A stretch of 64,000 nt of DNA, from positions 147,002,001 through 147,066,000 of the forward strand of contig OZ024743.1 in the NCBI GenBank assembly GCA_964016885.1. The letters are read 5' to 3'. This document shows, piece by piece, positions 1-64,000 of this stretch. The notes below the pieces were generated by a model that searched no databases, was not told where the DNA came from, and worked only from the letters and a program-made list of their open reading frames with translations. The stretch is from Eledone cirrhosa. Its lineage: Eukaryota. Position numbers and translations under genes: made by a program. Positions within the stretch are counted from its first letter, which is position 1. Each line of letters starts with the position of its first letter.

Positions 1-22
1 AAAATTATAAGCATTAAGATTG

Positions 23-63
<41 letters not shown>

Positions 64-689
64 GTAATATCAACCTCAATGCTTATAATTTTAAATGAAA
101 AATGAAATATTAAATTAAGAGATTGGACCATGTAATTGCAGACAGACCTCTGATCAAAATCTTTGAAGCTGTGACCATCCTCATTTTCATTTAGATATTA
201 TCAAGTAAGTCTTTTGTTTCTTTACGATGGACGTTGTGTGGTTTGCTGTTTTTAATAGGTCAAAAGATTACATCGAATCTCCACCTTGTCTTTGGCTCAA
301 GGAGCTCTCTGTTTAATCTTTATTTTAGGGACTTTACTTTGCTAGGTGTGGAGGAAGGAGCTGTACTCATTGTACTCTCAGGCTTTCTGGGATTAGTGAG
401 TTTAATGCCATTCACATTTCAGTAAGCGTAGTGGGGAGTAACGAACCTGAGGTTAGGACGTAACATGGGTGATGACAAGAAACGAATGAGTGGGAGGTGG
501 CGGCATAAGATCAGTCGAGTCAAAAGATAGTGACAATTCTATAATTTGTAATGTGATACAGTCAAAGTGCTATTTTATATGCTAATTTTCCAGAAAGTTT
601 GCTACTGTGGTTTCATGTGGTACGGGATGTTAAGAGTTAGTACCTATATAAGACGTTAGAGTGCTGAGACTCTGATATTAGTGTAACCA

Positions 690-1115
690 AGGAATGATGG
701 TTAGAAGGGAGGTAGCCCTAGGGCCAAGGACATCAGAAGTCTCCACTGCTAGGGGCTCGACAGCAAACCTGTCGGAGAGCGACCGATACTTGGATAGTTT
801 ACCCTCCTCAGCCCGAAGTACAGCAGAACCTGGGTTAGTCGCAGACTGCACAAGGTTGCTGTTGGAGATTGTGTCGCTGCATGTGACATCCTAGACGAGG
901 GGTTTGCCACCGCGGAACGGGAAGATGGTCATGCCGTCTGGCTTTTTGTCGTCCCCACGGTCGAGCTGGAAGGGGAAGGCCGCAGCATCCAAGCCATGCT
1001 TTATGACCTCGTTGAGAGCAGCATGGCGTGGAAGGCGGCCGGCACTGTAGCGACAGGAAAGTGGACGGAGGCCGAAATAATCTACGGTGGATCCACAGCG
1101 ACAATAGCTGTAACG
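690..1115 (-). mobile_element. Non-LTR retrotransposon 3' fragment, CRE-like: zinc knuckle plus restriction-like endonuclease, pseudogenised
   Basis: Minus-strand translation CRCG..GLRPLSC..GRLPRHAALNEVIK..KPDG..LV*DVTC..AEEGKLSKY..PLAVET matches the CCHC + PD-(D/E)xK RLE pattern. It has an in-frame stop. Confidence 0.75.
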
Positions 1116-1572
1116 AAAGCATTTTACTGCATTTGAAACAAAACACTTTGGCGAGGAATTATTACTTTTTAACCGTTGGCCATCTGTCATTCGACAGGAG
1201 ATCCAATTGTAGAAATTGCTTTGAGTAAAACAAGATACTGCATTTTATAACAGTGTGCGTATTGAAAATAAAGAACATTTCTCATTAATTCAGATGATAT
1301 ATATATATTTTTTATATATCAAGTGTAGATTTTGTTCTTGATGAAAGGGAACACCCTTTATTTATTCAAACTTGATTGTTATATATTTTTCAAATATATG
1401 ATGTTATATTTGTTGATGTTGCTTATCACGATGACACTCCTGATGAAAGAGACCTGCCATCAACCCGTAGAGGTTCCCACAGTTCCTTGTTACTGAATAC
1501 AATGTATTTTATTATTGCCTCAAATATATGATTTTGGGTGGATGGAAGCTGTGTAGATAGACCATACCTCAC

Positions 1573-1739
1573 CTTGCGTAGTTGATTGAGTTAATGTTTA
1601 ATTTTCCACCTGGCTTAACACAATCACCTGGTCCTAGATTGCTTTTAGTGGAGTCCACTCTGTTGTAAATATGTGGACTATGATTCCCACCTGAGAATAG
1701 CAAGGTTTTCTTCCATTTCCCCCACCAATTAAAGGAGCC
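1573..1739 (-). CDS. Candidate host-gene coding exon, product unknown
   Basis: Good acceptor (cttttgcag) and donor (AAG|GTGAGG) flank a 167-bp open frame (GSFNWWGKWKK...INYAR). No homology recognised. Confidence 0.3.
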
Positions 1740-2235
1740 CTGCAAAAGGGTATATGCGCTAACCACCCTCCCCGAAGTATTAGCAATGTATTGTTTTAAT
1801 ACAAAATAAATTTGTGCTATTTTTTTTAAAATCTTCGTTGAAATGTAGTGTAATAAGTCTCGTTAATATTGCTGACTTGATATATAATAACAGCATTCAC
1901 ATCCATCATCATCCTGTTTTCCCAGATATATTGTATCATGGACTACATTATCGAACGAGTCCTTTTTTTTAAGACAGTAGGTTATAGTTGGAACGATCTG
2001 GGGTGTTATTTCTAGCAAGACTACAATCTGTGTAGAGGCTGTTTCCTCAGCTCATGTGTATTAAATATAAAGTGCAGTGGCAGGTCATTGTAAGGAGGAA
2101 GAAAAAAATTGCTACAAAATGTTTCTCAGCTTCTATATTAGCAGTAGAATTTCTAAATGAATATTTAATAGTCCATGGATCTACAGATTAACATTCCTTT
2201 CAGATCATATCACTGCCCTCTTGGTGTTGTTTTCT

Positions 2236-3446
<1,211 letters not shown>

Positions 3447-4740
3447 TATACCACGAACGCCATCCGCAGGGCCATACGGACGGAGGGATTTGACATACAT
3501 TTGGCCCACACAGGACCTTCGCTGCGAAGATGCCTCTCCAACAAACCCTACGAGGCAGATGGGACGTGTTCCCTCAGCAACTGCCCGATACGGGGGGCAG
3601 ATTGCCTACGCACCTATGTCGTATATAAGATTCAATGCGATAAATGTAACAAGTTTTACATAGGTAGCACCATCCGACCCCTACATGTTCGTATCAAGGA
3701 ACATATCAACACCAACGCATCTTCCTTCCGTAAACATATCCTTAAATGCGGAAACCCACAGGGTAGACCCTTGGTCACAGTCCTAGCGACTGAACGCAGC
3801 ATCGGATCCTTAAGGATAAAGGAAGCACTTGTTATTAAGAACCTCAGACCCCCACTTAACAACCGGGCTGAGAGAAATGAGCTGACATGGCTAACTTAAC
3901 CATAATGACCATTCACAGCCTACGGCCTGCTATCTTCACACACACGCACGTATATGCATACCCATACGCATGCACACACACTTCTATATTTATACACGCA
4001 CACATGTTTTTACAACCTACCACCTTTCACACCCTTTGATTTCCAGCTTCTACAGCCCACTATCTTTCACACACAAACGCACTCACACATATACACACAC
4101 AGTTACACACACACATGTATACCCATACGCTTACACACACACACATCTATATTTATACACGCACACATATTTTACAACCTACCACCTTTCACACCCTTTG
4201 ATTTCCAACTTCTACAGCCCACTATCTTTCACACACACACACACTCACACATATACACACTTACACTTATACACACACAGTCACACACACATATATATTT
4301 ACATACATATATCTTACGGCTTTCACACGCTAACGCACCCTCTTGATTTAACCCATTTGGTCAGTAGCTTTTGCCACAGCTTATCACGCGCACGCGCATT
4401 CTTTCCCTCGTTTAAATTTTAAATATTTTTCTCCCCATAACGGCATTCCTGTCTTAACGACATCACCACTTTCTCCGCTTGGCCTGTTTTCCCCCCTTTT
4501 GGAACTTTTCCCCCGTTGATGGGCGTGAGCCCGAAATATTGGGATTAAATCTCTACTACGGTAACCCTTCTACCTTTGTTTTGTTTTCATCTTTGTCTCT
4601 CTCAATTTTCACTTTCACCTGTTTTTCCTATCTATATTTCACTTCCTACCTCGAGATTTCCCTTTGCATTGTTGTGGCTTTCTTAAATACGTATCTTTAC
4701 ACATTTCACAATGCTTCAAGCAAACTTTAACACCCTCCCA
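3447..4740 (+). mobile_element. 5'-truncated Penelope-like element: GIY-YIG endonuclease (to 3899) plus 3' UTR/pLTR
   Basis: [34 protein letters not shown]...[14 protein letters not shown] ~160-bp tandem duplication lies in the UTR. Flanked by TA tracts. Confidence 0.88.
4509..4544 (+). ncRNA. Degenerate minimal type I hammerhead in PLE 3' UTR
   Basis: tccc-ccgttga-t-gggc gtga gccc-gaaa-ta-tt-ggga, with two core mismatches to CUGANGA. Confidence 0.4.
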
Positions 4741-4743
4741 TAC

Positions 4744-4794
<51 letters not shown>

Positions 4795-4812
4795 TATCTG
4801 TATATATATATA

Positions 4813-5023
<211 letters not shown>

Positions 5024-5024
5024 G

Positions 5025-5056
<32 letters not shown>

Positions 5057-5149
5057 CATATACATGTGCGTGTGAGTGTATGTGTATATAGTTCGAAAAT
5101 TCGAAAATTAACAAAACAAACATAGAACTGCAAAACACAAAGTCTTATG

Positions 5150-5204
<55 letters not shown>

Positions 5205-5283
5205 GCACATATATATATATATGTATATATATGTATGTATATATATATGTGTGTGTATGTATGTATGTATATAAATATATAAA

Positions 5284-7132
5284 TATTTGGAAACCATTCT
5301 CTACCGCAAAGTTCTAGACAAATACGGCAACCACTTCTACCAACACATAGAAAAAACTGGATGAGGTATCTGGACGACTGCTTCATCCTCTGGCATGAAA
5401 GTATAGATAGACTGTTTGAGTTTAAAACCCTCCTAAATTGACTCAACACAAACTTACAATTTACAATGGATTACAGCCATGAACAACTCCCTTTCCTCGA
5501 CATCCTCATCAAGAAAAAAAGCAACAAAATAGAAACAGACATATACTACAAACCCACAAACTCCAAACAATATCTTCCATTTAACTCGTGCCACCCTCGC
5601 CATACCAAAATGGTAATTCCTAATACCCTAGCCCGAAGGATCTGTACAATAGTTTCAGATAAATACACATGCTACACACGACTAGAAAAATTAAAGAACA
5701 CACTTATCAGCAGAAACTACCCACCATCCCTAATCAACAATGGATTCCAACGTGCCCTAAAACTCAACATCCAGGAACTCAGACACCCCAAACCCAGGAA
5801 TGAACCGCAACAGAAAACTCTACCATACATCTCCACATACAACCCCCTCAACAATGAGGCTTTCGACACCATCCTCCAGAACATTCCTTTACTAAAAAGA
5901 GATCCAAGAATGAACAAAATCCTCCAAACACATAACATCATAAAGAGCAAAAGGCAACCTAAATCCATAAAAAACATCCTCACACAAGCCAAAATCCAGC
6001 CAACCCTCACAATGAACCCTACAGTAAAAAGAAATGCGGAAGGCCCAACTGTGGTATATGCATAAATCTAATAGAAAGTTCAACATTCCATTTAAAACAA
6101 GGACAACATTTCACAGTTAAACACAACTTTACATGTGCATCTGAAAACCTAATCTATGTTCTAACCTGCTCAGGTTGTCAAGAGCACTACATAGGACAGA
6201 CAGAATACAGCCTCCGACAACGTATGACCGTCCATAGATCACAAATCAAAATACAGGAATACAGAAAGATTGCTTTTAGTGAACATATCGCCAATTGTAC
6301 ACCTAACCAACATCCAAACTTTAAAATTTTCCCCATTTACAAATTCATAGACAACGCTTCTTTCATCCATCGTACCAATAAGGAAACGTACTTCATTAAC
6401 AAATTCCAACCTCTACTTAGTGGACTAAAATTCGGACTATACTAAAACTGGAACGAACAATGAACCAAAACCAAATTCCTATGTTCTCTAAAGAGTTACC
6501 TCCCTCACACCCTACCTAATCCTTTTTCTTATATAAATGAATTACCCCCTCTCATTTCTCTCTCCCCTACCTGACCACCCTGAATTATCTCCCCCTGTAT
6601 ATTAACTCTCTAAAAAGGGAAATCACATCAAATCAAACTCCAGACTACCATTTGCCTCCATCATGGGTCAACTACGCACTCTTGCCATAATAACACATTT
6701 TGAACTGCTTATCCTCAAGTACTATGCTTGTAAATAATATTATTTTTTCTTTTCCATTACCTTATCATGTTCCACATTAACCCCTGTTTTTTCTTTTTTC
6801 TTTTCACTTCAAAAACCTTGTTTGTAAATAACATTACTCTTTCTTTCCCATTTCCTTAACATGTTCAACATCACCAACATTTTACACCAATACAAATTCC
6901 CCCCTTTGATAATGCATAAAATGCTGAAACCGGTAATAGACAATTATTAAATATATAAATAAATAAATAAATGCCATTGTTAATTAATAAATAAATTAAC
7001 TAATACCTTAACACTTCACACAAAGTAAAATATTTTGTTTTAAATATTTTCTAACCCAGAAAAAATAGAAAAAAATAAAAGGGAAAAAAAAAAATTCTTC
7101 TTCCTAATAATCGTCTTTTTCTCCATATTTTC

Positions 7133-7135
<3 letters not shown>
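5284..7135 (+). mobile_element. 5'-truncated Penelope-like element: RT C-terminus plus GIY-YIG (frameshifted, one stop) plus 3' UTR
   Basis: RYLDDCF, LPFLDI..ETDIYYKPT..YL.FNSCHP, then NLIYVLTCSGCQEHYIGQT. The reading frame ends at 6445. Confidence 0.92.
6901..6940 (+). ncRNA. Minimal hammerhead-like motif (U3-A8 core) in PLE 3' UTR, weak stem I
   Basis: ttgataa-t gcat aaa atgc t-gaaa-ccgg-ta. Confidence 0.5.
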
Positions 7136-7215
<80 letters not shown>

Positions 7216-7436
7216 TGTTTAACATTCCGGCTGCGGTGCCAAACGGTTTCGGTTTATTTGTTCAGTACACCCCTGAAAAAACCTGCTCAGCAAACAAGCC
7301 AAAACCGTTTGTCGCCGTCGTTTGTCTTTTACATATCTCTACACCCACTCTGCATCTTCCAGTGTATTGAGTACTCTCATGGTTAGTGTTCTCCCCAGTC
7401 TCGTCACTACAAACACACACAGTCTCTCTCTCTCTA

Positions 7437-7468
<32 letters not shown>

Positions 7469-7736
7469 CATGTATATATAAACACAACACAGCAGTCTGT
7501 CCAGGAATTGGACTGATGATATTACGATGCAATATATTATATATAAGCAATCGTTATATATAACGATTGCTTTTCATTGGGATGTTATGTATTTTGGTGA
7601 CAAATTTCCTTATGTATAATACATAAGGAAATGTGTCACCATTATACATAACATCTCAATGAAAAGCGATCGTTAAAAATATCTCGCAAGGGAAGCAAAT
7701 ATATATAGAACATCTAATACAAAATCACTGAGGGCT

Positions 7737-8340
7737 AGATCCCAATAGAGTATTCTAAAAAGAACACTTCACAAGCAGGAATATAGTCTTAGTTAAGCAA
7801 CCTAAAGTTAGAAGGCTGCACGAAGTTCCCTTATTGCAGTTGAAAAATAACGCTGACCATCCCAATAGATTAAGACGATCACTGATAACAGAACAACTTT
7901 TTGTCAGACAGAATTCTATAAGGTATAAGAAAAAATATATATACCCGTTAAGAGAAATTAGTCCATTCTCATCGATCCTGCATGGTGGAAGAAAAAAAAA
8001 AATATTACACGCATGCGTAGATCTACTAACAAGGTAAATATTTGTATTTACGGACAAAGTGACGAGTCGAAATTGCCACTAGAAATAGCAGTCAATATAG
8101 ACCGGCTATCAACTCAACAATTAGGGAGCAGTAAATTTGTCACCAATATATATAACATCTTAATGAAAAGAAACTGTGGTCATATCAATCTATTGGGATG
8201 GTCAGCGTTATTCTTCAACTTGGAAACTGCACTAAGGGAACTTAGGGAAGCCTTCTAACTTTAGGTTACTTAACTAAGACTATATCTCTAGGAAAAGATG
8301 CTTGTGAAGTGTTATTTTTAGATTAATTTATTGGGATCTA
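7737..8340. repeat. Diverged inverted repeat (7737-7870 vs 8187-8340), with nested palindromes at 7540-7675
   Basis: The reverse-complement match is directly visible. Confidence 0.8.
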
Positions 8341-8454
8341 CGCCAATAGAGTATAGGTATAAGCGCAGATAGTGCTATTAAACCGAGCTACAGATTAAGT
8401 CTACAATCCAGGAATAGGAGCAGTCCCATCATCGATCCTCCACATAGAACCGCT

Positions 8455-8585
8455 TAAAAATGTTTTTCAAATATCCTTGGCCGAAAACTATTGGTAGATA
8501 TCTCTTGTTCAAGATGCCACATAGTTGGTTCGAACCTGGAACCACTTCGTTGCGAAGCGAATGTTTCAACCACGCCAGTCCACAG
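8455..8585 (-). mobile_element. tRNA-derived SINE fragment
   Basis: A-box/B-box-like ggcgtggttgaaac...ggttcgaacc followed by cttgaacaag. Confidence 0.55.
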
Positions 8586-8805
8586 ACTACGCAGCACATC
8601 CTGATATTCCCCCTGCTGGAACACCCTTGCATAGCATTGGACTTGGCAGAGTTTAATGAGAAAGAACAGCAATGTGTTCAGCTGTGGTGGAACCACATCT
8701 AGCCAAGCTTTGTAGCTGACACTCTTGTGGACACGATAAGAAAGAGGGAACCACGCCAGTTGAGCTGATCTGGTCATATTATTCCCTGACTGTTCAAATA
8801 CCCCG

Positions 8806-8915
8806 GGAGTTCAAATCCCGCCGAGGTTAACTTTGCCTTTCATCCTTATGGGGTCGATAAAATAATGCCAGTAATACACTGCGATAATTGCTGGCCTTTT
8901 GCCAAAAGTAGAAAA
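8806..8915 (+). mobile_element. SINE family 1, 3' part (MetaSINE-like core)
   Basis: gagttcaaatcccgccgagg..gcctttcatcct..gggtcgataaaat. Other copies at 19558, 30461, 32549 and 35524. Confidence 0.8.
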
Positions 8916-9899
8916 AATTATTCTTTGATTGTGTATATGTGCACATGCCTGTGTTGCGCTTCAGTACGTTTCTCCCTGTATATTGTAGTAGTAGTAGTAG
9001 TATCAGCAGCAGCAGTAGCATAAGCATCATAATCATCATCAGTAGTAGTAGTAGTAGTGGGGGTGGTAGTGCTGGTAGTAATAGTAGTACTGGTGGTGGC
9101 TTGGTAGAAGTGTTGTTCATGTCAATTTAATTGTTTAAAATATCACAAACCTTAATAGTAGATTAAGATCAGACCAAATTTGAATCAAATCCTAAAATTC
9201 TTTTGGTCTTTGCTTCAAATTACCACATTTCTTTTATTTATATTTTCTCTCTGCTCCCGTTTCTTACTCGTCCAAACGATCTGTAAAATCTAGGTCAAAC
9301 TATTTTGCAGTTTGAGTTGACTTCAAAAGAAAGTTTGTCTCTAATTGCTTTATTTCTTCTTGAATGATATCCTTGGTAATTTTTAGTATTTGGTTTCTTG
9401 CTTCTCTTTTGTAAACTTCTATATCATTGAAAATAATTTGTAAATAGTCTTTGGAGATTTCTTTGCTTAATGTCGTCTACTTTATATCGTAGTAATTTTT
9501 TAATATTATTTTCTATTCTATATTTTTTCTATTCTTTTCTTTTCTTTCTTTTCTTTTCTTTTCTTTCTTTCTTTCTTCCTCTCTCTCTAACTCCTCTTCC
9601 TCCCATCCTTGTCATCCTCATTTGTCTTCCCTCATCATCATATACGCTTCTTCCTCACCACCACCTTCTTCTTCTTCTTCTTTGTTGCTCGGTATAGTAC
9701 ATCCCTTTTTTTCCTAGTTTTTAAACATTGTCTTACTTAACTATTTTCGACCTGCAATTCCTTTCCCAACTATTAAAAACTGTTTCCCATGGGTAATACA
9801 TTCTATTAAAATCCTTAAAAATGTTAAGCAATAAATTGTGCCGTATTCAAGGCTACTTTCTTTTTATATATAGGGTAAATCAAAATGGCGAACTGGTAA

Positions 9900-10094
9900 C
9901 AGACATGCCAACTTCTAAACACCCAAACCGGGAGTACCATGAAAAATAGTGCCCCCAAACGGGAAGAAATGGGAGAAAATGTGGAGATTTTACATAATGA
10001 AAGCTATACTCATTTTCACAAGAGAAGACATCTCTCACTCACACCAAAGTGGGTGGGAAATCTCCCTGTCGGACGGGGAGAGTTGATAGGTCTG
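9900..10094. mobile_element. MITE (hAT-like) with 6-bp TSD
   Basis: Imperfect TIRs cagacatgccaact / agttgataggtctg. tggtaa is duplicated at 9894-9899 and 10095-10100. Confidence 0.65.
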
Positions 10095-10189
10095 TGGTAA
10101 GTATAGAAAAAATGTTTAGAGACACTGGAAAATGTATCTTGCGTTTCAAGGGTAAGTCAGCTCTCTCTCTCTCTCTTTATATATATGTG

Positions 10190-10228
<39 letters not shown>

Positions 10229-10564
10229 ATATATATACATATATATACAACTTCTGATTTAGCCTAAGAAAATATCTATATGCGTGTGTAATTTATACAA
10301 GCATATATTTATTTTTTTATTTTCAATTGAGTTCTTAAACACGTTGGATTGATAATGTTTTCAAAAAGACTAATTAACCCACGTGTATATTATTATTTTT
10401 TTTCCTCATTTCGTGGGTTGTCTCCCCTTCCCGCTTCGTGTCGCTATGATACTTCCTCAGTCAAAAACTGCTGGAATTTCAAATTTAGCGGTCATTCGAG
10501 GTGGGAGAGACCAACTTTTTGACAGCGGTAAGAAATTGTTTTCTTATATCAATGTTTAATGGGC

Positions 10565-10680
10565 TTCCACTGATGATTTATAAGTGCCCACCTAAATATA
10601 TTCTTACATTAGGCTTCTACATAAACTGGAAACATTCTCCCAAACTTGTAGAAAACTTATAATGAAACAATTGTTTGGAA
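10565..10680 (+). ncRNA. Type I hammerhead ribozyme with long stem II insertion
   Basis: Stem I ttcca/tggaa; ctgatga; stem II ttataag/cttataa; gaaa; palindromic caattg; GUU site. Confidence 0.75.
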
Positions 10681-10859
10681 AGAGAGATATACTTTAACTT
10701 TAATTATATCTCATAAAATAATACAACTAGTTTTTCCACATTATACATATTGTTAGCACCCTAAACACTTAAATTGGGTTTATATTTTAATATAACCTAA
10801 TGTTTGTTGAGTGAGATGGTTACCAGTCAGAGTTTAGCTTTAAACTATCTCTGTTATTG

Positions 10860-10917
<58 letters not shown>

Positions 10918-11580
10918 CCCTCCCTTTGTGTGTGTATGTTAAGGGTTTTTTGAAAAATCGATGGACTTACTAAAATTAGAAGCCGAATAACTCTCAAAAT
11001 ACATTGTATTTTTTACTTTTCCGATCTACAAAACCTATGTACAATCCACATTACTAGTATACTTTTCTCATACGGGGAAAAGTGTTAAAAAATATAACAT
11101 TTCCACTCTTCATTTTTTAAATAATAAAAAATATACAAAAACAATTTCTCGCCTCAAGCTCGTTGGTATTTCTTTCAAACAGACCCTGAATAGAAAGGTT
11201 TTCTTTTATCTTTAATGGATCTCTTTTTGATTACGCTTATATTCCGCCTCATTGATAAACTTATTCTGTCTAACGTCGGTAGCAGATACTTTAAATGATA
11301 TGTTTCTTTTTTCATTCTCTATTCATTTTTCAGTACATACGAAACCCCTTTTCTCAGATTTCTTTTTACCTTATAAAGACGTATACCATTTGTTTCTGGA
11401 AGAAAGCTGTCATACTTTATTATAATAATTCTATTAGTCCTATCTAACTTATCTATTTTTGTTGTTCTCCGATTAATAATAGCTACACTGTGTCACACAA
11501 ATACAATTGTCCATAAAATAGTTAAATCAATAATTTCGTGCTCATCGAGTTCATTCTTACAATAATTCCAACCTATATAT

Positions 11581-11661
11581 TCAGGGTGTCCCCCCAAAAT
11601 GTGTACACATATTTATTAGAATGCTGTTGAAATGTGTATACATTTTCTGGGACACCTTGTA
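11581..11661. mobile_element. Tc1/mariner-type MITE
   Basis: TIRs cagggtgtccc..aaaatgtgtacacat / atgtgtatacatttt..gggacaccttg. Confidence 0.7.
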
Positions 11662-11781
11662 TACATATACATATACATATACATATATATATATATATAT
11701 ACTATCCGGGAGCTTCCAACAGACATAGTCGCATTCTTTTAAGGGTATGTCAATATTTGTTTATAAAACTGATCTATATTA

Positions 11782-11846
11782 TATTTTATCTGATGAAAGC
11801 GCACCATAATTTGCTTTGGTGTCCTTGAAATATGTATAATGAAATA
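11782..11846 (+). ncRNA. Type I hammerhead ribozyme
   Basis: Stem I tattttat/atgaaata; ctgatga; stem II aag..cacca/tggtg..ctt; gaaa; tatgta; UA site. Confidence 0.7.
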
Positions 11847-12422
11847 AATATGGTTTTATAAATATAGTTTCCATTTGTTAATATTATATATATATATATA
11901 TGTATTATCATCATCATCCTCATCATCATGTAACATCCGTTTTTCATATATGTTTATATATATATAAATATATATATAATAGAATTAGAATTTAGCTTTC
12001 GTATTTCTAAAGAAATGCGGTATGTTTATGAATAAACATTTAGAAAGCCGTAGCTATGCAAAATCACCGGCGGCTATCGCCACCTGGTTGTGTCCAGCAG
12101 AAGAAAGGGAGACATTCGTCAATGTATTTCGAACTTAACTGGTTTTTATCAGGATGATCCCCTCCACTCTTGCAACTGTTGGACTTTGAAAACAGGCGAG
12201 AACATAGTTTTCTCGTCTGTGTAAATGAAGTGATTAATCTCATTTGCATATGAAGCTGTATAAGTTGGCTCAACTTATAATAGAATAGAATTAGAATTTA
12301 GCTTCGAGCATAGCTGTATACAGATGATATGTATTGGAATTTCCTATTTTTAAAGAAATACGGTATGTTTATAAATACACATTTAGAAAGCTGTAACTAT
12401 GCAAAAACACCGGCGGCTATCG

Positions 12423-12499
<77 letters not shown>

Positions 12500-12959
12500 G
12501 TTTATTATCATATCTTTCAATTATGTCATATTTATGTATGAGAAACACAACGATCAGCGGAATAGAGCGTATTATAATGTAATATATATAAATGTATAAA
12601 CATGCACCTAAAATAAATATGGAAATAGAAATATTGATATAAATAACTTTTTACCATCGGACCGATAGGTTTCCTGTAGCATAGTACAACTGTCATTGAG
12701 GGAAAGGCAAGTGATGATACAACAAATGCATTTATGTTTCGTTGAGCTGGTCCACATCATCAAGAGCTGGGACTTAGTTTTATTGCCTTTCATGTTTTCC
12801 TTTAGAAATTTGTTGTTTATTGTTCGCAGTAATAACATACAGACACGTCTGTTATATGACCGCAATTAATAAAAAAATTAATTACTGATATGAAAGGTTG
12901 ACACATATAGATTGCAATACTTTATCAAACACATTCAGTATTCTTCTGTTGCCTCATAA

Positions 12960-13165
12960 ATTCCAAAAGGCAACTATCAATTAAACTTCGGTAAGTGCCA
13001 TACAATGTTTTGTTTCTTTTCTTTTTTAACACGAAACCACGAGCATTTTATCAGTTGGTTATGGGCCCCTGAAATTGCTTCAACAAAATATTCAGAATGG
13101 TTAATTGTTAACTGGTTGTATCCCATGCCCACTTCATAAATTCCTTGATATGAAGCCCTATGGTT
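12960..13165 (-). mobile_element. Merlin/ISXO2-like transposase fragment
   Basis: HRASYQGI..MGYNQLTINHSEYFVEAISGAHNQLIKCSW resembles the ISXO2 GY.H.TVNHS..FV...G.HTQ.IE..W motif. Confidence 0.7.
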
Positions 13166-13442
13166 TTTCACTTCAATTTATTACAAATTTCCAGTTGGCT
13201 GGTTTAATAACTGGATGGTTGTTTATTTATTGTCAAAGCTCTTCCGTGTGACGAAAGCCCTTTGACAATAAATAATAAACAACCATCCAATTATTAAACC
13301 AGCCAACTGGAAATTTGAAATAAATGGAAGTGAAAACGCGGAGGTGCGTGTGCTTTGTTTGGTAGCATGACCCTCCCAAAGTATAACAATATCAACACAG
13401 GTTTTTAGATAAGAAACCTTGCAAAACAACTACAAAAACGAA

Positions 13443-13545
<103 letters not shown>

Positions 13546-13559
13546 CGTGCGTGCGTGTG

Positions 13560-13622
<63 letters not shown>

Positions 13623-13837
13623 AAAGTTAACTCGAGTTGAGTGTAATAGAATTCGTAGGAAAATGGGAAAACTCAGCGCAAAATGGGAAAACATCAAAAT
13701 GCCGCCAATGACGGCGTCGGATAAAAAGATTTACCCCAAAGGATAGAAATCAACGGCTAGAAGTGAATTCGCCCGGAAAAGTGATAGGAAGAAAGGAGAA
13801 AGGGATAAAATGGACGAGAGTAGATCACAAACATGCA

Positions 13838-13904
13838 CTCATCAGCTCTTAGACCACCTGTGGTTTTAACGATTTAAGTAAAAGTACCGCGTAAGACAGA
13901 TGGC
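13838..13904 (-). ncRNA. Non-circularly permuted hammerhead candidate, family C (G12A)
   Basis: gccatct..gcgg-ta-ctttta-linker-aaaa-ccac-aggtggt-c-taagag-ctgatga-g. It lies between ~530-bp-spaced direct repeats (13615 and 14147). Confidence 0.5.
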
Positions 13905-14445
13905 TTGTAACAACGGAGAAATATATATCTTTGTTGGGATAATGTTTGTGTCAGGAACGAATAGATTAGATAGGCAAGTCTGAGAGAGTGGCAAGTAGGA
14001 GAAGGGAGAAGGAAAGAAAAGAAGCAGTAAGAGGAAAGAGAGAAAAAGAACGAAAGAAAGGGGATTAAATTGATAGGAAAGAAACAGCCAACTAACCTCA
14101 AGCTTGGTATTCGTTCGAAATAGAAAGCTACAATAGCTGTGATAAAATATAAACAAAGTTAACTCGAACATGGAGTTTGAGGTGCGAGTGTATTAGAATT
14201 CATAGGCAAATGGGAAATCTCAGCACAAGGAAGCTGTTAAAACAGCAAAATGTTGTCATGGACTGCGTTGGGCAATATTTTTACCTCAAAGGAAAGAAAT
14301 CAGCAGTTAGAATTAAGTTGGCTCGAAGAAGATGGCTGACTGAATATACACGTTTGTTTTTTTTCTCCTCCATTTTGTTCCTTAATTTCCCTGTTACTTC
14401 CTTTTATCATTCTTTCCTTTCTATTTCTCTTCTTTTTCTAACTAT

Positions 14446-14480
14446 CGCCTGACGAAGGACTAGTGTCCGAAACGTTAAGA
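14446..14480 (+). ncRNA. Minimal PLE-type hammerhead, stem I decayed; same family as 45741-45774
   Basis: ctgacga-a-ggac tagt gtcc-gaaa-cg-tt-aag. Confidence 0.6.
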
Positions 14481-14573
14481 CTCTCTTCCTATTATTTCAA
14501 GCGTTAAACTAATATATTTCTTCCATGTGATGCGCTATTTGTTTTGTTATTTCTGATTACCTTTTACATATAT

Positions 14574-14631
<58 letters not shown>

Positions 14632-15787
14632 ATATATATGGATATATATATACAGTGTGTCTTCTTATTAGGTACCCTCCCCCAACAAAACAGGTCTGTG
14701 GTGCCTGTATATTATTACTTTTCTATGACTACGTTTCATGCCAAGTAGAACAATTTTAGATGGATGTGATTCAAGTATCAATTACAACTATACTCCAAAT
14801 AGTTAGATTTTCATTCATTTTGCTTATTCTCAGTGTGTTTGTATAGTTCTAGAAATTCAGAGATTTTCAGATTTTGGGAGTAAGAATTTAAAAACTCTAA
14901 ATATTTAAATATTTGTAAAATATTAGAAATTTTCTGTTGGTGAAAATTATAGTCATTCTTAACTGCTGCCAATGGTTCAGTGAACAACCAAGCAGACATC
15001 TATCTGAAGTAGAAAGTTATTCATGGTAGAAAACAGTAATACCGATTACACCCTACAACAATTCTTTGCATATATGTAAAAGAAAGGATAAAGAAAAATT
15101 AAAAAGTAAAAATAATTTAAAAAATTGAATAGAATTCTTGGTACACCAATATATTTAGTAAATATATTAATTCCCTCATGTCTTATTTTGCCAACTCTAA
15201 TATCTTTGCTAAATGAACAAACTTCAAATCGGTTCTAAAAATTGTCTATTATCTATCTTAATATTGACTGCTCTGCTTGCTTCTGTCATAGTCTTGTTGT
15301 TCTTCTGTTGGTAGCAACCAGGAAGTCGCTGATGAGAGAAATGAAAAATAGAATAAGAGCAAGGAGCAGAAATAAATAAAATGTCTTCAGAACTGTAAGA
15401 AACAAGAGAAAGAAGGAGGGAATGATAGAGATACAGAGAAGAAAGAGAGAAGGAAAGAGCAAACAAGGGAGAGGGAGATTTTTGCAATGCTAAAGTTAGT
15501 GATTTTTTTTCACTTCAATCTATGTTCTGAATCTATTTGTGATGAAAATTGTAGTCTTTCCGTCATTTTAAGTACACTATAGGATTGATATTAATTTGAA
15601 GAATGAGGATGTGAATTTCTCACTCCCCACTCTTTGACCCTTCTTTCTCTCACACTCTATAAGTCATGTATAGCATGAATACAAATTTAAAACACTGATG
15701 ATTTCTCAAAATGCAAGATAAAAACAAAATGAAAACACAGCCATTGAGCAGCTTTAAGATAGATGCACGCACACACATGCACACAAC

Positions 15788-15824
<37 letters not shown>

Positions 15825-16393
15825 CGTGACTAAAACCAAATATACATGTATGCATAAAATGCATTATACACACACATACTCAAACTATTTTGACTTTATT
15901 AATAATAAAGGCCTTCACTATATTTAATATTATCCAATGAAGTGACATGACGTTTTTCTTTAGTTTCTATGTAGTAGGATTAAATTTCACATGCTTTCAT
16001 CGTTGGTTGAATAAAATCTGAATGCACCTGATATTTTATGAAGTTTATTGATAAGAATTATGAAACTTATTGGTGAGACTTACTTAAACAACAGATTTTC
16101 TTATCTGAGAGGAAAAACATTTACAAATCTTGAAATATTTCTTGAAGAAGAGTCTAATCAATCTTAAAATTGCGATACATTTTTGACACAAGATACTTTC
16201 TGGAATTAAATAAAACTGACCTAAACTAGTAACTTCTTATAAGTTACCAAACCACTCAATATTCCCAATGACATAGCTAGAGTGTGTTCCGCCCAGGGAA
16301 GCCCTTCAGTTTGTCGTCCTGTTCCCCCACAAAAAATCCATATTGCTCAATGACTCGCTCTTAAAGATATATATATATATATATACATACATA

Positions 16394-18674
16394 CAGTGGC
16401 GTAGCTAGGGTAAACGGCGCCCAGTGCAAGCATCAAAATTGCCCCCCCCCCCCCCCCATCCCCCATCAAAAAGTCAAGACCCACAAAGACGAAATTGCGG
16501 TAGAATTTATAATAAAAAAAAACAAAAAACGGTTACAACTTGATTTTTCGGGCTTTTAATGAGGCAAACTGGTTGATAATTTCCTCGAAATCAGTTCATT
16601 CAAACTCTTTGATTGATACACTCAAAAGGGCGAGGTCAGTCAGCCGTTGTTGGCCCATTGAGGTTCGCAAATACGAATAAATTAGCTTCAGCTTGCTGAA
16701 CGACTCTCGTAACTGGCAATTGAATAGAAATCGTCAACATTATTTGAATTCTGATTCGCAAATTGGGAAAAACACATTCATCGCTGTATTGTATGATGAA
16801 TTGGAGAAGTGCCTCCGGCTTTAAAATTGGATCAGCTGTCCTAGTAGCCAGCAAAGATCGACAGTCCAAGATTTCCTCATATAATTGCTCTTCGTCGATG
16901 TCGGAGTTGTATAGTTCCGCAAGACTGTTGCACCTTTGTTTAAGGATAAGGTTATCAGGAGCAACCAAATAAAACAGATAGTTGACATCAAGAAGAAAGC
17001 CAAAACTTGAGTCGGTTTCCTTAAGTCGAATAAACCGTTCTTCCATTTCTGTTTGAAAACGATTGAGTGAACTTTGCATTGCTCTCTCTATCTCTTTTCT
17101 AGCAGCCACCTCGACGTCCTCGGTAATTTCGGTATTGGTTTGTCGTCTTCCTCGCCTCCTCGGAAAATCGACATTCCATTTCTGGCAGAGGTAGAAGCCC
17201 ATTTCAAGAGACTCGTGGATTAAGGATGTTCCTTCTTCTTTAAAATAAAGTTGAAGGGCTCCTATATCAGCTGCAGCATCGTGAAAATTCATTCTTGGAT
17301 CTTGAAGTCTCTTTTGAATACGGTCAATTTGTGAGAGAATCGTGTTCCAGAATCCAATCAAGTTCAGGAATTCATAACTCAGTATCCGATTATGGAGATT
17401 ACTGGCATCACTTCTAATCTCGCATGTCTCTGTTTCATCACACTAATTTTTTCGAGAACTTGAACAATCAGTCAAACAATTCGCCACCGGTCTAACTGCG
17501 GTACATCTAGCACCCCACCGCGTGTCGGAAGGATATTTAACAACCACTGGAGCAACTCCTTTAAGGGCTTCCCATCGTCGTGTTGAACGAGAAAAAAAGT
17601 TGTATAACGAGTGAATGCAACTGAAAAAGTTCATCATAGCAGAATCGTTTTTGGCTGCATGAAGACCAGCCAGATTAAGTGAATGGTTATCGCAATTAGC
17701 GAAGTGAATCAAATTATTCTTCTCTCTCATTCTCTGCTGAACCCCACTGCGGTGCCCAGCCATTATGGCAGCATTGTCATAGCACTGCGATCGACAGTTC
17801 TGCAGTGGTAGGTCATCTTTTTCTAGCTCTTTCACGATTGTTTCAACAAGGCTTGCGACATCTTTTTTGATTACTTGAATGAATCCAAGAAAAGATTCTC
17901 TCACAACGACCGTCTTCATATTGAAATCAACATCAACATATCGCACAACTTTTGACAGTTGTTCTCGGTGCACCTGGTCAGGGGTCGAATCAATCAGCAG
18001 ACCATAGTATCTTGCTTTTTGGATACGATTTAGTAAATTCTGACGAACTGAATTATAGAAGAAAACATTGAACCACCCAAACTGGAGTCAAATTTAATTC
18101 CTAATAGAAGCTATCCGATCCTATCTGGCCATTTGGATTATGACACCTTTTCTATACGTCTTATGTACCAGTTGTAAAAGACAAACAACTCTGTTTTGTA
18201 AACCAGCTTCATAATTAGAGTGATCTTGTATTGGTCATTGCAATGCATTGCTAAAAATAGCGCCTGCGTGTCCACCAGTTGCACGTCCAAAACTACGTCC
18301 CTTCAGTCAATGTGTTTGTGGGGGGGGGGGGGGGGCACAAGTGAGGTATCCGCTGTTTTGCAATGTAAAGCTAAAAATAGCGCCCGCATAGTTGCAACCC
18401 ACCCTGCTGTCAATGTGGAGGGCGGGGGCGGGGGGGGGGGGGGGGGGGGGGGGGCGTTTTTGTGAAGTCAAATCAGACATCTGCTCTGTCTAGTGCACTA
18501 GACATGGCGTGGAAATCGGGTATCAAGAAATCACATGCTTCATTTTTGGCTTATATTTAAAAAAATGATAAAAACGACATGGATGTAAATCGATCTAGGT
18601 CGAAATTGCGCCCCCCCCTTAAATATGGTGCCCGTGGCATGTGCCCTGCTTGCCTCACCCTAGCTACGCCACGA
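16394..18674 (-). mobile_element. hAT DNA transposon with TIRs and a broken transposase (16570-18050)
   Basis: TIR gtggcgtagctagggt / accctagctacgccac. DSTPD..HREQLS.VVRYV, QCYDNAA.MAG..SGVQ, C.NHSLNL, TRW and FPNL..LT are hAT motifs. Frameshifted. Confidence 0.92.
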
Positions 18675-18710
18675 ACTGGATTATAATAAGCAATTTTCTG
18701 CTTCCCTAAC

Positions 18711-18746
<36 letters not shown>

Positions 18747-18820
18747 TTAGGATTGGTGCTCTGAAACATACATTCATATATATATATATATATATATATT
18801 GGTGCTCTATACATACATTC

Positions 18821-18852
<32 letters not shown>

Positions 18853-18873
18853 TGGTGCTCTATACATACATTC

Positions 18874-18906
<33 letters not shown>

Positions 18907-19557
18907 AACTAGTCTGTGTACAATTATAATAACCTGTATTATGCTGCAGCATTAAAAGAACACTTATAATCTACAGCAGACTCAAAAGTGTTGCCTGGGA
19001 TGTGCCACTCTGGTCACTCCCATTTAGCTGCGCTACTAAATGTTCCTTAATGAAAGGAAAAAAATACTATGTCTCTCTGGTCAGAGATTTAGAAGCCATA
19101 TTTAGGTTGTTCTTTATTGATGAGGTTTAGTAGTAACAGTTGGCAAATTGGATGAATTGTTAAAATATTTGACAAAATACCTTGCAGTATTTACTCCAGC
19201 TCTTTGTGTTTTGTGTTCAAATGTGGTGTGGCTTACAAGGGTGATAGACTTAATTCCTCGCATAGTTTAAGACCATCTTGGCTACCTTTTGCAGAGCCCT
19301 CTCTGTTGCAAGCATTCATGATAGCTTTCCTATTTGAGAATACCTTTCTACCTTCTTAGCAGTCTCAGATTCCTGTAAAAGGTCTATGGCTTAACAAACA
19401 AAAAAAAAAAAAAAAAAGAGAGAAGAAAAAATGAAATATTCCTGGGGTTGTGAATGATCAGAGTCTCTTTCCACTACATCCCATTGATAATTAATTTGAA
19501 TGAATGGACATTTCTTTAATGATAGCTCTCATCACAGAAATTGTAATTTCAATTAAT

Positions 19558-19737
19558 TGTTTCTACTTTAGGCACAAGGCCAGCAATTACCCAGTGCATT
19601 ACTGGTACTTTATTTTATCGACCCCGTAAGGATGAAAGGCAAAGTCAACCTCGGCGGGATTTGAACTCAGATCGTAAAGGGACGTAACTATGTTGAAAAG
19701 CATGGCTTCCGACCCTCTACTGATACTGCCAATCCAA
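19558..19737 (-). mobile_element. SINE family 1
   Basis: Reverse complement of 30461-30650. Confidence 0.85.
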
Positions 19738-20001
19738 TGACAGTTTATCAGTTTAGTACATGAGCTATGGTAACACTCAATATACTAGAAACTAGCCAAC
19801 ATGCCAGTTGTCAATCTTATATAAAATATATAAAAAGTAAATAGACAATTTAAAAAAATCAAGTATTGTGGCTTTTCAAGAGTTAATTCTAGACATGGAT
19901 TAAGTAGTATTTTTTTGCAAGGTTATATTCAACTAAATGACTCCAACATGGTTCTAAGTAAGACCAGATGTTTACATATATTTCCAAGTATTCTACCAAC
20001 T

Positions 20002-20035
<34 letters not shown>

Positions 20036-20173
20036 GTTGCTGCTGTTGCTGCACACAAGCCCGAACTCAGTGTCACACATACACGTTTGCATACAATTAC
20101 ATATTTGCAAACTAACATATCCACACATTGAGATAACATCTGATGTGAAAATATGCATGCACAAAAACACACA

Positions 20174-20205
<32 letters not shown>

Positions 20206-20518
20206 GCTACACATGTACACTTATAAAAACACACCAGCAGACATACACTCACTCACTCACAAAACCGCATACATGAACACTATGAAATTTGATGAGTACA
20301 TTCATACACAAATGTGAAGTCAGCTACACATACGCAAACACTCATTAGTATATTTACTATACGCAGCCACTATGTTTAAACTTGCAAGATACCTGTAGGA
20401 AGGGAGAAAAGTAAAAGGACAGTAAAATACTATTACTTTGACAATTCCAAACTATGAAAGATATATACTATGTATATATAAATATATATATATATATAAA
20501 TATATATATATTATATAT

Positions 20519-20551
<33 letters not shown>

Positions 20552-20601
20552 AATATATATATATTATATATATATATATAAATATATATATATTATATAT
20601 A

Positions 20602-22397
20602 TTGGTGCAGTAGCATCATTGTCAACTGCTACAAAGGTAAAGGCGATGCACTAGATAGAGGAAACTATAGAGGTATAAAGTTGATGGACCAGGTCATGAA
20701 AGTAACAGAAAGAGTTATAGCACAGCTGATTAGGGACCGGGTGAATATAGACGAGATGCAATTTGGGTTTGTACCAGGGAGAGGCACCACTGATGCCCTC
20801 TTCCTTGTGAGGCAATTACAGGAAAAGTACCTAGCTAAAAGTAAGCCACTCTACTTGGCATTTGTCGACCTTGAGAAAGCCTTTGACAGAGTTCCACGTG
20901 CAGTAATCTGGTGGGCTCTTAGAAAACTAGGAGTAGATGAATGGCTTGTGAAAGCGGTACAAGCCATGTATAGGGGAGCAGTCAGCAAAGTTAGGATTAG
21001 CAATGAGTATAGCGAGGAATTTAGCGTACAGGTTGGGGTCCACCAGGGCTCTGTTCTTAGCCCTCTCCTGTTCATCATAGTCCTGCAGGCAATAACGGAG
21101 GAGTTTAAGACCGGATGCCCATGGGAACTCCTGTATGCTGATGACCTCGCACTCATAGCTGAATCTATGGTAGAACTAGAGAATAAATTCCAAACCTGGA
21201 AGCAGGGACTAGAGAGAAAGGGCCTCAAAGTCAACATGACAAAGACTAAGGTCCTTGTAAGTAGACGAGAAAACAGAACCCAGATCCCCTCAGGGAAATG
21301 GCCTTGCTCAGTATGTAGGAAAGGTGTAGGTAGGAACTCCATTCTCTGCCCCAAATGCAAACAATGGGTACACAAGAGATGTAGCGGGATCTCAGGAAGC
21401 TTAATTAAGAATGTAGGATTCACATGCAGCAGCTGTGCTGAAACAGCAAGCAAACAGCCACAGGAAACAAGTACCACCAATCTCTGGGAGGGCCCTGTAG
21501 AAACAGTAGACAGCTTCTGCTACCTAGGTGACCGAATTAGCAACGGAGGTGGGTGCTCAGAAAGTACAATAACTAGGGTAAGAACGGGATGGAAGAAGTT
21601 TAGGGAACTACTACCACTGCTAGCTGCAAAAGGCTTCTCCCTCAGAATGAAAGGCAGACTGTATGATGCGTGTATCCAAACAGCGATGTTGCATGGTAGT
21701 GAGACCTGGGCGCTGAAGGTGGAAGACTTACGTAGATTAGAGAGAAACGAAGCCTGCATGCTCCGATGGATGTGTAACAGTAATATACGTGAACGACAAA
21801 GCATAAAGGAATTGAGAGAGAGACTGAGCATAAGAGGAATCAAATGCTGCGTGCAGGAGAGGCGGTTACGCTGGTATGGACATGTGATGCGTATGAAGGA
21901 TGACAGCTGCATAAAAAGGTGCAGAGCACTAGAAGTTGATGGAAACCGCGGAGTGGGGAGACCCAAGATGACTTGGGATGAGGTGATAAAAGCCGACCTT
22001 ACCCAACTACACCTCTCAAAGACAATGACACACGACCGTGACTTCTGGCGTCACGCAGTAATACAGGGTACCCGACCTCCCATGGGTACATGCTGAAGCA
22101 TATAAACAATATGCCCCCACTCCCCCCACCGCAAGGTGGTCGTGGAGGTGCCACGGCAAAAAAGCACCCAGCCCACACTGTAAAGTGGACGTGTAGGCGC
22201 CACGAAAAAGCACCCAGCACTCACTGTAAATGAGGTTGGTGTTAGGAAGGGCATCCAGCTGTAGAAATCAAGCCAGATCAGTTCCTGTATGAGCAAGGCA
22301 TGGTCAGCCGACCAGACACTACCCACAACAGGACAACCCGTCTAACCCATGCTAGCGTGGAAGAACGGACGTAAAACGATGATGATGATGATGATGA
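20602..22397 (+). mobile_element. 5'-truncated RTE-clade LINE with 3' UTR and (GAT)n tail
   Basis: RT ORF followed by a UTR shared with SINE tails and a gatgat tail, inserted in TA tracts. Confidence 0.95.
20603..22096 (+). CDS. RTE reverse transcriptase C-terminal part, uninterrupted, with internal Cys-rich insert
   Basis: NYRGIKL, QFGF.PGR.TTDA, FVDLEKAFD, GVHQGSVLSPLLF, YADD, LRWYGHV.R, GRP..TW. Confidence 0.93.
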   Translation, partial: WCSSIIVNCYKGKGDALDRGNYRGIKLMDQVMKVTERVIAQLIRDRVNIDEMQFGFVPGRGTTDALFLVRQLQEKYLAKSKPLYLAFVDLEKAFDRVPRAVIWWALRKLGVDEWLVKAVQAMYRGAVSKVRISNEYSEEFSVQVGVHQGSVLSPLLFIIVLQAITEEFKTGCPWELLYADDLALIAESMVELENKFQTWKQGLERKGLKVNMTKTKVLVSRRENRTQIPSGKWPCSVCRKGVGRNSILCPKCKQWVHKRCSGISGSLIKNVGFTCSSCAETASKQPQETSTTNLWEGPVETVDSFCYLGDRISNGGGCSESTITRVRTGWKKFRELLPLLAAKGFSLRMKGRLYDACIQTAMLHGSETWALKVEDLRRLERNEACMLRWMCNSNIRERQSIKELRERLSIRGIKCCVQERRLRWYGHVMRMKDDSCIKRCRALEVDGNRGVGRPKMTWDEVIKADLTQLHLSKTMTHDRDFWRHAVIQGTRPPMGTC

Positions 22398-22400
22398 TAT

Positions 22401-22471
<71 letters not shown>

Positions 22472-22477
<6 letters not shown>

Positions 22478-22698
22478 TGTAATAAACAACATAAGACAAT
22501 TATTCCATTTACCAGAGGTTTCACGAAGACAGACGAGCTCAATAGAGACGTCTGAAATCGCTCATCAGAATGAAAATTTAATGAGAGTTTAAATTTTCAT
22601 TCTGATGAGCGATTTCAGACGTCTCTGTTGAGCTCGTCTGTCTTCGTGAAACCTCTGGTAAATGGAATAATTGTCTTATGTTGTTTATTACATAATTA
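22472..22698. repeat. Fold-back pLTR-like inverted repeat carrying a hammerhead on each strand (+22596-22666, -22504-22574)
   Basis: Stem I ttcatt/aatgga; ctgatga; long stem II; gaaa; cc tct gg; GUA site. Confidence 0.85.
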
Positions 22699-23724
22699 AA
22701 TAGCTCTGTAGCATACATAGAGCACTCTCCTTTCCTTTACCCTTCCTACGGAAATACTTCATATATATATATTTATATTTATATATTTAAATACTTCATA
22801 TATATATATTTATATATATATAAAAACTTAAGAAAATTAACAAAAAGAGGACAAGAAAACGAACAGAAACAAAACAAAATGAAAAACAATTTTTTAAGGG
22901 GAACCTTAAAAAATTATTTAAAAAAAAATACAAATAACGGACACAGAATGACATGGTCATCATGGTCATCAGCCGTTGAGATGAACTTTGGCAGTTTCAA
23001 CCCCTACCAACACTACTGCTGTTCCACCAGGGCTACAGTATCTGACATAAGCCAAATGCTGTTCAGTGGAATAAGAGATGAGAAACAAAACACATAGCAA
23101 TTTAGCTAAATACACATAAAATGGTTTGTGCTATGTCAGGGAAAATGTCTGGTGCCTCATATAGCACAAGAGACATGAATGAAACTAAGAAAAAGAGGAA
23201 GGAAAAATAAAGGAAGAAACAGCAATATATATATATGTATACATCCATGTGATGTTGCTGGACATGATAATGAGAACTCAATACCAAAGTGTGAGTTTAA
23301 TAATATTCTTTATTATGGATAAGTGATTAGCCTTGTTACTCTGTGGTTTCATATGTGTACTCATAGGATCCTCAGATAAGAATTGTGAAACTCCAGCACC
23401 AATAAAATTATAGGAACAGCTTTCCTTTCAAATATGTTATATTGAAACCACAACTGTACTCCAGTTTCATCATTTTCATTAGGGACTTCTTTTATTAATT
23501 TCTTTTATTAATTTTCTATTCTTTGTTAGGAACAATAACATTCCTAAGTCCATGTATATATTAATGCCTTGAGGCCTTCAGAATGAGAATAGTCATGCTA
23601 GTGGTATATTGATCATATGCTTAGTAGTGGTCATAAAGTATCATGGAGTAGTAGGAAATCATGGACGCCTGATTTCTCTATAGTTGAAGCATAGAAGTTA
23701 TAATTATTTTACATCAGTCTCAAC

Positions 23725-23972
23725 AAAAGGCACCCAGTTCACACTGTAAAGTGGTCGTATAAGCGTCATGATAAAAAACATCCTGGTACTCACTGTAAAT
23801 GAGGTTGGCATTAGGAAGGGCATCCAGGCATAGAAACCTAGATCAAAACAGTTCTGCATGAGCAAGACATGATCACCTGACCTAGCATTGCCCATAACAG
23901 GACAACTTGCCTAACCCAGGCTAGTGTGGAAAATAGACGTAACAAAGTGATGATGATGATGATGATGATGAT
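23725..23972 (+). mobile_element. RTE 3' UTR-derived fragment
   Basis: Similar to 22160-22397, with a (GAT)n tail. Confidence 0.75.
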
Positions 23973-24449
23973 TTTCATATATGTGGTGTCTGTGTTAATT
24001 TTTGTTTTATATATTGATATTCATAAAGCCTTCATAGTTATTCATCTTGTTTTGTGTTGAATTCTGTAAAATTATAGTATTATAGAGTAATATAGTTTTA
24101 CCTAATGTCGTCTGCATGTACAGTATGATAGTTGGCTGTGATGGCTTCTTATTGTAGGTTAACAGATGCCAAAGTGTCATGCTTGTGTGACTGATGTAAA
24201 AGGTTTGGTCAAAAGTTCACAACTTTCATGTTTTCATTGAAAGTTAAATATCACAACCTGAAAATTGTTTTCTAAAGTAGAAATTTAATACTGCTTTAAA
24301 TTATAATGACTCAGTACATCTTTAAAACTTCAAACACTGAAGTTCATTAAAATCTTGCAAAAATCAGGATGCATATTATTATCCTACACATTCAATAGAT
24401 CTTCCTAATCATCAAGGGGATGATATCATTGTACATATTTTCATCATTG

Positions 24450-24760
24450 TTGTCTGTAATTATAGGTTACACACCATCTATTGCTGTATCATCCCAATCA
24501 TCCAATGGATATTTGTTTTCTGTGCCATCCAATGTATTGCAAATACTCAATTTCTTCAATGATTTCTTAATGTTACCTTTTTAACCATAATGTCTCATGA
24601 ACCATGAGAATGAATCATCCAGCACTTGCATGGAAATCAATTTTTTAAAATCCTTTTATGCATACAATTAGATGGCTTGATGAGTTACATATTTTTGATA
24701 TTGATGAATGACTATGTACCACTTGGCAACTTTCTTTTCCAAATATGGCCACTTACAAGA
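24450..24760 (-). pseudogene. Degenerate pogo/Tigger-like transposase C-terminus
   Basis: SLKKLSICNTLDGTE resembles the pogo SFKKCGISN.LDG.ED motif. Confidence 0.4.
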
Positions 24761-25865
24761 CTGACTTTTGCTAGCACATACATCGTGTCACACTGTCTGA
24801 AGTTTATTTAATATCTTTCTCCAATTTCTCATAAGTTTCTCTGAAAGTCCCAAATTCTCTTCTTGCTATACAGTTATTTTTGTTCTTGGTAACATCAATA
24901 ACTTTAAGTTGTATATGGTTTTTCGGGGTGGAATTTACTCACAAAATGTCAAAATAATTTATAGCCTATACTACACAACTACATCATACTAGTGCTATGC
25001 AGGATATAAAATCATGTGCTCTACTAAAACCTGACATTGATCTGACTTTTATATAGTTTCCTGCTAGCTGCATCTAATACTGGGTAATTGGTGACCTTGT
25101 GCCAAAAGTAGAAACAGTTATATGGGTACATATGACATCATTGCATTGAGAAGTATTGCATTAGTTTGCTTACCTGACAATACCAGCATAATCATCTCTT
25201 TTGTATACTACTTTCAGTTTCTTTTATACTCAGCTTTTCTTTTAGTTCTGTCATTCATGTACACAGACATTACATATCCAGCAAAGTGCGCACATCTCAT
25301 TTCTTTTTAACCTCCAAAAATATTCTGCATTCAAGGTACATGTCTAATTGTGATGCAGTTTTGCAGTTTGAACACATGCATCATAAAATCTGCACATCAT
25401 TCTGAGAGAGAAGCCTTTTGTTACCTGCAAAGGTAAGAAATCCCTTAACTTCTTCCATCCTGTTCTCAATCTGGTTTTAATACTTTTAGTATATCCAGCT
25501 TCAGTATTAATGTCATCTTCCCGTCAGCCTTCTTAAGTACACTTACTGTCAACTACTACTATAAAACTAGTAGACACAATGACTATCATTCTTGTCAGCC
25601 TACTTATGATTCCACTACATCTCTCTTGTGTATCCACTAGGTATATTATATTGAACTCCTACTTACTATATATATATATATATATATATAGTGTATGTAT
25701 ATATATATATATATATATCATCATTTTCATCATTTCATTTTACGTCCACTTTTCCCTGCTTGCAAGGGTGGGACGGGAACTGATTCTGGCTTGATTTCTA
25801 CAGCTGGATGCCCTTCCTAACACCAACCCCATTTATATATATATATATAGTATATATATATATAA

Positions 25866-26205
25866 GTGGAGGCACATGGCTTAGTGGTTAGAGCATTGGC
25901 CTTGCAATCGAAAGGTTGTGAGTTCAATTCTCAGACCGGGTGATGTGTTGTTTCCTTGAGCAAGACACTTTATTTCACATTGCTCCAGTTTACTCAGCTG
26001 TAGAAATGAGATGACAGGGACTGGGGTCCTTATCATTCCATTGCAAAGTGGAGGTGCCACGGCAAAAAAGCACCCAGCACTCACTGTAAATGAGGTTGGT
26101 GTGAGGAAGGGCATCCAGCTGTAGAAATCAAGCCAGCATCAGTTCCCGTCCCACCCTTGCAAGCAGGGAAAAAGCGGACGTAAAATGAAATGATGAAAAT
26201 GAAAT
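25866..26205 (+). mobile_element. tRNA-derived SINE family 2 with RTE-derived 3' tail
   Basis: A box tggcttagtgg, B box gagttcaattc, core ccttgagcaagacac. The tail matches the RTE 3' UTR at 22143-22270. Confidence 0.88.
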
Positions 26206-26444
26206 GATATATATATATATATATATATATGTAAGCTCCCACTACATACTGTAATGTGGTTGGTGTTAGCAAGGTCATCCAGTCATAGAAAACCAAACCC
26301 AAAACAGATCTGTGTGAGCAAGACTTGGCCACCTGGCCTGGATAGCCTCGTAACACGAAAACTTGTCTAACCTATGTAAGGAAAATAGATGTTAAATGAT
26401 ATGATGATGATAATGATGATATATATATATAACTATATATATAT

Positions 26445-26850
26445 TATCATCATCATCATCATCATCCCCACCGTTTTTACGCCCGTTCTTCCACGCTAGC
26501 ATGGGTTAGACGGGTTGTCCTGTTGTGGGCAGTGTCCAGTCGGCTGACCTTGTCTTCTTCATAAGGGAACTGGCTCTGGCTTGATTTCTTCTGCTGGATG
26601 CCCTTCCTAACACCAACCTCATTTACTGTGAGTGCTGGGTGCCTTTTTGCCGTGGCACCTCCATGACCACTTTGCAGTGGAATGATAAGGACCCCAGTCC
26701 TATCATCTCATTTCTACAGCTGAGTAAACTGGAGCAATGTGTAATAAAGTGTCTTGCTCAAGGAAACAACACATCACCTGGTCCGAGAATTGAACTCACA
26801 ACCTTTCGATTGCAAGCCCAATGCTCTAACCACTAAACCATGCGCCTTCA
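26445..26850 (-). mobile_element. tRNA-derived SINE family 2 with RTE-derived 3' tail
   Basis: Inverted copy of the 25866 element. The tail matches 22205-22397. Confidence 0.88.
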
Positions 26851-27757
26851 TATACATATATATATATATATATATATATTCTGTTTAAAGATTGTTTAGA
26901 TTGCTAGTGTGATTTTATGTTATATGAAGCCACTTATATTATGAAGCAGTGTGAAAGTAGTTTCATTAATCAAACAACTGGAAAGCTTCTTCATTGAAAT
27001 CGATGAGAAAGAGCACTCTATTGTGTTTGTATACATTAAAATTACATGCAAAATTGAAAAAAATGATTAGCTAATTTGGGTGAGTAGTAGACCATATCAT
27101 GTCTAACTAATACCATGAAGATTCTGTTTGGAATGAATGAACAGTCAATAAAAATGAAACAACAAGGTGGACAGCAAAATTAGTTTGGTTGCTAAAAATG
27201 GCATTAATTTTTTTTAAACAAATAAATGAAATACCCCTGCATCCAAGGAAAGAGTTAGTTTTCTAATTCAGTAATGGTTATGTAGTAAAGTTCATGAATT
27301 TGCAAATTTTGTCTGTTCCAGGAAAAAGATATTGGTGTTTCAACTTTGATTCTTCACAAAAAAAAGAAAAAACGATCAAACAAAAAACACTAATTTTTTT
27401 TTTTTTTAAAGAGGAGGGGTCAGTCCAGAGAATTTAGATTCTTCTTCAAAGTCATTAATTCATTATTCATTTATTTGGACAATGAGGACTGATAATTTCA
27501 ATATGATAAATACAACAGTGATGTAAATAATGTAACTCCATCTTTTTGTAGCCTAAAATCACTGATGTATTTTCTAGCCTCAGAACATGACAACTCATTA
27601 ACTCATGGAAGACTGAACAATAGACTTTAAATGATGATGATGATAATGATTATGATGATGATGATGATAAGCAACAAAAATAACAATCATTATTGGATGC
27701 ATTTGTGACACACACAATGTTCCACAGAAGCAGGTAATAAAATGCATATATTAATAG

Positions 27758-28626
27758 ATACATTTAAAGTGTACGATAAACACGAAATGTGTTTACATTG
27801 CAACAGACAAAGTTAGCTATTAATGAAATAAACTAATAAAAGTGAATACAATTTGTCTGTCTCGATATAAGTCAATAAAGACAATATTATATTGGCAACA
27901 GCCATGATTCCTGGACATATTTAAATTTCAAAATTCAAACCTGTTCTGTAGACGAATTTGAACCTCGAAACCCAAATAAGTTTCGCAACGGTGGAATGTG
28001 AATTGAAAAATAAAGAGAATCGAAATGGAATAGAAATAAAAGAGTGAAATACCCAAATCTTCTGTGCTTATCAACAGGAATCCAGTAAGATTAGTCTATC
28101 ACACATCAAAAATTTTGCAGGACTGACTACACGTGGGTAGGCAGGCCAAAACTAGCTATCCCACATTCACGGTGCTAGATAATCCTGCATAAGCGGCTGT
28201 TATTTCTAGCACCGTGAATGTGGGATAGCTAGTTTTGGCCTGCCTACCCACGTGTAGTCAGTCCTGCAAAATTTTTGATGTGTGATAGACTAATCTTACT
28301 GGATTCCTGTTGATAAGCACAGAAGATTTGGGTATTTCACTCTTTTATTTCTATTCCATTTCGATTCTCTTTATTTTTCAATTCACGTTCCACCGTTGCG
28401 AAACTTATTTGGGTTTCGAGGTTCAAATTCGTCTACAGAACAGGTTTGAATTTTGAAATTTAAATATGTCCAGGAATCATGGCTGTTGCCAATATAATAT
28501 TGTCTTTATTGACTTATATCGAGACAGACAAATTGTATTCACTTTTATTAGTTTATTTCATTAATAGCTAACTTTGTCTGTTGCAATGTAAACACATTTC
28601 GTGTTTATCGTACACTTTAAATGTAT
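27758..28626. repeat. Near-perfect 422-bp inverted repeat (25-bp spacer) with a large hammerhead in each arm
   Basis: Arms 27758-28179 and 28205-28626. A ~70-bp unique tail follows. Candidate TSD atatattaatagata at 27746 and 28698. Confidence 0.93.
28302..28478 (+). ncRNA. Expanded type I hammerhead, U3-A8 core (mirror copy at -27906-28082)
   Basis: Stem I gattcctg/caggaatc; ttgataa; gca/tgc; gaaa at 28400; long stem III; GUC at 28468-28470. Confidence 0.7.
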
Positions 28627-30175
28627 TAACTGCTCGGAAGAGACCCTTCCTGGAGCTTAATTATTGTAAACGACTGAGAGTTTATTCTCAAAATATAATA
28701 TATTAATAGATAGATAGTTTGGAGCTAATTAATATATTTATAGCTATAGGTTAATAAATACAATTAATATATATTTTCATTGACATATACTCAGATCTGC
28801 CTTTCAAATAATTTTGCACAGTTAAGGACTCTAAATGAAATTAAGTGTTTTATACTGAAGCAAATTAATATATCTAAAGTGGAATACAGGCTCATAGCTG
28901 ACTCATGTCTAGCATTCATAACATAAACTTTACCTGTTTAGTAATTCGAAACATTAACAATCATTCTTTTGTGTATGGGGTTAAATTAATATTCAGTTGT
29001 TCTTATCACAACATAGGAAATTCGTTGTGTGTCAGACAAAGGCATAATTTGCAATGGTCCAGTTCTACAAGCCATATATAGTATATTTCTCTGTAATTTG
29101 GAGAAAATAAATGAAATTTAATTTTAACTAGTTTTCACATATATAAAACAACAATGAATAATTTGGGTATTATTTAAAAAACATCCTGAATGCTATCATT
29201 TTGTTTCTGCTTTTTAGGCACAATAGCCTTGACCAAGCAGTCCTATGATCAAAATGTTTCAGATATTTCATTTTTATGTATATCAGGTACTACAATGTTC
29301 AATAGATTTAATTTTGAGTGTGTACTATGTCTCAAGCTTGTAAATGCTTTACTCCCTCCTTCCAATTAGTCTCAAAGGCCCTGAAAAATAAAAGGTCATG
29401 GGTGCTACCCTTCATTCTAAACAATAAAACATAGAAATAAAAGACAGTACTGTGAAATTTAGTGCCTTTTTCTAGCAGGCTGAATGCTAGTTTATTATAG
29501 GAATGTTTTATGAAGAATGTGAGAAAATAGTTGAAGAATGTTATCATGTGAATATGTTAGTAAATAACAGTATAACAGATTGGCAGTTTGTTAAAGCTTA
29601 CAGCAAAGAAGCAGAGGAATTGTTGCCCAATTCTGTCCAAAAAATTGTAAAAACATCTGTTGTACTACTGCATTTTCAAGTATTTCGAATTATCTTTTCT
29701 GTTTCAAGATCTCCTGATAAATTCTTTCAGGGCTGTCAGTTTCTTGAGAAACTGAAGAAATAGAATGACAATAATGGGCATGTCAATTATAGGGGTGGCT
29801 GACAGATGAATACAACAAGATAAGCCTGTTTTTGTTTTTAAATAGCTGTAATTGGTGCTAGAAAAGATGGCCAGCTGTAAAACTGCTACGACAATTACAC
29901 ATGACCGAGTACAGAATATATTACCACACCTGTTATGTAATCAGATCTGGCCAGCCTTATGCCAACAATCATTGTGTGTGAATGTATGCATGCGCTCATG
30001 GTTGAATGTGTGTGAATGCAAGTATGCATGTGTGTATCAATGTGAGTATGTGCATGCGAGTATTTTTCCATGTGTGTGTGTGTATGTGTGCATTTTTGGG
30101 TAACATTGTATGTGTGTGCTTATATGAGTTTGTGTGTGTGTGGGAGAGAGAGGGAGAGAGAGAGAGAGAAGGAGA

Positions 30176-30209
<34 letters not shown>

Positions 30210-30460
30210 TAGAGAGAAAGTGACTTTACGTGTGTGGATGTGTGTGTATGTCTGTGTTTAATGTAATGTTATATGTAGAAATGCTAGGTCTCTTCCATGA
30301 ATACAATTTCACAATTTAAGAAACAACTTTGTGAAATTGGGAATAATGATGATTATGTCACAGCTAACAATATTAGCTGTAGCACTAACATTGCGTGATT
30401 CATAATAGAGACATACATAATAGCTTATACACCTCTATTATAACTAATAGTTAATAGTTA

Positions 30461-30650
30461 GGGCGGTGGATTGGCAGTATCAGTAGAGGGTCGGACGCCA
30501 TGCTTTGACGTATAGAGTTACGGCCCTTGCCATTCTGAGTTCAAATCCCGCTGAGGTTAACTTTGCCTTTCATCCTTACGGGGTCGATAAAATAAAGTAC
30601 CAGTAATGCACTGGGTAATTTGCTGGCCTTGTGCCAAACGTAGAAACAAT
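30461..30650 (+). mobile_element. Full-length SINE family 1 with TSD
   Basis: A box tggcagtatcag, B box gagttcaaatc. attataactaatagtta is duplicated on both sides. Confidence 0.88.
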
Positions 30651-30962
30651 TATAACTAATAGTTATCGGTTAATGTAGATTTTCTCTGCTAGTATGGGTT
30701 GGATGGATTCTCACAGCCAATGTCTGTACTTAAGCAGCTCAACAGACCTCTCAAATATGTCAGGGCTCCACATCTTATATATGTTCTCACACTCTACTAA
30801 GGGTTCAAATGGCCTTGGAGCTCACATCTTGCTTACATAGGTTCCTGTGATCAACCAAGGCATTTTATCATGGCACTATCAATAGAAAAGTTGCCATGTC
30901 TTTGACACAGTTTAAAAATCATTCACACACACATAAGTGTGTGTGGTTGGATGTGAATATTT

Positions 30963-32318
30963 ATATTTGGTTTCATTCCTGGGAAAAATACTACAGATGC
31001 CCTCTTCTTTGTGAGGCAACTACAAGAGAAGTTCCCAGCCAAAAATAAACTACTATATTTAGCTTTTGTTGATCTAGTGAAGGCCTTTGGCAGAGTACCT
31101 TGATCTATTATTTGGTGGTCCTTAGGGAAATTAGATGTAGAAGAATGGTTTTTGAGAGCAGTGCAAGCTATATACAGAGGAGCTGTCAGTAAAGTGAGAG
31201 TAGGAAATGAGTTTAGTGAGGAATTCAAGGTATGAGTTCATCAGGGTTTAGTTATTAGCCCCCCTCTGTTCATCTTAATTCTTCAGGACATAACAGAGGC
31301 CATAAAATGGGCTGTCTATGGGAGCTTCTCAATGCAAATGATTTGGTCCACATAGTTGAAACGAAAAAAGAGCTAGGATATATATTCCGATTATGGAAAC
31401 TGAATTTGGAATCAAAAGGTCTGAGAGTAAACTTAACTAAAACTAAAGTGCTAGTGAGTAGGAGTGATGACAGGACCCAGGTTCCTTCAGGAAGGTGGCC
31501 ATGCTCAATATGCAGAAAAGGTGTAGGCATAATCTCCATACAATGTACAAAATGTAATTCTTGGGTACACAAAAGATGTAGTTGGATGATGAGTAGACTA
31601 ACAGGAAAGGAGTACATTGCTTGTAGAAGATGCACAGGAGAAATTGAGAAGAAGACTGCTAATGATATAAACCTTTGCCAGTCTCATGAAGAATCTATAG
31701 ACATGGTTGATACCTTCTGCTATCCAGGTGACCTAATTAGCAGCAGAGGAAGATGCACCAGAGTAAAATAGCTAGAATAAGGATAGGATAGAAGTTTAGA
31801 GAACTACTCCCACTGTTGACAACAAAAGTTTTCTCCCTATATAGAAAAGGAAGGGTGTGTGATACCTATGTGTGTGGTGTGCGATGCTGCATGGTAGTGA
31901 AACATGGGTTGTGACTGCAGAGGACATGCGTAGACTGGAGAGAAATGAAGCAACCATGTTTCGTTGGATGTGCAATGTAAATGTGTGAGAAAGGCAGAGA
32001 GAGCTGAGAGAGAAGCTAAGCGTAAGGGAAATCTGAGATAGTGTGCAGAAGAGAAGACTACATTGGTATGGACCTGTGACATGCATGGGCAATGACCGAT
32101 GGGTGAAGAAATGCCACGAAATCCTAGTGGAAGGAAACTACAAAACAGTATGACCAAGAAAGACCTGGGCAGAGGTTGTGAGAGCAGACCTCAAATCACT
32201 AAGACTGGTACAGGAGATGACGAAAGAATGCGATAAGTGGAGAGATGCTGTGTTGAGAAGGACCTGTCCAATCCATGCAAGCATGAAAAATAGACATACA
32301 AACGATGATGATGATGAT
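30963..32318 (+). mobile_element. Degenerate RTE LINE, related to the 20602 element
   Basis: Colinear RT motifs with stops and frameshifts, and a (GAT)n tail. Confidence 0.9.
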
Positions 32319-32548
32319 TCACATCTACCCATAGATTTGTGAAATGCCATTTAATTTAAATTACACCTGAAAACAAGAAGGAAACTTTGGTGTTATTTGA
32401 AAGTATTTTAATGATATTGCTTTACTTCCTTTTCCTCTTCTCATCATCATCACCATCATTAGTCATCATCATTGTTGTCATTGTCATTGACGTTGTTGTC
32501 ATCATCCTCATTGTTGTTGTTATTGCTGCTGTTTTCTCATCATTATCA

Positions 32549-32730
32549 GTGGATTGGCAGTATCGGTAGAGGGTTGGACGCCATGCTTTGCAGCATAGAG
32601 TTACGGCCCTTTATGATCTGAGTTCTAATCCCGCCGAGGTTAACTTTGCCTTTCATCCTTACGGGGTCGATAAAATAAAGTACCAGTAATGCACTGGGGT
32701 AATTGCTGGCCTTGTGCCAAAAGTAGAGAC
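32549..32730 (+). mobile_element. SINE family 1
   Basis: Matches 30461-30650. Confidence 0.85.
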
Positions 32731-33137
32731 AAGACAATTATTTATTAAATAAAATTCTGTGCTTTCACTGCAACTTTAATTTAACATATCTCTGGTACCA
32801 GACATGTCAATTTTAATTGGTTATAATCAACTCCTTGAAATTCAAATTCTCATACACTTCATAGTCAACACTGCATCCCAAAGTCTTAGCTTTCTATTTC
32901 AAGATTAGAATATATTTTAGCTCTGAACCATTACCTATTTTGTGTTGAAGTAACAAATATAATCTATACTGGTCATATATATGGGATAATAGATCTGCTA
33001 CATTGAAACATTTTGACAGACACTTTTACATGTCAGGCAAGCTGTGGCTCACCAACAAGCAACAATTATCACCAGCCCATGAATGGGATGGTTGTTGTAA
33101 ATAACTGAGTCAAAGTTTGAGTACTTCACATGTTTCA

Positions 33138-33204
<67 letters not shown>

Positions 33205-33554
33205 TTGTTCCTGTGAACTAGTCTGCACAGTTCTTCATTGCAAACACACTTTATACACTAAGATAATCTCATTTTGTCCTTCTTACAGTTTTTCCTCATC
33301 ATTCCTACTCAATGAAGTCAATGAGAGAGCTCCTACCTAGTTACACAAACTGTTGAAAATAACAGAAACATTTCCCTCAAATCACAGAGAAAATGTCATA
33401 TTGGTTTATGTGGGTGTTGGATTCCCTGCACAAAGAAAAAGACTGGATAGTCATGGTTAGAATCTCTGTGATTATAGGTTTCCATGATCAGGACTGACCT
33501 GCAACCAAACAATAACAATTTGTAGTTGCTGTTTACATATTCACTTTGATATGT

Positions 33555-33697
33555 ACCATTCCTGAATGCAATCTCTCTCTCAACACTTCAAATGGTATGG
33601 ACTTAAAAATAATCAACTTTTCTAGAGTTTTACAACTTGGTAACTTTCTTGGCTGCTTTTCGAATTCCAAGTCATGTTTCTGACACTTAAACTTTAC
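33555..33697 (-). CDS. Candidate host exon, unknown product
   Basis: Polypyrimidine tract plus tttag acceptor and an open frame VKFKCQKHDL...LHSGM. The donor is weak. Confidence 0.25.
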
Positions 33698-34212
33698 ACT
33701 AAATACACAGAACGAGAAAAAGAAAATCAACAACAAAAAAACAAAGAAAAAACATAAAATAAATGAACTATATCAATAACAAAATAAGACATGTTAAACG
33801 ACACACACATGCACAAACACACACATATACACACGCATGCACATCCACACCTACACATACAAAAACACACACATAAACACACAGACATACACAGACAGCA
33901 CATACACAGACAAATACACATACATACACACACATACAAACACATACACACACACATAAATGAATGAAAAAATAATAAAAATGAAACAATACAAACAAAA
34001 GTCCTTGAAAACTCGTGCTTGCATACATATGCACATAAAAAACATATATGCACATACACCACAAATATGCATGCACAATAATATATCGATACATTCACAC
34101 ATGTATATATATACACACACACACACATATAAATCTATCTCTCTTTAAATATATCTACTTTATATATGTGCAAATATATGCACACAATGACACATACACA
34201 CATATATACATA

Positions 34213-34254
<42 letters not shown>

Positions 34255-34676
34255 TATATATATATATATATATTAATGTGTTTGTGTGTATTTATGTATA
34301 TGATTATGTGCATGTATGTGGAAAATATTTTGGGATTTTCTTTGTTTTCAATTGGAGAAAGTGACTTGGAAAATACAGGTCTTTGCATCAACATCAAGAA
34401 CTTGGTGTGAATTCCAGCTATCATGGTGAGCTCCTTTTTTCTTCGGTTTTCTCAAAAGTATCATCTAATCAAAAACTGCATTGATCTTCAGACATGTTCA
34501 GTTTGCTAAAACAGCCTTCAGCTCTACCTCAATAAATGTCATTTGGAATGGAAATAAATAAAAATATTTATTCATCTGAACACAACATTATAACTTCAAG
34601 ATATTTATTGTGTTTGTAGTAAAAATCTGGTGACATTTTGAAAATGAAATATGACAGCAGTAACTTATTTTAACTT

Positions 34677-34724
<48 letters not shown>

Positions 34725-34832
34725 CTTATCTGTCTACTTATCTGTCTGTCTGTCTGTCTGTCTGTTCATCCATGCATCCATTTCTGCCTCCATCCATCCA
34801 TCCAATCCCACCCATCCAGCCACCCCAAACCC

Positions 34833-34902
<70 letters not shown>

Positions 34903-34904
34903 GT

Positions 34905-35160
34905 AAAAAAACATAAGCTCGTCAGCGTGACTCCCAATCACACTGCCCTTTTCCAACAGCTTTATAGTAGTACCGAGAGCTGTGAGTAAGTGAACGAGAA
35001 GTACACGGACTGGTTCTCCATCAACAGCAGAGTCAGACAGGGCTACGTGGCCACCATCGACCTCTTCAGCTGTATCATTGATAACCAAGTTCTGTGAGCG
35101 AGTCCCTGGAGTTACCATCGGGAAGTGCCACCTTGCGGACCTGGAATACACGGCAATACT
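34905..35160 (+). mobile_element. Degenerate LINE RT fragment
   Basis: Plus-strand translation ..LY..TESC..VN..TDWF.I.S.VRQG.V...DLF.CIID. Confidence 0.6.
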
Positions 35161-35276
35161 ACTCTGTTAAGCAACGTGATTGGGACCCACTGACCGTATA
35201 CCAGGATGAATCAGCAAAGTTTGGCTTTCAACCTGGATCCTCTCCCACTCCATATTAGCCACACCAAGCAAGAATA

Positions 35277-35346
<70 letters not shown>

Positions 35347-35523
35347 ATACACCCACTCACACATATATGTATATATATATATGGTTCCTCCAACCTCACG
35401 GTAGCGGGCCACACATATGTATATATACTAGGTGAGTGAAAAGTCCCTTCCTAGTATATCTTTGATGCAAATATTACATACATCATCTATATTGGAATTT
35501 GATTAATTAGTCTCTATATAATA

Positions 35524-35710
35524 TTGTTTCTACGTTTGGCACAAGGCCAGCAATTACCCCAGTGCATTTCTGGTACATTATTTTATCGACCCTCTAAGGA
35601 TGAAAGGCAAAGTTAAACTCGGTGGGATTTGAACTCAGAATGTAAAGGGTTGTAACTCTATGCTGCAAAGCAAGGCATATAACTATACCGATACTGCCAA
35701 TCCACCGCCC
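35524..35710 (-). mobile_element. SINE family 1
   Basis: Reverse complement of 30461-30650. Confidence 0.82.
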
Positions 35711-36149
35711 ATATATAATATTACTTCTCTGAGAGATTCCTCTCATTGAGCAGTTTTAAGTTTAACCTTTAATTAATATCAAACTGCTATTTAATCTGTA
35801 GAATTTTACCAGACGGTCTTTTGGCTGCTATTTCTAGTGGCAGTCACATAGTCCTATTATGTTAGGGGATTTTTGATCATGTAACACAGTGTTTGCTTTT
35901 ATTCCAGCATGCAACATGCTGCCTCGGCAAATGAACCAGTATGTATGATTTCTTGGTCAATTTCTCTTAGCTTTTGAAGAATTAAACTCTCCCGAAAAGT
36001 ATAGCAGATTCTTCAATTATTGGTAGTTTCATTAAGAATTCTTCCAATTACGAAACCATGGTAGAGAGATCTATATATAAGCGAGTTTAGATAGAATATC
36101 ATTTTTGTCTATCTTGTTTGTACTCCAAGAAATAGGTTTTTCTCACTTA

Positions 36150-36202
<53 letters not shown>

Positions 36203-36205
<3 letters not shown>

Positions 36206-37352
36206 CCAAACATATTATGAAAAGGCCCAACACTACACACAACAGAAAATAATGAGAAACCTAAAATCCCTAACAACCCTTTACAAAGAAGGCCTTAAAG
36301 ACAAGGAATACAACTACACCAATTTCAAAAGCAGAACCAGCCTCTTCTACGGTATCCCCAAGACACACAAAAGCGAAGTAATAGGCCTGCAAGCAAGCCA
36401 CAGACGTTTACATCAATATAGCCCCTCCCGATGACCTTAAATTAAGACCCATAATAGCAGGCACCACATGTGAAACCCATCGCTTAAGCAACTTCCTAGA
36501 TATTCTGCTTAAACCTTTCCTAAAACATATAAAAAGCTTCATAAGAGACGACCTTGACATGTTCAACCACCTCCCAACAACACTCAACAACGAACATACC
36601 CTACTAGTAACCTTTGATGTCATCAATTTATATTCAAATATCCCACACAACCTAGGTATAGAGGCAATACAATTCTGGATGGAAAATTTCTCTAGTGAAC
36701 TTCCACAGCGCATCCCTAAAGAATTTGTGTTGGAGGGACTCAAATTCATCTTGGAAAACAATTTCTTCGAATTCAATGCCAAATACTACAGTCAGATATC
36801 TGGGACTGCCATGGGCACGAAAGTGGCCCCCTCATACGCCAACCTTGTCATGGGATATTTGGAAACCATTCTCTACCGCAAAGTTCTAGACAAATACGGC
36901 AACCACTTCTACCAACACATAGAAAAGAACTGGAAGAGATATCTGGACGACTGCTTCATCCTCTGGCATGAAAGTATAGATAGACTGTTTGAGTTCAAAA
37001 CCCTTCTGAATGAGCTCAACACTATTCACAATGGATTACAGCCATGAACAACTCTCTTTCCTCGACATCCTCATCAAGAAAACAAGCAACAAAATAGACA
37101 TATACTACAAACCCACAGACTCCAAACAATACCTTCAATTCAACTCATAGACAATAATTAAATATATAAATAGATAAATAAATGCCATTGTTAAATAATA
37201 AATAAATCAACTAATACCTTAACACTTCACACAAAGTAAAACATTTCGTTTTAATCATTTTCTAACCCAGAAAAGAGAGAGAGAGACACACACAAAAAGA
37301 GGAGAAAAAAAAATCTTTCTTCCTCATAATCGTCTCTTTCTCCCTGTTTTCA
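36203..37352 (+). mobile_element. Penelope-like RT fragment (same family as 5284) fused at 37146/37147 to the family's 3' terminus
   Basis: FYGIPKTHK, LRPIIAG, TFDV.NLYSNIP, QISGTAMGT..APSYANL, RYLDD. 37147-37352 matches 6936-7135. Confidence 0.92.
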
Positions 37353-37374
37353 TATATATATATATATATATATA

Positions 37375-39059
<1,685 letters not shown>

Positions 39060-39064
<5 letters not shown>

Positions 39065-39175
39065 AAGAGCTTCTACAGGACTAGAACTGTTTCATTCATG
39101 AGAAATCATCAGGGAGCGCTTCCTGATGATTTCTCACGAATGAAACAGTTCTAGTCCTGTAGAAGCTCTTCTATA
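39060..39175. ncRNA. Palindrome made of two back-to-back type I hammerheads (+39118-39166, -39069-39117)
   Basis: gcttc-ctgatga-t ttc tcac gaa t-gaaa-cag..ctg-ta-gaagc. Confidence 0.8.
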
Positions 39176-39253
39176 TTAAAACTTTTATACTCTGCTATGT
39201 ATTGAGTACCTTACTTACTGTGGTTACCTCCGATTCAACCCGGAATAACTTAT

Positions 39254-39328
<75 letters not shown>

Positions 39329-39338
39329 AAATGTTAGA

Positions 39339-39432
39339 CCCCGACGGCAGACATCAAGCCGTTTCGACGGCTATTTCTGGACTAAATTAGAATTTTTAAC
39401 GTGGTAAATAAATAGCCGAACTTTTCAAGGGG
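39339..39432 (-). ncRNA. Type I hammerhead, U3-A8 core, family Y
   Basis: cccc-ttgaaaa-g ttcggctattt..aaatagccgt c-gaaa-cgg..ccg-tc-gggg. Confidence 0.75.
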
Positions 39433-39570
39433 TAATTCCTTAAATGGGAAGATTGTAGTTGTCGAGAGGATTAGTCAAAATTTCTTGTAAACACAATTAA
39501 GTCTATCATTGCAAGTATTGTGTATTCTGGTGCGTTATGATCCATCTGGTTCCTCACCACACCTCCTTCG

Positions 39571-39612
<42 letters not shown>

Positions 39613-40335
39613 TTAAGGTAAACATTGATGCAATTCAATCAAGCACTCCAGGTACTTTTTCCACACAGGAGTGACGGAGTATATATCGAATAAGAAAAAG
39701 CGAAGTAGTTTCAGATGTTAAAGTCCTTTAATGATAATGCTGTGATACATATTTCAATGACGACAGTGGCCACACGCTTCGGTGTACCCAGTGCCGTGAC
39801 ATCATGAGAGAGCTTCTTACATAACAAGGTTATGTTTCCGAGGCAATCCAAATTAAATCGACAGGGGAACGGACAAAGCGTGTGCTCTTGAATCCTTCGC
39901 CCGTTCACATGTGAGTCCCAATTCACCCCCACCGGTCTGCACAGGCGCAATTCCGAAGGAAGTTGACCATCAACTACCCCAGGTTCTACGAAACTCGCCT
40001 AGGCAGGTCCCCTTCTCAACTAAACAATCACCCCATCCAGGTCTGTAATATGATACGGTTATAGTTTACTGCTAGTCGCCCTGCCAGTGGCAGTTGGCCG
40101 AAACCTAGTGGGGGTGGGAGAGTATAAGTTTCAATAGGTCTCAATACTACCCCTAAATTAAGCATGGACAATAGAATTGATTATCACCCGGTAAGAGAAT
40201 ATATAGTTATTTCTAGGTATTATGGTTTCACAATGGAAATTATGATTGAAAATAGAAATTAGAAATTAAAAATAAAAAATTAAAAAAATTACAAGTTAAA
40301 ATCTTGATTGAAGTAAGTAAAAAGATATGTAAGTG

Positions 40336-40442
<107 letters not shown>

Positions 40443-40639
40443 GGTGTTCGCTCCAGCATAGCTGCATACATATAAGTATATGTATTTTGTATATCTAGCG
40501 ATATACGGTATGTTTACGATTAAACATTTGAAAGCCTTTAGCTATTCATTTTTGAGGCTGATGTCAGAACCATCTTGCGTATCTCAGCAGAAGCAGGGTC
40601 GGTTAAAGTATCGACGATAATCGTTTCTGACTCCGGTTT

Positions 40640-41125
40640 TTATGAAGATAGTGCTCCCTTAAACAAAAGCAAACAAAGCATTCCAAGAACTTGTTGTTTC
40701 ACCCTGTTCACCAGGCGCTTTGCACGGATCAAACGGTTTTCTTCTGTCTTTGCAGACATGAATTGGCCTTTCCGTACCACATATGGCATGTATGCACAAT
40801 TCTTCCAATAGTTTGCCTTGAAAAATTGAATTTCTTAGGAATGACATTAATTGACTTTCTGGGGTTCTTATATATAATTTTCTGCACCTTTTGTACAAAT
40901 GTGTGTGTTCTGTGTATATTAGGAACTTTAGCAGGCATTTTACATTTGGCTACTGTTGTAGAATCACTGTCAGCGGCTTCCAGGCATTTAAGAAGTTTGG
41001 CAACAAACGATCGTGCAACTATCAGGAAGTGAGCAATCTTTAAATCACTATGTTCTTGCTTTAAGGTAACGATTACAGACTGCATTTGCATTTGCCGAGT
41101 TAGCTTGATGACTGTCATCATTTAT
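40640..41125 (-). mobile_element. Tc1/mariner transposase N-terminal fragment
   Basis: IAHFLIVARSFV.K...RT..FVQKVQKII..NPRKSI..I.K....S..TI.RIVH, a paired HTH region. Frameshifted. Confidence 0.75.
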
Positions 41126-41237
41126 CTGAAAAGAATAAGAAGTTAGAGCTATTAAATTATGAGTTCTCAAAAAACTGAGCAGCCCAATATATATAATCTT
41201 ATCCCTCTCTCTCGCTCTCTCTCTTTCTCTCTCTCTT

Positions 41238-41275
<38 letters not shown>

Positions 41276-41347
41276 TTTCTCTCCCCCACCCCACTCTCTC
41301 TCTCTAAATACACTCATGTATGTATGCATATATATATATATATATAT

Positions 41348-41602
41348 GTTAACCTTGGTCTTCCTCTTCTAGTGTGTCCATATAGGGGCTCCCAAAGGAG
41401 CACTGAGTGCAATGTCAACTCTGGATGTCGGTGAACATGTCCAGCCAACCTCAGTCTCCTCTGTGTCACTTTTGAGCTGACTTTTGGGATGCTCCCATAC
41501 AGCTCTGAGTTTTTCATCCTCAGTGTATACTGATTAATGTTCAGAGCCATCCTCAGCATTCTCGTGTAGCACCCATCCACCATCTGAGTGAGTTTCTTGG
41601 TA
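41348..41602 (-). mobile_element. RTE-like LINE C-terminal fragment
   Basis: DGCYTRMLRMALN..N.ELYG..RRLRLAGH..RH..LLWEP..G.RRGRP. Confidence 0.85.
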
Positions 41603-41782
41603 TATGTATGTATGTATATATATAGTATTAAGGATACTATTTATGGTTATGTATATACTAAAACCTTTTATAGTTATATATATTTTAAACCCTAAATAGT
41701 GAGAGACAGTAATTTATTACTATCTTATTACCAGTAAGATAAATAGCTCAATGTAACAACATCAGTTGTTTTACAGAGCAGT

Positions 41783-42102
41783 TATATAGAAATTACATGA
41801 ATCAAAGTTCTGTTTAAATCATTTATTTGCTTACAATTGTTTCTTCCAAACCGTGGTTTGGAGTTTTCGGAGCAATTATTCAGTGATTTTTTACATACTT
41901 GACCTCCTTTTCAACACAAGAGACATATAGAAACATATGTATATATTGACCTACAGTGGGTTGACATCCATTATAATAATATAGCATGGCATGTATGTAA
42001 AAAATCACTGAATAATTGCCCCGAAGACTCCAAACCTCGGTTTGGAAGAAACAATTGTAAGCATATAAATGATTTAAACAGAACTTTGATTCATGTAATT
42101 TC

Positions 42103-42108
<6 letters not shown>
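41783..42108. repeat. Inverted repeat with hammerheads (+42017-42063, -41828-41874), U4C core
   Basis: tgc(t/c)-ccgaaga-tccaaacc tc ggtttgga-gaaa-caattg-ta-agca. Confidence 0.75.
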
Positions 42109-42194
<86 letters not shown>

Positions 42195-42352
42195 TATAAT
42201 AAATATACATATATATATATATATATATATAAAAATACATATATATACATATATATATATATACACTCACAAATATATATATATACACACAAATATATAT
42301 ATACATATATATATACACACACAAATATATATATATATACATATACATATAC

Positions 42353-43331
<979 letters not shown>

Positions 43332-43877
43332 GAAAGGTATAGAAAACACTGCAGCGAAAAGCGAACAGCATTCCATAGTATATAAGTGACTATAGCGTCA
43401 AAATGGGAAAAATAGTTAACGTAAGATGTGGGGAAAATATGTATATATATATAGTTGTGTATAATGGTAGCTATGGTGCTTCCATAGGCGGTATGCCAAA
43501 ATTAGCACTCGATATTCAGCAGAGTAGAGTGTAGATTGTATAAAGAAAACGAAAAATCAGTGATGCATCTGGACTTAATTTATTGCGTGTTACAATTGTT
43601 TCGCCGGCAGGTAGCTCGAGACATGGTCCCTGTATGGATCTGGTGTATTATATAATGTATTTTTAATTTACGGTTTTGTTTATATATGTATATGTGGAAG
43701 CACATATGTGTGTAAGCAAATATGCACATGTGCAGGTGTCTGCATGTGGCAGCCCGTGTGCGTATGCATATGTAGATGTATATATGTCTGCATGTGTGTA
43801 TGTATATGTATGTATATGTATGTATATGTATGTATATGTATGTATATGTGTGGGTGTGTGTATGCATGTAGGGTTTT

Positions 43878-43938
<61 letters not shown>

Positions 43939-44030
43939 ATGTAATTTTGTGTACGTATGTGTATTTTGTATGTATGTGTGGGTATATGTGAGTATATATA
44001 TATGTATATATGTATATATATATATATGTA

Positions 44031-44073
<43 letters not shown>

Positions 44074-44663
44074 GTGTGTGTGTATATGTATGTATGTGTG
44101 GATGTATATATGTGTGTGTATGAGTGTGTGTATATATAAATATATATAAAGTTGTGCGTATGTATGTGTGTGCGCGTATGCGTGTATATATGTGTATGTT
44201 TGAGTAGGCCATGCTTGTCCGACCGGATATATGGCGCGACTTAAGCAGCCGTTATAAGGCTTGTGGCGATATGTATCTAGAAGTGGGTGTGACTGGGTCC
44301 ATGGAAGTGAGGGAGAGCATGTGTGTGTATATATACATATATGTATGCATGTGGGAGTATCTACGCATGTAGGCGTAGGTGTGTGTATGCACGAATGTGT
44401 CTGTGTCTGCATGTGTGTGTATATGTGTGGGTGCGTACTCTGGAGTGTGAACAGACGTGTGAGATACTGAACCCAGCACGACTCCATTGAAATGTGCCTG
44501 ACGGAAAATGGGTGATGATCTGTGTAGCAGTAAATACTGACCAGAACTTGTGATGACGTGGAGTAAAAACAGCCAATGGCATGACAAGAGTGGAAGAGGG
44601 TTTTTTGAGGGTGTTTTTTGATGATAACACCCCGGTGATAAAATTTGCTCCGAACGAAATATC

Positions 44664-44754
44664 CGTGTCTGAAAGAACCTGCAGCTGTAGAATCAGCCAG
44701 ATCCATACAGGGACCATGTCTCGAGCTACCTACCGGCGAAACAAATGTAACACG
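44664..44754 (+). ncRNA. Type I hammerhead; an inverted partial copy at 43539-43643 bounds a ~1.26-kb element
   Basis: cgtgt-ctgaaaga-long stem II-gaaa-caa(a/t)tg-ta-acacg. Confidence 0.65.
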
Positions 44755-44799
44755 CAATAAATTAAGTCCAGATGCATCACTGATTTTTCGTTTTCTTTA

Positions 44800-44866
<67 letters not shown>

Positions 44867-45285
44867 TACAAAAGGCGGAAGAACTCATAAGAGTCAATGG
44901 CCATCCAAAAAATGTGTAAATATGTATATACATGTATGCATGTGTATGTATATGCGCGGGGACATAGAAATAGTCGGGCTGGATACCCGATCGCGTGGTT
45001 AAATCACAGGGAGTGAATGACCCCTAGCCTATGCCAGGACATTCTTCGAGGAGAAGGCTACTCAGGAAACTGGGATAAATCCGACATAAACCTGAGGCTC
45101 AGTAGTTACCGATGATGTTGATCTTTTCTTCTTTTCGGGTTAAAGCTACTGTCGCTCAGAGGGTGGGATTGGCTCAGTACACAGTCTTTCCTCACTTTAG
45201 AAAATCTTCACGCACAGGCATTGCACGATACTAATAATGTTATGTCATGCAATGGCCATACTCGATAACGAGGGGGCAGCCATCC

Positions 45286-45442
<157 letters not shown>

Positions 45443-45740
45443 ACGCATATAAACAATGGCGTAGCATGGATAATTCTATACATTTGAATTTGAAATCCAT
45501 AACTCTGATGAACTATCCAGTACAGAGTCGATCCCGATCGTGACCGATCACACCCCCTGAGCTGATTGATTGCGAAATGCGTGTCAAGCGTGAATAAAAT
45601 ACGTATATGATGCTAAATTGATACTTCCTTCCCGCTTACTTATTATATATATACAAACAGTAAACGGAAACAACGAAGCAAACAACACAGTACAATGAAG
45701 AAATATATTAGTTCAACGCTTGATATAGTAGAAAAATAGT

Positions 45741-45774
45741 CTTTTCGTTTCGGACAGTAGTCCTTCATCAGAAG
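45741..45774 (-). ncRNA. Minimal PLE-type hammerhead, cleavage triplet mutated
   Basis: ctt-ctgatga-a-ggac tact gtcc-gaaa-cg-aa-aag. Confidence 0.6.
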
Positions 45775-46975
45775 TTCGAATGAGAAATAAAAGATAAAAT
45801 ATAAAGACATAGAGTAAGAAGGGGAAGGAATGGAAAACTTTCTTTTCAGAAAAAGCACGTGTGTATACAATTAGTCATTTTGGGTATATATTTTAGGCAG
45901 GGAAAGTTCCCATGGTATTTCACAAACATTCACCTCCCTCTCTGAATTTTTTTAAGAAAAACACAAACATGTAAGTTTTCCCCAAGGATAGTCTGAATGT
46001 TAGATCGGAGTTAATTCTGCTAAAGAAAATCCAAAGACCAAGTCCTAGTGTTAAAGCAGGTGGTCTGTTAAGCCTACCACTGAGAATTATATTTTTGCAG
46101 CAGCCAAAGTTTTATGACTTTTATTTAATCTAGACTATTAAAGTTCAGAACTATGTAAACTCATACTCACTGTTATTGTTTAACTCACTAACATTCCAGC
46201 CAAAATTACTTCGTCTTTTAAAAAGTATCTAGGAATAGGTTTTCCAATATACCCATCTCTATTTCAAGACCAAAACATATGATTTGAGGAAATTTGGCAG
46301 CTATTTTTATAGCAGCCTAAACACTACAAAGGTTTATATATTTTCATTTAGCATTGTAAGTTTGCCGTACTTAGTCACATCAATTGATGTTTAAATCTTG
46401 TCAATGTTGACCATACATTTCCTTTATATTCATCCAAACAAGAACACAGGCTGATATGATTGATTGTAGCCTCTCCTACAAAATTACAGGCTTGTGTTTT
46501 TGTTAGAAAATGTTATTCATTATCTACAAATCTGAATTGGTTTATGTATATCTTGACACTATTACAACTAACTCCCATTTTAAAAAATGGAATGACATAT
46601 GTGAAGAAATAATATATCAACTTATATGGTAATCTGAACAATTGAAATGTATCAAAGAATTATATAATTTGCATTAATTTACTATAACAGATAAAAACAA
46701 AATAAAACAAAACGAAAATGGTCCACTTCGCCAAAGCAAACATTCTCAGTAGTTATATAAAACATTGTAGTGTTGAGGCCACCATAAAAATAGCAGCCAG
46801 GTTTCCTCAAATCGTATGTTTTTGTTTTAAAATGGAGAAAGACACATCAGATAATGTATTCCTAGATGGTTTTTAAAAGGCAAAGAAATTGTGGCTGGAA
46901 TTCAACAAGAACATCAAGTTCTTTTTGATAGGCGAAAAAGAGGAAGTAGGATTAGTTGACTGATAAGTTACATCA

Positions 46976-47034
<59 letters not shown>

Positions 47035-47356
47035 TATGGCTTGTTAATTTATTAACTTGCCATTGAACCACACTGGTATATGGTCGGATTATACTTGTAT
47101 CCCTGTGTGTATTAATTACTTGTAGGAACACATACTTTTATTATTATTCCCCCCAATGGCAGAGAAACCTATAGTCGTCCGAATGGCTGCTATGTTTAGC
47201 AGTACAGGATTGACTTGTTCACCGTGCTCTCGTCTTTGCACACGGTACCATACCAAAAACTGCTTTATCATTCATTTACTCTCATTCTGAGGCAGTTTGG
47301 AATGGCGCCTGTTTGAAATTTTTAACTCGGGAATTTTATATTCTGCGGGAGAGAAA

Positions 47357-47438
47357 TGCCTTCTGATGATAATCTCCTTCTGAATGAAATCCGCCTGGAT
47401 TATCTATTCGTTTGGGATTTGAAACCTCGGTAAGGGCA
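47357..47438 (+). ncRNA. Type I hammerhead ribozyme
   Basis: tgcctt-ctgatga-t aatctc..gggatt t-gaaa-cc tc gg-ta-agggca. Confidence 0.78.
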
Positions 47439-47529
47439 CATATAGTAAGTACGGTGAATTTTTTTAAATTTATTTTAAAATGTTTTCTTTATTTGCTTTC
47501 CTTTGATTTTATATATATATATATAATAT

Positions 47530-47699
<170 letters not shown>

Positions 47700-47754
47700 A
47701 TTACATATATATAATTATATAATTATATATATATAATTATATATATATATATAT

Positions 47755-49329
<1,575 letters not shown>

Positions 49330-49437
49330 ATATAATTATATGTATATATATATATATATATAATTATATGTATATATATATAATTATATGTATATATATA
49401 TATATATGTGTGTATATATAATTATATGTATATATAA

Positions 49438-49487
<50 letters not shown>

Positions 49488-49492
<5 letters not shown>

Positions 49493-50276
49493 AGTATGTA
49501 TGTATGTATACGTACATACATATATGTATACAGACGTACAGTAGTATGTATATATATACATACATGCACACATATATATATATATGCACGTATCGGTTTA
49601 AAGAACATTTATTATAATGCTCGGTTTGTTTGTAAACAAACAAACAGCCTGGAATACGCCGTACAGTGTTTAGGCAACCACGTCACCTTTTTGTTCAACA
49701 CTGACACAGGAACGATGTACTAGTTTCAAGCTTATTAGCTATCGTCAGCATCGTATACCTTCCTGCCAGATGGTTGAACGTCTGAAAGTATATACTTTCC
49801 TTATGCATATTAACGGCTGAGCAGCCTAATTTGCATATCGAGTGAGTTTAGTCGGCCAGGCGCACCGAAAACGATAAATGGAATAGAATGAAACTAAATT
49901 TCATTTCTCACGCTTAGTATGGCAGTTACTTAAATGTAAGTATGTATGTATGTATACATACATATATGTATACTGACGTACAGTAGTATGTATATATATA
50001 CATACATGCACATATATATATATGCACGTATCGGTTTACCGAACATTTATTATAATGCTCGGTTTGTTTGTAAACAAACAAACAGCCCGAATTACGCCGT
50101 ACAGTGTTTAGGCAACCACGTCACCTTTTTGCTCAACACTGATACAGGAAAGATGTACTAGTTTCAAGCTTATTAGCTATCGTCAGCATTGTATACCTTC
50201 CTGCCAGATGGCTGAAAGTCTGAAAGTATATACTTTCCTTATGCATATTAACGGCTGAGCAGCCTAATTTGCATAC
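49488..50276 (-). mobile_element. Retrozyme-like tandem element with a 438-bp period and minimal hammerheads at 49713-49753 and 50152-50191
   Basis: cgatg-ctgacga-t agct aata agct t-gaaa-ctag-ta-catcg in both repeats. Confidence 0.85.
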
Positions 50277-50600
50277 TTACATTTAAGTAACTGATGTACT
50301 AAGACAGAAATGAAATTTCGTTTCATTCACCGTATTAGACTAAACTGAATTAGTCTGTTAGTTGTGATTTTTTAAATCTGCGTTACCAGTGTAATGCTAA
50401 CACATTGGTCCAGCTAACCAAAATGTGGCTTCGTGTCCCATGTACATCAATACTCATACCTTTTTCCATTCAGAGGGCTTTTTCAAAAATCCCAACTAAC
50501 AAACTAATTATATTTAGTCTAATACGGCGTAAGCACATGTTACTACCTTATTTTCAATTTCGCTAGCCGTTTGTAAACAAAGCCTGCTTTGTGTCTCCCT

Positions 50601-50771
<171 letters not shown>

Positions 50772-50829
50772 TATATATATAATTATGAAGAACGAGGAAT
50801 CAGTGTTGCATCATCTCACATTTATTAAA

Positions 50830-50917
50830 ATATTACATATGTTTCTCTGTCGATCAGCTCGAGGCAAGATCTGTTACAGATCGAACCCAACTCTGCAGTC
50901 GAAGGATCTTCAGATAT
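50830..50917 (-). ncRNA. Type I hammerhead whose stem I extends into a ~50-bp inverted repeat (50781-50965)
   Basis: atat-ctgaaga-long stem II-gaaa-catatg-ta-atat. Confidence 0.7.
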
Positions 50918-51165
50918 GTTAGTAAATGTGAGATGATGCAACACTGATTCCTCGTTCTTTATAATATTATACGGTACTCTGTGCGAGCATCAATTGCTCA
51001 ATCGGTATACCGCCTACGGACGCATTTACCTTGCAACCCTACAACTAATAGATCTATATGATATACATACCAACACATACATATATATCCTAGAAACGAT
51101 CGTAAAATGATGAATTTTTTTAATATAAGGAACTGTTTCTTTGTTTTTATTCATTATTTTTATTA

Positions 51166-51212
<47 letters not shown>

Positions 51213-51214
51213 GT

Positions 51215-51322
51215 TGTATATATTCAAAAACGAAATATATATGTGTATATATATATAGAGAGAGAGAGGGAGACACTTTTTATTTTTTCAACTCCATTTC
51301 TCTCATGTATGTATATAGTTAT

Positions 51323-51396
<74 letters not shown>

Positions 51397-51672
51397 CGAG
51401 GGTGGGGTGGGGGTGGGGGAAGGAACCAGGTTGACCATAACGCACCAGAATGCTCGATACTTAGGGTAGTAGAGTGGGTAATAGGAAAAGAGTCAGGACG
51501 CCGACGGCTGAGCTCCGGCCGTTTCGACTGCTAGATCCGAACAGTTCGGATCTAGCTGTCGAGCTCAGCCGTCGGCGTCTTGACTCTTTTCCTATTACCC
51601 ACTCTACTACCCTAAGTATCGAGCATTCTGGTACGTTATGGTCCACCTGGTTCCTTACGACACTCCCCCTCG

Positions 51673-51736
<64 letters not shown>

Positions 51737-51794
51737 ATAAATATATACATACATACATGAGAGAAATGGAGTTGAAAAAATGAAAAGTTTCTCC

Positions 51795-51835
<41 letters not shown>

Positions 51836-51860
51836 TATTTCATTTTTGAATATATACAAA
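51215..51860. repeat. Large fold-back centred near 51542, covering family Y sequence plus flanking microsatellites
   Basis: Reverse-complement symmetry continues across two TA tracts on each side. Confidence 0.85.
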
Positions 51861-51865
51861 CACAC

Positions 51866-51929
<64 letters not shown>

Positions 51930-51930
<1 letters not shown>

Positions 51931-53443
51931 AAGGTATAATGTGTCTGCAAACATGAGAAAGAGAAAACCTAAGGATTTCATTGACCCTAAGGTAACCCGA
52001 ATTTAATTAAATTAAATAAAACAATAATCGTTATATAACTTAGAAAATATTTAACGATTTTAACACTAGAAATTCATTAAACTATCTAAAGTACTTATAA
52101 ATGTAACTAGAAGCATGTTATTATACTAGATATACAGATTTGTTCAAATATAAATAGAGTATTCCAGATATTAGTGATCGATATACATATAATAAATAAT
52201 AAGTACAATCATTGTTAGTAATGTTATAATTGAAGTTTTACATGAAGTTAAGTGGAAAAAAAAGTCTGTCGACTAGTATGGTGTGTGACGCATATACCGT
52301 AAATATATATAAATAAAAATATATGAATCAAACTTCCTGAATCGGAAAACATAATCCAAATGAATAAATATACAAAAACATAAATGCATGAATGATTTAC
52401 GGTACATTATAACTGCTAAGCATATAAGCCATATATTAAAAAAATATACAAGAATCCCAGTCAAATTAAATATATCTAAACAATCAAATTTTATGCACAA
52501 TCCTCAAGAGATCATGTTAACAAATAATGTTTATATACCTATACAGGACCCTTTAATCTAACATTAATCATTTCATAAATGAAAAAAAAAAAAATTATTA
52601 AAGTTTTATAATCTCTTATAACATTTTAGGCACACAGTTGATAAGAGACGTCAAAAATTAGAACCTGTTTATTTAGTGTTTTTTCCTGACTTTTTGCGAG
52701 GCTTGGAATGTAGACAAAGCTTTATGAAGGCAGTTTGAGAATAATTCACTTTTTTTGTTAATTAAATTTCCATAATTAGTAATTATTAAAAGGGTCTTCA
52801 TGGTACAGCGTTTGCAGTTAGGTGATATTGAAGAATTCAAGTAAATTCTACTATTACACAACTTCGTCCAAGAAATCGAGTATTTTAAATTTTTGTCTTT
52901 TAATGACCATATAAGTTGTAATAAAGAAGTCAGAGATTTCCTATTAGGATTCGAAAAAGAGCATTTGTGATTCGCAAATCTTGATTTAAATGTCGAAGAA
53001 GTTGCACCTATATAGTTGTATGTGATATTATTTGCTTTAACGGTGCATTTATATACCATATTGCTATCCAGACAGTTATTTTGCAGAGGGCAATCTGGTC
53101 TATTTCTACAATTACATTTCGATTTATTGTTATTACTATAAATTGTACTATTTACATTAACATTATTAGTACTCCGAAATGTTCTATTGATAGTAATGTT
53201 ATTGTTATTTCTAGTATTAATATTGCTAGTGTTATTATATTCATTATCGTTAAATGTATGTTGATTTAGAATTCTACTATTTATTTATTTTAGCGATGTT
53301 CTGGGCCATATTCATAGTTGTAGAATAAGAAAGCTTAATTGTGTGTCTGTTAAATATGGAACGGTATTTATGTTGAATGGGGAAGGATTTATCTAAAGCT
53401 TTAAAGAATAGATTTGCGAGTGGAGTTTTTATTGCTACAGAAG

Positions 53444-53445
<2 letters not shown>
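51930..53445 (-). mobile_element. 5'-truncated Penelope-like element: GIY-YIG (52673-53059) plus AT-rich 3' UTR
   Basis: [55 protein letters not shown]...C.H. Confidence 0.85.
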
Positions 53446-53535
<90 letters not shown>

Positions 53536-53536
53536 T

Positions 53537-53671
<135 letters not shown>

Positions 53672-55169
53672 TTATATGCACTCACACACAGGAAATTATG
53701 GTTCAGCCTTAGGTGAAATGCAAGAAAGTGAAAAAATACTTCATGTTATAAAATATTGCATATTATAAAATACTGCGTATTTGTGAAATATAGATCTGAT
53801 TAAATAAATTATTGTTTAGTTAAGATTTCATTCATTTCTTCACTTAAATTAGATTTTCTCCATACTTGTTTAATTCAACAAAGAACTATGTTTTATATCA
53901 GAACATATTAACCATCTATGTGTTTCATGTAATACTTGGATTATTTTACTATCCCCAACTTCATATAAAAATTATTAAATTTTCCTTATATATTTTTTCC
54001 ATAAAAATATAAAATTTATTTTATTTCTTTGAATATTTTTCTGAACATCGTTTTATTTTTGTAATCATAAAGCTTATATATGTTTAACACCACTCTATTT
54101 TCATCCGGTTACCATGATCTGAAGCCAAACTGAAATAGACATCTTGAGTCCGTTGGTGAATTTTGAGATTTTAGTTAAAAGTTTTGGCACTACATGACAT
54201 TTCCAAGCATTTTAGAGAAATTAAAATAACATAATGATTTTTTGTTTTTAATTTAATTTTTTTACTTACCTGTATCCACCTTTGTAAAGGAGTAGTGTAT
54301 AAATGTCATGAGTTCAAATTTGCTTCTGGTATTTCCACTCAACCTAATTATCTATGTGAGTCACTGCTGTAATAGTGAACCAGCATAATGTTTCCAGAAT
54401 GGCTGTGTAGTTATAAAGTCTGCTTTGCAACCATGTGGTACAATATAAGAATCTACTATATTCTCAGGTATACTAATACAATGTAAATGGAATATGGTTC
54501 AAGGAATCTCTACAGAAGCCCCCCCCCCCACACACACACACAGACAGACACACACACACAGACACAGAAACATACACACACACACACACACATACACATA
54601 GATATATTTATATATATATATCGTAAAATTGTAGAGATCGCAGAGATGGCTTTAAAACAGCCAAGTGTTACGGTGGTCATAGCAAGGAGCCAAGTTAAAA
54701 AAAACCTCTATAGAATGGAAGAGTGGTCAGAGAAGAAGAGGAGGAAAAAGTTAGGATGGAGAGAGAGAACGACGTAAGGGAATAGGGCGCATAGCATATG
54801 ATAAGAGATAACAGATAAAATAGAAAGAGAGAAGAAAAGAGGGAATGAAGTGATATGGAGATGTGGAGTGGAGAACGTGGAAAAAGGAAAGTTGAATATC
54901 ATAAAATAACGTACCATAGTGTCGGAACCACTTCAGCTTATTTCTAGCCAAATAATTTCGCGCGGTGAGGGAGGACCATGTATTTAAAGGCTACCCCACG
55001 TAACAGTATCAAATTTTCTGTTGGTGTAACACGTGTAGGTAAACAAAATAAAACAAAGTAAGACAGCAGTAGAAACGCATCCGCTCTGGGCCACGGCAGA
55101 CAGGAAAGAGGCAGTCTCCAGAGCAGACAGGTTTCTATTACTCTCTTGATTTGTTTTGCCTACATATAT

Positions 55170-55646
55170 ATAATAAATTAAGAGTGAATAACCAATTTAG
55201 ACTTATAACATAATTTTACCCTACGAACTTTTCAATGTATTACAGTTGACCATACCTCAATATACATTGGGCATTAGTCAGCTGATCTACATATCTTCAG
55301 CAATACAAATACTGTCATAAGCATCAACCTAGAAACATGCGAAAAGTAACTTCATATTACAGATTAGAATTATATCATATTAAAGAACAGCATGCGAAAT
55401 GTATATCTAAAAGCAACCACATGGTGTAATGAAAAGCAGATTTAAAGGCAATATAATAAAACTTAGAACTTTTGCATGTTTTTTTGTTGTTGATGCTTAT
55501 GTCAATATTTGTATTCCTGAAGATATGTAGACCAGCAGACTAATGCTCAATGTATATTGAGGTATGGCCGGCTGTTATACATTGAAACGTACGTAGAGTA
55601 AAATTATGTTATAAGTCTAAATTGGTTATTTACTCTTAATTTATTA
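55170..55646. repeat. Inverted repeat with hammerheads (+55512-55600, decayed -55217-55305)
   Basis: tattc-ctgaaga-t atgta..tacat t-gaaa-cgtacg-ta-gagta. Confidence 0.78.
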
Positions 55647-55988
55647 TATATACATATACACATACATATACACATACATATACATATACATACATATATA
55701 TATATAATTTTCATTGAGGCACAAAGTGACCCGTTGCAAAACACGTATATGTATGTATGTATGTATATATATATATATATGTAAACCTTTATATGTAATA
55801 ATCTCCCGTAAGGTTGAGATACAAATTTGGCTGTATTGTGCTGTGCTTTCTAGCAAAAAGCCACCAGCTGTAAGCAACTGATCACACTCCTTCCAACCTG
55901 ACCGCTGCTACGTCACGATTCTTAGCCATTTTTGAATGTATTCTTGGCGCGATCACTTTGGAAAATTTATTGTCTAGATTTGAGCAAA

Positions 55989-56061
55989 CTCCTGAATATT
56001 CCGGTGCTCGAGTTTCCGAAGTTATTGGAAATCTCAAAATGCGGACGAAACCATGGTCGAG
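55989..56061 (+). ncRNA. Degenerate type I hammerhead
   Basis: ctc-ctgaata-ttccg..cggac-gaaa-ccatgg-tc-gag (G8U). Confidence 0.5.
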
Positions 56062-56471
56062 GTAAATAAATGTATTCTCTTTTCTCCTAGTTATTTTACA
56101 CCTAATTCTGTTAATTGACTGTATATCTGGGCGATTACGCTGTCGAAATATTCGATAAATATTCCGTCGCAGCCGACGCGAAGGACTAGTTTCGGTTATT
56201 TGTTGGAGATTTCTTCATAGAAGCCTTATTCTTATAGCCTGGTCTATTCGATTTTTTATATGGTTAATTATGCTAATTGGGAGAGGAAATGGTATATATT
56301 TTATCTGGTGATTCTATAGACATGTTTTATGATATATATATATATATATATATACACAGTTCAAGAGTAATCAATCTTAAAGAGAGAGATGGAGATAGTA
56401 GAGGAGATAATGTCTTCCTTGTGAAGTTTGTGGTCTTGTTTTGCTTAACTAATGAATATATATATATATAT

Positions 56472-57150
56472 AGGAAAAAGTATGCCCCCGACGGCAGAGC
56501 TCAAGCCCTTTCGACGGCTATTTCTGGACTAAATTAGAATTTTTAGCCTGGTGAATAAATAGCCGAACTTTTCAAGGGGTACTTCCTTATATGGGAAGAT
56601 TGTAGTTGTCAAGAGGATTGGTTAAAATTTGTTGTAAACACAAATAAGTCTATCATGGCATTTAGTGGGAGGTAGGGGTGACTGAACTTGCCTGTAGAAC
56701 AATAGGGGAGTGACAGGAGCGGTCAAGCGTTGAAAGTGATATGTATACATCAGATTCTAAGGATAGAGTATAAAGTGGGGGAGGGAGGTTATAGAATAGG
56801 TAAATCGAAAGAGAGTAGGAGACAATAAAAGATACTAGAAAGAAATAAAAAAAATATATATATAAAATTAGATAGTGAGAAATGAATAAAGAAATCACAA
56901 TGCTATCTTACAATTACAGGTTAATAAGTTGAGAATAGAAAAAAACTTATAGAAATAACAAAACAGATACAAACTTAAAGGGGTTTTTAACACATCTGCT
57001 ATAAGTAGTTAGTAAAACGTATTCGGCCAATTCTATCTTAAAATAACAGGGGTGGGGGAACTGATGCTACAAAGCCCGATGCAGCCCATCGGGCTTTGTA
57101 GCATCAGTTCCCCCACCCCTGTTATTTTAAGGTAGAATTGGCCGAATATA
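56472..57150 (-). mobile_element. Family Y element with HHR at 56486-56579 and terminal hairpin at 57020-57148
   Basis: Matches 39339-39500. A ~62-bp near-perfect inverted repeat lies at the right end. Confidence 0.75.
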
Positions 57151-57199
57151 ATAGCTAGCAGGTACTTTAATTTGTGATTTATTTATACTTCCATAACTA

Positions 57200-58000
57200 C
57201 TATGCAGTCGATTTACCTGAATCAAATAATTGTTAGTAGCTTTCTGTGAACTGTCTTGACTTCCATACAGTTGCAGCTTCAGCTGATACATGTATAGTAT
57301 AATGGTTATTGATTTTGATACAAGCATAATGTCTATTGATATCCTTCTCTGAACTTTCTTGTCTTCCATACTAATACAGATATAGCAGCTATTGTTGTAT
57401 TTGAAAAGGGTCACGTTGTTCTAGTATTGCCAGAAAAATATAGTAAAATACACTCACTGTTCGGCTTGGTTTTCGTATCAGTACATATTTATATGCCTAC
57501 AGATAATTTAGCTGTTTATCATTGATTGATCAACAGTTAAAACATAAATATAAATATAGTATCTCAGAGTTCTTTCGTCACACAAATCTGTGACATCATA
57601 CTATTTTTCTGACAATATTAAAACAACATGACCCTCCCCAAATATAACAATGTTTGTCTCAACACACGATTTCATATCAAAAACCTTGCAAAACAAATAC
57701 ATCGCCGCCGTAGCAGCTATTGTTATTCTTTTGTGAACATTCTGGTTTTTCATACAGTTGCTTCAACCCTTATACGTATATGCCAACTATTGATAACATA
57801 CGTACATTTTCGTTTTCTACACATTTGCCTTATAGCAGCTATTGCAAGTTTTCTGTGGATTTACTGGCCTTCCATACATTTGCTTCAACTGATACAAATA
57901 TAGAAGCTAATGAGTTCGTTCTGTGAACTTTCTGCTGTTCCATACACCTGTTTCAACTAATACAAGTATAGCAGCTACTAATATTCTTTATGTGAACTCT
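57200..58000. repeat. Degenerate ~70-bp minisatellite
   Basis: Recurrent tctgtgaact..ttccatac..gcttcaactgatacaa.tatagcagcta. Confidence 0.55.
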
Positions 58001-58289
58001 TTTCTAAATACATTGCAAAAATGCGTTTCAAGATAAATTAGTAGTATTTTTTTAAAACTATTATAGCTAGCATCACTGTAATCACAAATACTAGCACTAA
58101 CAACGCTAACTACATCACTACCTCCACTATAACATTATCGTCATCCTCATAGGTCTTGGTAAGAGAATCATCACCATTACTACCACCACAACCCCTATAG
58201 CGTCATCATTAAAAGCATCATCATTTCCATCAATGCTCCTATCACCATCAATACTACCTTTATCATAATTCTTAACAAAAGGTGTCTCC

Positions 58290-58305
58290 TACAACAACAA
58301 CAACA

Positions 58306-58363
<58 letters not shown>

Positions 58364-58513
58364 ACACATTGTCTGCATCACCATTCTTCAAGATCAGCAT
58401 CATCATCATCATCATCATCATCATCACCATCACCACCATCATCATCATCATCATTATTATCATGATCATGATCATCATCATCACCATCATCATCGTCATC
58501 GTCATCATCATCC

Positions 58514-58544
<31 letters not shown>

Positions 58545-58554
58545 CATCATCATT

Positions 58555-58585
<31 letters not shown>

Positions 58586-58643
58586 CCATCATTCTCACCA
58601 TCATCATCACCATCATCATCATCATCATCATCATCACCACCAC

Positions 58644-58675
<32 letters not shown>

Positions 58676-58767
58676 CCATCATCACCACCATCACCATCAT
58701 CACCATCATCATCATCACCATCATCACCACCATCATCATCACCACCATCATCATCACCATACATCAC

Positions 58768-58799
<32 letters not shown>

Positions 58800-58828
58800 C
58801 CACCATCATACATCACCATCATCACCAC

Positions 58829-58861
<33 letters not shown>

Positions 58862-58935
58862 CATCATCCTCCTCCTCATCACCACCACCATCATTCTCAC
58901 GCATCATCATCATCACCATCATCATCACCACCATC

Positions 58936-58982
<47 letters not shown>

Positions 58983-59080
58983 TCTCACATCATCATCACC
59001 ATCACCACACACCACCACCATTCTCACCACCACCACCATCATCATCTTCATCATCATCATCATCATCATTGTCATTGTTA
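58290..59080. repeat. (ACT)n followed by (CAT/CAC)n trinucleotide array
   Basis: Directly visible. Confidence 0.95.
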
Positions 59081-59346
59081 TTGAAGTGGTTGACATTGTT
59101 ATTATTGCTTGTTCCAAGACTAAGCAATGTCCCTTGCTTGTGTTCTTTAATCCACTGACTACACTTAACTTCCAATTATGATGCCAGGAATATTTCCTTC
59201 AAATTATCCACCAATATCTCATCATCTTATGTTTTAGTTTTTCTACCCATTTCAGATTGTATGATTTAAATCAACTTGCTTATTTTTCTTTACTTCTCGG
59301 AGTGCTTTATAGCAATTCGATGCTTCATTTCCTTCCACAACCGTAT

Positions 59347-59392
<46 letters not shown>

Positions 59393-59431
59393 GGTCGTTC
59401 TCTCTCTCCTAATTTCTCCTTTCTAAGTGCT

Positions 59432-59585
<154 letters not shown>

Positions 59586-59603
59586 ATATGTATATATGTA
59601 TAT

Positions 59604-59647
<44 letters not shown>

Positions 59648-59704
59648 ATATATATGTATATATATATATATGTATATATATACACACATATATATATATA
59701 TATA

Positions 59705-59800
<96 letters not shown>

Positions 59801-59802
59801 AG

Positions 59803-59918
<116 letters not shown>

Positions 59919-59949
59919 CATATATATATATATGTATACATATATATAC

Positions 59950-60019
<70 letters not shown>

Positions 60020-60306
60020 GTATATATATGTATAAATAGTGTATATATATATATATGAAATCATCAGGAAAGACACGCACGGATATACATCACATACATA
60101 TATTATACGTACATACAAACATAATATATAAATATATATATATATATATACGTATATATGTATGTACGTATATATATATGTATACGTATGAGCGTCTATG
60201 TCTAGCTTTTCGAGTGTATAGATGAAAAAACGAATGCATTAATGATAGAGTGAAGCTTCATCCCCAAGTTAAAGAATTCACCCCCACACACACATATATA
60301 TAATAA

Positions 60307-60337
<31 letters not shown>

Positions 60338-60445
60338 CATATGTGACTTTTTCCCTCGATTCGTCTCGTGTTAATCTACACTAGAACTCCCGCCTAACAA
60401 TTTCTCCTCAGCCCTTCCAATTCTCAGCTTCAACAATCCATTTAT

Positions 60446-60497
<52 letters not shown>

Positions 60498-60503
60498 TTA
60501 TCC

Positions 60504-60570
<67 letters not shown>

Positions 60571-60589
60571 CATCTATCTTTATATATAT

Positions 60590-61687
60590 AGAGGATATGG
60601 ATAACCACCATCACCCCAAACATAAACTACTGGTGGTTACTAACCGGTTTCCTCAATTTAGACGAGGACAACCTCATCTCAATAGGGAAGGCATCCGGCG
60701 ACGCGTTCAGTGGAACGAGCCTCGAAGTTCTGACCCAAATAAGGCCAGAACGCATCGCCCAAATCCCTGAGCGCGTCATGCTGGATGACCGTACCCACCT
60801 CAACATTATTGTGGAGGGTAGGCGTCCCTCCTGTTACCTCTGTGGCAATAGAGGTCACCTGAGGGCTGCCTGTCCCCAGCTCACACAGAAAAAAACACTG
60901 CTACCAACACCAACACCACCCCAACTACAACAACAAAAACAACCACAACAACAACAAAAACCAACAACCCCACCACCACCACCACCACAACAACAACAAC
61001 AACAAACACGTGAAAAAATAACACAGAATACTGTCCCACCCAATCCCTCCCCACCCAAAACAAATACAAAAACACGCACACCGCAAACACTACCAGAAAA
61101 CATACCCCTCCCACCCAACAAGGAAGACGAACCTCTTTCGTCGCAAGACGAAAAAGATCCCTTCCAACAAGTAAAAAGAAAGAAGAGGAGACGCACCACA
61201 GACACACATGTTAACTTTAACCCCCCCCCAAGAGAACACAAACTACACACAAACCACCCCTCCCTGTCACACAACACTAACTGCTACACAAAAAAAGACA
61301 TTACAATACACATACATGAACACAGACAACAAAGAATTACGGAAAACAATTTCAGCAAACCCTTCGGTCCAAACCGAAGGGCCAAACTTTATAACTGCTG
61401 TGGGACTACCTCATTTGAAAATGATAAAAGTCCCAATGCACTTGTACAAAACACTGAAAATAAATTTCACGGAGGACGTGGGCCCCCCCTGCGCCAAACC
61501 AATCAACCGCGTCCTCCTAAAAAATTTCACCCCCCCACCTCACCCAGACACCCACTCAACGACAAACACCCCAACCCCACAACACACCGATGCCCCTTCA
61601 CTTCCACAAACCACAACCCCACCCAACAACCCATCCCCAACCAGCATGGAAATTGAGCGGCCCGTTTCCCGGGACGCAGAGAGGTAA
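60590..61687 (+). CDS. Tx1/L1-type LINE ORF1 (gag-like), 5'-truncated and probably frameshifted near 61220
   Basis: IIVEGRRPSCYLCGNRGHLRAACP zinc knuckle, Pro/Gln-rich linker and basic KRKKRRR. Confidence 0.75.
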
Positions 61688-61711
61688 GTGCCTTTTCTCT
61701 TTACCACCAAC

Positions 61712-64000
61712 ATGGCTGTGCTAAGAGTAGGGTGTCTAAATGCGCGTGGCCTGGGCTCGTCTTGGAAGCAAGCAATGCTTCTAAATGACCTCAGGTCACA
61801 ATCTATAAATGTGATGGTTATCTGCGAGGCCCGGATCAGCAGCATGCGACAGCTAGCCCCCACCTTTGACGACTTTGAGATGCACGCATCTCTCTGTCAG
61901 CCCGGAGGTGGGGGTGGGGTTGTCGTTCTGCTGCAAAAACATATGGGCCTTGCAACACAGATAGTTCACTTGGACCCAGGGGGTCGACTGGTGGTGCTGG
62001 ACCTTGGCAGTGGTGAAGGTAGAGCCTTTAGGCTGATAGCCGCATATGCCCCTTTTGGGACAGAGCGGCCCGACTTTTTCCAGCGTCTGGAGTCTTTTCT
62101 AGGGACGTCCCGTTCCCTGCTTTTAGTGGGGGATTGGAATGGTATCCTGGATGCACGTTGGGACTATGCAGGGGCATGTCCCGATAGAGAGGGGTGCAAC
62201 AGCCTCAAGGGGTTACTCGGCCGATTTGACCTGGCCGATAGATTTCGACTAGATTTTCCGACGGTGCCAACCTGGTCTTGGTCAAATCGCAGCGGATCAT
62301 CTAGATCGTACCTAGATAGATTTTTAGTTAGAAATAAGGACAGGGACTTTTTAAGTTGTCCAGAAATGCTCATGGTTGGCTATTCAGACCACAAGTTGGT
62401 GACCTGCATGGTCAACCTTGATAGAACGCATAGACAGGGCCCCGGTTACTGGAAGCTCAACTTGTCCTTGCCGGCAAGTAGAGCCTACAGGAATCGGATT
62501 AGTACGTTAGTTAAGGAACGGTTGACTGGAGCGATCGTCAACAGCAGGTGGTGGGTATCTCTAAAGAGAGAGATTAGAGTAGTCTCGATTGAATTTAGTA
62601 AGGTTCTAGCTGCGGATAGGAATAGGAAGGAAAGGGAGCTAATAGATAGAGTAGAAGAGGCAATTAGAAGCGGCGACGTGGCCAGAGTGCTAGCGTCGAG
62701 AACGGCTTTGAGCCAGTTTTTCGACGCGAAGCACGAAGGCTGCGTTGTCCGAAGTAAAATACGTGCTCTAGGGAACGAGGGGGCCAAAGCTGTTAGCTGG
62801 GCCCGCGTGACAGAGGCCAACAGTGGAACTAAATCCACCATCCGGTCTTTGCGAGACCTGGATGGACGGGCGATTCTTGAGCCTAAGCAGATGTGTGAGG
62901 CCTTTCAAAGGCACTTTGCCCGACTGTTCGGGAGGGGCGGGGAGCCGGTTGGAAACGTGGACTTCGGTCCATACCTCGACGGCCTGCCGCGCCTCTCGGA
63001 CAGGGAGGCGAAGTCTTGCGAGGAGCCGATTTCGGCCGCTGAGATAGAGGACGTGCTGGGCCAATGCGGCAAACGCAAATCCCCGGGTCTCGATGGTCTT
63101 CCTTACGAATTATATCTAGCTATGCCGGACTTGTTCCCCGATCTCCTCGAGGCGGTCTACTGCAACTGGCAACAGAACGGGAGAATTCCCTGTACTGTGA
63201 CCAAGGGCGTAGTCACGCTAGTGAGGAAGGACGAGAACAAGGGGGACGAAATAAGTAACTTCAGGCCCATAACTCTGCTAAATACAGAGTTACAGATTTT
63301 GGCCAAAGTGCTAGCAAAGAGGTTGGCGCTTGTCGTGGGCAACCTGGTGGGAGATGCGCAGACATGCGCTATCCCGTCCAGGTCCATCCATGACAACCTC
63401 CACCTCATGCGATACATCATAGAGAGGGTTGGGAACGAACCCGGCTTTGGTGGGGCTCTGATCAACTTGGATCAATCTAAGGCGTTCGATAGGGTCGACC
63501 ATGGTTACCTGGATGCGGTGCTAGCGGCGGCAGGCTTCGGACCCGTTTTCAGGGGCTGGATCACTGCTATGCACAGCAGCCGCATCTGCTCTAGGGTCAA
63601 GGTGAACGGCTACCTCTCGGAGCCGTTCAAAATCGCGCGGTCCATCCGACAAGGGTGCCCTCTCTCCTCCCTTCTGTATGTGTTGACTCTCGAGCCACTA
63701 CTGCGGAAGTTGGAGTTGTTGCAGGGCATCCCTTTGGAACCGGGATTGCGGAAAGCGGTGTCAGCCTACGCCGATGATGTGACAGTAATGGTGTCGACGG
63801 CCTCCGAAATCGAGGCGGTCGGCACCTTACTGGAGGAGTACGAAAAGTTCACAGGGGCTAAGCTGAACCGGGACAAGTCGATCGGTTTGCAACTCGGCAC
63901 GTGGAGGGGCAGACCGATGCCTTCCGATGGCGTCGTCGGACGCTGGACGGAGGGCCCGGTGAAGTTGCTCGGGGTCTGGTTCGGACCGGACCTCCAGGTG
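61712..64000 (+). CDS. Tx1/L1-type LINE ORF2 (APE endonuclease plus RT), apparently open to the window end
   Basis: MAVLRVGCLNARGL, YAP, GDWN, YLDRF, SDH, PGYWKLN, KSPGLDG, FRPITLLN, DQSKAFDRV, QGCPLS, and YADD at 63767 in frame with the ATG. Confidence 0.92.
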   Translation, partial: MAVLRVGCLNARGLGSSWKQAMLLNDLRSQSINVMVICEARISSMRQLAPTFDDFEMHASLCQPGGGGGVVVLLQKHMGLATQIVHLDPGGRLVVLDLGSGEGRAFRLIAAYAPFGTERPDFFQRLESFLGTSRSLLLVGDWNGILDARWDYAGACPDREGCNSLKGLLGRFDLADRFRLDFPTVPTWSWSNRSGSSRSYLDRFLVRNKDRDFLSCPEMLMVGYSDHKLVTCMVNLDRTHRQGPGYWKLNLSLPASRAYRNRISTLVKERLTGAIVNSRWWVSLKREIRVVSIEFSKVLAADRNRKERELIDRVEEAIRSGDVARVLASRTALSQFFDAKHEGCVVRSKIRALGNEGAKAVSWARVTEANSGTKSTIRSLRDLDGRAILEPKQMCEAFQRHFARLFGRGGEPVGNVDFGPYLDGLPRLSDREAKSCEEPISAAEIEDVLGQCGKRKSPGLDGLPYELYLAMPDLFPDLLEAVYCNWQQNGRIPCTVTKGVVTLVRKDENKGDEISNFRPITLLNTELQILAKVLAKRLALVVGNLVGDAQTCAIPSRSIHDNLHLMRYIIERVGNEPGFGGALINLDQSKAFDRVDHGYLDAVLAAAGFGPVFRGWITAMHSSRICSRVKVNGYLSEPFKIARSIRQGCPLSSLLYVLTLEPLLRKLELLQGIPLEPGLRKAVSAYADDVTVMVSTASEIEAVGTLLEEYEKFTGAKLNRDKSIGLQLGTWRGRPMPSDGVVGRWTEGPVKLLGVWFGPDLQV

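Follow-up and report, generated by a model that had tools for sequence, protein, structure and literature searches.

The family C insertion and its surroundings

The window (the whole 64,000-nt stretch of DNA analysed) is rich in (TA)n and carries, on its minus strand at 13620..14331, an insertion of a repeat family that we call C. The insertion has no ORF. It begins with ~185 nt from the 3' end of the element, after which comes one unit with an internal deletion; this partial tandem spans 1.3 units, and its 3' end abuts a (TA)n microsatellite (13566..13619). This microsatellite is the likely insertion target, given the (TA)n preference of Naiad elements described in PMC8557442. The upstream copy of the 3' end, a pLTR-like repeat (14147..14331, minus), and the 3' end of the unit, terminating in the (TA)n target (13615..13781, minus), form direct repeats that are 72% identical and lie 532 apart. 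An earlier note on this DNA had placed these repeats at the termini of a ~530-bp unit. The repeats stand, but the terminal (LTR-like) reading was rejected, as copies are partial tandems with variable 5' ends, and the family unit exceeds 532 by ~100 nt, a length that the window copy has lost at 13986/13987.

Read 5' to 3' on the minus strand, the motif within this insertion begins with the distal part of the 5' strand of a closing helix, c (13942..13950, pairing with 13826-13834), and a hairpin, P0 (13911..13936, with two mismatches). Strand a follows (13905..13908), a putative displaced stem II strand that pairs with 13869-13872 and reads ACGA in most copies and ACAA here, and then strand b (13898..13904, pairing with 13853-13859), previously described as a bracketing helix. 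Block S (13878..13890) comprises a stem III strand, U16.1 (13886), A17 (13885) and a stem I strand, with the predicted cut between 13885 and 13884. The TTAAA linker, a', position 11.1, block G and the second stem III strand occupy 13860..13877; b', stem I' and the CUGAUGA core lie at 13839..13859 (core at 13839-13845), and strand c' at 13826..13838, with a 7-nt deletion between 13835 and 13834.

The earlier note had read a permuted hammerhead topology from 13904 to 13838 on the minus strand, and the family alignment, pairing counts and shuffles described below bear it out. Its quoted letters matched the window on re-reading, as did its stem I (6/6 paired, one G-U) and its stem III with one mismatch (3/4 paired). 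The blocks that it identified were right, but its fold was incomplete, comprising neither stem II and the upstream stem II strand nor hairpin P0 nor the closing helix c. It was also correct in regarding this copy as probably dead: AAAA replaces GAAA (G12 is A at 13867, where 25/31 family rows have G), so that the copy lacks an intact CUGANGA plus GAAA core, and 11.1 is U (C in 17/31 family rows). Together with mismatches in I, III, a and P0 and the 7-nt deletion in c', these changes make it very likely that the window copy has decayed beyond ribozyme activity.

A pairing scan of the window returned five S-G-C candidates: the 13904(-) copy itself, 37969(-), 38931(+), 22972(-) and 22602, the last a palindromic false match. 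Two young families account for 37969 and 38931. Family A is present at 37405..38140 (minus) as two tandem motif copies (~37405-37540 and ~37940-38070), each with point defects, and family B at 38279..39002 (plus) as a 624-bp partial tandem in which the first motif has lost its 5' part and begins at C-GAAA, immediately behind (TA)n. By sequence comparison, the copy at 22960..23070 (minus) has the same architecture and belongs to family J. Two window candidates, at 49748/50186 and at 22602, depart from the architecture; around the former, 49600-50300 (minus) is a 438-bp tandem repeat in which CTGACGA is followed ~14 nt on by GAAA, an arrangement that does not match. No Rfam hammerhead was found in the 64-kb window among the best 150 of 289 rows, which held only microsatellite-driven miRNA-type matches, and no Rfam model reached its gathering score in six motif loci, a silence to be expected on the assumption that the hammerhead models cover other block orders.

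The surrounding DNA holds many other mobile sequences. Ordinary minimal type I hammerheads lie at 14449-14480 (plus), back to back with the family C insertion, and at 45740-45771 (minus), both with pyrimidine-rich tracts upstream, like the pLTRs of canonical Penelope-like elements. We take the ORF fragments at 5442-6442 and 36385-37044 (both plus; RT thumb plus C-terminal GIY-YIG, and RT core) to be canonical Penelope-like element (PLE) remnants, and those at 20582-22093, 31259-31768 and 60592-64000 (all plus) to be LINE-like, presumably comprising RTE-like RT pieces, an ORF1, and an endonuclease/RT ORF that runs off the window end. Two fragments at 16639-18087 (minus) are presumably hAT-like transposase remnants. 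A perfect 422-bp inverted repeat (27758-28626) and two short palindromic elements (22540-22630 and 39070-39170) are MITE-like.

Repeat families and covariation

A 181-nt query from family C gave at least 40 scored matches among 397 candidates, the window copy and 39 others at 79-84% identity, and judged by this divergence C is an old repeat family. Its alignment has 31 rows, to which 30 loci contribute one each and L016 a second; a partial copy in L025 was dropped, and L026 was left out as unparsed when copies were parsed. G12 is G in 25 rows and A in six, and the AAA that follows it is present in 31/31, so the GAAA that the earlier note had expected of a consensus is there. U16.1 is kept in 30/31 rows, residue 17 is A in 16 and C in 15 but never G, position 11.1 is C in 17, U in 13 and G in one, and every CUGAUGA column is conserved in at least 27/31. 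Stem I pairs hold in 26-31/31 rows and stem III pairs in 24-30/31, which agrees with the stem I complementarity and repaired stem III that had been anticipated for the family; helices a and b each hold in 23-31/31. CUGANGA and GAAA are both kept in 19/29 parsed copies, and the cut site is GUA or GUC in most copies. The proximal c helix fails in one subfamily (12/31 and 17/31 at two pairs), and in the L137 subfamily stem I and stem III have each changed on both sides. Most departures are CpG-type decay rather than compensatory change, and family C by itself therefore yields little covariation. We rejected a stem II formed between the TTAAAT linker and a downstream ATTTAA, a pairing that is absent from other families and, in the register for which pairs were counted, holds in 0/29 and 3/30 rows at two pairs; on sequence comparison, a/a' and c/c' are the preferred account of the linker region.

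Across the 3-Gb source genome, a pattern of the linker, GAAA and CUGAYGAG alone found 3505 matches against three for the reversed pattern, and a second one, in which the base after the core may not be G, found 1213 against 20 control matches. From subsets of the first 100 matches listed per pattern we distinguish about ten families (A, B, C, C2, D, E, F, G, H and J, plus one K copy). Candidate copies number 2503 for family A and 2056 for family B, and since copies within each are 97-98% identical, both families are young. Unit lengths are 536 (A), 624 (B), ~505 (E) and ~750-790 (H); all families examined are short and ORF-less, mostly end in (TA)n, and include tandem and inverted copies.

From family to family the sequence of each helix changes but its pairing is kept. 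Across 11 representatives of families A, B, D, E and F, 95.3% of cells are paired, and 19 of 31 pairs have changed on both sides, among them five of six in stem I, two of five in stem III, five of six in helix b and two of five in helix a (putative stem II), the weakest at 85.5% paired. None of 500 shuffles reached the covariation score, a test that related sequences can pass without structure, and slid registers pair at 27-48%. When the 70 nt upstream were dinucleotide-shuffled in 13 family representatives, only 0-2 of 2000 versions reached the observed pairing. In D, E and C2 the upstream partners predicted blind by the G and C blocks were present, and partners predicted from the downstream blocks were also located in families G, H and J. 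Every family has U16.1 and a residue 17 other than G, even though the search pattern never forced them. A strict parser of the full architecture fits 11 of 17 representatives and fails on the other six, against 0 of 150 shuffles for each.

As an outside control, 115 metagenome matches listed for a similar pattern included one with stems I and III in S-G-C order, none with strand a and none with the full architecture; in the same test on 39 source-genome loci, where overlapping loci repeat some rows, stems I and III were present in 24 and strand a in 23. One metagenome contig (L264:1918-2030, plus) has an S-G-C-like match with a 6-bp stem I and a 3-bp stem III, a single sequence in which the post-core strand could pair upstream. 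At locus L110 (1440-1570, minus), hammerhead cores recur in tandem at short intervals and stem II is palindromic, which may indicate a dimeric type I array.

The earlier note had treated the sequence differences between families as independent support for the fold. The same fold recurs in all of them, but A, B, C and their relatives share a TTAA-type linker, a P0 ending in TTG and the same spacing. They are therefore probably homologous, and their agreement counts as covariation rather than as independent origins.

Fold, 5' junctions and Naiad tails

In 5' to 3' order, the common architecture is c, hairpin P0, a, b, a stem III strand, the UH site, a stem I strand, a linker of 2-5 nt, a', GAAA, the second stem III strand, b', stem I', CUGAUGA and c'. 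The hammerhead core, the UH site and core-proximal stems I, II and III occur across families; a' pairs with an upstream strand rather than one downstream of CUGAUGA, and the strand after CUGAUGA pairs with c. From these pairings we infer that a/a' is stem II, and the simplest reading of the sequences would be that the backbone is open between A9 and 10.1, where c and P0, stacked into one helix, cross it, the two probably forming a four-way junction at that step. By analogy with the tertiary helix of the published type SGC ribozymes, b would join the outer ends of stems I and II.

The register at 11.1 differs among families. Families G, H and J have A, U or C directly after the core, a base that pairs with the terminus of c, and their strand a opens with a G facing C11.1. 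Family A mostly has U at 11.1; A2 has an upstream A opposite U11.1. For families A, B, C, D and E the register is ambiguous because either the post-core G or the upstream G could take 11.1. The b and III helices are separated by a 0x3 bulge in G and a 7x0 bulge in C, and by a 3x6 internal loop in A/B; b is 9-10 bp long in family G, and the links that join it to the outer ends of stems I and II measure 0-2 nt in most families, 3 nt in D and 6 nt in H. In nested folds of several copies, the b+III hairpin forms and the strands for I and II are free. From A-form lengths we estimate that b spans 20-25 Å; in the hammerhead geometry, the outer ends of stems I and II would by our estimate lie ~40 Å apart.

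The 5' ends of the repeats offer a possible trace of activity. On the reverse strand of A/B copies, 377 (TA)n-joined 5' ends fall in the 31 nt before GAAA, against 46 and 78 in flanking 31-nt segments before b and before CUGAUGA; the three junction anchors differ in subfamily coverage. Junction density among the loci listed shows a roughly threefold contrast (0.137 against 0.044 and 0.043 loci/Mb). Of 20 A/B junctions listed, which include two pairs of adjacent inverted copies, 17 lie 1-9 nt before GAAA, one at the cut and two upstream; the family B copy at 38279 in the window also starts 1-9 nt before GAAA. Read by eye, 7/36 G/H rows start 3-9 nt before GAAA and four in the ~65 nt upstream of the cut, some of these G/H junctions not being TA. 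Other A/B junctions are spread evenly along the unit, in a set where overlapping loci repeat some rows.

Two A/B copies (L179 and L102) start exactly at the predicted cut, but the junction peak lies 5-15 nt past it, and reverse-transcriptase stalling on a' or TA microhomology could therefore contribute. The 5' truncations fit templates that end at the cut and are trimmed to microhomology; they also fit a stall on a docked a' helix. The peak supports folding in vivo more firmly than it supports cleavage.

Several features connect these repeats to Naiads. Insertion into (TA)n, 5' truncation, partial tandems and inverted 5' copies are described for Naiads in PMC8557442, and the repeats share the (TA)n target, 5' truncation, partial tandems and inverted copies. 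The same paper reports no canonical hammerhead in Naiads and a hammerhead 'half core' in eight cases. In its File S5, a look-up of the word CUGAYGA, which covered unbroken words of this core variant, located the motif in at least four of the 54 Naiad consensi. Read by eye, the tails of Naiad_Obim, Naiad_Ovul, Naiad_Plae and Naiad-4_Dst have the same layout (the latter two names follow from record order, these being the records before Naiad_Dcar and Naiad_Ppla), and two of the four carry the authors' 'HHR_half_core' flag. In the Plae and Dst4 tails, c, P0 and a abut without gaps and the sequence of each helix differs; P0 of the repeats and of the octopus Naiad tails has an 11-nt stretch in common. 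On the strength of the resemblance to these octopus tails, the source is a presumed cephalopod. Several other consensi in the file show different arrangements round CUGAYGA. Among them, nematode Naiads (Nbra, Hpol region) have GAAA 40-50 nt after CUGAYGA and apparent long stems, which may be another unrecognised hammerhead layout.

No Naiad ORF (N-terminal GIY-YIG, CxC, DKA, RT) was found beside the motif in the source-genome loci fetched, and tblastn returned nothing; patterns drawn from the Ovul tail found, for an autonomous partner in the source genome, zero matches and one unrelated match. One narrow pattern located four Naiad-like ORF loci in the source genome, all broken. A decayed Naiad lineage is represented there by ~40 copies at 67-87% identity (L146, L147 and L149-L173), with no recognisable motif in 18 aligned 3' ends; its 3' UTR may hold another fold. 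As partial tandems that have no ORF and terminate in (TA)n, the repeats are likely non-autonomous Naiad derivatives.

Interpretation and comparison with known systems

We interpret the window motif as a decayed copy of a high-copy, ORF-less and likely helper-dependent Naiad-type repeat with a hammerhead in S-G-C order that is predicted to self-cleave, a reading to which we assign a probability of about 0.8. Tandem copies would be transcribed through, and the predicted hammerhead would cut the transcripts to unit length. The unit-length RNA would perhaps be ligated into circles, as in retrozymes (PMC7229834), before a Naiad endonuclease/reverse transcriptase primed internally and copied it into (TA)n. 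Since copies run through the cut site and beyond one unit, a circular, uncut or jumped template would be needed.

Because b is nearly continuous with III and spans 20-25 Å rather than ~40 Å, we favour docking between two copies, with A-form length estimates as the sole basis for this step: each copy would fold as a b+III hairpin, and the base strands a and I'-CUGAUGA of one would dock on the loop of another. We put the need for two copies at about even odds with a strained fold in cis. More tentatively, and with somewhat less than an even chance, the repeats would represent an obligate two-copy ribozyme in which stem II, I' and CUGAUGA, presented from the four-way junction, cut the partner's hairpin loop, a ribozyme hidden in the Naiads of molluscs, acanthocephalans and crustaceans and driving the ~ten families as 'Naiad retrozymes'. 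If two-copy docking holds, tandem transcripts would be cut and single circles left intact. The same ribozyme could also act in cis, as a monomeric multi-pseudoknot in which b is bent at its bulge or opened and distal stem III is frayed, an alternative to which we give somewhat less than an even chance. Published type SGC single-motif constructs cleave during transcription, and in a few predicted members the corresponding link is 0 nt long (PMC10085705). The 3x6 internal loop of A/B and the 6-nt b'-I' link of H would provide slack, and threading is possible because c' is transcribed last. Against this, b in family G joins III through only a 0x3 bulge and stems I and II through links of 0-1 nt, and the family C bulge is 7x0; b, spanning 20-25 Å, would have to bridge ~40 Å on the geometry given above, and its covariation at 5/6 pairs indicates that it is not dispensable.

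The remaining alternatives concern whether the motif cuts at all and which enzyme moves it. That the ribozyme-bearing repeats are moved by canonical Penelope or Neptune elements, or by some other reverse transcriptase, with the Naiad likeness convergent or borrowed, is unlikely, although canonical PLE fragments are common in the window (5442-6442 and 36385-37044), Neptune PLEs reportedly target microsatellites too, and the young A and B families (97-98% identical) contrast with the decayed Naiad ORFs. The full architecture and the 11-nt P0 stretch are present in octopus Naiad tails, whereas the window's canonical PLEs have ordinary type I hammerheads (14449, 45771), and a young Naiad could have escaped a search by one narrow pattern with four matches. 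Less probable still is a non-cutting tail for protein recognition or priming by the Naiad reverse transcriptase, with the hammerhead letters as relics: in several copies stems I and II do not form in nested MFE folds, and the junction peak is off the cut, but stems I, II and III covary round an invariant core and UH site in ~ten families and in Naiads of three phyla, and a tail that served for binding alone would not need U16.1-A15.1 to be kept or G17 to be excluded. Chance resemblance or an assembly artefact deserves almost no weight. AT-rich, repeat-rich DNA does yield many short helices, and a loose scan gave the palindromic false match at 22602, but the thousands of dispersed copies, near-zero controls and covariation refute both.

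The S-G-C order itself has already been published. Type SGC (HRIMA-1 and a variant) was named, and its cleavage validated, by Eckert et al. 2023 (PMC10085705), a paper that draws type SGC from metatranscriptomes, with none in genomes of known organisms, assumes block C to be uninterruptible, and flags a related steric problem. As in type SGC, the repeats have a short link between stems I and II, of 3-5 nt in the families parsed, and a helix joining the outer ends of those stems. They differ in that stem II and tertiary-helix strands lie 5' of S, where type SGC has its stem II strand directly after CUGAnGA, and in that block C is split at A9/10.1 by c and P0; lacking an uninterrupted block C, they are a variant of type SGC rather than strict members. 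The hosts also differ, being environmental for type SGC and an animal-type genome with thousands of copies here. What our data add is the host, the number of copies, the division of the C block and the connection with Naiads; a search of the non-subscription literature found no description of a split-C S-G-C fold.

The 2023 account of non-circularly permuted hammerheads drew on environmental sequence only, without host biology. The role of the predicted ribozyme is now testable, because thousands of copies sit inside mobile elements of an animal-type genome. Searches for three intact blocks would miss the fold, since block C is interrupted, which offers a possible answer to the apparent absence of hammerheads from Naiads compared with other Penelope-like elements; the fold also accounts for some of the 'HHR_half_core' flags. 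With the Naiad clade (Craig et al. 2021, PMC8557442) the repeats have the (TA)n target, 5' truncation and partial tandems in common, but they are 505-790 bp long and have no endonuclease/RT ORF, and that paper does not describe their fold.

Retrozymes are likewise short, non-coding tandem units with one hammerhead each. Animal non-LTR retrozymes have been argued to be non-autonomous PLE derivatives, and some of their hammerheads work better as dimers (PMC7229834; bioRxiv 10.64898/2026.07.22.740005). Their hammerheads are type I, with ~170-400-nt RNAs and circular RNA shown (Cervera and de la Pena 2020; Li et al.), whereas the repeats have longer units and, in their S-G-C order, a non-circular permutation rather than a type I hammerhead. 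A look-up of sequencing runs for the repeats listed three contig sets of one study and no RNA run. For the split itself, the nearest precedent is the CChMVd (+) hammerhead, whose A9/G10.1 step tolerates insertion and naturally holds one extra residue (PMC3705267), at the point where the repeats would accommodate a two-helix branch.
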